A stretch of DNA of 61,453 nt, taken from positions 1-61,453 of IMG/VR virus record IMGVR_UViG_3300037313_000809; one strand, given 5' to 3'. How positions within the stretch are numbered: position 1 is the first letter of the stretch; each line of letters opens with the position of its first letter. This document shows positions 1 through 61,453 of this stretch, piece after piece. The translations under genes were made by a program, and so were the position numbers. The notes below the pieces were generated by a model, which saw nothing but the letters and a program-made list of their open reading frames with translations, was not told the DNA's origin and searched no databases. Origin of the DNA: a virus (Duplodnaviria > Caudoviricetes).

Positions 1-591
1 GAAGAATCGCCGCACCCGCTGGTCTGCGATCTCAAGGCTGTACTCGTTCCGGTGCGCCACCTTGATCGGCTCGACCGGCTCTTCGACGTGCCAGTCGGAG
101 GCCATCGCGACAGCGGTCATCTCGCGCAGGCCGGATGTCCGCTCACTGCGGATGATCTTCGGCGTCGCGGTTGCCGCGTGTAACTGGCCCATGAAGGCGT
201 TCCGCTCGCGTTCCTCTGCCAGCATCTCAACGAGGCGTGAGTGCTCTGCCTTGAGGCGAGCGTGCGCCCTGTTCTCACGGTGCTCTTCGACTGGGTCGCG
301 CGGCTCGCTTGCTGTGATGCGCGGCGGGTACGGCTTCGCATCGTTCGCCGCAATCGTCGCGTTCGTGGTCTCGCGCACTCGCTCGTAGGCGGTGCCGAGG
401 CGCGTAGTAGGCGTCTCGCCCTTCGCAGCAGCGACCGCCGCGTCCCACGTGCCGAAGATATTGCAGATCGTGCGCGGGCTCGGATCGCTCCCCTTCCGCT
501 CCCTTCCGTACCCTCTATTACTCCACTCGCCGCATTCGCTCGCGACACGGCGGAGTGAGGTAATGCAGTCGTCGCGGGTGAATTTCGGCAT
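1..591 (-). CDS. 5' part of a calcineurin-like metallophosphoesterase with an N-terminal HNH-associated-repeat-like segment; runs off the window start
   Basis: ATG at 591, open to base 1: MPKFTRDDCITSL...PSPRTICNIFGTWDAAVAAA...AMASDWHVEE...RVRRFF. DxH motif I is present; the other motifs lie at 60789-61453. Confidence 0.75.
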   Translation of the reverse strand, partial: MPKFTRDDCITSLRRVASECGEWSNRGYGRERKGSDPSPRTICNIFGTWDAAVAAAKGETPTTRLGTAYERVRETTNATIAANDAKPYPPRITASEPRDPVEEHRENRAHARLKAEHSRLVEMLAEERERNAFMGQLHAATATPKIIRSERTSGLREMTAVAMASDWHVEEPVEPIKVAHRNEYSLEIADQRVRRFF

Positions 592-822
592 GCGATGTCC
601 TTGTTTGGCGAATGGAACCGACCGGAATACCGTCGTATTCGGAATCGGCCGGAGGGGGGTTGATAATCTGCACCGCGACTGGTGCGCGCAGGGCTGATCA
701 GTCGGTGTCCCCACGCACATGGGGGTTGCGGTGATGCCTCTCTCGCCTTTGGGCGAGGGTCGGCGCGGGTCCTCTTGCGAGAGGGTCCACGCGGACTGAG
801 CAAGGTCCGAAAGGAGACGACG

Positions 823-1086
823 ATGAAGCGCGCTTCCCCCGCATACTCGGGGATTCGCAAGACAGAGGGACGCGTAAGCGACGAGGCCAAGCGGCTCGTC
901 GCTCTGCGCCTTGTATCGCCTACGAAGTGGCGCGCTGAAGTGCGACGGGCGCTATCCGCTGTCGGCAGCACAACGCTCGCAGCGGAACGGCTTGGCGTTA
1001 GCAGGCGACTGCTCGCCACGTGGGTCAGTGATGGCGTTGCCGATGGGCTCAGTCTGCGTGGACGAGGGAGGCCGAAGAACGAATGA
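823..1086 (+). CDS. Small HTH DNA-binding protein with C-terminal AT-hook-like RGRGRPK
   Basis: AAGGAG RBS; AAERLGVSRRLLATW helix-turn-helix pattern. Confidence 0.65.
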   Translation: MKRASPAYSGIRKTEGRVSDEAKRLVALRLVSPTKWRAEVRRALSAVGSTTLAAERLGVSRRLLATWVSDGVADGLSLRGRGRPKNE

Positions 1087-1691
1087 GCACACTTTACGTA
1101 CTGGCCAGCCGAACCCACGCGAAGATCGGCCTCAGCTCACGTGCGGATGTCCTACTGCGCGTGCGCGATGTGCAGGCGGATCATCGGCGGCGCGCTGGCG
1201 CACTGCGTCTCGTGGCGACAGTCGATGCATCCGTCCTGATCGAACGACACATCCACTGGATGCTCAACTCGGCTGCGGTTAAGAGCGACCGTGCGACACC
1301 TGGGAGTCGTTCTGAGTTGTTCCGGCTCACCGGCTCAGTAAGGAGATGCATCGCCTTCATCTCAGCGCACACGCCTTTCCGTAGGCTCCGCGCGACGCCG
1401 ATTCGGGTTCATGTGCTCGGCGGCGATCACGAGCCGACAGCGCCCGAATTTGTCGTCGATGCGGTGCCGCCAGACGTCACCATGAAAGACGTCTACCAAG
1501 CAGCGCGGGTGCCGTCGCATGTCCTAGCCGCATTCATGGACAGCAAACAGGTATCGGCTGAATACGCGCGTCGGATCGTTCAGGCGGCGGCGAGTCTCCA
1601 TCGTACGGAGCGACCACTCGCTGCACGTCGCTGCATTGAACAAGTCAGCTGCGCCGACCAGGCGCGCTGGAGGCCGAAGACGACGGAGTAG
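1083..1691 (+). CDS. GIY-YIG-like / T5orf172-domain protein
   Basis: LYVL...KIGLS...LIERHIH...SELFRL pattern; ATGA overlap with the upstream gene. Confidence 0.6.
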   Translation: MSTLYVLASRTHAKIGLSSRADVLLRVRDVQADHRRRAGALRLVATVDASVLIERHIHWMLNSAAVKSDRATPGSRSELFRLTGSVRRCIAFISAHTPFRRLRATPIRVHVLGGDHEPTAPEFVVDAVPPDVTMKDVYQAARVPSHVLAAFMDSKQVSAEYARRIVQAAASLHRTERPLAARRCIEQVSCADQARWRPKTTE

Positions 1692-1807
1692 TCAATCGTC
1701 GCCGCAATACGTGCTCGTGGTCTGCGTTGCGGAGGGAGGCGAGGCACAGGCCGAGGTGGCGGAGGAGTATGCGGTTGAGGAAGGCGGAGATGTGGTGGGC
1801 GATCACG

Positions 1808-2650
1808 TCAGATCACCGCCTTCTCGTGCAGCTCGCGCCAGACGCGCATGAAGGCGTCGTCGGGCCACGGCTCGCACCACACGAAGAGCGGTTCCGTGGT
1901 GGACCGCTTCAGCGCCGTCGCGAGTTCATCGGGGATGTCGCTCCACGCATATCCCTGAAGCGTCCCCCACACGGGCCGCTTGTGCCCCGTCCGTGCCAGC
2001 CGCGCATTCAGCTTGTCCCACGCGGCACCGCACTTCGGCGCCATCTTCGCGACGCGGTCACGTCCGTACTGGCGAGAGAAGTCGTTCCAATACCATTGCG
2101 GTGCTCTTGCATCGACGCAGTCGGCGAACTCCTCCCACGGCCACTTGGACCAGTGGACCGTCGGTAGCATCCACGGTTGGTCGCATACGATCTTGTGCGG
2201 GACCGCGTTGCGGTGCGACAGGAAGGTCGATGCGAACGCCCTCGCATGCGCCTTGTCGTCACCGTCCGCGGTGTCTTCGAATGCGCCCTCAGCGTCGAGT
2301 AGAACTCCGTCGCAGTGGTCAGACTCCAGCACTCGCCCGATGCGCTCGCCTTTGCCGGCCGGGTCACTGGAGTCCATCCCGAACGCGGCAAGGCTTCGCA
2401 TTCCGTTGTCGCGACAGATGCCGGTGAGATCGCGAAGAGCATCCGCCGTTAGCTCCGTCGAAAAGCCGTGGTGCGCGATGCCCTTTGCGCCGAGGCTTGC
2501 GAACTCGCGCACCTTCGCCGTGTAGAGTGCGAGGCGCTGCGTGCGTGTGCTGCCCGGAACCTTGCCGCGAAAGACTTGGATGTAGATTCCGGCAGGAAGC
2601 TTACGAAGCGCAGTTGTATCGGCGTCGTTCGTGGTTACTGAGTCGCCCAT
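1808..2650 (-). CDS. Putative endolysin (TIM-barrel glycoside hydrolase-like)
   Basis: DGVLLDAEG acidic DxE motif, APQWYW; last gene of the late operon after small membrane proteins. Confidence 0.55.
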   Translation of the reverse strand: MGDSVTTNDADTTALRKLPAGIYIQVFRGKVPGSTRTQRLALYTAKVREFASLGAKGIAHHGFSTELTADALRDLTGICRDNGMRSLAAFGMDSSDPAGKGERIGRVLESDHCDGVLLDAEGAFEDTADGDDKAHARAFASTFLSHRNAVPHKIVCDQPWMLPTVHWSKWPWEEFADCVDARAPQWYWNDFSRQYGRDRVAKMAPKCGAAWDKLNARLARTGHKRPVWGTLQGYAWSDIPDELATALKRSTTEPLFVWCEPWPDDAFMRVWRELHEKAVI

Positions 2651-3226
2651 GGATCTACACACTCGGTTTTGGTCGAAGGTTGATAAGAGCCGCGGAGAGC
2701 ACGGCTGTTGGCTCTGGACCGCGAAGGGCAAAGGTCAGCGTTATGGAGGCTTCTGGATGAACGGAGCCACGAGGCTCGCTCACCGCGTCGCCTATGAACT
2801 GACCAACGGTTCAATCGATGGAGACGTTGTGATGCACACGTGTGACACGCCGCTATGCGTCAACCCGAAGCACCTGCGTGTCGGAACTGTGTCCGACAAC
2901 ACACGCGACAAGTTTGCGAAGGGCCGCGGCGCGCAGCACTACCAATCAAGCTCGGAAGGTGAACGATTCGGACGGTGGACAGTTCTGACGTTCGTCGACT
3001 TTCACCATCGCAACGGAGAGCGATGGCGAGCACGATGCGAGTGCGGGAAGATCAAGGCTGTCTGGCTAGCGAATCTGCGTGCTGGCAGATCAAAATCGTG
3101 TGGCTGCTACCGCACAGAGCATGCTCGTGACGCGTGCGTACAACTCGGAAGGCCAGATCAGCGACCGCGCCGCCGCGCTGCTTAGATCCCGGCCGGGAGC
3201 TTCACCAGCGCAGCGCTATCGGCGTC
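2583..3226. repeat. 44-bp imperfect direct repeats (2583-2626 and 3183-3226) flanking the HNH gene
   Basis: 34/44 identical, exactly 600 bp apart; encode DADTTALRKLPAGIY and DADSAALVKLPAGI-stop on the minus strand. Confidence 0.9.
2649..3185 (+). CDS. HNH homing endonuclease, antisense to the late operon
   Basis: RFWSKV...CWLWT...AHRVAY...VMHTCDTPLCVNPKHL...N; C-terminal GERFGRWTV...CECG...SCGC module. Confidence 0.9.
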   Translation: MDLHTRFWSKVDKSRGEHGCWLWTAKGKGQRYGGFWMNGATRLAHRVAYELTNGSIDGDVVMHTCDTPLCVNPKHLRVGTVSDNTRDKFAKGRGAQHYQSSSEGERFGRWTVLTFVDFHHRNGERWRARCECGKIKAVWLANLRAGRSKSCGCYRTEHARDACVQLGRPDQRPRRRAA

Positions 3227-3229
3227 CAC
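3182..3229 (-). pseudogene. Orphaned original 5' end of the putative endolysin (15-codon stub)
   Basis: GTG overlapping the upstream TAG; VDADSAALVKLPAGI then TAA; matches the endolysin N-terminus. Confidence 0.75.
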
Positions 3230-3414
3230 TACTGCGCCCCGCCTTTGCGGGCGGCGAGCATCGCGCGCTCCGTTGCTGACTGCGGAGGGCACACGTCGGC
3301 GACTTTCTCGTCGCGGAGCACATCGCGTGGATCGTTCCCCGCCATCGCGTGGTCGATCATCTTCGCCGCGATCGGGGCGAGCAGTTCGAATACGAGCTTC
3401 GCGATCTCAATCAT
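3229..3414 (-). CDS. Small hypothetical protein (lysis region)
   Basis: MIEIAKLVFELLAP...; overlaps flanking genes. Confidence 0.6.
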   Translation of the reverse strand: MIEIAKLVFELLAPIAAKMIDHAMAGNDPRDVLRDEKVADVCPPQSATERAMLAARKGGAQ

Positions 3415-4075
3415 GGGATGCGTCTCCAGCGGTGCACTGATGGGCGAGGCTGTTGGCGATGGATGCGAGCGTGCGCGCGGCTGACTCGACTTCGGCGGGC
3501 ACCGCGACGTGGAGCGATGCGAGCAGGGCGAACACTGCGTCGAGGTCCCCACGCGCACCGCGCAGCGCCTCGCGTGCGGCGCATGCAGACGGCGCGTCTC
3601 CGATTCGCCGCCACTCGGATGCGGCGCGCTCGGCAACGATGAGCGAGGCTCGCAGACCATCGTACGCATCGACGAAGCGCTGACAGTCCGGCGCGGGTGA
3701 GGCGACGCCACAGTGAGGGGCGACGAGGTTATCGGCGAGTGCGAGTCCGTGCGCGGTGGAGTGGATTGCGACGAGGGTGTCTTCGGCAGGGCTGTAGGGA
3801 CGCGATGCGCACGCCACCAACATCAGCGTGAGCACGCCGAGGAGTCCCGGCTTCCACGCGCGCAGGATCGCAGTGGCGGCCTTCACGAGATCGGGCGAGA
3901 GATGCGCGACGCCCTCGGCGACGGCAGCGAGCTTCGGGTATCGATGCTTGATCGCGTCGCCGTGCTTAGCTGCGACCGCGCGACCGAGCGCTACAAACGC
4001 GGCGAGGGTTGCGGGGATCGCGCGCGGGTGCGCGTCGATGAATGCGAGTACGGTTGCGAGCATGTACGTGTTCAC
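3407..4075 (-). CDS. Membrane protein with an internal lipobox-like motif (possible holin/spanin-type lysis protein)
   Basis: Hydrophobic N-terminal segments; LLGVLTLMLVAC; start may be ATG 4063. Confidence 0.5.
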   Translation of the reverse strand: MNTYMLATVLAFIDAHPRAIPATLAAFVALGRAVAAKHGDAIKHRYPKLAAVAEGVAHLSPDLVKAATAILRAWKPGLLGVLTLMLVACASRPYSPAEDTLVAIHSTAHGLALADNLVAPHCGVASPAPDCQRFVDAYDGLRASLIVAERAASEWRRIGDAPSACAAREALRGARGDLDAVFALLASLHVAVPAEVESAARTLASIANSLAHQCTAGDASHD

Positions 4076-4350
4076 CTGTGGGCGAAGAGTCTTCGCGGCC
4101 TTTCTTGAGACGTGAGCCGACGAACTCGTAAGCGCCGCTTACGTGTTGCTCGTCGGAGTCGAGTTGACGCGCGGGAGGCAGTGAGGAGCGGAGTCACGCT
4201 CGTGCGCCTTGCCGCGCGTCGGTGGGGAATCCGTTGTGAACTGAACCGTCGGTTGAGTTCAGTGCGAGCGCGGGCCGTAGAGCCACCACGCAAGGCTGAT
4301 GCACGCGATAGCCGTGAATGCGACCTTCGCGGCGACGGTGAGCACTCGCT

Positions 4351-4641
4351 TCATCGCGGCACGTCGACCGTTGCGCCGCACGCGCGACACGCGACGAAGG
4401 CGGGGACGGTTGCGAGTGCGTGACGCGCTCCGAAGCTCATGCCGGTCCGCTGCGACTCGGTGCACGCGTTGAGCATGTGCCCGCGGTTGCTCTTGGAGAT
4501 GCGGTCGATCGCAGGCGCGTCGATGCCGAGCAAGCTCAGCTCGCGCCGCAGCTCGTTGTAGGCCGCTTCCATCTCGCGAAGTGCGGAGGCCGGGATGTCC
4601 GAGGAGCTACGGCGGATCGGCGGTATCGTCTCACCGCTCAC
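4351..4641 (-). CDS. Hypothetical protein with C-terminal CxxC
   Basis: Coupled GTGA/ATGA overlaps; ACRACG. Confidence 0.5.
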   Translation of the reverse strand: MSGETIPPIRRSSSDIPASALREMEAAYNELRRELSLLGIDAPAIDRISKSNRGHMLNACTESQRTGMSFGARHALATVPAFVACRACGATVDVPR

Positions 4642-4868
4642 AGCTTCACCACGGGTCGCGCTCTGCTCGGCGGCGGAGGCACTGGCGCATCGGCCAGCTT
4701 CAACCCGCACGTCTCACAGTGCACGAGCACGTCGTGTCGGGTGACGTGAAGGCCGGACCATCGACGCCGCACGTTGGCGAGGACATCGATGCTCGTTGGC
4801 AATGTCTGCCCCTCTTCCATCGCGCGCAGGTACGCGGCGCGGTAGCCGTCGTTGAGTGCGTCGATCAC
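4638..4868 (-). CDS. Hypothetical protein
   Basis: Coupled overlap; CETCG motif. Confidence 0.55.
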   Translation of the reverse strand: MIDALNDGYRAAYLRAMEEGQTLPTSIDVLANVRRRWSGLHVTRHDVLVHCETCGLKLADAPVPPPPSRARPVVKL

Positions 4869-5119
4869 TTCACAGCTCGTAGCCGCTCGGTGACTTCGAC
4901 ACGCGCTTTGATCCCGGCAACGTCAGCTTTCACGTCCGATAAATCAGACACCACCCCGTCCACTTTCGTTGCCATTGCCTTGTTCGACTCGGCGGATTCC
5001 CGTCGATGTTCTTTCAGGTCCTCGCGGGTCTGCTTCGACTGCGAGCGGATGTCAGCGAACATGACGACGATGGCAGCCAATGCGGCGATCACCGGCCACC
5101 AGTGGAGGAGAGCTTCCAT
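4865..5119 (-). CDS. Holin-like/hemolysin-like protein (N-terminal TM helix plus coiled coil)
   Basis: WWPVIAALAAIVVMF followed by a heptad-rich helix. Confidence 0.5.
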   Translation of the reverse strand: MEALLHWWPVIAALAAIVVMFADIRSQSKQTREDLKEHRRESAESNKAMATKVDGVVSDLSDVKADVAGIKARVEVTERLRAVK

Positions 5120-5200
5120 GCGATACGAACCTTCATGCTGCACACCGTGTCGCCGTGCGGGATGGGTGCGGGAGAGAAGAGGCGGTGTTATGGAATGGGC

Positions 5201-5410
5201 ATGACAGCAGAGCAGTTGATCGAATCGCTCCAGCGACTGGACCCGAAGACACGCGTGCTCATCGAAGTGACCAGCGTTGGAGAGTTGTTCGTTGTGAACC
5301 CGCGCGTGCGCAATGTGAGCGAGTACGACAACGTGGTCGCACGATCTGTGAAGGACTCGCCTGCTATCGTTCTCGCTCGCGCCGGGGATTACGTGGCGGA
5401 GAGGGCTTGA
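5201..5410 (+). CDS. Small hypothetical protein, counter-oriented
   Basis: MTAEQLIESLQRLDPKTRVLI phage-typical N-terminus; fills the intergenic gap. Confidence 0.6.
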   Translation: MTAEQLIESLQRLDPKTRVLIEVTSVGELFVVNPRVRNVSEYDNVVARSVKDSPAIVLARAGDYVAERA

Positions 5411-5420
5411 TAGCGGTACG

Positions 5421-6389
5421 TCAGCCTACTGCGGCGACGATCAACGGCGTCGCGGTCGCATGCATCGCCTCGTTGCCGTGGACGTCGTCAGGGAACATTG
5501 TGAGGTCCGGCCAGCTGCCACCACGCGGGACGATCGTTCGTCCATTCGGCGCCGCCGTGAAGATGGACGCGACAGACGCATCCAGTGACGACGTGTCCGA
5601 CCCCGACACGAACGACTGCATCCCGATCTTTTCGATGTCGGGTCGAAGCCCTGCGACGTACGACGCGAGTTGCGTCGCGAAGTTCGCGTTGCCGCGGTCG
5701 TTGTAGATTAGGTTGTAGAGAACGATGTTCCGAGTCGTCCCATCGCACAGCGCGTTCGTCTGCGCTGCGAGCGGGGCCATTGAATTGCCGCCTGCGACGT
5801 ACTCGGCGTTCAGCGAGTCGCCGCCATACCCCACGTTCGCAACGCGACCTGCGAACGTGTCTCGGAGCAGCCCGGCGATGCTGAGGCGACGCGAGTCGCC
5901 GAACGTTACGCCGTCGTTCGTGACCGCGAGCGTGCGGGACTCGGTGACCAACACGAGGCGGACTGCGGGGGCCGAAGGCGTGATCGCCGCGTACGTGTGC
6001 CCATCGGGCACATTCACGAGTCGAACGCTCGCGATCAAACCAGCGTTGTTCGCGGAGTCGAAAACCTCGACGAGCTGTTGCGTGCCTGGAAACGGAAGCG
6101 TCACCGTCGCTGTTGTGACCGTATTCGCCGTGCATGCGATCGACTGAACGAACACGCCATTCACGTAGACATCAACGACGCCGATCCCGGGATACGTGGT
6201 CTGCGTCGACCACGCTTTGACGGTGATCGAGTCTGCGGTGGTGTAGATCCGCTTTGAGCTAAGCGAGTTGCGTAGGCGGTAGTTACCCCCCACCAGCGTG
6301 CTCGTATACGTGTCCCAAGCGCAAAGGTCTGACCCGAGCCCATCGAGGTACTGTGACGTGTACGCGTCGACCCAGCCCGGACGACTCAT
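5421..6389 (-). CDS. SGNH/GDSL esterase-domain virion protein
   Basis: Blocks VTES, GYGG, NLIYND, DDVH; beta-rich N-terminal domain. Confidence 0.65.
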   Translation of the reverse strand: MSRPGWVDAYTSQYLDGLGSDLCAWDTYTSTLVGGNYRLRNSLSSKRIYTTADSITVKAWSTQTTYPGIGVVDVYVNGVFVQSIACTANTVTTATVTLPFPGTQQLVEVFDSANNAGLIASVRLVNVPDGHTYAAITPSAPAVRLVLVTESRTLAVTNDGVTFGDSRRLSIAGLLRDTFAGRVANVGYGGDSLNAEYVAGGNSMAPLAAQTNALCDGTTRNIVLYNLIYNDRGNANFATQLASYVAGLRPDIEKIGMQSFVSGSDTSSLDASVASIFTAAPNGRTIVPRGGSWPDLTMFPDDVHGNEAMHATATPLIVAAVG

Positions 6390-7564
6390 CGATACGCCTT
6401 CACGTACTGGACGATCGAAGACAGCACGCCTGCGGTGCTGTTGTTCAGGAGGTAGGTCGTTCCGCTCGGGACGTTCGCCAACACGCTACCCGTGCCGACA
6501 TCGGTAACCGTCCCGTTCACGCTCGCCCACGCGTGCGTAGTGAGACCGCCGCCACACTCGACGTAGATCTTCACAGTGTCGAGTGCGCTGTAGGCCGGCA
6601 CGGCAACGCCCAGCGTATCGGTCACGCCGTTGAGCGTGACCGCGATCTTGCGCGTGCTCTGAACGATCTTCGCGTTGTTGCTCGCGTCCTTCCACCAAAG
6701 AAACTGGTCGGCTCCGTACTGCGACGACGCGCCAAGCGGGAGTAGGCTGAATTCAATCTTGAGCGCGCCCGATACTCTCAGGTCCGTCGTCGTGCTCGCG
6801 AGGTCGGCGGCACGGATCGCAGTCCCTCCGCTCGTCGCGATGTGCGAGGTCGCGAACGAGGCAAGCTCCAGCTGGAGCAGCCGGTAGACGTTGTCCATGT
6901 TGCCAGGATTGCCGCCACCGGATGCCGTCCAGTCGTGTCCGCTGTGGACTGCGAACTGACACGATGCGGATGCGTGCGATCCGGATTGTGTGATTGCGTG
7001 ATGCGACCACGACCCATCGATGTTGTGCATCGACGCAACGACGTTGGTGCCGTCGTAGAGGTACCCCTGTCCCTTGCCCGCACTACCGCCTGTCGTGCGG
7101 CTCCACCACGACGCAACTACGGCACCCGCACCGAACGTCCCTTGTGCGAAGGCCCCGGCCTGGTCCCCGATGTTCGCCACTCGCGATGCGAGCGATTGCG
7201 AGTCGGGTCCAGACGGCGTGAGCGGTCGCGTCGTTGTCGCCGTGCCTGCGCTCCACGACCCCGCCGTTAGGTTGTCGGAGTCGCCAACGAGATTGGTGCG
7301 TGACTCTTCCAGCAGCAGACCCGTGTGCGTGCCGTCGCTGAAGATGCGGCCGGTGTTCGTGCCGATGCCCGACGTGACGGTGGACGCGGATGTCTGCACC
7401 GTCGCGTTGGACGACGAGCGTGCGACGGCGATGTCGAGCGTTGTGGCGGAACCTGCACCGGGCGTGAAGCCAGTGAAGTCGGCAGCGAAGACCGTGGCAT
7501 TCGCCACTCCCCCATGCCCCCTGCTCCGATCCCGTGCGCCGTGCGTGCGGCCGAATGCGGTCAC
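6386..7564 (-). CDS. Fibre/spike protein with carbohydrate-binding-like domains
   Basis: GLLLEESRTNL motif; G/S/T-rich beta composition. Confidence 0.65.
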   Translation of the reverse strand: MTAFGRTHGARDRSRGHGGVANATVFAADFTGFTPGAGSATTLDIAVARSSSNATVQTSASTVTSGIGTNTGRIFSDGTHTGLLLEESRTNLVGDSDNLTAGSWSAGTATTTRPLTPSGPDSQSLASRVANIGDQAGAFAQGTFGAGAVVASWWSRTTGGSAGKGQGYLYDGTNVVASMHNIDGSWSHHAITQSGSHASASCQFAVHSGHDWTASGGGNPGNMDNVYRLLQLELASFATSHIATSGGTAIRAADLASTTTDLRVSGALKIEFSLLPLGASSQYGADQFLWWKDASNNAKIVQSTRKIAVTLNGVTDTLGVAVPAYSALDTVKIYVECGGGLTTHAWASVNGTVTDVGTGSVLANVPSGTTYLLNNSTAGVLSSIVQYVKAYR

Positions 7565-7619
7565 GAAGACATGGAGACGCGGCTTTCGTAGCTACGGGTG
7601 GTCATTATCGATGTCCTCA

Positions 7620-8753
7620 TCAGGCCGAACGGAAATGCAGCTGGCTCACGTAGACCGTGCCGGCACTGTTGTTCCAGAGAGAGAGCTGCACTCGCGCGTG
7701 CTGGTTGAATCCGCCAGACGTCGATGAGCACGGGATCGGAACTGCGAGAGCTGCCCCAACTGAATCAACCGTCGTGCTCGTCCACGCGCCGCTCGAGTTC
7801 GCGAGCTTGAAGTCGTAGTTAGTCGTCGCGCCGCCGATCGGTGTGACCGCAACGCGAATCCACACCTGCTGCGTCGTCGAAGTGCGGTAGCGCACCTTCA
7901 GATTGAACGTCTCGGCAACGCTCGTCCCGTAGAGCGCTCGCCCACGCAGTTCGAAGGTGGGGTTTGCCGTGTAGCCAAACGGCCATGCCGTCGCCGCTGT
8001 CGCCGTGGTCTGCCATGCGTTCGTCGTGTCTTCTGGCCGGCAGATCTGGAACTGTCGGTAGTGCTGGTCCCGCGCATAGAGGAGCTGCTGAATGAGACGG
8101 CGGTAGCCGATGCTCTGGCTCGTCTCGTGCCCGTCAACAATGCGGTTGCGGTCGGTCGCGATGAGCCATCCGCCAGACGCGCCCATCTCCGTTGTCGGCG
8201 CGGTGTCGGGCGTGGTGTCGCTCAGCGGCACTTCGGTGATGTTGATCGCGTAGAGGCCGCGGGAGATGCCGGCTGTGCCGCTCGCGTCGGCAATATCGAT
8301 CATGAGTTCGTACGTGGAGCCGTTCGTGAGCTGGCTCACGTCGAGGTGATTCGTCGTCTGCGACGAGTCGGAGAATACCGTGGTGTCGGCAGTTACTCCG
8401 GCGCTCGCGCCGTTCAGCACCAGCGATGTACTCGATTCGATCCAGCTCACGGTTCCGCTGCACGTGACCGTGACGGTCATCGCGGGGCGTGTTCCGCTGG
8501 CGGCAACGTTCGCCTCGATCGTGATCTTGAGCGCCTTGATACCTGGCGACTTCGTGTACGCGACGTACCACTTGTGCGAGCCACTAGAGATCGAAGGCAG
8601 CCCACCCGCGTTGAAGATCGGATGCGCGATGCCGCTGTTCAGGAACAGGAGGTCGTTGTTGAGTCGCTGCGGTCCAGTCGCTGATACCGGTGCGTTAACG
8701 ACCAGCCTGCTCACACTCGGCGTCTGCTCGTTCTGTGGAACGGGCGTCGTCAT
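7620..8753 (-). CDS. Tail/baseplate-associated structural protein
   Basis: Thr/Ser-rich beta protein in the tail operon. Confidence 0.55.
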   Translation of the reverse strand: MTTPVPQNEQTPSVSRLVVNAPVSATGPQRLNNDLLFLNSGIAHPIFNAGGLPSISSGSHKWYVAYTKSPGIKALKITIEANVAASGTRPAMTVTVTCSGTVSWIESSTSLVLNGASAGVTADTTVFSDSSQTTNHLDVSQLTNGSTYELMIDIADASGTAGISRGLYAINITEVPLSDTTPDTAPTTEMGASGGWLIATDRNRIVDGHETSQSIGYRRLIQQLLYARDQHYRQFQICRPEDTTNAWQTTATAATAWPFGYTANPTFELRGRALYGTSVAETFNLKVRYRTSTTQQVWIRVAVTPIGGATTNYDFKLANSSGAWTSTTVDSVGAALAVPIPCSSTSGGFNQHARVQLSLWNNSAGTVYVSQLHFRSA

Positions 8754-9458
8754 CTAACGCGTCTCCATGATGCTGAATCCGTTGATCGATGCTGTGCCCG
8801 CGCCGATCGCGCGCCACCCGACCCAGAACCATGCCGTGCTGACGAACGTGGCCGTTGAGACGTCGGCGGTGTCAGCCTGATTGCGCCACGACTGAAACGA
8901 GGATCCCGGGGCCGGAAGCTCAGGGACGACATCGATTGGCCAGATACCCGTCGTGACGCTCACTTCGTTTCCGAAGGCCAGCGCCTCTCCGTCTCGCAAG
9001 GCACGCGTCGACTCGATCTGCGTGATTGCTACGTACAGGTCGAGCGTCACGCCGCCGCTCTTGCTCACGTCGACCGCGAACCGAACCTTTCGCGGCACCA
9101 GTGCGCCCTCGGCGTTTTCTTCGTCAGCCACAAGTTGGAACGGACCGAGGCGGACGGCGGTCCTGCGGTCCCACGGGATCTCGCCGATGGTCGTCGGTGC
9201 CGAGTCGGCGCGCGGCGGGCCGAGCAGAGAGACACCCTCGGTGAACAGCTTGGACGAGCCCGCGAAGACTGTGATGGATCCTGGTCCGGCGTGAGTCGTG
9301 ATCTGTCTGCACGACTCTCGACACAGCCACGATGCATTGCTGTCGAGGATGATCGCGGTACCGGCATCTAGCGTGATGCCGTTCGCGCCGGGCGCACTGG
9401 TGCCGGGTGCCGGGTGCTTGATGTACCGCGGCAGGATGTATTCGCCGATGTGAGCCAT
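8754..9458 (-). CDS. Tail-associated protein
   Basis: Abuts flanking genes in the tail operon. Confidence 0.55.
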   Translation of the reverse strand: MAHIGEYILPRYIKHPAPGTSAPGANGITLDAGTAIILDSNASWLCRESCRQITTHAGPGSITVFAGSSKLFTEGVSLLGPPRADSAPTTIGEIPWDRRTAVRLGPFQLVADEENAEGALVPRKVRFAVDVSKSGGVTLDLYVAITQIESTRALRDGEALAFGNEVSVTTGIWPIDVVPELPAPGSSFQSWRNQADTADVSTATFVSTAWFWVGWRAIGAGTASINGFSIMETR

Positions 9459-12095
9459 CTACGGTGCCCAGAAGTCGGCCGGGTTCGTGCTCGTGCCGAT
9501 CACGTTCGTCGTGTAGTCACCGACCCACGCGTGGTCGCCCATGTTGTCGGTGATGGCAGTACCGTCGTAGTAGTCGTCGAAGACGATCACCCAAAACTCA
9601 CCGACGCCGATGACCGTTGTCGGCGATGCGTCCAGCTCGATCGTGTTCGCCACATCGTCAATGTCGATGATCTCGAAGCCGGCTTCTTCGACGACCGTGT
9701 CCACGTCCAGCTTCCGAAGCTTCACGCGGTCACCAATCGCGAAGCGCGTCACACCTCCGTCGTTCGCGGTGCTGTCGTACGTCGATAGGTTCGACCCTGC
9801 GAAGTCTGTGATCGCGCTGGTGCCTCCTGCGCCAGCACCGAGGAATGCCGTCGAGATGCTCAGCGTCGCGCCGCCGATGCTTCCGACCTTGCAGCACGGC
9901 GCATAGGACCCGATGTCTGGCCGACCGTACGAGAGTAGGTCGAGCGACATGACGGCGCTGAAGCCGCTCTCTTCAGCCTCGATCTCAAGGCGCTTCCCGA
10001 TAACCTGTCCCGTCTTCGATTGCGGCCCGCGACCACCACTGCCGTCCGGCGTGAGCCAGTCGGTGACAGTCACGTAGTCACCGGTCCAGACGTTGAAAAA
10101 CTCTTCAGCAGAGAGATGGACCGTGCGAACCGATGTCGGTCGCGACCACAGCCCGAGCACGCGGTGGAGTACCTGCGATGCCAGCTCTCGCGGATCGTCC
10201 GACACGCTCACGCCACGCTCGTTCGGCGGGTACGCGAGATCGATCGGACGGCGCTGCCCCCACTGCGAGATGCTCAGTTGGTCGTTAACGATGTTCGTCG
10301 AGTTGCCTGCGCTGACCTGGATGACATTCGCAAGACACGTGTCGTTGCGCTTCCACCAGGACTTGCCGACGAGACCCGTGCTCGTGATCGTCGCCGCGAT
10401 GGGTTCAGACCGGCGCGGCGGCGAGAACGCGAAGGGGGACACTCTGCCGTTCTTGATGCCGAGGCCGATCCCGTTGAACGCGAGCGCATCACAGAAGATC
10501 TGTGAGAGCGTCTGCGATCCATCGAGAATCCACGTGCGCGCAGATGGTGCCGTGCCACTCAGGAACAGTGCGTAGTCGACGCGGCTCCAGTCGTAGTTGC
10601 GCGGGTCGACGTCGGACGAGACCGGGCCGTTGATGGGCGGCGATACAGACGTGTCGCCGATGACGCCATAGCGAAGGCCGTGGAGCCAGTGGGTCGTCGT
10701 GACGCGGGAGGCAAGGTGGAGCGAGAGCGGCGACTCGACGAACACACCCGGCGTCGGATCCTCGATCCCGGTGTCTCGGTTGACGACGCGGGCACGCTCA
10801 GCCGTGATGCTTGGCGGCGCTGCGCTGTGCGCGCTTGGCTCGATGACGGCGAGTGTCTTTTCACCGTACGCACCAGCGAGCACGTAGCGAACGGTCGTTG
10901 TGTACGGCGAGTCCGTCCGAACATCCGGCGTCCACGACGATGGCATGCCGAAGACAGTGGAGACCGGAAATGTGTTTCCTTCGGCGATCGTCTCGCCGAT
11001 ACCGATGAGCGTCGTCGGTGCGTCTTCGACGATCGCTTGTGCAAGGCGCGGGTCGGACGACTCTGACGAGACGCCAGTAACCTCGGTCGTGCCGACCGTG
11101 AGATTGATCGTCAGCTGTCCGCCGACGTTGCCGGTTACGCGGAGCACAACGCCGCGTCCCTCTTGGCGCAACGATGCGCGAGCGTTGACGCCAGCCGACG
11201 TGAAGGTGCCGTTGAGTTGGCGCTCTTGGATCGAAAGAACCTCGGCCAGTGTCGACTGGAACCTGTCCGTGTCGGACTGCGTCATGAACGACCGCAGGCC
11301 CCACGGATCGCCGGGATACCGAACCAGCGTCTGCACGCGCAGCCCGTCGAACCCAGTCACTCGGGTTGAGCTGAGCTGCATCCCAAGGCGGTTTTCCTTT
11401 TCGACATTCCACGCGGCTTCGAGCGGGAGTTCCCACACGGCGCCGTCGACATGGTCATCTCCCTCAGTGAGATTCGGTCCATCGCGGACGACGCCAACGT
11501 AGAAGAGCCGAGCAACGTTGTCAGCGTTGACGTACCAGAGCGTTACGCGCCGCCCCTCGAACCCACCTGGCGGAAAAGTGCTCCACACCGTCGCGGTGAA
11601 TGTCGTGTCGGCGTCGACAACGTGAGACGCCGGGAGGCTCCCATACTTGCCGCGCGTGAGCGTGTCGAAGGATGTGGATGTCTTGGATGCGTACCCGATT
11701 GCTTCGCGGTCGATCCAGACCACACCAGACGCGGCGAACGCGCTCGTGTCGTCGACCGCGATCGTCCCTGTCTCGCTCTCGTCGAGGCCAGACGTCAACC
11801 ACGTGCGATCCACGATCGTCGACTCACGCGTGTCGAGGTATGTGACGAAGGGGTGGCCAGACGCGATGCCGCTCGATGGACTCAGATCGTGCACATGCAG
11901 CGTCATGCCGCCGACCTGGAGGTCTCCGAAGATCGGCGCGCAGCGCTCGTCGAGTGCGATGGACGTGATCTCGAGTGCGCCGGTCAGAAGTGTGAGATCG
12001 CTTGACCAGTCGGCATCGCTCGACGTCGGCATGGACGTCACGCCGCCCGTACCCAGAAGGTACGGAAGGCCATCGACGCGCGCGCAGAATTTCAA
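9459..12095 (-). CDS. Large tail-tip/baseplate hub protein
   Basis: TTG start overlapping the upstream TGA with GGAG RBS; IDREAIGY...LTRGKYGS motif; position after the distal tail gene. Confidence 0.65.
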   Translation of the reverse strand: MKFCARVDGLPYLLGTGGVTSMPTSSDADWSSDLTLLTGALEITSIALDERCAPIFGDLQVGGMTLHVHDLSPSSGIASGHPFVTYLDTRESTIVDRTWLTSGLDESETGTIAVDDTSAFAASGVVWIDREAIGYASKTSTSFDTLTRGKYGSLPASHVVDADTTFTATVWSTFPPGGFEGRRVTLWYVNADNVARLFYVGVVRDGPNLTEGDDHVDGAVWELPLEAAWNVEKENRLGMQLSSTRVTGFDGLRVQTLVRYPGDPWGLRSFMTQSDTDRFQSTLAEVLSIQERQLNGTFTSAGVNARASLRQEGRGVVLRVTGNVGGQLTINLTVGTTEVTGVSSESSDPRLAQAIVEDAPTTLIGIGETIAEGNTFPVSTVFGMPSSWTPDVRTDSPYTTTVRYVLAGAYGEKTLAVIEPSAHSAAPPSITAERARVVNRDTGIEDPTPGVFVESPLSLHLASRVTTTHWLHGLRYGVIGDTSVSPPINGPVSSDVDPRNYDWSRVDYALFLSGTAPSARTWILDGSQTLSQIFCDALAFNGIGLGIKNGRVSPFAFSPPRRSEPIAATITSTGLVGKSWWKRNDTCLANVIQVSAGNSTNIVNDQLSISQWGQRRPIDLAYPPNERGVSVSDDPRELASQVLHRVLGLWSRPTSVRTVHLSAEEFFNVWTGDYVTVTDWLTPDGSGGRGPQSKTGQVIGKRLEIEAEESGFSAVMSLDLLSYGRPDIGSYAPCCKVGSIGGATLSISTAFLGAGAGGTSAITDFAGSNLSTYDSTANDGGVTRFAIGDRVKLRKLDVDTVVEEAGFEIIDIDDVANTIELDASPTTVIGVGEFWVIVFDDYYDGTAITDNMGDHAWVGDYTTNVIGTSTNPADFWAP

Positions 12096-13042
12096 AACGC
12101 AACTCCAGTCTGATGATGCTGAAGCGTGATGCCGGGCCAGTGGTCGAAGACGATGTTGTTCGCGATGGCTGGCGTCTGGACGTTCTTTGCAGCCAGCGTC
12201 TTTGCGTGCACGTAGACCTCGTCGTACGTCGTAACGCTGCCCGCGCGGACTTCTGGGTACGTGCCGAGGAGCGCGCCGCAGAGGTTCGTTCCGTCGGACG
12301 AGTTCAGGGCGACAGCGGCGAAGAAGTCGTTCAGGCCGGTCGGATTCGTCATGCCGGCTGTGCGAGATCGCGTCTTCCAGCGAGAGCCATCGCCCCACAC
12401 AGGCGTTCCGCTGGGGTCCGTTGAGGACAGCCCCGCTGACGTCCTGCTGCTCCACGTGTACGGATGCCACTTCGCGTCGAACGTGCGTGTGACGAGCGCA
12501 GACGTGTCGCTCCATCCGTACGGCGCCGCCCCTCGTGGATGTGCGATCGCTACGAGCGGCCCGTCATCCTGCCAGCCAGTGTCGTTCTCGCGCGAGATGA
12601 AGTACGCACTGAACTGCGGATGGTAGGTTGCGGTCTGAGTGTTCGCGCCACCCGCAGGCAGCGTCACGGAGATGTTGCTCGTGAACCCGAGCACGTTCTC
12701 GACGATCGATCCCGGCCACGTGATAGAGCCGGCGCGGGTGACGCCGGTGTACGTGAACACCACGAAGCCCGCACTGTTCAGCGCGACGCTCCAGATCGCA
12801 GAGCCACCGGCGTTGAGCTTGTTGGTGATGTGAGCCAGCAAGCTCTTCGGGCTCGCCGCCGTGGTGGACGGAGTTCCCGGGCTCGCCGAACTCGCAAGGT
12901 AGACGCGCCAGAACGTGTCCGTGCTGAGCGTCGCAAGCGTGACGCTACGCCCGATCCCTTGGTCATCCGTCACCGTGAGCACGGTTGACGTCAGGAGCTT
13001 GAACGTCGTGTTCAAGATGGAGGTGATCGGGATTGCGGCCAC
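12092..13042 (-). CDS. Distal-tail-like protein
   Basis: First same-strand gene after the tape measure. Confidence 0.55.
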   Translation of the reverse strand: MAAIPITSILNTTFKLLTSTVLTVTDDQGIGRSVTLATLSTDTFWRVYLASSASPGTPSTTAASPKSLLAHITNKLNAGGSAIWSVALNSAGFVVFTYTGVTRAGSITWPGSIVENVLGFTSNISVTLPAGGANTQTATYHPQFSAYFISRENDTGWQDDGPLVAIAHPRGAAPYGWSDTSALVTRTFDAKWHPYTWSSRTSAGLSSTDPSGTPVWGDGSRWKTRSRTAGMTNPTGLNDFFAAVALNSSDGTNLCGALLGTYPEVRAGSVTTYDEVYVHAKTLAAKNVQTPAIANNIVFDHWPGITLQHHQTGVAF

Positions 13043-13062
13043 GTGTGCTACCTTGTGCGGCT

Positions 13063-13443
13063 ATGAAGTGGACAGCGACGATGGTGTTCGTGGCGGCGGT
13101 CGGCGCGATGGCGGGATGCGCCTCGCCGGAGGATCAGGCGTGCGCGCGGCTCCGCCAGATGGAGGTCGGGGAGCCGCGTCGTCTTGGCGAAACGTGCTGG
13201 CTAGGTGCGGACCGCGCGTGTCAGACAGGTCTCGTGTGCGCATACCCAACTACTGCGCGCTACGGAATCTGCACTCGTACTTGCGCGGCCGACTCCGACT
13301 GTCCGTCGGGGTCAGATGCGTGCATCAATGGAGCTTGCTACTCGACCTGTGCATTCAGCCGAGTTGGCGATTCATGCGGCACAAATATGTTCTGCTATGA
13401 AGGCGGCGGCAGGCTCGTATGCGCTCCGCCGAACTGCGACTAG
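13063..13443 (+). CDS. Cys-rich lipoprotein, counter-oriented (possible superinfection exclusion)
   Basis: Signal peptide ending AMAGC; many Cys (CTRTCAADSDCPSG...C). Confidence 0.75.
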   Translation: MKWTATMVFVAAVGAMAGCASPEDQACARLRQMEVGEPRRLGETCWLGADRACQTGLVCAYPTTARYGICTRTCAADSDCPSGSDACINGACYSTCAFSRVGDSCGTNMFCYEGGGRLVCAPPNCD

Positions 13444-15794
13444 GCGGCCCTTCGTCGGTTGCTCACTAGCGTACGGTTCCGCATCCCGTACCCATCGAGC
13501 GCGCGCCCCACGCCGTCCTGCGCATCCCGTCGCGTCATCGCGAGTCCCGTGATGTTGATGATGTTCGTGACCGAGCCGCCAGTACCGTTGTCGTTCGACG
13601 GTCCGGTACCAGCGCTGCGAGAGGTAGCTCCCGCCGTGAACCCGCCGCCAGCGCCAGCACCCGCAGATCGCGGCGTGGTTGCCGCTGCTCCCAATCCCGT
13701 CGCCACCGCCACTCCCGCATACATCGCAGCAGCCGTCGCGAACTGACCGGCCTGCGCGTACTGCTGCGAGGCTAGGGCTGCGACAGCTTTCGCACCGTTG
13801 AACAGCGCTTGGATCGTAGATTCTTCGGCGATGCTGAGGAGCGCTTCGTGGAGCATCCCACCGAATGCAGCTGCCGCGTCTTCTTTGCCTTCGATGAGTG
13901 CTCCGAGGTGGCTCTTAAAAGAGCCCGTCATCGCACCCCACGCCTGACCGACGATGCTTGCCGTGGTCTGCGCGGTGGTCTGGATGTTCTCGGCGGTTGC
14001 GCCGAAGGTCTGGGCGAATTGCTGCGAGTAGTCCGACGCTTGCTGCATCTGGCGCAGCTGGTCGCTGTCGGCCCCGTACTCGCCGCCCGAGATCGCTCCC
14101 TGCCCCTTCGTATAGTAGGTGCCCGCGCGAGTGGTGCCGGCAGCTGCGTCCTTGCTGACGGTGACGTCCGCGTCCTTCAGCGCTTTCTCGTCGCGCAGGA
14201 CCTGGAGCAGTGCTCGGTGGTGGTCCTCGATCGATCGGGTGATTTCGAGTTCTTGCCGTGCGTGTTCGAGCGCGCCTTGTGCGTGCTCCTCGTAGCGGTG
14301 CCAGAAGTGCTCTTCGGTCTCGCCGCGTTGGCGCTGGAGGAGTTCCCACGTTCCGCCCAGACGACCGATCTCGTTGATGGCCTCGGATACGCCTCGCTTC
14401 AGATCGGCAAGGTTCGCGGCTGCTCCGCCGCTAGAACCACCGCCAAGTCCGATCGCTGACAGCTCGTCGTTTGTTGCGCCATTCAGCCGCATCTCGCGAC
14501 GGACCGTGCGATCGCTGGCCCGTTGTGAGCGAAGGTTCGCGAGTAGCTGCTGCGCGCCCATAAGACGTGACGCGTTCTGCTCGGCACCCATGTCAGCGTT
14601 GAACGCGAATCGCTGCGATGCGTTCGAGGCTCGATTGAGTGCTGTCGTGTACTCGACGACGCGAGCGGTGATGGACGCGACGAGGAGGCCAGCGTTCGTG
14701 AGGTTCTGATTGAACTGATCGCGCAGGACGTGGTTGATGTTCGCGATCGCGTTCTTGACCTGATCGCTCGCCTGCTGCTGCGCGAGCAACTGCTGCCGCT
14801 GCTCTTGGATGGAGCGCGTAACGGTCGTGACGTTCTGCGCCCACTCGCGCATCGCTTCGCGGTTCGGGTTCAGCCCGTCGGCGGTGTACGTGTAGAGCGC
14901 GTCGGTGGTGTCGCCGAGCCACTGCGTGAACGATCTCTGACGCTCCGTCTCCGTCGGTGGGACGATGGGCGTGTCGCGCTGTGCGGAGGCGAGCTGATCA
15001 ATTGCCGCCTGCATCCGACGAGCGGCCGGGACGCTCGCGTCTAAGTGCACGTTGAACTGTGCAAGCGCGACATTGTCGCCCTGCTCGACAGCCTGCGTGA
15101 ACCGTTGCATCGCGGCGCTCGCTTCGCCGCCGTGGATCGCGGCAAACTCGCGCATCGCTCGGTTAAGCGTCGCTGTCTGTTCGGTGCGCAGGAACGTGTT
15201 GTGAGCTAGAAGTTGCTCGCGAACCGCGAACTGCTCGGCGGCATTCATCGCGCCCTGCGTGAGCGCGTTCGTGACTTGGTACGATTCGCCGAGGGCGCGG
15301 ATCATCCGCTGGTGCTGGTCGACGCGTGCGGTGGCCTCGCCGACTTCGCGCACGAAGTTCAGGACCTCGCTAGCAGCGCCGGCAACCATGCGCCCCATGA
15401 TCCCGACAGACCCGGCCGCGGCACGGACACGCGTGCCCATGTCGTTGGCCTTGTCGCCAGCGATCTTGAAGCCGTCGCTGATCGACTTGATCTTCTCAGC
15501 AGCCTCCCCGCCACCGATGCCCTTCGTGAAAAGTTCGCTCGATTTCTCGCGTGCGTTCTCGGCGTCGTCACGGAGCTTCTGAAGAGCCTTCGCGGCATCG
15601 CTGGCCGCTTTCGCGGCATCGTCAGCTGCCTTCTTCGCGGCCTTCGCGCCCTCCGCGACGGCTTGCTCCATCTCTTCGCCGAGCGTCTCCCACAGGGCAG
15701 ACGACTCCATTGCGGCGAGGTCGAGCTTCTTGAGGTTCTCGCGCGCCTTTGAGGTATCAACCGATACCTCTCCGTCGATGAGTTTCTCTGCCAT
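13440..15794 (-). CDS. Tape measure protein
   Basis: 784 aa Ala/Gln-rich helical protein after the tail chaperones. Confidence 0.85.
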   Translation of the reverse strand: MAEKLIDGEVSVDTSKARENLKKLDLAAMESSALWETLGEEMEQAVAEGAKAAKKAADDAAKAASDAAKALQKLRDDAENAREKSSELFTKGIGGGEAAEKIKSISDGFKIAGDKANDMGTRVRAAAGSVGIMGRMVAGAASEVLNFVREVGEATARVDQHQRMIRALGESYQVTNALTQGAMNAAEQFAVREQLLAHNTFLRTEQTATLNRAMREFAAIHGGEASAAMQRFTQAVEQGDNVALAQFNVHLDASVPAARRMQAAIDQLASAQRDTPIVPPTETERQRSFTQWLGDTTDALYTYTADGLNPNREAMREWAQNVTTVTRSIQEQRQQLLAQQQASDQVKNAIANINHVLRDQFNQNLTNAGLLVASITARVVEYTTALNRASNASQRFAFNADMGAEQNASRLMGAQQLLANLRSQRASDRTVRREMRLNGATNDELSAIGLGGGSSGGAAANLADLKRGVSEAINEIGRLGGTWELLQRQRGETEEHFWHRYEEHAQGALEHARQELEITRSIEDHHRALLQVLRDEKALKDADVTVSKDAAAGTTRAGTYYTKGQGAISGGEYGADSDQLRQMQQASDYSQQFAQTFGATAENIQTTAQTTASIVGQAWGAMTGSFKSHLGALIEGKEDAAAAFGGMLHEALLSIAEESTIQALFNGAKAVAALASQQYAQAGQFATAAAMYAGVAVATGLGAAATTPRSAGAGAGGGFTAGATSRSAGTGPSNDNGTGGSVTNIINITGLAMTRRDAQDGVGRALDGYGMRNRTLVSNRRRAA

Positions 15795-15800
15795 CGTGAA

Positions 15801-16349
15801 TTACCCGAGCGAGCCGACACGACGGCCGATCGCGTTGTGTTTCGCTTCGAGCGCGTCGTGCTCGGCTTTCGCCTCGCGCTCGTCCGCCTCGTGCTGCATC
15901 CGCGCGCCGTAGCCGACGTCGATCGCTTCCATGCAGTCGACCTGGATTGAGTCGAGATTTGGATTGGTGAGCGCGAGAATGTTCTGATCACGACGCGCTC
16001 TCAGCAGCGCGGCCTCGTGAACCCAATCGAGCCGTGTGTAGTAGAGCGGGCACGTGCAGAGGCTGCGTGCGCCCGTGAGTCGCTCGACGCGATCAATCGT
16101 CGTGCGGCAGTTCGGCGGAAGATGCTCGGTCGACTCACGGAGCGCGCTCCCGCGGTTCGGGCATCGCCACATCTCGGCAAAGCCGTTGCCGTGCGCCTCG
16201 CCTTCGCAGTCGCCCTTCTTTCGCGCCTTGTCGGCCATGGCGCAGCCGCACGGGGCGTCTCGGAACGCCTCTTTTAGCGCCCGACTCCCGTTCCAGCCCA
16301 CAACGTAAAAGGGCCAGCGGCGCCCGCCTTGAGCCGTGCGCGCTGCCAT
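15801..16349 (-). CDS. Tail assembly chaperone, second (-1 frameshift) frame
   Basis: Overlaps the upstream chaperone across the CCCTTTT slippery site. Confidence 0.65.
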   Translation of the reverse strand: MAARTAQGGRRWPFYVVGWNGSRALKEAFRDAPCGCAMADKARKKGDCEGEAHGNGFAEMWRCPNRGSALRESTEHLPPNCRTTIDRVERLTGARSLCTCPLYYTRLDWVHEAALLRARRDQNILALTNPNLDSIQVDCMEAIDVGYGARMQHEADEREAKAEHDALEAKHNAIGRRVGSLG

Positions 16350-16753
16350 GCGAGGTGACCCATCTCGTAGACGGCTTCGAGTCCGAACTCGTTAGCGACG
16401 CGATCCATCCACTCATCCGACGCAACGTGCGATCCGTACGCGCCGGGCGTGAGTTCGCCCGGTTCAGGCTTCAGGATGCGGTCGTTGCCGCAATCGATCT
16501 CGTGGCAAGCCACGAGGAACGATGCGTGCGCTCGTGCCGTGTGCGTCTGAATGGTGTCGAGATGCTCAGCGCACAGCACTTTCTTGATGGGTTTGAGCAC
16601 GAACCACGGCGCGACCATTCCGGTTCGAACCTTCACGAGCGACTCATCGCGCGTTTCGATGTACTTCGCGAAGTCCATCTCCGGATCGAGCGCGTCGCTC
16701 CGGCAGTGAGGGTGGACAAGTACGGCCCGAAGCGAGCCCGTCGGCTTCTGCAT
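16274..16753 (-). CDS. Tail assembly chaperone
   Basis: Between tail tube and tape measure genes. Confidence 0.7.
   Translation of the reverse strand: MQKPTGSLRAVLVHPHCRSDALDPEMDFAKYIETRDESLVKVRTGMVAPWFVLKPIKKVLCAEHLDTIQTHTARAHASFLVACHEIDCGNDRILKPEPGELTPGAYGSHVASDEWMDRVANEFGLEAVYEMGHLAWQRARLKAGAAGPFTLWAGTGVGR
16307..16313 (-). promoter_or_regulatory. -1 ribosomal frameshift heptamer C CCT TTT
   Basis: Correctly phased X XXY YYZ; 0-frame GPFTLW, -1 frame PFYVVGW. Confidence 0.7.
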
Positions 16754-16832
16754 GATCAATCTTTCCCGGCGCGTTCAATTCGTCGCGCCGCACGACGTTT
16801 GGCGGCGTTCAATCGCGCCGCGCGATGATGGC

Positions 16833-18125
16833 TCAGAGGAAGATCAGGCGAGCGGGTCCGAACCCGAGGTCAGTGCTCGCGCTCGTAACGTTCGCGTCCT
16901 CGAGTGACTCGTAGGTGCGAACCATGCGCTCGACGCCGTCCTCGCCGATCATCTGCGGCTCGGCACTTTGGTACGCGTTCGGCAGTTCCCACCCGACGTA
17001 GCGCGCGGTGAGTCCGGTTCCGATCTGTGCGAGTTGAACCAGACAGACACTCGTTTGCGCATCGAACTCGGTCCATGCGGCTGGGTCGAAGCGGTGTTTC
17101 ACCGTCGCGGTTGCGAACGGACGCACTGGCACACGGAGCACGCCGGTGACGGTCTCGACGCCGTTGGTGCCGGGCGTATTCGCGCCGTGATTCTTCACCT
17201 GCATCATGCCGCCAGCGAACTCGACGCCAGCCTCTACGAGCGGGTAGTTCACGCTGGTCGTCGTCGTGAATGGCTGAAGCAACGTAATGACGCTGACGAG
17301 CGGCACCTGCGCCGCGCTCATCGTCTCGCCCGCATACGCAGTGCTGAAGCCGAGTGCACCGCGCTCGTAGGTCGCCGCCTTGAGACTCGCGCTGAACTTC
17401 ATCAGCTCACCGCGCTTCCAATCGACCTTCAGGTCTCCTGTGACGCCACGCGCCTGCCACTGCGCATCAGAGAGCCCGCTAATCCCAACGCTCTTCGCGT
17501 GCGCGATCTCGAGCGAGTAGCTGTGCGTTTGTGACGGCGCGATCGTCACGCCGTTGCCTACGAGGTAGCCTGCGGTCGGCGTGCTCGTGAAGTTCGGCCA
17601 GACGCTCAACGTGTCGGTGACGATGTTCGTGATGCGTACCGGCTGCGTCTGCGCCGCGCCGATCTGCACCGCGATCCACTGGCCCTTTTTGAATCGCGTC
17701 GCACCGTGGCCGGCCGTCACCGTCACAGAACTCGACGTCGCGGACACAACCGTGCTGCCCTGCGCGATCCAGAAGTTCTCGCCGATGGAGTTGCCCCACA
17801 GCCCGAGGATCAGGCTCATGAGGTACTGACCCGTGGTGTCTGCGACAGCACTCGGGCCGAGCAACTGCGTGAGCGCGGCCTTTGCGGCGAACTCCAGTTC
17901 CAGCGTCGCGTCGGTGCTCTTGAGGCCCTGGATATTCTTGATGTGCGCGAACCCGCGAGTACGCTCGTCGCGGACGGCAAGCTGATCGCGCTTGAACCCT
18001 GGCTTGACTGACCCGCCGAGCGGGACCGCGCGCTCAAGGCTTACGCCAGCGCCAGCACCAAACGCAGATTCGATGCCGAGGTACGTCGAGCCCTGCTCGC
18101 TGATAATGTCGACTTGTCCAGACAT
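16833..18125 (-). CDS. Major tail (tube) protein
   Basis: YLGIESAFG N-terminal motif; position before the chaperones. Confidence 0.7.
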   Translation of the reverse strand: MSGQVDIISEQGSTYLGIESAFGAGAGVSLERAVPLGGSVKPGFKRDQLAVRDERTRGFAHIKNIQGLKSTDATLELEFAAKAALTQLLGPSAVADTTGQYLMSLILGLWGNSIGENFWIAQGSTVVSATSSSVTVTAGHGATRFKKGQWIAVQIGAAQTQPVRITNIVTDTLSVWPNFTSTPTAGYLVGNGVTIAPSQTHSYSLEIAHAKSVGISGLSDAQWQARGVTGDLKVDWKRGELMKFSASLKAATYERGALGFSTAYAGETMSAAQVPLVSVITLLQPFTTTTSVNYPLVEAGVEFAGGMMQVKNHGANTPGTNGVETVTGVLRVPVRPFATATVKHRFDPAAWTEFDAQTSVCLVQLAQIGTGLTARYVGWELPNAYQSAEPQMIGEDGVERMVRTYESLEDANVTSASTDLGFGPARLIFL

Positions 18126-18419
18126 GATGGGTCCGTAAGCGGGCGGAGCCTCGCTGGGGAATGGGGCTGCTGTACTGACGGGGAAGCCGCGCGTCTCAGT
18201 TCGGCGCGGTGTCGTTGGCTGCTGCGGCGTGCACGATGCGATCGTTCGCGGCGAAGTCGTCGGACTCGGCGCGGAGATGCACGTGAACGCGCACAAGAGT
18301 GCTCTGGAGGACACGTCGCGGCGTCGGCGCTAGCGCCTGCGCGAGCGACGCGATGGCGCTCCATGCGTGATGCGCAGCAACGAGGAGCGCGCGACGGCGC
18401 TCGTGGGGGATGCGTGATG

Positions 18420-18698
18420 TCACGCGGCCTCCGGTGCGGGCGGAGCGACGTCGTTGGCAGATGTAGCTGCCGGTGGGTTCGGCATCGCAACGCCACGCAC
18501 CGCGATCTCGCAGACGGCACCGTGGCCAGTGCTGACAAGCTGAGGAGCGCCGAGGACGGCGGACGGGTTCACGCTGGCAAGCCACGTGCGGACGGCTCGC
18601 TCGGCAGCAGGCCCCGACTCGGCGAAAGGTCCGTCGATTTCGGCGCGTGCGTGGATCACATCTGCGCTCTCACCGCGGTAGAACTTTAGTCGCATCAC
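18420..18698 (-). CDS. Hypothetical protein
   Basis: Coupled ORF in the structural operon. Confidence 0.5.
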   Translation of the reverse strand: MMRLKFYRGESADVIHARAEIDGPFAESGPAAERAVRTWLASVNPSAVLGAPQLVSTGHGAVCEIAVRGVAMPNPPAATSANDVAPPAPEAA

Positions 18699-19153
18699 GA
18701 ACTCACTTTCCGCAGCACGAAACGAGCGCGCTGCAAGTTGCGGTAGAGGACGCCGCGAGCAATGCCAATACGCGGGTCCAACCCCGCACGACGCTTGTGG
18801 TCGACGTATCGAGGCGATAGCGGGCGAAGCGTCACGTCGCCGCCTTGTGTATCGAACCGGCGCATGATCACGCCTTTGACCGTGGCGCCGAGTACACGGG
18901 AAGCGGCATCGAAGTTCAGCGCGTTACCGCGCTTGCTCAGCACCGTTCCAAGGTTCCGCTTCCACTCAGCGAGGATCGCGGCCCGCATCACTGGCGTGAC
19001 CTCGAAGAACGGACGTCCCGTCGCCGTCAACAGATCGAGCTTCATCCGAGACGGCTCGGTGATGCCTTCCGCGAACACGACGTATCGACCGCCGATGTAG
19101 CGAAGGAACTGTTCGAGCTTGCGAATGGGCTCGAGGTTGACGCGGACAGGCAT
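18695..19153 (-). CDS. Neck/tail completion protein (virion morphogenesis-like)
   Basis: RPFF, PLSPRYVDHKRR...GVLYRNL motifs. Confidence 0.6.
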   Translation of the reverse strand: MPVRVNLEPIRKLEQFLRYIGGRYVVFAEGITEPSRMKLDLLTATGRPFFEVTPVMRAAILAEWKRNLGTVLSKRGNALNFDAASRVLGATVKGVIMRRFDTQGGDVTLRPLSPRYVDHKRRAGLDPRIGIARGVLYRNLQRARFVLRKVSS

Positions 19154-19160
19154 GGTCGTC

Positions 19161-19697
19161 TTACGGCGAATGATCCGTCGCTGGATCGATCGTCACGAGG
19201 ATCGGCCAGCGCGTCACGCTGAGGATGCGTCCGCCGCCGAGGTCTTCGATTACCGTCGCGCCGTCGCGCTTCATCATCGCCCACTCAACGCCGACTGACG
19301 ACGAGGTCGGATCGGCCATGAATGCGCGCTGGATCATCGCAGCCTCCGAGATGGCGCGCTTGCGTGCGTTCAGGACCGCCGTCGAAGCGACCTCACTTCC
19401 TGTCGTATCAACGTTGCCGCTCGCCCCTGGTCCGCTCACATACCCGATGTTCATCGCGAGCATGACGAGGCGATTCGCAGCCCCGTCTTTCGCGTTGTAC
19501 GGAGCGCCGAAGTCCTCGTCGCTCTGCCACTCCAGCTCGTAACCGCGGTCGAAGATGTTCGCTGGGTAGTTCAGATCACGAAGCGGTGCGTTCGATGCGC
19601 TGCGACGGAAGCGACCGGAAGTCAGCGGACGAGACCCTGTGCCTTGCTCCATGCGGCCCACGATCCAGGCTTCGATCGGGTCGAGGAAGTCGGACAT
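19161..19697 (-). CDS. Putative tail terminator
   Basis: Position and size in the neck module. Confidence 0.5.
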   Translation of the reverse strand: MSDFLDPIEAWIVGRMEQGTGSRPLTSGRFRRSASNAPLRDLNYPANIFDRGYELEWQSDEDFGAPYNAKDGAANRLVMLAMNIGYVSGPGASGNVDTTGSEVASTAVLNARKRAISEAAMIQRAFMADPTSSSVGVEWAMMKRDGATVIEDLGGGRILSVTRWPILVTIDPATDHSP

Positions 19698-19704
19698 GGT
19701 GCGC

Positions 19705-20184
19705 CTACTGCTGTGATCGCTGAACGGTGAGCATCACGCGGAGCGGTCGCGTCGCATCGACTCCGCCTGGGGCGATCACGAAGTTCTCGCCAGCATCATC
19801 GAACTCGTTGCCGCCTGCGAGCTTCACGAGCACCCGCATCGTCGTGTCGACCTGCGTCGGCGCAAGTTGTGCGATCGTATAGCCGCCAGCCGAGAACGCC
19901 GGTGTAATCGGCCCGATCACGTACGACTCAGCGGACAGTGACGCTCCAGAATTGGAAGCTGCGCCTCCGCCGAAGTACGACGGGATCGATGCGGCACGCG
20001 ACACCTTTGGCGACGGTGACAGCACAGTCTCTGACGCGCTCACGAGCGTCGCGCCCGCCGTTCCGTATGCGGCGCTCCAGGTCTCGACGCGAATCGTGAC
20101 CGTCGTCGGCCGCATGCCGAGGCTGTCGACAGCGCGGCGCCCGACATCGGCAGCGCGGCGGAAGCGGTCCAGTGGGCTGGTCAT
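19705..20184 (-). CDS. Putative head closure protein
   Basis: Position in the neck module. Confidence 0.5.
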   Translation of the reverse strand: MTSPLDRFRRAADVGRRAVDSLGMRPTTVTIRVETWSAAYGTAGATLVSASETVLSPSPKVSRAASIPSYFGGGAASNSGASLSAESYVIGPITPAFSAGGYTIAQLAPTQVDTTMRVLVKLAGGNEFDDAGENFVIAPGGVDATRPLRVMLTVQRSQQ

Positions 20185-20187
20185 CGG

Positions 20188-20529
20188 CTACGGTTGTGCC
20201 GCGCGCCCGATCGGCCCATGCACGTCGAGCTTGCCCGCGGCAGTGTTGCCGTAGACGCGCAGGTAGAGATCGGGCGCAAGGTCGATCGCCCATGGGATGT
20301 TGGCGCGAAGTTGGATCGAAAACGTGGCCGCCGCACTCGGCTGCGTCGATGCGAGCGCTGCCGCCGCAGTCAGTCCAGTTGCGCCGAACTTCACCACGCA
20401 GTCCTGCGTGGCGCACAGCACATAGCTACCACTCACGATGCTCTGCTCGTTCGTACTCGCGCCGCTGGTGAAGTCGACCGTGAACGGTCGGATCGTCGCG
20501 TAGTTCGTTCCGTCGATGGCGTTGGACAT
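20188..20529 (-). CDS. Small structural protein
   Basis: ORF in the structural operon. Confidence 0.5.
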   Translation of the reverse strand: MSNAIDGTNYATIRPFTVDFTSGASTNEQSIVSGSYVLCATQDCVVKFGATGLTAAAALASTQPSAAATFSIQLRANIPWAIDLAPDLYLRVYGNTAAGKLDVHGPIGRAAQP

Positions 20530-20536
20530 GATGATC

Positions 20537-21139
20537 TCAATAGACCTCGAAGCCGCCGCTGCTCGGCGCCTTCTGTGCTGCGTACTCGGCAAGACCGATG
20601 CGTCGGGCGAGTTCCATTCGGAGCGCGTACTGGCTCCGCATCAGCTGCGTTGCCTGATTGCCGCCGTCGTTCGGCCCGAAGAACTCGACCTCATCAGCGC
20701 GCTTGATGCCCGATGAATCAAGTGACGTCGTGATCGTGTCTTCGAGCTTGGAAAGGTCGAAGAGGATTCCGCGGACGATCGTCAGCGGGCTTTCGATCTC
20801 TACGGGATACGTCCCACTGTGCGCCTTGCGCGCATTGATGCCGACGACGTTGCCGCTGAGGCTCTTGATCGTGCACGTCTCGCGCTGACCATCGACGTCG
20901 AGCACGATCTTGATCCCAACAGACAGACCAGTAGCCGAAGCGACGGTGATCGTCGTCGCCCCGGCTCCAGTGATCGCCGTCGAACTCGACGTTGCTGGCG
21001 TGTCCGACGACTTCACGTAGTCGCGAACCGTGTTGAAGACGGGGTGAAAGCCGATGTACGGCTCCGCACCCACGTCGACAACATGGTCCCAGCACTCGGT
21101 TTTGATCCGAGCGATTTCGTCATCGGTGAGCGTCGACAC
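20537..21139 (-). CDS. Putative head-tail adaptor
   Basis: MSTLTDDEIARIK...GIKRADEVEFF; position after capsid genes. Confidence 0.55.
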   Translation of the reverse strand: MSTLTDDEIARIKTECWDHVVDVGAEPYIGFHPVFNTVRDYVKSSDTPATSSSTAITGAGATTITVASATGLSVGIKIVLDVDGQRETCTIKSLSGNVVGINARKAHSGTYPVEIESPLTIVRGILFDLSKLEDTITTSLDSSGIKRADEVEFFGPNDGGNQATQLMRSQYALRMELARRIGLAEYAAQKAPSSGGFEVY

Positions 21140-21145
21140 GTGGCT

Positions 21146-21547
21146 TTACTCGAGGTCGTTGAACTGCAAGAACTTGCAGTCGACCGCGGTGAGATCGCCC
21201 GCAGCAGTCGGCGCGCCAGAGAGCGTGATGACAGGACGAACGTACTTCCACGACCCGACGCCATCAGGGGCGGGGATCGCCCTCGTAGCCGTCGCGGTGA
21301 TCGTTACTTCGGCCGCGTTGTTCGGCAGCTTGAGATCATAGAACGTGCTGTTGTCGTCGCTAACCTGCCACTTGAACGTAGCAACGACGCTGCCGGTGAC
21401 GATGGTGACCGCGACCTTCGCGACGAGCGACCCAGGGTGAATCTGGTTCGTCGTGAGGGCGGTGCCGTTGCGCGCAGTGTCCTGCGCGCTAGTTGCCGAT
21501 GCGAGCGCGGCGAGCGAACGCCGTGCCCCTTCGTTGATGAATGCCAT
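21146..21547 (-). CDS. Capsid decoration-like beta protein
   Basis: KWQVSDDNSTFYD...KYVR motif; follows the MCP. Confidence 0.55.
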   Translation of the reverse strand: MAFINEGARRSLAALASATSAQDTARNGTALTTNQIHPGSLVAKVAVTIVTGSVVATFKWQVSDDNSTFYDLKLPNNAAEVTITATATRAIPAPDGVGSWKYVRPVITLSGAPTAAGDLTAVDCKFLQFNDLE

Positions 21548-21570
21548 GTTGTGTCCTGGTCTCGCTCGAA

Positions 21571-22686
21571 TCAGTCGGAGCGGAGAGAGATGGCGAAGCG
21601 GTTGTCGAGCACCTGGAACCCCTCGTCAGCCATCCAGAGCAGGCTCACGCGCTGTCCGAAGTTCGTGTCGTCCGAGGGCTGCACACGCAGGCCCTTGCTG
21701 CCGATGCCGTACGCAAGGACGCCAGGGCCGAACAGCACGCCGCGCTGCACGGTGATCGTGCTGTTCGCGGTCGCCGTCGGGTTCGTCTGGCTGACGAAGA
21801 AGTCCGTCATGCCGATGGTGCCGATGTACTTCGAGTAGATCGGGTTCTTGTCCGTGTGGAACTGAACCATCTTCTCGTAGCGAGAATTGGTCTTCATCTG
21901 CCGCTGCTGCTTCGGCGAGATGACAGCGCAGTAGCGACCGTTCGCGAAGGTCGGGATCTTCGCGTCGAGCGCCATCTGCTCCGCGCGGAAGCACGACTCG
22001 AGGTCCCACGAGCGGTCGCCCGCCGAGAGGAACGCCGAGTCGTCGGACGACAGCGTGAGGTTCGGATCGCCTGGGTAGCAGTACGACGTGGTCGCCGCGG
22101 CGGGGGCGGTCAACAGCTTCAGCGCGACGACGCTATCGACGAACTTCATACGGTCGCGACGGAGGTGCTTCTGCACCTTGTCGATCAGATCGTCGTTCGC
22201 CTTGTCGAGATCGAAGTCCTCAATCACGTGCGGGCCAACGGCCGATGCGCCGCTGCTGTACGGACCCGCGAAGCGCTCGATGGTGAGCGCCACCTGCTCG
22301 CCGGTCAGGTCGACCGCGGTCGTGCCGATCGTCGCGCGCGTTACACGACGGCTCGCCTCGGTGTACGTGGTGTCGCTGTACACCGTGCGGTTCATCTTCA
22401 CGGTCGAGCCCTGGCCAACAGCGAAGCGTTCGACAGAGACCGCTTCGGAAAGCAGTCCTGCCGGATTCAGTCCGCCCGGCATCGCCTGCACGTCGGGGGT
22501 CGTGGCACCGCTGCCTGCGAAGCTGCGGTTGCCGACGCTGACAGCACCGCTCGCCTTCAGCTCCGACTCTGCGACGGCGCCGAAGATGAGGTTGGCGTAG
22601 AAGTAATCGGGCTCGGGCGGGAGGAGGATCTTGTCAGAGAGCTTGTCGAGGAATGCCTGCGGAAGAGTCAGTCGAGAGAGAGACAT
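21571..22686 (-). CDS. Major capsid protein
   Basis: 371 aa; GRYCAVISPKQ...IGTIGMTDF; follows the scaffold gene. Confidence 0.85.
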   Translation of the reverse strand: MSLSRLTLPQAFLDKLSDKILLPPEPDYFYANLIFGAVAESELKASGAVSVGNRSFAGSGATTPDVQAMPGGLNPAGLLSEAVSVERFAVGQGSTVKMNRTVYSDTTYTEASRRVTRATIGTTAVDLTGEQVALTIERFAGPYSSGASAVGPHVIEDFDLDKANDDLIDKVQKHLRRDRMKFVDSVVALKLLTAPAAATTSYCYPGDPNLTLSSDDSAFLSAGDRSWDLESCFRAEQMALDAKIPTFANGRYCAVISPKQQRQMKTNSRYEKMVQFHTDKNPIYSKYIGTIGMTDFFVSQTNPTATANSTITVQRGVLFGPGVLAYGIGSKGLRVQPSDDTNFGQRVSLLWMADEGFQVLDNRFAISLRSD

Positions 22687-22738
22687 GGAGAAGGCCGTGC
22701 GCGGCGCGTCCTAGGCGACCGCGAGGAGAGAAACGGGT

Positions 22739-23392
22739 TCAGTTCGAGGCGGTGTGCTTGCGCTCGCCTGCTTCGATGGCGGCGCGGTTCGAGTCACGGA
22801 GCGAGGCGGCACGGGTGCTGAGGCCCTTGTCACGAAGAGCCTTCCAATCGAGGTACATCGCGACGTCGGGATCGTTGGTCGGCGAGGCGGCGGGAGCCGC
22901 GATCGTCGGCGCGGTGCTGGCGAGAGCGGGGAGAGGCGGGTTCAGCGCCCCCGCTTCACGAAGCAGTGCAATCGCTTCGAGCTGCTTCACCGGATCGGTG
23001 CCTGCGCGTTTGATGACGGCGTTACGCGTGGCTTCGGGGAGCGCAGCGAGCGTCGTATCGGCGTGCACCTTCAGTGCGGCCGTTTGCGCTTCGATTGTCG
23101 CTTGCGCGGCGGTGTACTTCGCGCCGAGTTCGGCGACGGTGGCGGCGGATTGCGCTTGGCCGTTTGCTGCGCGCGCAGCAATGCGTGCGTGCGGGTTGAC
23201 GTACGGCTTGTCGGCCGGCTTCGGCGCTTCTGGCGTCGCCGGTGCCGCTACCGCCTGTGCGGGCGCTGCGGGTTGCGGTGCAGCGGGCATAGCGGCAGCC
23301 GCAGGCTGTGCCGCTACGGGCGCAGACGGAGGCGTTGCGGCGGCGGGCGCTGCGGGTTGCGGCACCGTCGTCGGATTCACGGGATCACTCAT
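22739..23392 (-). CDS. Capsid scaffold protein
   Basis: Pro/Ala-rich N-terminus, helical core, directly upstream of the MCP. Confidence 0.65.
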   Translation of the reverse strand: MSDPVNPTTVPQPAAPAAATPPSAPVAAQPAAAAMPAAPQPAAPAQAVAAPATPEAPKPADKPYVNPHARIAARAANGQAQSAATVAELGAKYTAAQATIEAQTAALKVHADTTLAALPEATRNAVIKRAGTDPVKQLEAIALLREAGALNPPLPALASTAPTIAAPAASPTNDPDVAMYLDWKALRDKGLSTRAASLRDSNRAAIEAGERKHTASN

Positions 23393-23410
23393 GTGATGGT
23401 CTCGTTTCTG

Positions 23411-23710
23411 TTACGCCGCCATCGGCGGCATCGGCGGAGGCGATGCAGAGTCGTCCGCATCACCGGCACCGAGTTCACTGGCCAGCACCGTGGTCTTCGC
23501 GTCGTCCGCTTCGACATCGATGTCGCCGTTGTCTGCGAACGAGAGCGTGAGGGCTCCTGTGCTCTCGATCGCCGCTTTCATGTCGGGGTCGCTGAGGGCC
23601 ACATCCAACGCAGCCTTCGCCGCGTCGATGACAGCCTTCGCGCCCTCGCCTTCCGCTGGTTCTGCGGCAGGCATCTCACCTGCCGGTGCAATCGGCATGT
23701 CCATGCTCAT
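23411..23710 (-). CDS. Acidic hypothetical protein
   Basis: Coupled ORF. Confidence 0.5.
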   Translation of the reverse strand: MSMDMPIAPAGEMPAAEPAEGEGAKAVIDAAKAALDVALSDPDMKAAIESTGALTLSFADNGDIDVEADDAKTTVLASELGAGDADDSASPPPMPPMAA

Positions 23711-24099
23711 CACGTCACGTCGCAGACGACTTTGACGCCGAACGGGATCACGAGAGCCGATGCCGCCACGGTGGCATTCGCCGACCACGCCGCCGTGGTC
23801 TTCGGCGTCAACGACACGGTGCTGCCCGAGATGCTGACGGTGCCCGCGTACTCGGTGCTGGACGACTGCGCGCACTGCGGGACGCATGCCGAGCGGGGCG
23901 TGAGCGTCTCACCGCTACGAAGTCCGTGCACCGCGGCGCTCGACAGGTCGAAGTCGAGGGTGTCGGTTCCACCCGCGACCTGAGTCGCGCCGTTGGTGGC
24001 GTAGAGAGTGAGGATGATGCGGTTGATTGATCCGCTCGGACCGGCCTTGTGGACACGCTCGATCACGCGATCGACCATTACTGCTGCGACTGCTGCCAT
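23710..24099 (-). CDS. Hypothetical structural protein
   Basis: ORF in the head module. Confidence 0.5.
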   Translation of the reverse strand: MAAVAAVMVDRVIERVHKAGPSGSINRIILTLYATNGATQVAGGTDTLDFDLSSAAVHGLRSGETLTPRSACVPQCAQSSSTEYAGTVSISGSTVSLTPKTTAAWSANATVAASALVIPFGVKVVCDVT

Positions 24100-24278
24100 G
24101 TGAGTTGCTCGTTACCGGCGCGGCTTGCGCGACGGCGAAACTGGTTCAGTGGGTGCGGGAGGATCAGACTTCGGTGCGGGCTCTTGAGCAGGCTCCCAGT
24201 CCTGCCCGCCGCATCCGGCGCACGCGTGGGCGGTGATGCCGCTCCACCCGCACGCCTGACATTTCACGGTCGTTTCAT

Positions 24279-24860
24279 TCATCGTGTGTTCGCTCTCACG
24301 GTCACTCGACCGCGGTCGTTGATCGCGTCGCGGAGCTTCCCGGTGCGCTGGCCGACGCGGCTGTCGAAGCCGTGGGCCAGCTTCCATCGCGAGTAGCTGG
24401 ACGCATTCGCTGCGATCGGTACATCGCGGAGCTTGTTGTCGATGCGCGCGACGATGGTGGACAGGATTGCTTCGGCGGCCGTCTCGCGGAATTCGAGGGA
24501 GAGCGGGATCGCGTCGGAGTTCTCGTACTCCGCCATGAGCGCCGCTTTAACTCGCTCCCTCAGGCGCTTCGAATCCGCCGCGAAGTCCTTGTCTCGATCG
24601 GCGAGGTAGCCGAGGACCTCGTCGAAGCTCACGCCACTGCGGTACCCACCGGGCACGTGGAGCGAGAACTCCATCGTCTTGGTGAAGCGTTCGATTGCCG
24701 CGTAGATGATGCGCCGTAGCTCACGTGCCGCTCTGGTCTGCGCGGTGTCGCCGCTGCCACCGGCACGACGTGTCGGTGTGGGAATACTCCGCGGCGCGTC
24801 TGATACCAGCGACCTGATCCACTCGGGTACGCGCTGGGCGTCTTCGATGGGTGCAGGCAT
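24279..24860 (-). CDS. Hypothetical head/neck protein
   Basis: ANASSYSRWKLAHG...TGKLRDAI motif similar to virion morphogenesis proteins. Confidence 0.55.
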   Translation of the reverse strand: MPAPIEDAQRVPEWIRSLVSDAPRSIPTPTRRAGGSGDTAQTRAARELRRIIYAAIERFTKTMEFSLHVPGGYRSGVSFDEVLGYLADRDKDFAADSKRLRERVKAALMAEYENSDAIPLSLEFRETAAEAILSTIVARIDNKLRDVPIAANASSYSRWKLAHGFDSRVGQRTGKLRDAINDRGRVTVRANTR

Positions 24861-26914
24861 TACGGCGTCGCGTTAGGCGTGGTGGCGGCGGGGTCGTTGC
24901 CACCATCGCTCTTCGCACCACCGATCCCCACTGGACTGCCTTTGACCACACGCCCCGCAGCGTTCTCGGCGAGCACGTTGTCGAGCATGCGTGACTTGGC
25001 GTTGTGCGATGCCTTGAGGCTCGCGTGCTCAGCTTGCAGTTCGGCGTGCGCCTGAGCGACACCGGCATGCTGCGGGAGGGGCGAAACGATGGCGTTGATC
25101 TGTTCGTGGGTGAGGCTCGGGAACGCTGCCGCGATCATCGCGCGTGCAGTCTCGACCGGCATCGTCCCTGCGACAGCCGACTCGATGATCGACTGAAGCG
25201 ACGCGACCTGCGCGCCGTTCATCGCGGTATCTGCGACAGCCACGTCGGCAACTGGTGCTGGTGCGTCGTTGCCGAGCGCAGAGTTCAAGAGCGCGTGCGC
25301 CGCTTCACCGGCTGCCGCGTGCTGGCCGGTCAGCTTCGCAACGTACGCATCGACGTCACGGATGCCGAGCAGTGGCGCGACAAGGCGCACCGACTCTTCG
25401 ATCGTCAGCACCGGTTGGTCGCCGTTGCCGAGACGTGCGGCGCCGAGCGCGTTCTGAATCTCTGCCCACGTGGGCTCGAAGTATTCGCCCCACGTGAGGC
25501 TTGCGGGCACGCCGAGCCACACAGGCTCACCGCTCCCCATCACGCGCACGAAGCACTTGCCTAAGGCTGGGATTGCTTCGTCGAGCGACGCGAGCAGCAC
25601 ACCCATGCCCCGCGCCTTCGCCACACACGCAATGCGAATGAGCATCGCGACGATCTCGATCAGAACCGGCCCGTACTCTTCGCGGAGGTTGTCTGCGACG
25701 CCTAGCATTGGCTCGAAGATCTGGCGGAGGAGAGCCGCCGACGCGTTCGCAGAGATCGTCTCGGGGCTCGCGATGACGATGCTCCGAGCCTCCCTAATCG
25801 TCTTCGTCAGCCCATCGATGTCAGCGGTGAGGATCTGCGCGCCCGCACCGCTGCTCTCCAACATCTTCGCGTCGCCGCCCTGCGGCACATCCCAGAAGCG
25901 GCCAGGGCCTTTCTTCGTGGCGGCGCCATTCGGCGTCCATCGACCCGTAACCTTGTCGACAAACTGCGAGAACCACGAGGACGGTGCTGGTCCGCTCGGA
26001 TTCGCAGTTCGCCCCACGTCACCCATCGGAGATGCCTGCTGCCCGAATCCCACCCTTACAATCTGCGGCTCGCCGTTGTAGCGCCCGTTGCGGTGCCGCT
26101 GGGACATCGCCATGTCGAGCGCAAAGATCTCATCTTCGAGGCCAGCGAAGAGCGCGGACCCGTCGATGGGATCGCTGTCGCTCACGTCCGGCTGGTTGCG
26201 ATGCCAGAGTGCGGGAACAAACCCGAAACCGTGCGCGGTGACGCGTGTCGGCTTGTGGATGATCCAGTCGGGCTCGTAGCCTTCCTTGTCCGTCGGCACG
26301 CCCTGCCACACGGAGTCGCTCTGGCGATCGATCAGACGCCGGTACCAGACGATGATCGGGTTGCCGTTGCGGTCACACTCACCACTCTCGTAGCGGTACC
26401 GGTAGTCGATGCTTTCAAGCTCGCCGCAGTCATCGCGCGTCGGTTCGCAGTACTTCGCAGGGAGCAGCTCAAGGCGCGGCTTGCCTTTCGCGATCGAGCA
26501 GACCGGGACAACGGAGCCGGTCATCAGACCCTGCTCCAACGCCATGCGCATGCCGACGCGCAGCGAGGCTTTATCTACAACCTCGCTCCACAGCTTCGAG
26601 AGGGCGGACCGCTCTTCATCAGTAAAACTGACCCCGTAGCTCTTCGCGTCGATCGATGCGGTCGGGAAGCGAGAGTTACCGAACACAAGGTCGCACAAAC
26701 GACGGCCACTGGACTCGGCGATGCTGGATTGGACGCAGGGGGCACGCTCGTTGAGCGGGACTTCGTTGTCCCAAAAACTCGGTCTCCCCTCATATGCCTC
26801 GCCCTTCCACAGCCGCTCCAGCATGTCGAGTCGACGAGTCCTCGGCGAATCCGCAATGCGGCGCACGCGTGCGATCGCAGCCTTCGCGTCGTCGGTGGCG
26901 GGGGTAGGGAGCAT
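24860..26914 (-). CDS. Portal protein
   Basis: 684 aa directly after terL; HGFGFVP motif. Confidence 0.8.
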   Translation of the reverse strand: MLPTPATDDAKAAIARVRRIADSPRTRRLDMLERLWKGEAYEGRPSFWDNEVPLNERAPCVQSSIAESSGRRLCDLVFGNSRFPTASIDAKSYGVSFTDEERSALSKLWSEVVDKASLRVGMRMALEQGLMTGSVVPVCSIAKGKPRLELLPAKYCEPTRDDCGELESIDYRYRYESGECDRNGNPIIVWYRRLIDRQSDSVWQGVPTDKEGYEPDWIIHKPTRVTAHGFGFVPALWHRNQPDVSDSDPIDGSALFAGLEDEIFALDMAMSQRHRNGRYNGEPQIVRVGFGQQASPMGDVGRTANPSGPAPSSWFSQFVDKVTGRWTPNGAATKKGPGRFWDVPQGGDAKMLESSGAGAQILTADIDGLTKTIREARSIVIASPETISANASAALLRQIFEPMLGVADNLREEYGPVLIEIVAMLIRIACVAKARGMGVLLASLDEAIPALGKCFVRVMGSGEPVWLGVPASLTWGEYFEPTWAEIQNALGAARLGNGDQPVLTIEESVRLVAPLLGIRDVDAYVAKLTGQHAAAGEAAHALLNSALGNDAPAPVADVAVADTAMNGAQVASLQSIIESAVAGTMPVETARAMIAAAFPSLTHEQINAIVSPLPQHAGVAQAHAELQAEHASLKASHNAKSRMLDNVLAENAAGRVVKGSPVGIGGAKSDGGNDPAATTPNATP

Positions 26915-26915
26915 T

Positions 26916-28316
26916 CTATTCGTACGACTCGGTCCACTCGCGTGGGGCTACGGACGCTGCATTCCAGGCATACGCCGTGGCGTCGACCTGATCGTCGGTG
27001 CCGCCTTCGACGCCGGTGAACTTCGAAAACTCGTGGAGGTAATCGTCGAGCCAGGGAGAGCGGAGCGGGACACGCACGCGCCCTTCATTCCACGCGCCTG
27101 CTAGTGGCTGGGCTCGGATGAACTTCGACGCGAACGGCGCGACCTCGGTGATGATGAGGCGCTGGTTCGACGTGCGCAGTGCTCTGGCAATCGCCTTGCC
27201 GTCGCGGCTCGCTTCGATCGTCAGCGGTGCGCCCCACTTGCGCTGGAGCGCTTCCAGTTCGTCGGCGATGGCTTTGGTCTCACCGTGCCGTCGGATGACA
27301 TCGATGACGTCTGCGGTAGCTTCCGCGCCGATGCCTTGAACCGCGAGCACGACGGCCGCGGTGTGGTTCGAACTTGCAGCCTCGCTGCCAGCCGGGTCGC
27401 ATCCGATCACGATGCGCGCTCCGGCAATCGCAGGCTCTTCGTAACGAGCGGGCGTCCTGAAGACCTCGCCGCCTTTCGGGACAGGTCTCCCGAGATACAG
27501 CGCCGCCCAGTCGTAGGCGCCGACTCCTCGCCGCTTCCGCTCCAATGCATCCAGCGGCCATCGCTCGGGCCACAGCGCGTTGCCGTGCTCGTCGATTGCC
27601 GGGAGGTTGACCTCTTCGTAACCGAGTTCGCTAAGACAGAAACCAGTCAGGTCACGCTCGTGCCACCGGGTGTGATTCGGAAGGATCGATCCGTTCGGTT
27701 CGACGCGGGTGTTCGCGACGCTCTGAAACCACTCGATGACACGAGAGCGAATCAGCGGCGACTCGGCGTCTTGGCGATCACTGTAGGGATCGTCGATGAA
27801 CAGAACGTTGACGCCCTGCCCGGTCCACGAGCCCATGACGCCAGCGGCGAGCATTCCGCCGCCTTCAACTGTCCGCCACTCGTGGACGCTGTTCGTGTCG
27901 CCGCGAAGTTTGATCCCGGCTCGGATCGCGTAGTCGCGTGCGAGGCGCGACTTGCTCCATGCGACCGAAGCCGAGTGACTCGCATACCCGATCGTCCAGT
28001 GCGGTCGGCGCTGGAGGATGTACGGGACAGCGTGGAGGATCAGCTCCGTCTTGCCGTGTCGCGGCGGTGCGTTGAAGCACGCAGTGACGGGCTCGCGTAA
28101 GACTCGCTCGATCGTCGCAGCAATGCGACCTAGGTGACTCGGCCTCGAGTAGTTGGGGCTCGTCCGAACAACGAAGTCGAGGATCGATTCGGATGCGCGC
28201 TCGTGAGCAGCGATCGCGGCTGCGATCTCCGCGCGTTCACTCTCGCTCAGCCTCGCCAGTTGTGCCGGTGTCAGCTTCGCCAGTGACACGAGCCACGAGG
28301 GCGGCGGCGCGTTCAT
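26916..28316 (-). CDS. terL: Terminase large subunit
   Basis: PPRHGKT Walker A, LFIDDP Walker B, IGCDPA and DDQVDA nuclease motifs. Confidence 0.95.
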   Translation of the reverse strand: MNAPPPSWLVSLAKLTPAQLARLSESERAEIAAAIAAHERASESILDFVVRTSPNYSRPSHLGRIAATIERVLREPVTACFNAPPRHGKTELILHAVPYILQRRPHWTIGYASHSASVAWSKSRLARDYAIRAGIKLRGDTNSVHEWRTVEGGGMLAAGVMGSWTGQGVNVLFIDDPYSDRQDAESPLIRSRVIEWFQSVANTRVEPNGSILPNHTRWHERDLTGFCLSELGYEEVNLPAIDEHGNALWPERWPLDALERKRRGVGAYDWAALYLGRPVPKGGEVFRTPARYEEPAIAGARIVIGCDPAGSEAASSNHTAAVVLAVQGIGAEATADVIDVIRRHGETKAIADELEALQRKWGAPLTIEASRDGKAIARALRTSNQRLIITEVAPFASKFIRAQPLAGAWNEGRVRVPLRSPWLDDYLHEFSKFTGVEGGTDDQVDATAYAWNAASVAPREWTESYE

Positions 28317-28686
28317 GCAGTGCCTTGGGGTCGGTGGTCATCGAGCCGCTGTGCTCAATCTTCTGCGGTGCCATCGCACCGTGGATCTCGGCGAGCTTCG
28401 ACGCCGCAGCGACCATCGCACTCGACTGCGGCCCCTTCTCGGTGCCGATCTCGGCGAGGTCGTAAGCGTGGAGGAGCAGCGCCGACACCTTCGCGCGCCA
28501 CGCATCCACATCGGTCGACGGGGTCATCGCGGCGATGCGCTTGCGCGCTCGAGCGAGGTAGTTGCTCGCCTGCCGCTTCGACACGCTGAACTCAGCGCAC
28601 AGCGTCTTGATGATGTCGCGGTCGGTCTTCGACGAGAGGTACAGCTCTTCGGCCCGCTCGATCCGTCCGTGCGGGATGGTTCTCAT
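28237..28686 (-). CDS. terS: Terminase small subunit
   Basis: HTH-like N-terminus, KIEHSG C-terminal motif, directly upstream of terL. Confidence 0.7.
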   Translation of the reverse strand: MRTIPHGRIERAEELYLSSKTDRDIIKTLCAEFSVSKRQASNYLARARKRIAAMTPSTDVDAWRAKVSALLLHAYDLAEIGTEKGPQSSAMVAAASKLAEIHGAMAPQKIEHSGSMTTDPKALHERAAALVARVTGEADTGTTGEAERE

Positions 28687-28736
28687 ATGATTCTATGCGT
28701 GCGCGAGCACTACTCGGCACTCTGCGGCGCGCTCCT

Positions 28737-28979
28737 TCAACTTCGTCTCGCCTGCCGCCTCACCACCGCATCGAACTCGGCGATGGAGCGGAGGATGTGA
28801 ACGGGGAGGCCAGGGCCAGCGCAGTAGGTGGCAGAACCTTCGGCGCCGCTTCGATCCGTACAGCTCTCGCACTGCCAGTCTTCATGGGCGGCGCAGACTC
28901 CGTAGATCAGCGCGCCGATGCCGTTGCGCTCTGCGTCGCGGCGGGACTTCTGGGTATCAATCGCGGGGCGTTTGGACAT
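28737..28979 (-). CDS. Hypothetical protein
   Basis: Coupled ORF. Confidence 0.45.
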   Translation of the reverse strand: MSKRPAIDTQKSRRDAERNGIGALIYGVCAAHEDWQCESCTDRSGAEGSATYCAGPGLPVHILRSIAEFDAVVRRQARRS

Positions 28980-29175
28980 CAGCGGGTCAGCGTCGGTCCG
29001 AGTGCAGCCTTGCCCTCGTCGCCGGTCGATTCGATCAGTTCGCAGCTGAATAGCACATGCCCCAAGAGGAACTCGGGCGCCGGAGTCGCGAGCATCTGCT
29101 CGGTGATGTAGTCGGGGCGCCTCTGTGCCGTGCGCTCCGGTGACGGAGGCGACGGCTCTCGGTACGGGCTCGTCA

Positions 29176-29655
29176 TCAGTAGTTGTCTCGACCCGCGCCC
29201 ATGCTCTTGCGGGCGGTGTCGTAGCTGTCGTCGAAGTCCGCGAAGGTCGGACGCTTCGGCTTCGGCGTCTGCTCGGCAGGCACGCTCGGCTGATCCTTCA
29301 GCACACCGACGATCCCGTCAGCACGGATCGCGAACAGCGTCTCTTTCAGCCACAGCTCGGTCGCCATGTGCTTCGCGAACACGACCATGTCGCCTTCGGT
29401 GACACCGGTCGGGATACGCTCGCCGTGTTCGTCGAGAATGCCGGGGCCTGTCGCGATGACCTCTCCGGTCACCATCGTCGCTCCGACTGGCTGCGGGAGG
29501 TACATACCACCGGGCGTGCGCACGTCGCTCTGGACGAGTCGCACGATCACGTTGTCATTCATCGGGAGGATGCGGTTCACGTTCGTCTGCTTTCTGAGCG
29601 CCTCGTAGAGACGCACGTCGGTCACGGCGCGGTCTTCATCCACACGCCACGTCAT
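29176..29655 (-). CDS. groES: GroES/Cpn10-like co-chaperonin
   Basis: ILPMNDNVIVR...TPGGMYLP...GEVIATGPG...VTEGDMVVF...IVGVL. Confidence 0.9.
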   Translation of the reverse strand: MTWRVDEDRAVTDVRLYEALRKQTNVNRILPMNDNVIVRLVQSDVRTPGGMYLPQPVGATMVTGEVIATGPGILDEHGERIPTGVTEGDMVVFAKHMATELWLKETLFAIRADGIVGVLKDQPSVPAEQTPKPKRPTFADFDDSYDTARKSMGAGRDNY

Positions 29656-29937
29656 CGCATCGCCTTCCGTCGGCTCGCCCGATTGCCGCACGTCGGCAGC
29701 ATCGGTCCGAACAAGCGGCACGCGATGAAGGCGGCACGCGATGGCGCGAGGAGCGGGGCGAGAGACATCGTCACTGCGCCTTGCTCCGCTTCCGACTCGC
29801 CCTTCGCATGATCGTGCGTGCGCATGCGGCGAGAGCGCGGCGGGTACTGCGGTTGAGACCGACACCTGACATCCAGCGGGCGACGAGGGAGGCGTGGTGG
29901 GATTCGAAGTTCATGCGAGCCGGTGCCCTTTCAGTGA

Positions 29938-30016
29938 TGACCACGGCAGGAGTCGAACCTGCATCCATCGGGAGCGGGGTTTGAGGCCGCCGCGTATGCC
30001 GTTCCGCCACGTGGCC
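29938..30016 (-). tRNA. tRNA-Leu(CAA)-like
   Basis: Acceptor GGCCACG/CGTGGTC, loop CTCAAAC, T-arm GCAGG-TTCGACT-CCTGC; C-C mismatch closing the anticodon stem. Confidence 0.75.
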
Positions 30017-30025
30017 GAGTAGAGA

Positions 30026-30104
30026 TCCGCGAGGCAGGGGTCGAACCTGCACGCTTGCGCACCAGCATCTCGGGCTGGCATGTCTGCCGTTCCATCACTC
30101 GCGG
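30026..30104 (-). tRNA. tRNA-Leu(GAG)-like
   Basis: CCGCGAG/CTCGCGG acceptor, CCAGC-CCGAGAT-GCTGG anticodon arm (C33), TTCGACC T-loop. Confidence 0.75.
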
Positions 30105-30105
30105 G

Positions 30106-30187
30106 TAGCCACGGAGGGACTCGCACCCCCACGCACTAGAGGCACCGGCTTCTGAGACCGGCGTGTCTTCTGTTCCACCACGTGGCC
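30106..30187 (-). tRNA. tRNA-Leu(CAG)-like
   Basis: CCGGT-CTCAGAA-GCCGG anticodon arm; T-loop TGCGAGT; D-loop lacks the conserved GG. Confidence 0.7.
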
Positions 30188-30190
30188 GGA

Positions 30191-30270
30191 TGGTCGCGCC
30201 TCGGAATCGAACCGGGGTGCCAGCGGCGGAGCGTTTACAGCGCTCTGAGCGTCCATCGCTCACCGCGACC
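30191..30270 (-). tRNA. tRNA-Tyr(GTA)-like
   Basis: GGTCGCG/CGCGACC acceptor, GAGCG-CTGTAAA-CGCTC anticodon arm, TTCGATT T-loop. Confidence 0.75.
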
Positions 30271-30271
30271 G

Positions 30272-30495
30272 TATGCGGCAGGTCCTTGCTGCGGTGCCGC
30301 GCCGCCCGCGCCTCCATTGGCGCGCATTCATCAAGGGGGCGTCGTGAGCCGAGCATCGTGGCTCGGAATCGAATGCGTCCCGATCGCGGCTCGGGACCGG
30401 CCGTGTGCAGTGCGAGGGCGGGAGAGGAACACCCGTCACTGCGAGGTGGGGCAGGCGTATGGGTAGCGGCGATGGGCTCAAGCCACGACGAGAAC
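30272..30495 (-). ncRNA. Candidate structured non-coding RNA/leader upstream of the tRNA array
   Basis: No credible ORF; several nested hairpins and a long-range closing stem. Confidence 0.4.
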
Positions 30496-30583
30496 GCGAT
30501 GGGGTAAGGACTCGGTGCCCGCAGGCACACGGTCAGCGTTTGTCGTAGGCGTTCGTTTGTCGGTGACTTGAGCGCAGCGTCGC

Positions 30584-30880
30584 TGGGGACACTGGGGACG
30601 GGTTGCTAGGCTGCCTTCGGCTGCATCATCGCGCCGAGTACGGCGTCGATCGACCAGCGGTAGATGCGCCACTTGCCTTTCGCGGTACGGAATCCCTTGA
30701 GAGTTCCGTCCTCGCACCATCGGTGGACTGTGCGGCGGGAGATCACGAGGAGCCGCGCCGCTGCGTTCGCTCCGAGTACTTCATCCTGCTTCATCGGGCG
30801 CACCTCTCCCCTCGATGGATGAGGCCACTTTGACGAGGTGGAGGGATGTTCGCAATCAGTGAGCGTCCCCAGTGTCCCCA
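30584..30880. repeat. Perfect 17-bp inverted repeats (30584-30600 and 30864-30880) around an HTH gene
   Basis: CGTCCCCAGTGTCCCCA and its reverse complement. Confidence 0.9.
30606..30794 (-). CDS. Excisionase-family (MerR-like) HTH protein
   Basis: AAARLLVISRRTVHRWCEDGTLKGFRTAKGKWRI. Confidence 0.85.
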   Translation of the reverse strand: MKQDEVLGANAAARLLVISRRTVHRWCEDGTLKGFRTAKGKWRIYRWSIDAVLGAMMQPKAA

Positions 30881-30907
30881 CAATCGAATCCGTGCATGTC
30901 GATTCGT

Positions 30908-31450
30908 TCACCGCACCGTCTCCCACGCCCTCTTCGCCGCATCCCACAGCCGCTCGCCGTTCATGCGTGCGCCGTTGGTCCTGATCGCTCGCTTCTTCGA
31001 CGTCTGCCACGACTCGCGCTGTTCGGCCGTCGCGAACCAGTAGCCGAGTTCTTCGACGAGCGACTTGCCGAGCGCTTGCGTCGCGGCGTTGCGTTCGAAG
31101 ATCACGAACCACAACACGGCGTAGTGGGTTCGACCGATCCCGGTACGCATCTGTTCGAAGCGTCGGTGGACCGTTGCTGCCCTGTGCCATTCCGACGTGC
31201 GCTCATCCTCACGCCCGGAGTCGTCGCCACCGCTGGTCTGCACTGGTTCGCGCAGTTTCAATCCCGACCCGTAGAATCGTGTGGCCCACCTCGCGAGGAG
31301 TTCGAGATCGGCAAGCGTCCATCGGCGCATGCGCGGCACCCTCGCCGCCTCTCGCACCAACACCGCCCCACACTCCGCGCACGTCACGCGGGTCTCCCCC
31401 TCCGGCCATGCCTTTGCGTACGCGGAGCACTGCATGCACGGGTCGGTCAT
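30908..31450 (-). CDS. Hypothetical protein with CxxC pairs (possible late regulator)
   Basis: CMQC...CAEC; last gene of the middle operon. Confidence 0.55.
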   Translation of the reverse strand: MTDPCMQCSAYAKAWPEGETRVTCAECGAVLVREAARVPRMRRWTLADLELLARWATRFYGSGLKLREPVQTSGGDDSGREDERTSEWHRAATVHRRFEQMRTGIGRTHYAVLWFVIFERNAATQALGKSLVEELGYWFATAEQRESWQTSKKRAIRTNGARMNGERLWDAAKRAWETVR

Positions 31451-31878
31451 CGCGCGCTCCTTGCCACGAGTGCGTCAAGCCGCTCGAACGCCCGCTCCAT
31501 CTTCACGAACACGATCCCGCGCGTCAGCAGGTCGTGCGGTGACTCGTTCATCACTCGGACGTAGTCACGCGCCGCGTCGAGGATGTACGCCCGCTCGTTT
31601 TCGATCGCGCCCATTAGGGCCGACTCCGCTGCCTCACCCATCACCCGCCTCCGTTCGCTTCGATCAACTCAGCCTTCGTCATGTGCCGTCGCCTCCGGTG
31701 AGAGCGTCCTCACGCGCCCATTCGCACTCCGCGCACCCGCCGTCCCACGTCTGCACCCACCCGCACTCGCCGCACTTCCATGCGGGCGTCGGGGTGGCAG
31801 CGGCGACGATCCAGCGCACGATGTCGCGCCACGATGGCCATAGGTAGACGCGCCGCATGCCTTTCGTCTTCGTGTCGC

Positions 31879-32433
31879 TCATGTGCCGTCGTCTCCGGTT
31901 CGTCGCTTCCTCGCCGCCGCAACGCAGTCGCTGAGGCTCGGCGCGGGGACATGCCGTCGATAGATCCACCCCAGCTCATCGTCGGCGTAACAGCCACGCG
32001 GCCATTGGTCACCGCCGTACCCATGCGCGAAGCGGTTCGGGTTGCGCACTCCGCCCTCACCATTTGCCATGCGCTTTGCGTAGGACGCGGGCGCGCCGAC
32101 TTCGCGAATCCGGTACGACCACTGCGACGCCTGTCGGTGCAGTCGCGGATTCACCAGCACTATGAGGTCGATGCGATCGCGGAGACGAGCTTTGGCCCAT
32201 GACCGCTCCCACGTGCGTTCGTTCGCGACGACCCACGGCAGAGGCACACAGCCCTCGTCGATGAACCGGACGAGTGCCGCGACCGGATGGCGCCGGTCTT
32301 CTCTTGCTTGCTGCTCGGCAAGCGCGGTGATGGACAGTGCGCCGATGCTATTCGTGCCGGGCGCTGTGCTCCACACGGGTCGAGCCCATGTGACGGTAGT
32401 GCCCTTGATGATGTGGGCGATGCTCGTGCTCAC
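31879..32433 (-). CDS. Hypothetical protein
   Basis: Coupled ORF. Confidence 0.5.
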   Translation of the reverse strand: MSTSIAHIIKGTTVTWARPVWSTAPGTNSIGALSITALAEQQAREDRRHPVAALVRFIDEGCVPLPWVVANERTWERSWAKARLRDRIDLIVLVNPRLHRQASQWSYRIREVGAPASYAKRMANGEGGVRNPNRFAHGYGGDQWPRGCYADDELGWIYRRHVPAPSLSDCVAAARKRRTGDDGT

Positions 32434-32666
32434 GTGTCACCGCCGATCCCGCGCAGCGACGGCAGCACGTTCGCTAGCCATGCCTTCGCACTATCTGCAT
32501 CGTCGAATTCGTCAGCCTGGACCTGAATGCGCCCGCGCTTAACCGTTGCCTTCCACCCGCCCCACGTCGGCTCCACCTTGAGCTTGTAGCCGTCGTGTTC
32601 CGCTTCGTACTCGGTGAAGGGAAACGGGTGACTCCAGTCGAACAACTCCCATGCGATGTCACTCAT
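32430..32666 (-). CDS. Hypothetical protein
   Basis: Coupled ORF. Confidence 0.5.
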   Translation of the reverse strand: MSDIAWELFDWSHPFPFTEYEAEHDGYKLKVEPTWGGWKATVKRGRIQVQADEFDDADSAKAWLANVLPSLRGIGGDT

Positions 32667-32799
32667 GGCACCCCTCGCCATCATCGCTGCACCACAGCGC
32701 GATGCGTGTTCCGTTGAGCGAGGCGCTTCCGCAGCGCATCTCGCTCCGCCTCCACATCCGGCGTGCGGTAGCCGTGGGGTGACGAGGGAGAGGGAGACA

Positions 32800-33813
32800 T
32801 CACGCGGCCTCCTTGCGGAGCAGGTACTGCTCTCCGACCATCTTCAGGATCACGCGACCGAGCCGCATGTCCCATCGCTCGTGCACCGGTTTGACCACGA
32901 AGCCTTCGCGCATGTGGTTCGCGCCGGGGAGTGTCGAATCGCCGTTCGCGAGCGCGATCACGTCTTCGGACCACGGTCCTCGGTACAGTTCCGGCGCGGT
33001 GTCGATGCCGAGGGATCGCGCCAACGCGAGCATGTCGTCGTGATCCAGATACCGCCGCGTCGAAGTGTCGAGCGCGTCGAACATGCGGAAGCGCGATGTA
33101 CCAGCACACCCGTACTTCAGGTCCTGAACCTGTCCATAGACCTCACCGTAGATGCATATGCCGGGGACAGTGGCGAGCTTCGTAGCAAGGTCATGGTGTG
33201 CCGCCGCCGTGTTCCAGTGCGTGTTCGCCTCCAGCTTCTTCCACCGCGTCCGGCTTCCGATCCAGAGCCGCCCATCGTGGAACACGTAGCGCGCATTCGC
33301 GCCGTGGATCTTCTCGGTGCACACGACCTCTTCGCCGGGCTCAATCGCCCGCTTCCACTTCCGCCACCCTTCGATGTCGGTGTAGACGGGTGCGAGACCG
33401 GGGTCTGGTTCGTCGTCCTCGCACGGGCCGCGCACGCGCTTCGCGTTCGGTCCCTTGCTGTCGTGCGCGTCGGCATCGGCTTCGTACTTCTCGATGCCCA
33501 TGACGGCCGCGACGTCTGCGCCTTCCTCCCACAGCATCTCTTGGTTCGGCAGCTTCGCGAGCATGCCCATGCTGAACACGCCACGAAGCTTCTTCGCCTT
33601 GATGCGGCGATGTCCTTTGAGGAATGCCCATTGTTCGGTATCCGGCACGATGCTGTCGATCGGCACGTACACCGCGAGTTCGCCTTCGACGTACTCGCCG
33701 AGACGGACAATCACCGGATACCCGCCGTGCACCTCCGTGATGCCGAGGCTATCCGCGTTCTCGTGCTTCGTGATCGGACCCAGCTTCACCACTTCGACCT
33801 TCCACTCGCTCAT
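32800..33813 (-). CDS. RNA ligase, DRB0094/Rnl5-like (N-terminal OB-like domain)
   Basis: HENADSL...RLGEYVEGELAVYVPIDS; motif I EKIHG, YGEVYG, FD, REGFVVKP, LK. Confidence 0.85.
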   Translation of the reverse strand: MSEWKVEVVKLGPITKHENADSLGITEVHGGYPVIVRLGEYVEGELAVYVPIDSIVPDTEQWAFLKGHRRIKAKKLRGVFSMGMLAKLPNQEMLWEEGADVAAVMGIEKYEADADAHDSKGPNAKRVRGPCEDDEPDPGLAPVYTDIEGWRKWKRAIEPGEEVVCTEKIHGANARYVFHDGRLWIGSRTRWKKLEANTHWNTAAAHHDLATKLATVPGICIYGEVYGQVQDLKYGCAGTSRFRMFDALDTSTRRYLDHDDMLALARSLGIDTAPELYRGPWSEDVIALANGDSTLPGANHMREGFVVKPVHERWDMRLGRVILKMVGEQYLLRKEAA

Positions 33814-33830
33814 GCTCGCCTCCCATTGCT

Positions 33831-34316
33831 TCACTTCGCCGCGCCGTCGGGGCGTGGACGGATCACCACACGCACGCCGTACGTATTCGGCGCGCCCTTC
33901 TCCTGCTCGTAGCGCCACACGATGCGGGGCGATCGGTCTTCGCCGCGATTGAGCGCATCGGCGATCCCATCGCGGACCGCCTTCTGCGACGACGCGAGGT
34001 TGTCGTCATCGAGGGCGCGCGGCGCGATGCGCACGAGCGTGATCGTGATGGGCTGACGAGTGATCCACGGCTCGCCCCAGAACCCGAGTGCATGGTGCAT
34101 CAGGCTTCGCGTCGTCGTGCGCTGCGATCGTGCGCGCTGGTGTCGCTCCCGCCAGTGCTCGTGGCTCGCGCGGTTCGCCTCGCTCAGCGTGTAGACCGGG
34201 AGCAGCGCCCACAGGTCGGGAATCAGTTGCGCCTTGTACTCGACGAGGCGACGAGCTTTGGTGGTGCGCCGGTGCGTGGGCTTGCTCGGCAGATTGGCGG
34301 CGTTACTCGGCGGCAT
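33831..34316 (-). CDS. RusA-like Holliday junction resolvase
   Basis: LDDDNL...KAVRDGIADAL...ED. Confidence 0.7.
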   Translation of the reverse strand: MPPSNAANLPSKPTHRRTTKARRLVEYKAQLIPDLWALLPVYTLSEANRASHEHWRERHQRARSQRTTTRSLMHHALGFWGEPWITRQPITITLVRIAPRALDDDNLASSQKAVRDGIADALNRGEDRSPRIVWRYEQEKGAPNTYGVRVVIRPRPDGAAK

Positions 34317-35682
34317 CACGATCCCTCCGTGCGTCGTAGGCGGTCGCATACTCCTCCTCCGAAAGATTCTCGAACCTTGTGATCGCGCCTACGAACCGAG
34401 TGCGGGCCGTCACCGGGAACGGACCGTTGCGCTGCTTGTCGATAATGAGTTCGGCAATGCCACGGTCTTCGGTGTTCGGGTTGAACACCTCCTCGCGGTG
34501 GATCAGGCACACCACGTCGGCGGCCTGCGCGATCTTGTCGGACTCGGCGAGGTGATGGGCTTTCGGTCGCGGCGATTCGCCCTTGCCCGTCACGGTCTTC
34601 ACTGCATTGCGATTGATCTGCACGCCAAGGATCACGACGATGTTGAGTTCTTTCGCCAAGTCCTTCAGCGAGTCGGCGACACGCCCGTACTCGAGATCGG
34701 GCCGGTCGCCGCCCGCAACCTTGACCAGCGTGAGATGGTCGACGAAGAGGGCAGCGAGGCCGCGGTCTGCCTTGCGCTTCCTCGCACACCGCTGAATGCG
34801 TGTGATGTCTGCGGGGCGATCATCGATCCAGATCGGCAACGAGAAGATGCGCTGCGCGGTCGCCGCGAGTGCTGCCGAGTCGTCAGCCGTCAGCATGTTC
34901 GATCGCATGCGGCTTTGATCCACTCTTCCCTCGCTGCACAACACGCGATTCGACAATTGAACGCGCGGCATCTCCAGTTCATGGACGAGCGCTGGCCCAA
35001 CGTGCTCCGCGAGTTCGACAACGAGTTGCATGCCAAGCGCCGTCTTGCCCATGCCGCTGCGACCCGCGACCACCCACACCTCGCCTGGGTGCATGCCGGT
35101 GGTGAGGCGATCGAGATCGGCCAGGCCGGTGCTGTGGCCCGCCGTGCGCCCCTTCCGTTCCATCGCCTTCTCGATCGCTTCGAAGGACTCTTGGAGGCAC
35201 TGCGCGAACTCAACCGGCTCGTGATTCGTCGCAACATCAGCGACGCTCATGATGCGGCGCTGTGCGTCCGCTTGGTACGCGGCGAGGTCGGTCGCGCGGT
35301 ACCCGTTCTCGATGATCTCGCCCGCGGCCATAATCGTGTCCCGGACCGCATGTAGTCCGCGCACGCGGTAGCAGTACGTTTCGAGGTGAGCGACCGTCGG
35401 GATCGTGTCGGTGAGTTCACCGAGGTACTGCGGTCCACCGATCGTGTTGAGTCGCTCGCGCGCTCGCAGCTCACCCGCAACCGTGATGATGTCGACCGGC
35501 TGGGTACGCTGACGAAGCGACACCATCGCCTCGTAGATCCATGCATGCGCTGGATGGTAGAAGTGCACTGGCTGCACGATGCCGGTCGCCGTGTCGACCG
35601 CAGTCTCGTCGAGCATGCACGCGCCAAGGATCGATTTCTCCGCGTCGAGGTCGTGTGGCGGAGTCTTCGGTGCGTCACTCAT
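34303..35682 (-). CDS. dnaB: Replicative DNA helicase
   Basis: PPHDLDAEKSILG, GRSGMGKT, LEM, VDHL, AELIIDKQRNG. Confidence 0.95.
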   Translation of the reverse strand: MSDAPKTPPHDLDAEKSILGACMLDETAVDTATGIVQPVHFYHPAHAWIYEAMVSLRQRTQPVDIITVAGELRARERLNTIGGPQYLGELTDTIPTVAHLETYCYRVRGLHAVRDTIMAAGEIIENGYRATDLAAYQADAQRRIMSVADVATNHEPVEFAQCLQESFEAIEKAMERKGRTAGHSTGLADLDRLTTGMHPGEVWVVAGRSGMGKTALGMQLVVELAEHVGPALVHELEMPRVQLSNRVLCSEGRVDQSRMRSNMLTADDSAALAATAQRIFSLPIWIDDRPADITRIQRCARKRKADRGLAALFVDHLTLVKVAGGDRPDLEYGRVADSLKDLAKELNIVVILGVQINRNAVKTVTGKGESPRPKAHHLAESDKIAQAADVVCLIHREEVFNPNTEDRGIAELIIDKQRNGPFPVTARTRFVGAITRFENLSEEEYATAYDARRDRDAAE

Positions 35683-36646
35683 TGACCGCTCCTTTGCGCA
35701 TGAACGCGGGGCGCTCGATCGTCGCGGCGAGCGGGCCGGTGGGAGGGGGCGGGACAACAGCGACCGGCTTTACCTTCGGCCTGCTCTTCGATTCGAACCA
35801 CTCGCGCGAGTCGTTCAGTGCGCTGAAGAAGTTCCCGCCATCGGCATCGAGTAGGTACTTAATGTCGGGTGACCGGCGCTCCATCCAGCCGAACCCATTC
35901 GCGCCTTTCGGGTTCGCCCACTCACCAAGCGCTTCGATGTGTTCGCGTCGGAACTTCCGGTCGAGCGCCTGCCACATCAGATCACGGAGGGTGAGCAACT
36001 GCCCCAGCGATGCACCGTTCGGAATCCGGTTGTCGGAATCGGTCGACCACTTCCAAACGATCGCGTCCGGGTCGATCGACTGCCGTGTCAACTCGCCCCC
36101 CTCTGCACTCCCCTCTGAAGACTCAGAATCCCTACCCATCCCCCCGCCCGCGGGCGCGCGCGTGAGGGTTGCTTGATCGTGTTGCTTGTCGTTTGCTGCA
36201 CCCGTTTGCTGCCCATTTGCTACTGCGTTTGCTGCTCCGGTTGCTTGACGGTTTGCTTGGGTTTGCTTGCCGCCTTTGCTGCCCGCATCGCGGCGGGTTG
36301 CTGACAAAGCTTCCCGCTTCGCCTTGCGTTCCGCGGCTTCCTCTGGCGTACCGTTGTAGACGGCGAAATCGTGAAACTGTGAGCCGGGTCCTTCGATGTG
36401 GTCGAAGAGTCCGCACTCGACAAGCTTCGCGCATGCCTTTGCTGCGGTGGCCGGCGCGATCTGAACGACCTGCCGGAGCCGCATCGCGCTGAACGTTCCG
36501 CTCGGCGAGCGGGCCGCACAGTCCGAGCCCATGAGGGTCCAGACTGTGATGGCGGCAGTGAAGAGAGCATCCGTGTCGCAGATCTCGCGTAGCTTCTCGA
36601 CCTTCAGATGCGACGCGAACCCGTCGTCGACTTTGAACCAGCTCAT
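35675..36646 (-). CDS. Phage replication initiator
   Basis: MSWFKVDDGF...HDF; internal iteron-like repeats; upstream of dnaB. Confidence 0.75.
   Translation of the reverse strand: MSWFKVDDGFASHLKVEKLREICDTDALFTAAITVWTLMGSDCAARSPSGTFSAMRLRQVVQIAPATAAKACAKLVECGLFDHIEGPGSQFHDFAVYNGTPEEAAERKAKREALSATRRDAGSKGGKQTQANRQATGAANAVANGQQTGAANDKQHDQATLTRAPAGGGMGRDSESSEGSAEGGELTRQSIDPDAIVWKWSTDSDNRIPNGASLGQLLTLRDLMWQALDRKFRREHIEALGEWANPKGANGFGWMERRSPDIKYLLDADGGNFFSALNDSREWFESKSRPKVKPVAVVPPPPTGPLAATIERPAFMRKGAVNE
36169..36303. repeat. Iteron-like TTGCT repeats (putative origin)
   Basis: About 11 copies of (G)TTTGCT/GTTGCT, mostly 10-13 bp apart, inside the initiator gene. Confidence 0.7.
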
Positions 36647-36927
36647 CGCTCCCCACCTCCCACCCGCTCGAGGTCGTGACGGACCGTGCGGAGCAGTGCG
36701 CGCGTGGACCACATCGCGAGGCGCAACAGGTTCGTCCGCACGTACCTCGACTCGATGACGAGTTCGTCGACCATCACGAGGTGCGTGTCGGCCTCGTCAA
36801 GCCAGTACGCCATGAGGCGCAGTCGCTCTTGTGTGAGTGGGAGGCTGCCGCGGAACCCGCACTCCCTCGCGTACGCCTCCCGCTTCACCGTCACGCTCTC
36901 TTCGCTGTCTCGATCCGCGTAGCTCAT
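36643..36927 (-). CDS. Hypothetical protein
   Basis: Coupled ORF. Confidence 0.5.
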   Translation of the reverse strand: MSYADRDSEESVTVKREAYARECGFRGSLPLTQERLRLMAYWLDEADTHLVMVDELVIESRYVRTNLLRLAMWSTRALLRTVRHDLERVGGGER

Positions 36928-38216
36928 GCGGCCACCGTCCTCTGCTCACCACCGACGTTCGCTTCCACAAGCGCCTCCGCCATCGGCGGGCACACGCTGT
37001 TGCCTGCGAGCCGCGTCTGCGCCTTCTTCGAAAGCCGCTTCCCGTTGAAGAGCGGCGCGATGTCGTACGTGCGCGGGAAGCCATTACCCGCGAACAGTTC
37101 GTGCGGCTCCAACATCCGCATACCGATGTCCGTGATGCGGTACGGCTGGCCGTGGACCGTGACAAGTGCGAAGCGAGCGACTGCCGTTACAGTATGCAGT
37201 GGCTCCCAAAGGCTCTGCTGCTGACCACCGCTGCCGTAGTATTTCAAGAGCAGCGCGTGGACGGCGTCACTGCGCTCGCCGAACGCAAGAGGGAGCTGCG
37301 CATGACGCAACGTCGCACCCAGCAACGCGTGATGGTCAACGGCCGTGATCGTTCCGAGCGGCGATGTCATCGCTGTGCCTGCGTTGTTGTTCCCGTTCGG
37401 TCCGCCACCGTAGTGCTTTGCGATGGCGTGCGCGGTGACCGTGCCGACCCCTCTCACGACGAAGGGATTCGCGCTCTCAATGACGTGCCGCCGAATGCCA
37501 TCGGCGATGCGCTGGAGCGTTGCTTCGGCGAGGTCACGACCGAAGATCGATGGACATGGAAGGCTCCAGTCGATCACCTCGTGAGCGGCCCGCCATTGAG
37601 GGCGGGGATGTGAAATCGACGGCCATTGGATCGGCGCTCCGTCGCAGCGCGCGACGAGAAATAGACGCTTGCGGGTGGTCGGTGCGCCGTAGTCCGCCGC
37701 GACGAGACTCCGCCATTCAACCTGGTACCCCTGCGCACGGAGCTTCCCGAGCCAGATGCGGAACGAGCGGCCTGCCTTTTCGGGGATTGGTTTTCCCTCG
37801 TTGTCGAGCGGCCCCCACGTTTCGAACTCCTCGACGTTTTCTAGGCAAATTACGCGCGGCCGCACGGCGCGTGCCCACCTGATCACCACGCTCGCGAGGC
37901 TTCGTGTCTTCGCACTCTTCGGAGCGGCTCCCTTTGCCCTGGAGAAGTGCGTGCAGTCCGGACTTGCCCACATCAGACCGACGGGGCGTCCCGCGCACGC
38001 CTCGACTGGATCGACCTCCCACACATTGCAGAGGTAGTGCTTGGTGCGCGGATGGTTCGCCGCGTGAACCGCGATCGCTTCCGGGCTGTGATTGATGGCG
38101 ATGTCGACGTTGCGGCCGAGTGCGGCTTCGATGCCGGTGGACGCACCACCGCCACCAGCGAAGCTGTCGACCACGAGTTCGTCGAGGCCGATGCGGATCG
38201 AAGGTGGACGCATCAC
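36924..38216 (-). CDS. DNA cytosine-C5 methyltransferase
   Basis: FAGGGG, ASPDCTHFS, LENV, RKRLF, GNSV. Confidence 0.95.
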   Translation of the reverse strand: MMRPPSIRIGLDELVVDSFAGGGGASTGIEAALGRNVDIAINHSPEAIAVHAANHPRTKHYLCNVWEVDPVEACAGRPVGLMWASPDCTHFSRAKGAAPKSAKTRSLASVVIRWARAVRPRVICLENVEEFETWGPLDNEGKPIPEKAGRSFRIWLGKLRAQGYQVEWRSLVAADYGAPTTRKRLFLVARCDGAPIQWPSISHPRPQWRAAHEVIDWSLPCPSIFGRDLAEATLQRIADGIRRHVIESANPFVVRGVGTVTAHAIAKHYGGGPNGNNNAGTAMTSPLGTITAVDHHALLGATLRHAQLPLAFGERSDAVHALLLKYYGSGGQQQSLWEPLHTVTAVARFALVTVHGQPYRITDIGMRMLEPHELFAGNGFPRTYDIAPLFNGKRLSKKAQTRLAGNSVCPPMAEALVEANVGGEQRTVAA

Positions 38217-38539
38217 GCTACCCTCTGCTTCCGCTTCGCCGCCGCGCCATCAGTGCCGACCCATTCGCCCGGCCGCTTACCCAGCCACGCGACCGCTGCG
38301 CCGCGACCTGAGCGAGTGAAGACCGCCGCGACGTCGAGCCCCCTGCTTCGCCTCCACTTCATCTCGCGCTCGTAGTCGGTTTCGGCGGAGAGATAGGTCG
38401 CGAGGAGGATTCCATTGCGCCACAAGCGGGCCATCTCGGCACGCGATGCCTTGAACGCCTTCATCGCGGCGTCGCGGTCGGTGCCCCAGTAGACGACGGA
38501 CTGCGTCTCGGTGGAGACGAGGTAGCGCGTCTCCATCAC
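38213..38539 (-). CDS. Hypothetical protein
   Basis: Coupled ORF. Confidence 0.5.
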   Translation of the reverse strand: MMETRYLVSTETQSVVYWGTDRDAAMKAFKASRAEMARLWRNGILLATYLSAETDYEREMKWRRSRGLDVAAVFTRSGRGAAVAWLGKRPGEWVGTDGAAAKRKQRVA

Positions 38540-38941
38540 GCGGCCTCCCCGTGCGCGCCCTCACCGCGTCGCCTTTTCACGTGCTCTACAAGCGCGTGCT
38601 GCGCTGCCACCAGTCGCTTCGTCGCCAGCCGCACCGCCTCGTAGGCCGAGTCCATCGCTTCGACCTCCCGATGGAAGTTGCATCGTGCGATCACGAGCGC
38701 ATTGAACGCGTCGGCTTCTGCGTGGAACAAGCGCCGCCATTCTTTCGCGGCGGCGTCCCACTCGGTGTCGCGGGTGGTCATGGTGACACCACCTTCGGCA
38801 TGATCTTCGCGAGCTGGATCGGATCGGGCGGGATGTCCGACGCGATGCACGCGCCGATTGAGAATGCAGCGACGACCGCGATCGTGAAGCCGAGCATCAG
38901 CCCGTTCATGAACGCGTTGAGGATGCGGTCTTCGGTAGTTC

Positions 38942-39265
38942 TCACGACGCCACCCCCGGCAACGCGACCTGTCGACGCTGGAAGAATTCCTCACCGGAAC
39001 GTGAGCGGATCTGCGAGACGGCCCATGCCGCCACCTCACGCGCCTCCTTCTCGTCGTGCATGCCCCAGTTGAAGTCGACGACGCGGCCACGGCGTCCGTT
39101 GAACGTCCCGTCCATCACCCACGACGGGCGGCCGAGGACTGACACGCCGCCCTTGAACGACTCCGCGTAGAGGGTGAATGAGTTGTCTTCGACGACGAAC
39201 GTGTAGCGCAGGAGAAGTGCGTGGTTGCCGTCGTCGAGCGTGAAGCGCCAAGGGAGCCCCATCAC
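38942..39265 (-). CDS. Hypothetical protein
   Basis: Coupled ORF. Confidence 0.5.
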   Translation of the reverse strand: MMGLPWRFTLDDGNHALLLRYTFVVEDNSFTLYAESFKGGVSVLGRPSWVMDGTFNGRRGRVVDFNWGMHDEKEAREVAAWAVSQIRSRSGEEFFQRRQVALPGVAS

Positions 39266-40062
39266 CGCACCCCTCCCTTCGCCCCGCCGATGGCGTGCAC
39301 GTTGGAGATACGGTCAGGCACCGGCATGAACACGACGCCGAGCCCATTCGCGACGCCAGCCCCGAGCGCACACCCGACGCACTTACCGTCGCCCCACCCA
39401 TCGGCCTGCTGCACTTGTCGGCCGAGACATTCGCGATGGGTCAAGGTCAGCGCACGCGGCGCGCATCTGACGTCGGTGTCGTTCGACGCGCCGACACGCC
39501 ACGAACAGTCGCCGCATACATGGCGACCGTCCGCATCGACGAGCGTGCTGCGACGATGATGGCCGCACCGCACGCACTGGACAGTCGGTGGTCTCGGGTC
39601 GACTGCACCGGTAGCAATCGACCACGCGCGGCCGGCTTGAATGTTGTAGACGACGTGGAGACCAACGCCGTACTCGGCCGCGAGTTCTTTCGTGCTCGCA
39701 CCGTTCTTGAGCCGCGAATAGATCGCCGCAGCCTGCTCGTTCGTGAGCGTTGCGCGGGGCGATCGGTCTCCGTGCATCTGGCGACGCTTCGCGACCATGT
39801 CGCGCATGTTCTCGACGTGCGTCCCGACGAAGAGGTGGTCTGGATTCACGCACGCGCGGACGTCGCACCTATGCAGCACATGCAGTCCGTCAGGCACTTC
39901 GCCGTTCGCAAGTTCCCACGAGACACGATGGGTGTGCCGGTACTTGCCGTCCTGCTTGATGAGCCCGTACCCGTAGCGAGTCCGATGCCCAAGCCATACG
40001 ACGCACCCGTCCGCACGCGTCTCGCACTTGCGTCGAAGTCTGTTCTCGATCGACTCCATCAC
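39262..40062 (-). CDS. HNH endonuclease with HTH and Cys-rich C-terminal extension
   Basis: THRVSW...VLHRCDVRACVNPDHL...EN; CVRC, CGDC, CVGC. Confidence 0.85.
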   Translation of the reverse strand: MMESIENRLRRKCETRADGCVVWLGHRTRYGYGLIKQDGKYRHTHRVSWELANGEVPDGLHVLHRCDVRACVNPDHLFVGTHVENMRDMVAKRRQMHGDRSPRATLTNEQAAAIYSRLKNGASTKELAAEYGVGLHVVYNIQAGRAWSIATGAVDPRPPTVQCVRCGHHRRSTLVDADGRHVCGDCSWRVGASNDTDVRCAPRALTLTHRECLGRQVQQADGWGDGKCVGCALGAGVANGLGVVFMPVPDRISNVHAIGGAKGGVR

Positions 40063-40556
40063 ACGCCACCCTTTCTCTGCGTCGCGAGGTATCCGCGGAT
40101 CGCGAGCGTCGCGATGCGGAGCAAGTTGTTGCCATGCGTGCGGTGCTCGTCCTCGCGCCCGTCGGCGAGGTCGGTGCGGTACGCGCGCAGTGCTTCACCG
40201 AGGTCGATCCCGATCGCGTCGAGCGTGTCGCGCGTGCCGGGACCATGCTCGGTGTCGAGCGAAGCGAACGCACGCATCAAGGCTTCGCGCGCGAGTTCAC
40301 GCGGCAGCGCGAGCACGTCACCGAACGCCATCGCGTGCCCCGACTCCGGCTTGAACAGCGCGCTGATCGCGCTGTGCGCGATGGGGTTGCCCGTCTCCGG
40401 GCTAGCCCACCGCATACCGATCGCTCGGTACGTCACCGAGTCGTCGTTGCGTTCAAGTACAGCCGTCTGTGCCTTCGCAAGAAGTTCCGCTGCGATCCGC
40501 CGTCCATGAACGCGGAGGGGGTGAAACTTTGATCTGGTGTCCAGTTCTGTCGTCAC
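40059..40556 (-). CDS. Hypothetical regulator (CII-like position and pattern)
   Basis: Helical protein downstream of cro. Confidence 0.45.
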   Translation of the reverse strand: MTTELDTRSKFHPLRVHGRRIAAELLAKAQTAVLERNDDSVTYRAIGMRWASPETGNPIAHSAISALFKPESGHAMAFGDVLALPRELAREALMRAFASLDTEHGPGTRDTLDAIGIDLGEALRAYRTDLADGREDEHRTHGNNLLRIATLAIRGYLATQRKGGV

Positions 40557-41131
40557 GGCTACTCGTGTCCCTTCTTCGTCGTCGATACGTTCGTTCCATG
40601 AGCCTCTCGCTCACCGTTGCGGCCTTCGTTCTCTGCGGACTCGCGGCAGACACTCAGCGCGCCGAGTGCGCTGTGGTCGCTCCCGCCGAAGTCGTTCGCC
40701 GTGAATCTCGCGAAAGCGGGAGTTCCCGCGATCTGCGTGTCACTCGTGACGTTCGTCACTTCGCTGGACGAAGCGGTGTTCGCATCGCAGCTTCGCCGCG
40801 CGGACGTGTCTGCGTTGGTAGCGACGGGCGCGCGATCGCTGTCGTATGTCTCGTGCCACGGCATGGTCGGTTAGCTCGCCTTCCGCGAAGCGAGCTGGAT
40901 TGCCGCGAGCGCTCGGTCGCAGTTCACGACGGTGCATCGGTGCGCCGCGATCGCGACGAGGAGTTCAGCCGCGAGCCACGCGTCGAGAGTCGTCAGCGAC
41001 GGCGGAGGAACCTCGCGCCATGCCGCAAGTACGCGGCTCCACCGATGGCGCACGATGAGCCCAAGCGCCACCTGCGTACCGAGGTAGCCCAGCGCGAGAC
41101 CAGCGGCGGTGATGTGAAGCCAGTGCATCGC

Positions 41132-42016
41132 TCACCACCCGTCCACGTGATCGTCGGAGTCGACGAGGACAGTCGGACGCGGCCCCGGCGCGTGCTCGCT
41201 GTTCGCGAGGCCACCACCCAACCGCAAGTAGACGCGGAAGGTGTTAGGAGCGAAGGAAGGCACTTCGCGGCGAAGCATCGCGACCGCTGCGCGAAGACGC
41301 TCGACGTGTTCGATGGCCGCGTCGTTCTTGCGCGCGAACTCCACGAGCTTCGCGTCGAGAAGATCCAAGTCGGCGACGGTGGGGATGCGCGCGGACGACG
41401 CAGCAGCAATCGCCGCATCTCGCTCATCTGTCATCTTGCGGAGCGCGATCGTGTCGGGGTGGGTCTGAATGGCGGTGGAGTGCGCAGCGAGTGCGGCGTA
41501 CGCGGCGGCCATGCTCGCGTGCGAGAACTCCACGCCGTGGTTGACGTGCATCGTCACGGTCGGCCTCGGCGGCGTGACGCTGGTGTCGACGCCGTTCGTG
41601 CGCGTGAAGCCGGAGCGGGGCGGAAGTGCCTTGATACGCTCGCCGATGTTGCGCCACGGTTCTTCGTAGTTCAGCCACACACCGCGACCGGCGTAGGCGT
41701 CTACGATCTCGGCGGCGCTACTTCGGCTCCAGTGCGTGCCGTCCTTGCACTCAACCGCCATGATCGTGGCGATGATCGACTCGCGCGTGTCGGCCGCAAC
41801 GATGCGCCGCCCGGTGCCGTGGCAGTGAGGGCACGAGTTGCAGGCGAACTCGTACCAGTTGCCGCCCCCGGCACCGGAGTAGCCGGTAGCGGTGACGGTG
41901 GTGATTCCGTCGGTGCCGCCGAGTACGGCCGTCTCGCCGTAGATGCGGGCAACGCACTCGCACCGCTTCGACGTCTCGTCCGTAGCCGTGCAGGTCTTCT
42001 CTTTCGCTTCCATCAT
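41132..42016 (-). CDS. Hypothetical protein with CxxCxGxG zinc finger
   Basis: CPHCHGTG; strong RBS. Confidence 0.55.
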   Translation of the reverse strand: MMEAKEKTCTATDETSKRCECVARIYGETAVLGGTDGITTVTATGYSGAGGGNWYEFACNSCPHCHGTGRRIVAADTRESIIATIMAVECKDGTHWSRSSAAEIVDAYAGRGVWLNYEEPWRNIGERIKALPPRSGFTRTNGVDTSVTPPRPTVTMHVNHGVEFSHASMAAAYAALAAHSTAIQTHPDTIALRKMTDERDAAIAAASSARIPTVADLDLLDAKLVEFARKNDAAIEHVERLRAAVAMLRREVPSFAPNTFRVYLRLGGGLANSEHAPGPRPTVLVDSDDHVDGW

Positions 42017-42037
42017 CGTTCCCCTTCTCTTTCTCTT

Positions 42038-42376
42038 TCAGCGTGTCGACGCGGTGAGGCGGCGGTGCGAGATCGCGTCGCGCACGTTCTTCGGCGTCGC
42101 CGCACGCGGATGCGCATGTGCAAACTCGATCGCGCTCGCGAAGTCGCTCATGCACCACGCGACGAAAGCGACGACTTCGTGGGTGTTGCGGAAGTACTCG
42201 TTGCCGAGTGCCCACGGTTCCAAGTGCGCGAAGATCGCGCGCTCGTCGGCGCGGGTGCCCGTGTCACTGACTGCGAACGGGATGAGGATCTGTGCGCGTG
42301 CGCGACCGAGCGCGTCACTGTCGCTGAAACCAAACTTCCATGCCTCGCGGCGCGGGTTGAAGGCGGCGTACAGCAT
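42038..42376 (-). CDS. GIY-YIG-like / T5orf172-domain protein
   Basis: LYAA...WKFGFS...ERAIF...GNEYF. Confidence 0.55.
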   Translation of the reverse strand: MLYAAFNPRREAWKFGFSDSDALGRARAQILIPFAVSDTGTRADERAIFAHLEPWALGNEYFRNTHEVVAFVAWCMSDFASAIEFAHAHPRAATPKNVRDAISHRRLTASTR

Positions 42377-42379
42377 CGC

Positions 42380-42835
42380 TTACGCCGTCTCGGCGAGGGT
42401 GGTGTTGGCGGCGACGTGCTTCCACGTGCGACCGGAGCGGATCAGCGCGACGTTCTTCGGCGAGGTGCTGAACCGCGCGGCGAGCGCGCTGTGCGTGTCG
42501 TTCGACGCGCGGATCGCACGCACAGCGTCGTCATTCAGCTTCGACAGATTCGATCGAACGCCGCGCGCCTGACGTCCCTTCGCCACCTTGTCCGCGACGT
42601 TTGCGGCATGAGTGCCGACGAAGAGGTGCGATGGGTTGATGCATGCCGGGGTGTCACAACGGTGGAGCACGCATTCGCCAGGGAGCAGTGTGCGATTCAC
42701 GTGCGCCCACACGACGCGAGCCGCGACGAAGCCGTGGGTGCGTGCACGACCGGAGCGATCGCATGCACCCGGCCACAACCAGCACCCGGTGTTCGGCTCG
42801 GGGACCGAGCGATCGAGGATGCGCGCAACGTTCAT
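42380..42835 (-). CDS. HNH endonuclease
   Basis: EPNTGCWLW...VLHRCDTPACINPSHL. Confidence 0.85.
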   Translation of the reverse strand: MNVARILDRSVPEPNTGCWLWPGACDRSGRARTHGFVAARVVWAHVNRTLLPGECVLHRCDTPACINPSHLFVGTHAANVADKVAKGRQARGVRSNLSKLNDDAVRAIRASNDTHSALAARFSTSPKNVALIRSGRTWKHVAANTTLAETA

Positions 42836-43126
42836 TTACGCCGCCTCCGTCCGCTCGGCCGCCGCGAGCTTGAACCCACGCTTCGCCTTCAGGTCCCACG
42901 CGTTCACAGGGATGCCGAGTGCGTCGGCGATCTTCGACGCGAACTCACGCGACGGCTTCCGATCGCCGTACAGCCAACGGTTCAACGCAGTGACGTCGGC
43001 GCCGATCTTCTCGGCCGCCTGCCTCTGACCGCCCAGCGACTCGACCGCGCCCCAGAGCTGCCGAGCCCCCTCGTTGAAGTGGTCTCCCATCCGCTGTCGG
43101 TGTGCTCGTCGCGCTCGTCGTCCCAT
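42836..43126 (-). CDS. cro: Cro-like XRE HTH protein
   Basis: QRQAAEKIGADVTALNRWLYGDRKP; divergent from the repressor. Confidence 0.8.
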   Translation of the reverse strand: MGRRARRAHRQRMGDHFNEGARQLWGAVESLGGQRQAAEKIGADVTALNRWLYGDRKPSREFASKIADALGIPVNAWDLKAKRGFKLAAAERTEAA

Positions 43127-43129
43127 GAT

Positions 43130-43230
43130 GGAGGTAGCATGGGGGCGAAAGTTGCTTGCTGTCAAGAGGCAACTTGTCCGTGAGCACAGCGACAAGAATT
43201 CCCGCTGGCCGTGTGCGGATCGATACTCGC
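43130..43230. promoter_or_regulatory. Divergent immunity promoter/operator region
   Basis: AAGTTGC...GCAACTT dyad (43149-43175) overlapping a minus-strand TTGACA. Confidence 0.6.
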
Positions 43231-43233
43231 CCC

Positions 43234-43863
43234 ATGGCAAAAGGAGACGCAGCGCTCGCAACCCGTCTGAAGGCGGCGATGGCGCATGCGGGGTTGAATC
43301 AGACGCAGCTCGAACAGAAGGCTGGGCTGACTGAGGGCTACATGTCCCGGCCCCTCAAGGGCGAGCGATCGAACATGGCAGGCGAACGGCTCACGCGGAT
43401 CGCTAAGGCATGCGGCGTCAATCCCGTATGGCTAATGACCGGCGACGGCAGCATGCTCGCGCCGCACGAGCCACCGCGCGAGCTGACCGTCGAGCGCGAC
43501 ACGACACCACCCCCGCAGATGCATGACGACGAGACGCCATTGGAGCGCGCCATCACTGCCGCGTTCGATCCGACTCGCTACTCGCGCCACGACTTGAATG
43601 CAGCCGCTGACGCGGCACGCACGCTTCATCGATGGGCGAAGACGGGTAGCGACCCGTCGTGGGCGCGAGACTTCCTGGAGGCCGCGAAGAGGATGCGTGT
43701 CGAGGGCGAGCCGACCACCCCACAGGCCGTCAAGGACCGTGTGATCGCGATGCGGCTGGAGCCGGAGACTGACGCGACGAGGGCAGCGAAGAAAGCGACA
43801 AACGACGAAGCGCGGCGACTCTCCGAGCAATTCGACGAGCCGTCCACAGGCAAACGGAGGTAG
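43234..43863 (+). CDS. CI-like XRE repressor
   Basis: RLKAAM...LNQTQLEQKAGL...GVNPVWLMTGDG; no S24 peptidase domain evident. Confidence 0.85.
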   Translation: MAKGDAALATRLKAAMAHAGLNQTQLEQKAGLTEGYMSRPLKGERSNMAGERLTRIAKACGVNPVWLMTGDGSMLAPHEPPRELTVERDTTPPPQMHDDETPLERAITAAFDPTRYSRHDLNAAADAARTLHRWAKTGSDPSWARDFLEAAKRMRVEGEPTTPQAVKDRVIAMRLEPETDATRAAKKATNDEARRLSEQFDEPSTGKRR

Positions 43864-43958
43864 GTGTTTCGTAACCTGTGGAGTGGCGTGGTCATAGTAC
43901 GTCACGCCGTCGAATCAGACGCTTCCACAGCCTCGCTGTCAGCCTCACCATCACCGGT

Positions 43959-44525
43959 ATGCATGACGCTGAATCCATCACGAACGAACTGTTGCGACGC
44001 GCGCGGCTCGACATCGGTGAACCCGTCGACCCGCGCGTCATCATCCATCGCCTAGGGCTTGAACTCGAGCCGCGCGCGCCTCGTGGATGTCACGAACTCA
44101 TCGAAGGCAACACCGTGTACTACGACCCGTCGAACCCGCGATGGATCGCGACGCTGTTTCATGCACTCGGGCATCGCGCGGTGCGGTTCGCGGGAAGCGA
44201 GATCCAAGACGAACGACTCGTGATCGCGGTCGCGGCGCGGTTGACGGTGCCGGTCATAGCGTTCCGTCGTGCGCTCCGGGCGGGGCTCGGTCGGCACTCG
44301 CTCGCGCAGCAGTTCGGTGTGAACGAGACGTGCGCTGCGCTGCGCTACGGGGAAGTAACCGGGGACCCGGTCGCGATCATCACGCCGCGTCGCATCTACG
44401 CCGCGGGCGAGTGGCCGTGGCCCGCAGCCGATGTCCTGCGCCGCATGGTGCGAGAGCGTCACCGCGGCATTCGCGCCGAACGCATGCGCGATCCGCAGCG
44501 CGTGCTCGTGCGGCTCGCCGCCTAG
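43959..44525 (+). CDS. ImmA/IrrE-family protein with HALGH in place of HExxH
   Basis: PVDP...LFHALGH...E...AARLTVP...LAQQFGV; directly follows the repressor. Confidence 0.7.
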   Translation: MHDAESITNELLRRARLDIGEPVDPRVIIHRLGLELEPRAPRGCHELIEGNTVYYDPSNPRWIATLFHALGHRAVRFAGSEIQDERLVIAVAARLTVPVIAFRRALRAGLGRHSLAQQFGVNETCAALRYGEVTGDPVAIITPRRIYAAGEWPWPAADVLRRMVRERHRGIRAERMRDPQRVLVRLAA

Positions 44526-45364
44526 CGTCGCCCGCCACCGCCACGCGAGGGCGCAGAGCGCGTGTAGCCGTGGACGTAGGTGCCGTTGGATCGGGTGTAC
44601 CCGTTCACGTAGACAGTGCCGCCGCTGCCGCCCCCACCACCGGTGCTTCCGCCGCTTCCCCCGCCGCCAACATAGCCGCCGCTGTCCACGCCCGTCGCCA
44701 TGTACGGCGAGACGCTGTGCTGAAGGGCAACGCATCCGATTGGCATGCCAGCTTCATCACACATACGAGGCGGAGACCACTCCGCACGACTGGGCCACGT
44801 GCGCGGATCCGGCCAGTCGGCAGGTCTTCGCGCTTGGTCCGACTGCATGCCGATGAACTCCGCAGGACACCCCCACTCGACCAGCATTGTTCCACGGGTA
44901 GTCATCGACTCTGCCGTGACGAATCGCTGCCGGGCCGTCTCGCCGCATGTCGACGGACGTTGGTGACAGATGAATGGCTCGCAGTCGTGAAGCGTGAGCA
45001 GCTCCGCCTCACTCGGCGGTGCCGACGCCATGAACCCGAGGTTCGGCTGGAGGGGCTGCCACTCCTCTGGCGTGGGCGGCTCGGATCGCAGCCAGTCGGG
45101 TGGCGCGATCGGGCGACTCGGATGTGCTTGTGCGATCTGGAACGGGCATCCGAAGTTCGCGACGACCTGACCGCGATCTGATAGCGGCTCCCTTTCGAGT
45201 GCACGCGCGATGTTCTCGCGGCACCCCGCAGACCTCTCGTAACAAGCGTACGGCGCGCATTCCGCGACGAGCTGCCAGTCGCGGTCGGCAAGCTGGCGGG
45301 ATGGGCGCGGTGGCGCACCGGCACAGCCGGCGAGCGTGAGCAGCAACACGATGGCGCGGTTCAT
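44522..45364 (-). CDS. Lipoprotein with duplicated Cys-rich domain and GYTRSNGTYV tail
   Basis: LAGC lipobox; two C-x-P-x2-C...GCP units; VNGYTRSNGTYVHGYTRS. Confidence 0.75.
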   Translation of the reverse strand: MNRAIVLLLTLAGCAGAPPRPSRQLADRDWQLVAECAPYACYERSAGCRENIARALEREPLSDRGQVVANFGCPFQIAQAHPSRPIAPPDWLRSEPPTPEEWQPLQPNLGFMASAPPSEAELLTLHDCEPFICHQRPSTCGETARQRFVTAESMTTRGTMLVEWGCPAEFIGMQSDQARRPADWPDPRTWPSRAEWSPPRMCDEAGMPIGCVALQHSVSPYMATGVDSGGYVGGGGSGGSTGGGGGSGGTVYVNGYTRSNGTYVHGYTRSAPSRGGGGRR

Positions 45365-45472
45365 CGTCGCAGCGTCGCCGATCCGAAGATTCGCGGAAAG
45401 TGTCAGCCGCCACTTTTCGTCAGATATCCCACGACTTGCCTCCTGTCCTGTCTTGCTTGCTTCGTTTGCTTA

Positions 45473-45501
45473 TTGACAAGTTGCTCGCTAGCCACCAAAC
45501 T
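45473..45501 (+). promoter_or_regulatory. Sigma70-type promoter of the early rightward operon
   Basis: TTGACA-N17-CAAACT; overlaps GACAAGTTGC, which also occurs in the immunity region. Confidence 0.6.
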
Positions 45502-45556
45502 CTCTTCACACCGCGACCCCACCCCGCGGCGAACACGAAGAGAGGGAGACGCAGCG

Positions 45557-45898
45557 ATGAGCACCGCACGCAAGATCCAGCAGCCGACGCACGACGAGAG
45601 CAGCGTCGTTGCGAACGACATCGTCACCCCGTCGCATCCCGACGTCGTCGTTGGGCGGCGCGTGAAGCTCAGCATCCACAACGTGCACCTGACGGGGACG
45701 CTGGGGTGCGACGGCGCTGTGTGGTTCCTCCACGATGTGCGCGGGTTCCGCGGCCACTACACGCAGAAGCTCGTTCGCGTCGGCTGCGAGTCCGAGATCG
45801 CGAAGTACACAATCGCGTGGGACCCGTGTCGCGACTGTGGGGCGAATGGGCGGGAGCCTTGCGATCCGACGTGCCGGGTCGGCGGGGGCGGGCGATGA
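45557..45898 (+). CDS. Hypothetical protein
   Basis: GGGAG RBS; first gene after the promoter. Confidence 0.55.
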   Translation: MSTARKIQQPTHDESSVVANDIVTPSHPDVVVGRRVKLSIHNVHLTGTLGCDGAVWFLHDVRGFRGHYTQKLVRVGCESEIAKYTIAWDPCRDCGANGREPCDPTCRVGGGGR

Positions 45899-46227
45899 GC
45901 GCGATGACCATCGAACGCCTCGTCGTGAGCGCGCGCCGTCTCGCGAAGGAATCGCAGCACGTCGTGTACGCCGCAGCGCTGTGCGAGGGCACGCGTGACG
46001 CGAAGGTGCTGTCGCTCTGCTGTGGATGTGCGGAGTCGCGCTTCGGGTCGTTCATCGTGCCGACCAGCTACACGGACGCGGCTGTGTGGTCCCCGGCCGC
46101 GTTCCGTCTGCCGCGTGGCGGCGAGTGCATGGGGTGCTCGTATGTGGGCCACGACTGTCTCTTGGTGCTCCCGGATGGCGTCGACCTCCGGGTGTTGGAT
46201 GCGATCGAACTGGAGGCGCTTTCATGA
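45895..46227 (+). CDS. Hypothetical Cys-containing protein
   Basis: ATGA coupling. Confidence 0.5.
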   Translation: MSAMTIERLVVSARRLAKESQHVVYAAALCEGTRDAKVLSLCCGCAESRFGSFIVPTSYTDAAVWSPAAFRLPRGGECMGCSYVGHDCLLVLPDGVDLRVLDAIELEALS

Positions 46228-46703
46228 ACTCACACATCACCATCGGCACGCGCGTCCGCGAACTCACCACCGGCCGCATCGGTCTCGTCGTAGACTACGT
46301 GCCGCCCGTCGATGCGGATGACGCGACCCATCGCGTGACGTTCGACGACGTGGGCACGATGCCCAGCGGACACCCGGTGTTCACCTCGGCGTGGCTGCGC
46401 GAGTGCGACATCGTAGAGGCTGACGTCCGCGACGACGAGCCGGTCACCGATGCGCAAGCGTCGTGGATCGCATGGGGCGGGTACTTCCGCCGCACGACCG
46501 CCGACGACCGCGAGAACATCGTCGGCGCGGCACGCGGCGGCGTGCGCCTGCTCCATCCTCGCGCGAACCTGCGCATGAGCGTACTCGCCCGCATGGGCCT
46601 TGTGCGCCGCGACAGCGCATCACCCGCATGGCTCGCGACGCCGCTGGGGATCGCGTTTGTGGCGTGGTTGGAGAGCGTCCGCCTGAACGGGGCGGTGGCG
46701 TGA
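46224..46703 (+). CDS. Hypothetical protein (SH3-like N-terminus)
   Basis: IGTRVRE...GRIGLVV. Confidence 0.5.
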   Translation: MNSHITIGTRVRELTTGRIGLVVDYVPPVDADDATHRVTFDDVGTMPSGHPVFTSAWLRECDIVEADVRDDEPVTDAQASWIAWGGYFRRTTADDRENIVGAARGGVRLLHPRANLRMSVLARMGLVRRDSASPAWLATPLGIAFVAWLESVRLNGAVA

Positions 46704-47038
46704 TGAAGGTCGTCATCAACCGCTGCTATGGCGGGTTCAGTCTCTCGCGGAAGGCGATGGAACTGCTCGTCGACGCTGGCTGCAAAGAAGCTGCGGAGAC
46801 GCTCGCGCATTATGACGCTGACCCGTTGCTGTTGCGCCTCAGCGGCAACGACTCGTTCCATCTCAAGATCGACCGTGCCGACCCACTCCTCGTCGAAGTG
46901 GTCGAAGGGCTCGGCGATGAAGCGAGCGGGCGATTTGCTTCGCTTGAAGTCGTCGAGGTGTCCGACGACGCGAAGTGGGAGGTCGAAGAGTACGACGGGT
47001 TCGAACACATCCGCGAAGTGTCGAGGTCGTGGCCGTGA
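46703..47038 (+). CDS. Conserved phage protein of unknown function
   Basis: MKVVINRCYGGFSLS...RADPLLVEVVE...EEYDGFE. Confidence 0.7.
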   Translation: MKVVINRCYGGFSLSRKAMELLVDAGCKEAAETLAHYDADPLLLRLSGNDSFHLKIDRADPLLVEVVEGLGDEASGRFASLEVVEVSDDAKWEVEEYDGFEHIREVSRSWP

Positions 47039-47475
47039 GCGCCCACGAGTTGCACGCCATCCGCGAAGCCGACGAGCGCGAAGCGTTCGCGGCGATGGTG
47101 CGCGATAGCGGGATCAGCGTCGGCGAGCTAGCGAGCAGGTTGCCCGCCGACCTCCGCCCGCGGCTCGCCAACCTCATCGCCGACTGGCATGCAGGGCAGG
47201 TCGCGGCGGCGGATGCCAAGCGACGCAACGCGCTCGCGTGGGTGGTGAAGTCGTGAGTGCGGCGCATGCGTACTGGGAGCCGGAACCCACCCCGACGCTC
47301 CCGCTGATCTACCTGCGATGGGACGCGCTCGGCAGATGCCGAAGCGACGCTGCGACGATCGAGGCAGCACTCGTGCGGCTCATCGGCGTCAACGCGTGGT
47401 GGGCGCAGCAGATGAGGACGCGACTTCGTGTCGCGCTCCGACGGACGAAGAAGTGACGACGAGAGGAAGGCAACG

Positions 47476-48609
47476 ATGACAATCGAGTTGAGAGCAAACG
47501 GGGCAGCGAATCAAGGAACGCACTCGCGCGAGATCGCGACGCGATCGAATCTCGAGCCGCAGAGTTTCGCGGAGGTGTCGAAGCTCGCGGAGTACGTCGC
47601 GCGAAGCGGGCTATTCGCGGTGAAGACGCAAGAGCAAGCGATGATGGTGATGCTCACCGGGGCGAGCTTGGGGTTGTCTCCTGTCGCTGCCCTCCGTGGC
47701 GTGCACGTGATCCAGGGCAAGGCCGCACTCGACGCCACGCTCGTAACCGCCCTCGTCCAACAGCACCCTGACTGCGAATACTGGCGCGTCGCCGAGAACA
47801 CCAACGAACGGTGCACGATCGAGACGAAGCGAAGGGGACACCCTGCCCCTGTCTCGCGCACATGGACCATCGACGACGCGAAGCGTGCGGGACTCACCAA
47901 CAAGGACACGTGGAAGAGCTACCCGGCCGCGATGCTCCGTGCGCGCTGCACCACCGATCTCGCACGCGGTGTCTACGGCGACGCGCTCTTCGGTGTGTAC
48001 ACGCCCGAGGAGATCGAGAGTGCGCCGAGGCAACAGGAGGAGCCCGCGCCGCGTACCGCTGTCGTCGAGGTGGTCGCGACGCCGCGTCCTCCGGTTGACG
48101 TGGAAGCCATCATCGCCGGGTTCGCGAAGCTGACGACGGCGGACGCACTCAAGGCGTATGCGAGCGAAGCGGGCAGGGGGCTGACGAAGGGAACCGAGGA
48201 GCACAAGCGCGTGACCGCCGCGTACCAGGCGCGCATGCGCGAGATCGAAGCGGGGCCGAAGGACGACGGGCCGAAGGGCGGCAAGGCAACGACGCCGAGC
48301 GGCACCGCGCACGACAGCACGACCGGCGAGGTGATCGAGACGGGCGAGCATGAGCCGGCAGGGCCGAGTGCGAAGGCGTGGACGCTCGACGCGTGGGTCT
48401 CACACATGGCGGCAAAGACGAACCGATACGAGGCCGCGAATTCTTTCGCGCGCCACGAGCAAGAGCTGGAGGCGGCAGGCATCCACGGCCCTGCATCGGA
48501 TGCGACGGTGGAGCGTCTCAAGACGCTGGGCCTGGATGAATCGCACGCGGTTGAAGCGCTCGCGCATGCGTGCGATCGCCGTGATGGTCGCAAGACGAAG
48601 GCTGCGTAG
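47476..48609 (+). CDS. RecT-like single-strand annealing protein
   Basis: GLSPVAAL..VHVIQGK...WTIDDAKRAGL...WKSYPAAML...GVYTPEE. Confidence 0.8.
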   Translation: MTIELRANGAANQGTHSREIATRSNLEPQSFAEVSKLAEYVARSGLFAVKTQEQAMMVMLTGASLGLSPVAALRGVHVIQGKAALDATLVTALVQQHPDCEYWRVAENTNERCTIETKRRGHPAPVSRTWTIDDAKRAGLTNKDTWKSYPAAMLRARCTTDLARGVYGDALFGVYTPEEIESAPRQQEEPAPRTAVVEVVATPRPPVDVEAIIAGFAKLTTADALKAYASEAGRGLTKGTEEHKRVTAAYQARMREIEAGPKDDGPKGGKATTPSGTAHDSTTGEVIETGEHEPAGPSAKAWTLDAWVSHMAAKTNRYEAANSFARHEQELEAAGIHGPASDATVERLKTLGLDESHAVEALAHACDRRDGRKTKAA

Positions 48610-48616
48610 GACTACC

Positions 48617-49816
48617 ATGCGCCGCCTCCCCATCTTCACCGGCTCAGGCACTCTCCGCGCGCTCCAGTGCGTCGCGAGCTGCGTGCTGCCGCAGGCCGAC
48701 GACAAGGCCGGACCCGCCGCGCAGGCAGGCACGACGCTGCATGCGTACTACCGGCGCGCGGCCCTCGTCGGACGCGATGCTGCCCTAGCCGAAGTTCCGC
48801 TCGATGCACCGGGGCGCGACCTCTGCGAAGCGCTCGACATCCACGCCGTGCCGATCGACGCGATGATCGCACTGCACGAGATCGCGATCGCGTACGACAT
48901 CGCGACCGACACGGCGCGGTTCCTGCGCGACGCGTATGGAGTAGCGATCGAGAACCGCGAGTACGAGAAGACTGTTCCGCCCCTCGTCTACTCCGAGATC
49001 CCGATGACGCTTGACGCGCTGGAATACGGCGGCGGCGACATCATCGCGTCGGATCTCAAAAGCGGGTCGGAGCATGCCGGGTACGTCGAGCAGGTGAATC
49101 TCGGGCTGCTCGCGGCGTCTCGTATCTATCGCGACCCCACGGCCCGCTTGCTCGGTCGCCTCATCTACACACGGGGGCATATCCGGGTGGACGAGTGGGA
49201 GGCGAGCGATGGTGATCTTGAAGCACTGCGCTCGCGGCTCGCGGCGACGTTGTCTCGGTTCGAAGAGCTGAGCGGCGGACCCATCGGGCGCGACGACGTG
49301 AACCCTGGCGAGTGGTGCTCGTACTGCCGGAGCAAGTTCGTCGGGTGTCCCGAGTACGCAAACGGGGCAGCGGAACTCGCGACGATGGATCAGGGCGCGC
49401 TCGCGAAGTTCCGATCGATGATCGTGACCGACGCGGGCAAGGCCGAAGCGTGGAAGCGGCTGCCGGTGTTGGAGGAGCTTGTTGCGTCGATGCGGCAGGA
49501 ACTCGACGCCGCAGTGATCGCAGGGCCGGTAACGATGGACGATGGCAGCACGCTGGGTGCTGTTCGCACCGAACGACGCAAGGTGGTCGGTGGCGAGATC
49601 GTTCGCAGCATGCTCGCTGGTGAGTTCGGAGAGGACGTAGCGAACGAAGCGGTCAAGGTCACGACCGAGTATGCGACGACTATTGGGGCAATCGAGAAGG
49701 CGGCGGGCAAGCGGAAGGCGGTTGTGATCGAAGCGCTCGAGATGGTGGGCGCGATCACGACGAGCACGAGTGTGAAGGCGGGGATCGTGAAGACGAAGAA
49801 AGGCAAGGCTGCGTGA
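48617..49816 (+). CDS. PD-(D/E)XK (Cas4/RecB-like) exonuclease
   Basis: GTTLH...TLD...DLKSG...Q...PGEWCSYC...CP. Confidence 0.8.
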   Translation: MRRLPIFTGSGTLRALQCVASCVLPQADDKAGPAAQAGTTLHAYYRRAALVGRDAALAEVPLDAPGRDLCEALDIHAVPIDAMIALHEIAIAYDIATDTARFLRDAYGVAIENREYEKTVPPLVYSEIPMTLDALEYGGGDIIASDLKSGSEHAGYVEQVNLGLLAASRIYRDPTARLLGRLIYTRGHIRVDEWEASDGDLEALRSRLAATLSRFEELSGGPIGRDDVNPGEWCSYCRSKFVGCPEYANGAAELATMDQGALAKFRSMIVTDAGKAEAWKRLPVLEELVASMRQELDAAVIAGPVTMDDGSTLGAVRTERRKVVGGEIVRSMLAGEFGEDVANEAVKVTTEYATTIGAIEKAAGKRKAVVIEALEMVGAITTSTSVKAGIVKTKKGKAA

Positions 49817-50283
49817 TGTTCGACGAGAAGCAGAAGAGCGAGTTGCGGGCGACGCTGGTGCGGGCACTGGCGATCATCGATGGCGTGAGCGGGGCTGCGA
49901 GTCAGCGCGGGCCGAGTGGCAATGCGGGTCTAGTAGTCGCGGACGACGCGGACCTCGACGGCAAGTTCGGCGACCCGCCCGTGCGCTTCGCGCCGCGACG
50001 GTTCGCGGGTGGCGAGCAGTACGTCGGGCGCACGTACAGCGAGTGTCCGAGCGACTTTCTGGATGCGCTGGCGGAAGCGCTGGAGTGGAGCGCGAACAAC
50101 CCAAAGCCGGGCAAGGACCCGAAGTACAGCGACTACGACAGGAAGGATGCGGCGCGGGCCAGAGGGTGGAGCCGACGCAACGCGAACGGGGTCAAGAGGA
50201 GGAGCGGCGGTGTCGATCGCGAAGAGATGCCCGAGCCGAACGACTTCGGCGGCAGCGAGGACTCTAGCGACCTGCCGTTCTGA
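49813..50283 (+). CDS. Putative ssDNA-binding protein
   Basis: Acidic C-terminus SSDLPF; follows the recombination genes. Confidence 0.5.
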   Translation: MMFDEKQKSELRATLVRALAIIDGVSGAASQRGPSGNAGLVVADDADLDGKFGDPPVRFAPRRFAGGEQYVGRTYSECPSDFLDALAEALEWSANNPKPGKDPKYSDYDRKDAARARGWSRRNANGVKRRSGGVDREEMPEPNDFGGSEDSSDLPF

Positions 50284-50382
50284 CTCCCGCCCCTCCCACG
50301 AGACGGCGTGACCACCGTCCGAGCGGGTGCGAGGCCCGTGTGAACGAATGCACAACACATGCGCTGCGGATGCGGCGGGGAG

Positions 50383-50682
50383 ATGACGACGATGAGCAAC
50401 AAGCAACTGTTCGTGGTGACCGTGACAACCGAGACCGTGGTGCTTGCTGAGGATATGCATGAAGCCGAAGCGCTCGCGCGCGATGACCTCAACGACATCA
50501 TGTTCGACGGTGGCGGCCCCGACGTGATGGCGTCGCCGATGACCTACTACCCCGGCGATATGGACGAGGGGTGCATCCCGTACGGGCATCGCGACGACGA
50601 AGACCCGGACAGGACCATCGGCGAGTGGGTGGATCGCGGAGCGGCGCCGAAGATGAGCGTTGTGAAGAGGGTCGGCACGTGA
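50383..50682 (+). CDS. Hypothetical protein
   Basis: RBS plus ORF. Confidence 0.55.
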   Translation: MTTMSNKQLFVVTVTTETVVLAEDMHEAEALARDDLNDIMFDGGGPDVMASPMTYYPGDMDEGCIPYGHRDDEDPDRTIGEWVDRGAAPKMSVVKRVGT

Positions 50683-51261
50683 ACACCGACCGCACCCGCT
50701 ACGAGAACCGCGCGCTGCGAGCTGCGATGCGTCCGCCCTGCACGCGCTGCCGTGGCCGCTACGGGCGAGCCGCCGACGTGCACCCCGAGACACCAGCCGA
50801 TCGACACGGCTGGTGTTACGCGTGCCGCCGCTTGGCGTGGCAGGCGGATCGGCGGGAGAGGGAGAGGGCAAGGCGAGCGGCGGCAGCGACGGCAACAGGA
50901 GTGGCGGCATGACGACGACGAACACCCTCGCCGCTGCATTCCTCGCGGACACTCTCGTGCGTACTCACGGCGCGACGCTGCGAACGATGAGCAGCCGCAC
51001 CGAGTACAAGTGCGACGACTGCCGTGTACTCGGCAACGTGCCGGTGTCTGAGTGGGCGCTGTGCAATCGGCACCTAAGGCAGCTGAGGGCATCGGGGGCA
51101 TGCGCCGAGTGGCTCATTCCATGCGCGCGATGTGGAGGCGACGAGCGATCGCGCATTCACCTCTACGGAATGGCGGCCGGGACGCGTGACACGCCCGACT
51201 GCTTCTGCCCGCGGTGCGGCGTCAACCTCAGCGAAGACTTTTGGCTGGTGATGAAGGAGTG

Positions 51262-53076
51262 ATGACGATGGTGACGCGAAGCGAAGAGAACCACGGGCGC
51301 AACTGTCTCACCGACCTCTGCACTCGCGGCTTCGACCACTCTGGCCGCTGCGATCCGTCCGCCATCGCTGCGGCGGACGAGAGGGCGAAGGGGAGTGAGG
51401 AGCGGTGGAGTGAAGGTGAAGCCGCGCGCGACGGCACGCCGCTGTTCACCGTGGTCTCTTCACCCCGCCCCGACGTCAAACCGCCTGTCACGACGTACAC
51501 GAGCGACGGCCACGGCAGCGTGTGCCTCAGCGAAGCGGACGTGCGCGCACTCGTCGCCGACATCCTGAGCCATGCCATAGGAGCAGAGACGCCGAGGGAG
51601 ACGGTTGAGCGCATGGGTCGTGACCTCCACGATACGCGCGACGATCGCGATGAGTGGCGCAAGAGCGTGGCGGCTCTGGATACCTCGTTGCGCCGGGTGA
51701 CACAGGAGCGGGACGCGATGCGCGGGCGGATCACGAGCGCGCGCGAACTCATCAAAGACATCTGGCCGACTGGCGACGCGTTGTTCTCGGCAATGCTCCG
51801 TCACCGACTCGCGTGCATCGATCGAGACTTGGAGCCGAACGCATGGGCGCAGAGCGAGATCGACGAGTTGTCCAAGGCGGACCCTACCGCCACCCCGCCC
51901 CGCCCGATGCCGAGCGAAAGAGAAGAAGGCCGTGGCGGTGCAGAGCCGGGTGGCACGAGTGGCGAGGCTGTGCGTGTTGTCTCCTCCGATGCGCACGATG
52001 CGGCGCCGAGCGGCGCGGCTTCTACTACGACGCCGCGCGCAGAGCCGGGCTCGTGTGAGTTCTGCTCCACGTCGTCGGGCATCGTCGATGACTACCAGCG
52101 CGCGATCGAACGGCTGCGCCCCGGTCACACGCCGCACTGCAACTCCGGTTTCGTGCACGGACACGGCGAGTGCGAATGCGGCACGAGCGGTGACACCGAC
52201 GCGTTAGCGCGGATCGCTGCCGACGAATACGACCGTGTGTTCGAAGCGCAGCCGGTTCCGTGGCGAGCGCGAACGGAGTGGATGCGGAACGCGTGGTCGT
52301 CCATCGCCTCCGCCGTCGCGTCTGCGGTGCGGGAGGAGATGCGGCGCGACACGAGCATGCGCGGCCCGCACGCGATCGTGCACAAGTCGATGCTCGCGCA
52401 GTTAACCGAAGCGCGCGACGCGTGGAAGGCGAAGGCGGAGACGTGGCAGCAAGAGGCCGCGAAAGCCGCCATCGACACGCTCCGCGAGATCAATGCACGT
52501 GAGCATGCCGAGCGCGAGCGTGACGAAGCGGTCACAGAGCTTCGGAAGAGCGACGCGGCGTTCGTGCGTGTCGTGCGCGCTCTGAACGAGGCGGACGATC
52601 GCACGAGACTCGCCATGACCGAAGGGCTCGCCGAGTGCGAGCGTCTTCGGGATGAGATCGACGCCGCATGGAGGGAGAGCCGCGCCGAGTCCATGCGTGG
52701 CACATGGACGCTCGCGACGCTCATCCGTCACCGAAGCATGTCTGTCGATCGGTACCGTGAGCACGCGCAGTGGGCGTTGAATCGTGTGGAGATGCGTGCC
52801 GCAGAAGCCGCCGCAGCGAACCTCGCCCTTGCCGACGCGGCCGGCGCGACGCCGAGTGATCTGCACGCACGCATCGGGCACCAGCGGCGCGAGCTGAAAG
52901 CATTGAATCGGCTGCTCTCGCCGGAGGGGCGCGAGCAGGTGAAGCGGATGCGGGAGGCGCTGGAGTGGATCGTCAACGCGGCGAAGGTGGAGCCGGGCAT
53001 TCACCCGCGCCTCGTCGACACCGCCCGTGCCGCGCTGACTTCGTGTGCTGACGCGGGGAAGAAGGGAGCGAAGTGA
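51262..53076 (+). CDS. Large mosaic coiled-coil hypothetical protein
   Basis: AAGGAG RBS; repeated ERDE-type helical segments. Confidence 0.6.
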   Translation: MTMVTRSEENHGRNCLTDLCTRGFDHSGRCDPSAIAAADERAKGSEERWSEGEAARDGTPLFTVVSSPRPDVKPPVTTYTSDGHGSVCLSEADVRALVADILSHAIGAETPRETVERMGRDLHDTRDDRDEWRKSVAALDTSLRRVTQERDAMRGRITSARELIKDIWPTGDALFSAMLRHRLACIDRDLEPNAWAQSEIDELSKADPTATPPRPMPSEREEGRGGAEPGGTSGEAVRVVSSDAHDAAPSGAASTTTPRAEPGSCEFCSTSSGIVDDYQRAIERLRPGHTPHCNSGFVHGHGECECGTSGDTDALARIAADEYDRVFEAQPVPWRARTEWMRNAWSSIASAVASAVREEMRRDTSMRGPHAIVHKSMLAQLTEARDAWKAKAETWQQEAAKAAIDTLREINAREHAERERDEAVTELRKSDAAFVRVVRALNEADDRTRLAMTEGLAECERLRDEIDAAWRESRAESMRGTWTLATLIRHRSMSVDRYREHAQWALNRVEMRAAEAAAANLALADAAGATPSDLHARIGHQRRELKALNRLLSPEGREQVKRMREALEWIVNAAKVEPGIHPRLVDTARAALTSCADAGKKGAK

Positions 53077-53351
53077 TGAAGGCATATGAAGTGAAAACGG
53101 GTGGCGCGGTGTACTGGCTCGCGGCGAACGACGACGAGGAAGCGCGACGGGTGTTCCGCCAAGGGCTCGTCGACGAGATGGGCGAGTGCGAGGACATCGA
53201 CCGCGAGTACATGCCGGATGCGGAGTTCGCGCCGATGACGGTCGAAGCGCTCGCATCGAAGTGGTTCCGTGACGATGGCGTGCGCAGACCGATGTCCGAG
53301 CTGTTCGCCGAGATGACCGAACCGGGCGTGATCGCCTGCACGGAGTGGTGA
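53073..53351 (+). CDS. Hypothetical protein
   Basis: Coupled ORF. Confidence 0.55.
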   Translation: MMKAYEVKTGGAVYWLAANDDEEARRVFRQGLVDEMGECEDIDREYMPDAEFAPMTVEALASKWFRDDGVRRPMSELFAEMTEPGVIACTEW

Positions 53352-53354
53352 GCA

Positions 53355-53768
53355 ATGAGCGCGATCGACGAACTCAAAGCACTTGAGGCGAACGCTACGG
53401 CCGCCCCGTGGAAGGTCGCGGGCATCTGCGCCGAGTGCACGTGTGGTAAGCCCGAGACGCACGGGAGCATTCAGGTCACCGACGCACGCGGTATCTCGCG
53501 CAACGTGGTCGACGGCTTCCGATGCGCGAACGCGTCGAACGACGTGCAGCTGATCGCGCTCCTCCGCAACCGCGCCGCGGATCTGATCGCGTTGGCGGAA
53601 GCGGTCCGCACGTGGCGCGACGCACAGACCGCGGAGCGCATCGCGCGCGCAAGGTGGGGCACTGGCTCTGCTGCGGCTGACGACGCGGCACTGAAGACGC
53701 TCGGCGCAGAGATGGCGGTGCACCGTGCTCTCGCTCGCGTGGACAACAACGGAGAGGGGGAGCGATGA
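53355..53768 (+). CDS. Ead/Ea22-like protein
   Basis: ELKALEANATAAPW...DVQLIALLRN. Confidence 0.55.
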   Translation: MSAIDELKALEANATAAPWKVAGICAECTCGKPETHGSIQVTDARGISRNVVDGFRCANASNDVQLIALLRNRAADLIALAEAVRTWRDAQTAERIARARWGTGSAAADDAALKTLGAEMAVHRALARVDNNGEGER

Positions 53769-54364
53769 AGACGAAGACCTGTAGTCCGCGAGCCATCGGC
53801 GACTGCTGCGACGCGATTGCGCCAGTCGTGGTCCGGTTCTCCGAGTCGATGTTGTTCAAGCTGCATCGACATCATGCGAAGGGCGATCGCGAGGGATGGG
53901 CGAAAGAGGACCCGCAGTGGCTCCTTAGTCGCCTATTGGAAGAGACGAGCGAGCTGTCCGCTGCGATCAACCTCGGCAACCCGACCGACGTGCGCAACGA
54001 AGCGGCCGACGTCGCGAACTTCGCGATGATGATTGCCGACGTGTGCGGCGGGTTCGATGGGCCGATGCCTGAGGTGCGTGACGACTCCTCCCGCCTCACC
54101 CGCATCGCGGCGTGTGCGAAGGATGCGATGCGTGCGATGGCTCCAGCGCTGTGCGGGCGCGAGACGACGCCGGGCACGATGTGCTCTCGTCCTGCCACGC
54201 AACACGGCACATCGTACGGTGCCATCGTGTACCCGCGATGCGACGAGCATGCGGGTGACATTGGGCTAGCGCGCATCGTCGCCACTGACTTCCGCTACGC
54301 CGCACCGCTCCGCTCCCTCCTCGCCGCGCTTCACGACGAAGAGAAGTGGGAGGCGAAGCGATGA
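53765..54364 (+). CDS. MazG-like (all-alpha NTP pyrophosphatase) domain protein
   Basis: RLLEETSEL...EAADVANFAMMIAD. Confidence 0.6.
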   Translation: MKTKTCSPRAIGDCCDAIAPVVVRFSESMLFKLHRHHAKGDREGWAKEDPQWLLSRLLEETSELSAAINLGNPTDVRNEAADVANFAMMIADVCGGFDGPMPEVRDDSSRLTRIAACAKDAMRAMAPALCGRETTPGTMCSRPATQHGTSYGAIVYPRCDEHAGDIGLARIVATDFRYAAPLRSLLAALHDEEKWEAKR

Positions 54365-54699
54365 GCACGCGAGACGATTGCCCCGACTGCGAGGGCTACG
54401 GTGGCGGCGTGGCCCACACGTGCCGCGCACCCGACCCGCGTGACGCCGCCATCGCGCGGCTGACAAGCGAGAACGAGGCGATGCGCGCGGAGATCAACGC
54501 CCTACGCGCGAAGGTCGACGAAGAGCGGAAGCTCGTATGCGAGCGACGGGAGCGGATGTTCGCGGGCGGGAACGACGCTGTCGGGATGGTATTCACGTCG
54601 ATGCGAACGGCGCTGGACCGCATCGCGCAGCTGGAGCCGGTGCCTAAGACGTGTTGGCACGGGGAGCCTGTGGCGAGGAAGGAGAGCGAGGGGCGATGA
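54361..54699 (+). CDS. Hypothetical protein
   Basis: Coupled ORF. Confidence 0.5.
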   Translation: MSTRDDCPDCEGYGGGVAHTCRAPDPRDAAIARLTSENEAMRAEINALRAKVDEERKLVCERRERMFAGGNDAVGMVFTSMRTALDRIAQLEPVPKTCWHGEPVARKESEGR

Positions 54700-55175
54700 G
54701 CGAAACACACGACGGCTGCCGCAATTGCTCGTGCGCACCACTCCCGTGCGTATGCGGGTGTCACGCGACGAGTCAGTGGGTGCTCGCATGCACCGACGAG
54801 TACAAGCGCGTCGGCGACGAGAATCTCGTTGCCTCGCTCCGCGCCGAGCTGGATCACGTCGCCGCCGAGCGCGACGAGGCGAGGCGAGAGCGTGACGAGG
54901 CACGCGAGGCGCACGCGTTCCTCGACGGATGCGTGTCGTCGATTAAGTCGAACCACGCGCGGTCGATCGCGGAGCAGCGCAGGCTCAAGGAAGAATCGCT
55001 GGCCGCGCGTGCCGTTGTCGAGGCGGCGAGGGCGCTCGTCAACGAACCGACGTCGGACGAACTGAGCATCGGCAACGCGAACGTGTGGACGCGCGGCGAG
55101 ATCAAGGCGGCGCAGGCTCTCGCTGCCGCTCTGTCCGCCTACGACGCGGCGGCATCAGCGAAGGGTGGTGCGTGA
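54696..55175 (+). CDS. Hypothetical coiled-coil protein
   Basis: Coupled ORF. Confidence 0.5.
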   Translation: MSETHDGCRNCSCAPLPCVCGCHATSQWVLACTDEYKRVGDENLVASLRAELDHVAAERDEARRERDEAREAHAFLDGCVSSIKSNHARSIAEQRRLKEESLAARAVVEAARALVNEPTSDELSIGNANVWTRGEIKAAQALAAALSAYDAAASAKGGA

Positions 55176-55495
55176 TGGAGAGGACGACGCGATACGACAC
55201 CGACGTCCGCATGGTGAACACCGGCACGTTCTGGTCTGTGCAGGTCTGCGACATCGCCGTGGCTCCCGGCTCTGGCTGGTACGAGGTCGCGGCCTTCGAT
55301 GACGAGCCTTCTGCGTGGTGGCTCACGTGTCGTGTGCGCGAGTGGATCAGTGAGAACGACGGGGCGATCTCGCCGCTTGGAGCGCGAACGATTGGCGGTG
55401 CGCTCGCAAAGGCTCGCGAGGTCGCGCATGCGGCGGGTGTGGCTGCGGGTGTGGTTCGCGAGCGGAAGCGATGGGAGGCGATGCGCCGTGGCTGA
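55175..55495 (+). CDS. Hypothetical protein
   Basis: Coupled ORF. Confidence 0.5.
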   Translation: MERTTRYDTDVRMVNTGTFWSVQVCDIAVAPGSGWYEVAAFDDEPSAWWLTCRVREWISENDGAISPLGARTIGGALAKAREVAHAAGVAAGVVRERKRWEAMRRG

Positions 55496-55781
55496 CACCC
55501 CCGACTCGATCGCCGCCACAATCGCCCGCAACGTCTACACGCCGCTGCCCGATGCGCTGGCGCACGAGATCGCCGCGGCGATTAGGGAGGCAGTCGCTGC
55601 GGAACGCGAGGCGTGTGCCGCCATCGCCGACGAGATGCGCGAGGCTGCGCTGGCACGCATGGCGGCACTCCGCCAGAAGCAGACGCTGTGGGACGACACG
55701 TGGGCGGATCGTGATGGCGCGCTGGCCGAGCATGCCCGTCAGTTCGCCGCATCCATTCGCGCGAGGGGTGGGGTGCGATGA
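55488..55781 (+). CDS. Hypothetical protein
   Basis: AAEREACAAIAD phage motif. Confidence 0.5.
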   Translation: MADTPDSIAATIARNVYTPLPDALAHEIAAAIREAVAAEREACAAIADEMREAALARMAALRQKQTLWDDTWADRDGALAEHARQFAASIRARGGVR

Positions 55782-56164
55782 GTGCGAAGGTAATCGCCCT
55801 CCCCCAGCGCCGGTTCGTCGATGTCGCCTACGTGATGGCGGAGACGGGCCGAAGCGAATCGTGGGCGCGGGCGAAACTCAAGCGGCTCGCGAAGGGACTT
55901 GGTCGGGATCCCGACGCTCGCGATGCTCTTCTCGTCCCGCGTGTGGTGTGGGACCGTTTCGCGGCGGAGCAGTTTGGTGCGGAGGATGGCGGATGCGACT
56001 CAGGAAACGGAACGGTATCTACCACGTGCGTTACTGGGATCACGGCGAGCGCGTCGAACGATCCACGAAGCAAACCGATCGCAAGGCGGCGGAAGCGGAG
56101 GGCCGTAAGCTCGAGCGCGAGGCTTCTGATCCCGACTACGCGCGCTCGCGGAGTGCGACGCTGA
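55778..56164 (+). CDS. Putative excisionase overlapping the int start
   Basis: HTH-like VAYVMAETGRSESWAR; position. Confidence 0.55.
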   Translation: MSAKVIALPQRRFVDVAYVMAETGRSESWARAKLKRLAKGLGRDPDARDALLVPRVVWDRFAAEQFGAEDGGCDSGNGTVSTTCVTGITASASNDPRSKPIARRRKRRAVSSSARLLIPTTRARGVRR

Positions 56165-57306
56165 ACGACGCGTTCGCATTGCTGCACGCGGATCGCGCGG
56201 AGCAAGCGCGAGCGGGACGCAAGAGCGCCGCAACAGTCTCGTTCTACCGCCAGAAGGCTGGCCACTGGGCGCGCATCCTCGGACATGACTTCCCGCTGGA
56301 GCGGCTCACGTCACGCGAGGTCACGCGGTACGTTTCGGTGCGACGTTCCGAGAGCGTCGATGTGGCGGGGAAGAAGCCGGTCAGCGACCACACGATCGGA
56401 AAGGAACTCGTGGCGCTGCGAGCCGCGCTGAAGCTCGCCGTACACGACAGGATCTGGCGAGGTGACCCGAAGGCTGTCGTGCCCGTGTCGTTCTCGCCCG
56501 ACTACAAGCCGCGCGATCGATGGCTACCGCCCGACGAGTTCAACGCACTGCTTGGCGCGCTGGACCCGCACGAGGCCGCGCGCGCTGCATTCATGGTCGC
56601 CGTGTCGGCAGAGTGGGGCGCGACCGAGCGGGCGGAGCGACCGGACGCGTCTGGCGAGTCAGTGCACGTTCGCGGGACGAAGCGCGCGACTCGTAACCGA
56701 TGGGTGCCGATCGTCACTGAGTGGCAGCGAGACTTGATTGCGTACGCGCTGAAACATGCTGGGACGCGGGGCCGCATCCTGTTCAAACCGTGGCCGAGTG
56801 TCCACCAGTCGCTCGCGTGGGCGTGCGAGCGGGCCGGGATCGACTACTGCACCCCGAACGATCTGCGCCGCACGTTCGCCCAGTGGATGCGCCGCGATGG
56901 GATGCCGATCGAACTCGTCGCGCCGATGATGGGGCACGCCGATACGAAGATGCTTCAGAGGGTCTACGGCCGCCTAGATCCAGCGACACTAGCAGCGCGC
57001 GCGAGAGCCGCCCTCTGCCCCACCAGTGCCCCACCGAGAAGCGAAACGGATGCGGAGATGGAGGGCATGACGGGGACGTTCGACGTGCGTTCCGAGCGGG
57101 GAAACAAGGGTCGAACGATGGTAGGTCGTCCGGGACTCGAACCCGGGACCAACGGATTAAAAGTCCGTCGAGACCATACGTGGGCTGAGCCGGGAAAGAC
57201 AGCACCGAAACGCGTGCGCGAGGTCGCGCCGAAAGCGGCGCTTGCCCCACCAGTGCCCCACCCAGCGACGAAGAGCGCGGCGAACCCCGTCGCGCGGGAG
57301 GCATAG
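55993..57306 (+). CDS. int: Tyrosine integrase
   Basis: Arm-binding N-terminus RKRNGIYHVRYW...RSTK; GTK, PNDLRRT, MGH, RVY. Confidence 0.9.
   Translation: MRLRKRNGIYHVRYWDHGERVERSTKQTDRKAAEAEGRKLEREASDPDYARSRSATLNDAFALLHADRAEQARAGRKSAATVSFYRQKAGHWARILGHDFPLERLTSREVTRYVSVRRSESVDVAGKKPVSDHTIGKELVALRAALKLAVHDRIWRGDPKAVVPVSFSPDYKPRDRWLPPDEFNALLGALDPHEAARAAFMVAVSAEWGATERAERPDASGESVHVRGTKRATRNRWVPIVTEWQRDLIAYALKHAGTRGRILFKPWPSVHQSLAWACERAGIDYCTPNDLRRTFAQWMRRDGMPIELVAPMMGHADTKMLQRVYGRLDPATLAARARAALCPTSAPPRSETDAEMEGMTGTFDVRSERGNKGRTMVGRPGLEPGTNGLKVRRDHTWAEPGKTAPKRVREVAPKAALAPPVPHPATKSAANPVAREA
57016..57262 (+). repeat. 20-bp direct repeats TGCCCCACCAGTGCCCCACC (57016-57035, 57243-57262), putative Int arm sites
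   Basis: Perfect copies on either side of the att core. Confidence 0.8.
57119..57168 (-). other. attP core: 3' portion of tRNA-Lys(TTT)
   Basis: ACGGA-CTTTTAA-TCCGT...CCGGG-TTCGAGT-CCCGG ACGACCT ACCA; no 5' half. Confidence 0.85.
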
Positions 57307-57308
57307 CC

Positions 57309-58529
57309 ATGTCTGCAAGTGAACCGAAGGTGATCGAGTATCTGCGCACGCACTCCGCCGCTGACCTCATGCGCGACCATGGGGTCAAGGTGAGCGTGGG
57401 AACGAGGGGGTACAAAGCGAGCTTGAACTATGACCAGATCGCGGCGAGGGAGAGCGATACGCTCGCGAACGAATGCCGCGCGTTGGTGCTGGCTACGCAC
57501 GATGGAAGGGCATGGCCCGAGGACGGACCTGTCGGCGACACGATCGTGCTCGCGCGTGCCTTCGACCGGTTCTTCAATCACGGGACGGGAGCGGCGCACG
57601 CCGTGGACCTCGACCACCCCGAAACGCGCGTGTTCGAAAAGCTCGACGGGACGCTGATCCTTGTCTACTTCGACCCGTTCGTGTCGTCGTGGTGCGTGGC
57701 GACACGCTCGGTCCCCGACGCTGACAAGCCGCTGAACGGCATGGCCTTATCCGGCGAGGGCGAGTGGACGTTCCGCAGCCTGTTCGAGATGACGCTGCGG
57801 GAATGCGGGATCGACTTCGACACGCTCACGCAGTCGCTAGGCACGAACGTGACGTACATCTACGAACTCACGACACCGTGGAACACGATCATCGTCCGAC
57901 ACGAACGCTGCCGAGTTCACTTGCTTGGCGCGCGGGATTGGGACGGCAACGAACTGCACGCCGACCGCTGGGATACCCATCCGATAGCGCGCTGCCCGAG
58001 CCATCCCGTGCGCTCGCTCACTGAACTCTTCGCCCTACTCGACTCACGCGCGCCGACCGAGTCCGAGGGCGTGGTCGTGCGCATGTCCGGCTTCCGCCGC
58101 GTGAAGGTGAAGAGCGCTGCCTACGTCGCGGCCACGCGGATGAAGGAGTCCGTCGGCACGTCCGTCCGCTCCATGCTGGAGGTCGTGCTCCTGAACCGCG
58201 ACGACGACGTGATGCCGCTGCTCCCGAAGCCGCTACAAGAGCGGCTGGTCACCGTGCGCGAGCGGTTCGCGACACTGGAGGCACGTATCGATGCGGCATG
58301 GCCGGGCGTGCTTGCGTGCGCCGTGGGTGACAATCCGAGGAAGGCGGTAGCGCTGGCGGTCAAGGCGGCGAACCTGCCCATCGCCCCTATGATGGAGCGC
58401 TACGCGGGCAAGGTGGACAGCTTCCGTGGGTGGGTCATGCGCGCGAAGACCGAGACCGGGTGGAGCGATTCCTTTCTCGACGGCGTGCTGGCGTTGATGG
58501 GCGAGACGCAGGAAGCCAAGGCAGCGTGA
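57309..58529 (+). CDS. T4 Rnl1-like RNA ligase
   Basis: ECRALVL...AFDRFFN...EKLDGT...ATR...YIYEL...EGVVV...RVKVKS..Y. Confidence 0.85.
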   Translation: MSASEPKVIEYLRTHSAADLMRDHGVKVSVGTRGYKASLNYDQIAARESDTLANECRALVLATHDGRAWPEDGPVGDTIVLARAFDRFFNHGTGAAHAVDLDHPETRVFEKLDGTLILVYFDPFVSSWCVATRSVPDADKPLNGMALSGEGEWTFRSLFEMTLRECGIDFDTLTQSLGTNVTYIYELTTPWNTIIVRHERCRVHLLGARDWDGNELHADRWDTHPIARCPSHPVRSLTELFALLDSRAPTESEGVVVRMSGFRRVKVKSAAYVAATRMKESVGTSVRSMLEVVLLNRDDDVMPLLPKPLQERLVTVRERFATLEARIDAAWPGVLACAVGDNPRKAVALAVKAANLPIAPMMERYAGKVDSFRGWVMRAKTETGWSDSFLDGVLALMGETQEAKAA

Positions 58530-58931
58530 GATGGCACGTACGCAGCATGCCCGAAGGCGACGCGTACTACCCACGTGAGCGCATGACCCGCGAGTGCAGC
58601 GAGTGCGGCTGGACGGCGTGGGTGGTGCTGGCCCTGCGCTACGCGGGCCTGCGCAAGCACGCGATGGCACAGCTCGACAGGGACACCGATGCGCATGAGT
58701 GCCCGCATCGAATCGTGCTTGTGCCGATCGACGATGGCTCATGGCCGCCGAAGGCGTATCGAATGGTGCGGGCGAGCGAGATGGATTGCGCGGAGATGCG
58801 CGAGGCGGGAGGGTAGGCGGGATGACAGTGGGACAGAAGATCGCGCTCGTCGTGTCTATCGGCCTGCTCGTGGGCGCACTGATCGGAACACGACGTCCGA
58901 CGAGGCTAGGGCGCGAGCGCAGGAGGCGACG

Positions 58932-59183
58932 ATGACGAACAACCTACGCCGCTCCATCCGCGACGCCTACTGGCGCGTTGGCGCAGACGCCAAAGCCGTC
59001 GGCGCGGCGTGGTACGAGCGCTGGGCGCTGGATGTGGCGGAGGCGGTAATTGATCGTGCGGTGGGGAAGACGGGGGCGGTGGTGATGACCGTGCGTGCGA
59101 CGCTCGCAGTGCGCTGGTTCGTTGGAGCCATCGCGTGGAGCGCAGTGGGCGAGGCTGCGATGCGGGTGATGCGGGAGGAGTAG
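58932..59183 (+). CDS. Small hypothetical protein
   Basis: AGGAGG RBS. Confidence 0.5.
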   Translation: MTNNLRRSIRDAYWRVGADAKAVGAAWYERWALDVAEAVIDRAVGKTGAVVMTVRATLAVRWFVGAIAWSAVGEAAMRVMREE

Positions 59184-59238
59184 CCGCAGATGATCCGCGC
59201 TGCGGCGCCGCGTCCAGTCCGGGGGAGTCGTCCCGGGA

Positions 59239-60042
59239 TCAGCTCACGGAGCGGAGTTTGATCTGGCGCGGGTCTGGAAGCGTGCGACTGGCTTTGATGG
59301 CGTCTTCCTCGGCTGCTTCAAGTTGCGCGATCAGCCCGCGCACCATTGGCCCCTTAGGGAAGTTCTTCCACGACGAGCCGCGCCCACCATAGCCGAATAG
59401 GTTTGCGATGCGGTTCGACGTAGCGCGGTGGTGACGCATCGCCTCGCGCGAGAGCTTCGCGTTCTGTGACGCGCCGACCATGAGGTTCGCGATGCGGCGC
59501 AGGCGAGCGTGGACGTGTTCGCGTGCCCACTCCTCGCCGACGATACCGGTGTCGTTAGCGGTCGACGCCGAGAGCTTGGAGACGATCGTCTCGATCGCCG
59601 TCATGCGCGACGCGAGAAGATCGATCGTCTTCGTCTGCGACTCGATGATCGACGCGATGCGCGAGTCCGCGAGTTGCTGCTGTGGGAGCAGGCCACGGCG
59701 GGCGAGCATGAAGACGCGGATGATCTCATCGAGCAGGGCGTCTGCCTTCGCTGTCTCGCTCTTCGCTGTGACCTTGAGTGCCTGTGCTTCGGTGAGCCAA
59801 AACTCGGTGGACGGTCGACCGCGACCATTTTGCGGCGCCGTACGGCAAAATACTTCGCCGAGCTTTCCATCGGATACGAGGCGCTTGATGAGGTCGCGAA
59901 CGTCTCGCGGTCGCTCGTACCCAAGACGCTCCGCTAGGTCGAGGTCGCGCACACGCGGTTCCTCGTCAGTGTCGAAACGGGAGAGGGTCCAGCCTTCGAC
60001 GTTGACGACGATGCTGGTCGAGTGATTCATTCGATCTGTCAT
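59239..60042 (-). CDS. Antirepressor-like DNA-binding protein
   Basis: DLDLAERLGYERPRDVRDLI...GRGRPSTEFWLTEAQA. Confidence 0.7.
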   Translation of the reverse strand: MTDRMNHSTSIVVNVEGWTLSRFDTDEEPRVRDLDLAERLGYERPRDVRDLIKRLVSDGKLGEVFCRTAPQNGRGRPSTEFWLTEAQALKVTAKSETAKADALLDEIIRVFMLARRGLLPQQQLADSRIASIIESQTKTIDLLASRMTAIETIVSKLSASTANDTGIVGEEWAREHVHARLRRIANLMVGASQNAKLSREAMRHHRATSNRIANLFGYGGRGSSWKNFPKGPMVRGLIAQLEAAEEDAIKASRTLPDPRQIKLRSVS

Positions 60043-60077
60043 CGAGACTCCAATCTGTCAGTTGGTTTTGGTGATCC

Positions 60078-60120
60078 GGCCTCCGAGCGTTGGCGCGCTT
60101 CGGGGGCCTTCTTTTTTTTT
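60078..60120 (+). terminator. Intrinsic terminator antisense to the antirepressor leader
   Basis: GGCCTCCGAGCG-loop-CGCTTCGGGGGCC followed by TTCTTTTTTTTT. Confidence 0.75.
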
Positions 60121-60516
60121 GACCTATACCGCCGACCGACGGACGTAGGGCAAGCGGGAAAAGTGAGGGTCGGCAGAAAGTCGTTAAGAGGCCCACCGCG
60201 CCCTCATCGCTCACCCGTGCGACCGTGAACGGATCGGATCGCTCTCATGCTCGTAGTCCACGGTCATCCCTTGTTCCGGATGCTCGCCATCTTCATCGAA
60301 GTAGTCGGAATCGGTGTCGACCGTGAACCCGATGGCGTCCTTCATCTCTTCGATGGGGACGCTCTTGGATGCGGTCGCGAGCGTCTGCACGACGTGACGT
60401 AGCGCGTCGAGGTCCGCTCGCCACGTGCGACTGCGGTTGCGGATCGTGGTCCGTAGTGCATTCGCGGCTTCAGCCAGCGCAGCGTCGATCGCAGCCGGCG
60501 CGCGGCGACGCATGCG

Positions 60517-60792
60517 CTAGTTCGCCCCGCCGTGACTTCCGTCCCCCGGCCCGTCGAACGACAGCTCTGTGTCGTTCGCTTCGTCCACCAACTCGCAGCA
60601 CATCGACATGGCGGCAAGGCCGATGGCGTGGACGATGGGGGCTTCCTGGTCTTCGCCGATGAGGAGCGGCGTCAGGCCGTCGCTTTGCGACACGACGACC
60701 AGCGCGATCGTCTCGATGTCGTCGCCGTCTTCGATGCGGTCGAGTAGGGCGCGGAGGGTGTCGAGTAGCTCAGTGCGGGCGGAAGGGGTCAT
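60517..60792 (-). CDS. Hypothetical acidic protein
   Basis: ATGA coupling. Confidence 0.5.
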   Translation of the reverse strand: MTPSARTELLDTLRALLDRIEDGDDIETIALVVVSQSDGLTPLLIGEDQEAPIVHAIGLAAMSMCCELVDEANDTELSFDGPGDGSHGGAN

Positions 60793-61453
60793 GCGGCCAC
60801 CTGCTTCTCTGGGCTCTCGCCCACCCACAGTGGCGTTACGTGGCACTTGCCGCGCTTCGAATCGATGAGGTGGAAGAGTTGTTGCGGCTGTTCGAATGGT
60901 GCGCGAATCCACGACGAGTACGGGCCGTATCCGATGAGCGATCCGTTCACGAGCGCTCTTGAGTAGTCGCGGAGCTGGTGCCAATGGCCCACGTAGTGCC
61001 AGTGCGCGTAGCGGATGTCGTCCCATGCGGGCACGGCTTTCAGGAGTGGAATCCCGAGACCGCCGACGCCGCCTTGGTACTTCAGCGAGTCGCCATGGTG
61101 GAAGTGCAGCGTGAAGTCGTACGCCTGCACGTACTGGTGAGCGGATGGACTCGTGTCGAACTGCACGCGTGGGTCGCCTGCGAACTCGCGTTCGATCGTG
61201 CGACCGAGCATCCATTCGAAGCTGTTCTCTGCGCCGGTCGAGATACGCGTCTTCTGTGTGGCGCGACCGTGATTCCCGAAACTCCATGGGACAAGGATCG
61301 ATCGCAGCTGGAGCCGCTCGAGGAGCGTGGCGATCCCGTCGCGGATGCGCGGCTGGAGCCACAACGCCGTTTCGATAGGGCTTAGATCGTTCGTCTCTTG
61401 GAGTTCAGGATGGATGTACCCGGACATGAGATCGCCGCTGAACGCGAGGACCA
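60789..61453 (-). CDS. 3' part of the calcineurin-like metallophosphoesterase (continues from 1-591)
   Basis: SGDLMSG, GNHGR, HHGD, GHWHQ, VNGS motifs. Confidence 0.85.
   Translation of the reverse strand, partial: VLAFSGDLMSGYIHPELQETNDLSPIETALWLQPRIRDGIATLLERLQLRSILVPWSFGNHGRATQKTRISTGAENSFEWMLGRTIEREFAGDPRVQFDTSPSAHQYVQAYDFTLHFHHGDSLKYQGGVGGLGIPLLKAVPAWDDIRYAHWHYVGHWHQLRDYSRALVNGSLIGYGPYSSWIRAPFEQPQQLFHLIDSKRGKCHVTPLWVGESPEKQVAA

Follow-up and report, generated by a model that had tools for sequence, protein, structure and literature searches.

A free-standing HNH_3 endonuclease gene lies inside the lysin-like gene of a Caudoviricetes phage, between the severed first codons of that gene and a second, diverged copy of the same codons. 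The endonuclease gene probably entered by one-sided homing and brought with it the initial codons of the lysin-like allele of a related phage. The window analyzed here is the whole record IMGVR_UViG_3300037313_000809 (61,453 nt), a metagenome contig with approximately 9-fold word depth, and all positions refer to it.

Organization of the locus

The following features were identified, in the direction in which the lysin-like gene is read:

3229 to 3417, minus strand: 62-codon ORF upstream of the stub, part of the resident lysis-like gene block; its last codon overlaps the stub start
3182 to 3229, minus strand: relic 5' end (stub) of the lysin-like gene, GTG followed by 14 codons and TAA, VDADSAALVKLPAGI
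3183 to 3226: direct repeat of family D1, resident copy inside the stub, 77% identical to 2583-2626
2649 to 3185, plus strand: free-standing HNH_3 endonuclease gene, 178 codons, antisense to the surrounding late genes
2560 to 3090: tract of foreign composition, spanning the greater part of the HNH gene and the first 25-30 or so lysin-like codons
2627 to 2650, minus strand: the first eight codons of the working gene, MGDSVTTN, which are new and absent from the stub
2583 to 2626: direct repeat of family D1, putatively imported copy at a spacing of 600, codons 9-23 of the working gene
1808 to 2650, minus strand: lysin-like gene presumed to be in use, 280 codons

A preliminary description of this DNA had made six factual statements, all of which were checked on the sequence and hold. 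Among them are the 280-codon ORF at ATG 2650-2648 reading MGDSVTTNDADTTALRKLPAGIYIQ and the 15-codon minus-strand stub, which starts at GTG 3229-3227 and ends at TAA 3184-3182. The GTG of the stub overlaps by one base the TAG (3231-3229) of the 62-codon ORF, for which no family was found in Pfam or PHROG, and is preceded by the Shine-Dalgarno-like motif aaggcgggg. The stop codon of the HNH gene abuts the stub, as had also been described: its TAG (3183-3185) forms the first three bases of the resident repeat copy. At the other end the two start codons overlap, as had been stated, the HNH ATG (2649-2651, plus strand) and the lysin-like ATG (2650-2648, minus strand) lying within one CATG at 2648-2651.

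Support for the junctions from a second assembly

An apparent duplication could arise if two strains were wrongly joined, and the record is a metagenome contig of the depth given above; moreover, the Logan contigs of run X1 break at 2807/2808, within the HNH gene. Such a chimera is nevertheless extremely unlikely. The X1 contigs cover 1502-2808 and 2807-5000 with 0 differences to the record, and both the lysin start/HNH start (2648-2651) and the HNH stop/stub junction (3182-3185) lie well inside a contig. Read across the break, the HNH gene is a single ORF that matches the homologue P0207 end to end, and a k-mer assembler would not be misled by the longest exact matches between the repeat copies, which are about 10 nt. 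The cassette junctions are independent of any single assembly. X1 is probably the sample of origin, its contigs representing the same reads put together by a different assembler.

The phage originates from soil. Two soil runs (X1 and X2), and no RNA run, are listed as containing sequence of the record. Run X2 contributed two identical short pieces (1384-1534 and 2119-2317), neither of them at a cassette junction. The X1 contigs contained no element-free joint across the cassette, although contigs cannot show absence; a loose end at 3178, consisting of a very short piece in a G+C-rich stretch, was treated as a chance match.

The stub as the native start

Three of the seven closest homologues of the lysin-like protein begin with M/V-(T)-DAD..KLPAG(I/V)Y, without any extension. 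In tblastn the stub matched the true N-termini of P0004 (10/12), P0006 (9/12) and P0005 (9/13), all of which were placed on 3229-3194, and alignment A1 agrees with this. Since these homologues begin with the same peptide, the stub is, as judged from the protein sequences, the native and ancestral start of the lysin-like gene, and uninterrupted alleles are implied. No remnants of the old gene beyond the stub were detected by tblastn with the homologues.

The second copy of the 5' end

The repeat is real and far above chance. Its copies are 44 nt long, spaced 600 nt and identical at 34 of 44 positions (77%), exactly as first described, and no direct-repeat family in 1500-4500 is larger than D1, the others reaching at most 27 nt. 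At an offset of 600, 34 of 48 positions match, compared with 8-14 of 48 at the ten neighbouring offsets between 595 and 605. The local alignment score of the copies is 41, against a mean of 14.9 (sd 2.4, maximum 24) in 200 shuffles; when 270-nt flanks were included the score was again 41 and the maximum of 100 shuffles 26. The homology starts directly after the native start codon and stops at ATCTA, and the bases before it do not align; an AAC among the eight new codons stands at the position of the native start codon.

Seven codons differ between the copies, four synonymously and three by replacement, and in all four synonymous cases G/C in the stub is A/T in the internal copy. The A/T-ending codons noticed earlier in the internal copy are reflected in its GC3 of 6/14, a value of at most 6 being found in 1.0% of 8991 14-codon windows from the 22 long ORFs of the record. 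The GC3 of the stub (12/14) is typical of the record.

As the copies are in register at a spacing that is a multiple of three, and more than half of the differing codons are synonymous, one might suppose that the 44-nt target was duplicated in place, at or after the insertion, and that selection for escape from cleavage or recombination later changed the working copy, which would have been truly recoded in this way. We consider this very unlikely. A divergence of 23% over 44 nt would have taken long to accumulate, and the HNH gene is nonetheless still intact; the synonymous changes run against the G+C bias of the record but resemble the composition of the adjoining HNH gene. In addition, staggered cuts as wide as 44 nt are not known from homing endonucleases.

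Among the loci compared, duplicated flanks occur at the present insertion alone. Neither the other two HNH_3 genes of the record nor its T5orf172 gene has them. With the HNH protein of the window and P0207 as queries, 42 further HNH loci were fetched from viral contigs, which matched in the nuclease domain only (33-66% identity in the best segment) and carried no lysin homologue; of the 40 that were testable for flank repeats, 0 scored above 28, compared with 41 here.

A complete endonuclease gene

The product of the HNH gene consists of an N-terminal His-Me nuclease domain and a C-terminal Cys-rich module, which is a putative DNA-binding module. Residues 42-86 match positions 1-46 of the 46 positions of the Pfam profile HNH_3 (PF13392) with an E-value of 4.5e-10 and 39.4 bits (cut-off 24.8). 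Eleven PHROG families were matched, nine of them annotated as endonuclease or HNH endonuclease (best E 4.8e-28), and the C-terminal module (residues 102-160) matched phrog_374 with an E-value of 1.2e-14. In the 12-sequence alignment A3, H63, C65, C70, P73, H75 and N84 are invariant. Residues 5-178 align with residues 7-185 of the 185-aa protein P0207 at 46% identity and end in the same column; on the strength of this end-to-end match the gene is regarded as full length and as the complete HNH_3 endonuclease gene that the preliminary description had placed between the copies. Given this match and the invariance of the His, Asn and Cys positions, the HNH gene meets the stub at its own natural stop. 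An alternative GTG start at 2631 would add six codons.

With a nuclease domain and a separate DNA-binding module in a complete ORF outside any self-splicing intron or intein, the gene belongs to the free-standing class. An intein is excluded because the gene lies on the strand opposite to the interrupted ORF.

Splicing and bypass as improbable readings

The 600-nt spacing preserves the frame, and the stub ends in a take-off-like codon followed by a stop, with a matching codon downstream (ATC-TAA to ATC-TAC). The 600 nt might accordingly be removed as an intron or skipped by ribosomal bypass, so that the protein would start at the stub, and the accessible sources on T4 gene 60 do tie bypass to a homing endonuclease cassette. 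We nevertheless regard this as the least probable explanation, hardly to be entertained. Covariance models revealed no group I or group II intron in 1500-4200 at E-values up to 1, nor any other relevant family, the only two matches being sub-threshold small-RNA families at 1756-1831. Furthermore, a complete protein gene on the opposite strand occupies the interval, and the coding gap of T4 gene 60 is given in those sources as 50 nt, compared with 600 here.

The lysin-like protein would instead start at ATG 2650. On the opposite strand, the codons for MGDSVTTN correspond to the HNH start codon together with the 18 nt before it. In the AlphaFold2 model this new N-terminus has a pLDDT below 50 at residues 1-3 and a mean of 59 over residues 1-10. 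No purine-rich Shine-Dalgarno-like motif precedes ATG 2650, in contrast to the GTG of the stub, which speaks against our reading; however, such motifs were found at only 19 of 36 approximate starts of the record. A scan of 1000-5500 yielded 0 promoter-like sites and 2 terminator-like sites, which is no more than in shuffles.

Probable origin of the foreign tract

The foreign tract has a G+C content of 57.8%, the mean of the record being 65.0%. Of all 500-nt windows of the record, the one starting at 2601 has the lowest G+C (57.6%), and values of 58.5% or less occur in 0.25% of windows. GC3 is 0.63 in the HNH gene and 0.55 in lysin-like codons 1-20, compared with 0.785 in the 22 long ORFs. As the HNH gene and about 25 lysin codons make up the most A+T-rich 500 nt, and the internal copy has a much lower GC3 than the stub, the new 5' end would appear to come from a donor allele brought in along with the endonuclease gene, which fits better than recoding in place. 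The earlier proposal of an HNH insertion within a coding sequence stands as far as the ancestral stub, the complete HNH gene and the 5' end as a second, diverged copy are concerned. The term "recoded" does not, because the low G+C common to the internal copy and the HNH gene is better accounted for by a natural donor allele.

The right-hand end of the putatively imported tract is ill-defined, GC3 remaining somewhat low up to about codon 140: in 20-codon blocks of the lysin-like gene it is 0.55-0.85 for codons 1-140 and 0.85-1.0 for codons 141-280, except for 0.60 at 181-200. In addition, the lysin-like protein is a mosaic when compared with its homologues, residues 1-50 and the last 30 being closest to P0004/P0005 and residues 141-250 to P0002/P0003, so that a larger module swap is possible. 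The entire lysin-like gene would then have been replaced by ordinary recombination between mosaic phages, not driven by the HNH endonuclease, and the stub would be a leftover of the left crossover. Both flanking antisense nuclease-like genes might have been exchanged along with it: the lysin-like gene is bracketed by two such genes on the plus strand, the HNH gene and a T5orf172-like gene at 1083-1691 (E 0.0082, below the Pfam cut-off), and the available text of PMC10448857 treats such brackets as marking the limits of genetic exchange. We think this unlikely, however, since the marked G+C trough is confined to approximately 2560-3090 and the GC3 of the 3' half is resident-like or higher. The position of the left junction, right at the HNH stop, is what one would predict had the endonuclease gene been the unit that moved, and the T5orf172-like gene has no flanking repeat.

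A probable history of the insertion

Under one-sided homing, the endonuclease gene of the donor would already have stood head to head with a lysin-like gene, the two starts sharing one CATG. The resident gene would have been broken at or close to codon 15/16 and then repaired from this donor, with homology on one side only. The downstream end would have been joined by homologous recombination within the lysin-like gene, the upstream end by an illegitimate join to the end of the endonuclease ORF, where the CTA/TAG bases are common to both partners. As a result, the resident start would persist as a 15-codon stub, its coupling to the gene upstream retained; the endonuclease gene would lie antisense within the late operon; and the lysin-like gene would be whole again, read from a donor-derived 5' end and presumably immune to cleavage.

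Searches of GenBank phages and of viral, metagenome and genome contigs yielded neither a close relative's DNA nor an allele free of the element nor a donor, so this history is read from one sequence and the N-termini of homologues (55-67% identical). In detail, blastn of 1500-4200 against GenBank phages gave a single irrelevant 114-nt match, and tblastn of the lysin-like protein against them none. A locus search of viral, metagenome and genome contigs with the lysin-like protein, alignments A1 and A2, P0002, P0004 and P0005 as queries returned two distant loci only, L005 (41% identical) and L006 (37%).

A further step, which we put forward as doubtful though conceivable, is that the endonuclease gene and the diverged target copy (the first 15-25 codons with their own start in the shared CATG) travel together as a self-immunising unit. 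Such a unit would cut off the resident start wherever it lands and supply a working, cleavage-resistant replacement, being the antisense 5'-end counterpart of the organellar 3'-end replacements. If so, a free-standing endonuclease gene could live inside an essential phage ORF without intron, intein or bypass. In that case the late-operon transcript would also run antisense to the mRNA of the endonuclease, whose expression it could keep low.

Comparison with known homing systems

The accessible text of PMC2988022 describes one-sided homing in phage T4 as a process of illegitimate double-strand-break repair that leaves junctions at microhomology; it also gives segD as a free-standing endonuclease gene lying antisense to its neighbours. 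The preliminary description, which had not recognised an arrangement of this kind, therefore overstated its strangeness. As in the present case, the T4 seg and mob genes (GIY-YIG and HNH) combine nuclease and DNA-binding parts outside introns and inteins, and donor flanks are carried in, with microhomology junctions if only one side is homologous. The T4 genes in that account lie between genes, however, and the one-sided events came from engineered crosses, whereas here the endonuclease gene lies inside a coding sequence, a natural stub and a duplicate of the target 5' end remain, both start codons share one CATG, and cleavage and mobility are putative.

In fungal mitochondria, partial duplicates of a host gene end likewise flank free-standing endonuclease ORFs (atp6, cob), but the duplications given in the available part of PMC6279837 are C-terminal or 3' ones and organellar, in contrast to the phage 5' end found here. 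Here, the endonuclease gene is antisense, and a new start codon was needed.

In phage T4 gene 60 and the nrdA gene of Aeromonas phage Aeh1, the interrupted gene works by ribosomal bypass or by assembly of two polypeptides. Here one gene end is duplicated instead. The cases are alike in that an endonuclease gene (mobA in gene 60, mobE in nrdA) interrupts a phage gene, which stays functional although neither its RNA nor its protein is spliced, as far as the accessible portions of 10.1101/2022.08.31.505936 and PMC3045599 go.

The endonuclease gene islands of ICP1-like phages resemble our locus in having nuclease genes of the T5orf172 and HNH_3 types on both sides of one gene. The accessible text of PMC10448857 mentions endonuclease-interrupted genes, but describes no stub or duplicated gene end. 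It also mentions Cys-rich, CapR-like DNA-binding domains in such nucleases; in our set the only CapR match had an E-value of 0.12 and occurred in the homologue P0207. A phage precedent for a partial target duplication beside a homing endonuclease gene was not encountered in the open-access literature searched.

The current understanding of homing endonucleases is unchanged by the present finding. If our reading is right, the locus is a natural footprint of one-sided illegitimate homing that shows both the break site and the donor-derived part, and a coding sequence has survived invasion by duplicating one of its ends, not by splicing. The stub-plus-body sequence and the imported copy constitute a defined candidate pair of substrates for cleavage.

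The lysin-like product

Seventeen homologues of the lysin-like protein were found, and the AlphaFold2 model of the protein has a pLDDT of 93.4 and a pTM of 0.91. The fold is a TIM barrel nearest to the PgaB C-terminal domain, Cwp19, chitinases and GH5, with TM values of 0.44-0.61 (about 0.5-0.6). No family was assigned by Pfam or PHROG, and neither recognised a known peptidoglycan-hydrolase catalytic domain. The protein represents a glycosidase-like TIM-barrel family without a characterised member, placed where phage lysins sit. That it is an endolysin, as the preliminary description had it, is plausible but unproven: the predicted fold, the gene neighbourhood and the cell-wall-binding fusions of relatives speak for it, and the missing assignment to a known lysin family against it. 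PG_binding_1 was seen only in P0012 (1 of 18 proteins; 22.6 bits, cut-off 23). Structural neighbours in the Atlas with TM values of 0.71-0.77 include some from clusters rich in LysM (96% of members) or PG_binding_1 (77% and 99%), which we take as leads only. As to the neighbourhood, an upstream 92-aa protein with one transmembrane segment shows weak matches to spanin and holin PHROGs (E 0.006-0.009).

Layout of the lysin-like locus

The linear IMG/VR virus record (61,453 bases, G+C content 65.0%, completeness estimate 46%) carries convincing ORFs on its minus strand from about 1 to 43,000, tail-size proteins among them, and the lysin-like locus is located at the downstream end of this block. 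The relevant features are:

3417-3229, minus: 62-codon ORF, stop codon TAG
3229-3182, minus: stub, 15-codon ORF VDADSAALVKLPAGI; the first base of its GTG start is the G of the 62-codon ORF's TAG; TAA at 3184-3182
2649-3185, plus: HNH gene, 178 codons, ATG 2649 to TAG 3185 (alternative GTG at 2631), between stub and lysin-like ORF
2650-1808, minus: lysin-like ORF, 280 codons, MGDSVTTNDADTTALRKLPAGIYIQ..., ATG 2650-2648, about 530 nt beyond the stub
1083-1691, plus: T5orf172-like gene, a weak, GIY-YIG-related match (E 0.0082, 17.1 bits, cut-off 20)
39262-40062, minus: further HNH_3 gene
42380-42835, minus: further HNH_3 gene; both are 43-46% identical to the HNH gene over the nuclease domain

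The ATGs of the HNH gene and the lysin-like gene share one CATG (2648-2651), and the stop codons of stub and HNH gene are interlocked at 3182-3185. The SD-like motif aaggcgggg precedes the stub GTG; a purine-rich motif is absent before ATG 2650, and across the record only 19 of 36 starts (positions approximate) have one. Upstream, inspection by eye of a 222-codon ORF (3407-4075, minus) shows an internal, lipobox-like LVAC preceded by a hydrophobic stretch, and a lipoprotein may thus start within this ORF. A 92-codon ORF (4865-5143, minus) encodes a single transmembrane-like segment (hydropathy 2.11) and matches spanin and holin PHROGs weakly.

HNH gene and its junctions

The HNH protein matches Pfam HNH_3 with 39.4 bits (cut-off 24.8) and PHROG endonuclease families with E down to 4.8e-28; phrog_374 is matched by a second, Cys-rich module at the C-terminal end (residues 102-160). 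An alignment of 12 HNH sequences shows no variation in the His, Asn and Cys columns. Searched exhaustively, 1.84 billion representatives revealed a very large family and no close orthologue. Residues 7-185 of the 185-aa homologue P0207 align with residues 5-178 at 46% identity up to the same final column; the HNH gene is thus full length, with its natural stop exactly where the stub begins, in agreement with the preliminary description of an antisense HNH gene whose stop edges a repeat. This junction lies at CTA/TAG, bases possessed by both partners.

That the arrangement is an assembly chimera is very improbable, since each junction is spanned, with no differences, by Logan contigs assembled from the probable source run. 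Their sole break, where contigs end and begin at 2807/2808, lies inside the HNH gene, and both halves together match P0207 end to end; it could be a graph branch from paralogous HNH genes or a strain variant.

A diverged repeat flanks the HNH gene

A repeat scan recovered a single 44-nt direct-repeat family, the largest repeat in 1500-4500, with an internal copy at 2583-2626 and a stub copy at 3183-3226 (77% identity, spacing 600 nt). At offset 600, 34 of 48 positions match, compared to 8-14 at ten neighbouring offsets. The local alignment score of the copies is 41, against a mean of 14.9 (sd 2.4, maximum 24) in 200 shuffles; adding 270-nt flanks leaves it at 41, where 100 shuffles reach 26 at most. 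The two other HNH_3 genes and the T5orf172-like gene served as biological controls, and in none of the three do repeats in the flanks score higher than in the corresponding shuffles. Of 42 HNH loci fetched from viral contigs, the 40 with enough flank all scored 28 or less. Because of these shuffle, offset and HNH-locus controls, the repeat noticed earlier is confirmed as real and as specific to the insertion at 2649-3185.

Homology of the copies begins directly after the native start codon: the GTG of the stub corresponds to AAC in the internal copy, and the bases upstream of this AAC are nothing but the HNH start and leader read antisense. Ten bases differ; they change four codons synonymously, in each case from G/C to A/T, and alter the amino acid in three others. 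One of these amino-acid changes, Val to Arg, gives the residue that the homologue P0005 has at that position.

The stub as native start

Searching 5.8 billion proteins yielded 17 homologues of the 280-aa protein (36-67% identity). Among the seven closest, P0004 (MDADSAALTKLPAGIYVQV), P0006 (MDADVAALAKLPAGVYIQP) and P0005 (VTDADVAAIRKLPAGIYPQV) start with the stub peptide, leading straight into the first beta strand. With tblastn against the window they matched 3229-3194 at 10/12, 9/12 and 9/13 residues, respectively, and no other remnant of the gene there. These comparisons show that the stub is the native start of the lysin-like gene, as had been supposed. The N-termini of the remaining four are different or shorter, and more distant homologues start 2-6 residues ahead of the strand, so the family varies in its N-terminal helix. 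The interruption point lies, in the AlphaFold2 model (pLDDT 93.4, pTM 0.91), between this helix (residues 9-17) and strand 1 (21-27).

Removal of the interval as an intron, or its skipping by ribosomal bypass, is extremely unlikely, as no intron family matched with an E-value of 1 or less and the whole interval is occupied by an intact protein gene of the opposite strand.

Identity of the interrupted gene

No Pfam or PHROG family matched the lysin-like protein, and it was not found to belong to a known lysin family. Its model is a TIM barrel, with the PgaB C-terminal domain, the Clostridioides difficile wall protein Cwp19, chitinases and GH5 enzymes as best solved matches (TM 0.44-0.61) and an uncharacterised phage protein as best viral match (TM 0.67). 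C-terminal tails are present in some distant homologues and in two distant loci (L005 and L006); only the homologue P0012 has a PG_binding_1 match, at 22.6 bits just below the cut-off of 23. Atlas structural neighbours include LysM- or PG_binding_1-rich clusters, which are leads only. "Putative lysin" is a reasonable name.

Foreign composition of the cassette

Of all 500-nt windows in the record, the one beginning at 2601 has the lowest G+C (57.6% versus a mean of 65.0%), windows at or below 58.5% making up only 0.25%; G+C of 2560-3090 is 57.8%. GC3 is 0.63 in the HNH gene and 0.55 in codons 1-20 of the lysin-like gene, compared to 0.785 in 22 long ORFs (9,299 codons). The stub repeat is typical, with G/C-ending codons at 12 of 14 positions (12 is reached by 41% of 14-codon windows), whereas the internal copy has 6 of 14, in the 1.0% tail. 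The cassette is foreign to the record by composition.

The unusual A/T-ending codons had been ascribed to recoding. In the simplest reading, the internal copy would instead derive from a donor phage, as the 5' end of its allele, and in that donor the endonuclease and lysin-like genes would already have stood head to head. In-place duplication with later recoding is unlikely, as it requires 23% divergence with the endonuclease gene still intact and synonymous changes opposed to the genome's bias. A larger module swap is possible: GC3 is somewhat low as far as about codon 140 of the lysin-like gene and the nearest homologue shifts along the protein, but the sharp G+C trough is confined to the cassette.

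Mechanism and precedents

One-sided repair from a donor is most likely the origin of the arrangement, as we infer from the sequence. A break at codon 15/16 of the resident gene, or close to it, would have been repaired from the head-to-head donor; the downstream end would have found homology inside the lysin-like gene, and the upstream end, having none, would have undergone illegitimate joining at the endonuclease stop. Such a repair would leave exactly the observed arrangement. The cleavage specificity and the immunity of the present allele we infer entirely.

By analogy, the mechanism has clear T4 precedents. Passages of a T4 review (PMC2988022) describe this class of event: when one flank alone is homologous, homing is one-sided and proceeds through illegitimate double-strand-break repair with microhomology junctions. 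They also mention segD lying antisense to its neighbours. In fungal mitochondria, free-standing endonuclease ORFs lie next to partial duplicates of the C-terminal ends of atp6 and cob (excerpts of PMC6279837), and in ICP1-like phages nuclease genes bracket genes and mark exchange boundaries (excerpts of PMC10448857). Searches of the main text of non-subscription articles turned up no phage in which the duplicated 5' end of a gene lies next to an endonuclease gene in antisense orientation, which is not proof of absence. The first structural interpretation is largely right, with a donor allele as a better reading than recoding and T4 providing precedents. Among GenBank phages and viral, metagenome and genome contigs, no close relative's DNA, element-free allele or donor was found.

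Other nuclease genes and occurrence

The T5orf172-like gene, with a strong gagggagg before its ATG, lies antisense just past the 3' end of the lysin-like gene, which is therefore bracketed by two plus-strand nuclease-like genes. Its end overlaps the 3' part of a 53-codon ORF (1645-1806, minus) with a GTG just past the lysin stop, which may be another gene truncated by insertion. The two further HNH_3 genes are co-oriented with their neighbours, and HTH-type tails replace the Cys-rich module. An ORF running off the window end (1-720, minus) matches the homing-endonuclease-associated repeat PF18780 (E 9.4e-5, 23.1 bits, cut-off 26). In L005, ORFs 4761-5357 and 5995-6708 (plus) come after the lysin homologue (3318-4235) and resemble, by eye, an HNH and a GIY-YIG endonuclease; nuclease genes near the lysin-like gene may recur. 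Among the sequencing runs listed as carrying this DNA, none is of RNA. Short contigs from a soil run of another study are identical to the window at 1384-1534 and 2119-2317; more than one sample contains the phage or a very close relative.
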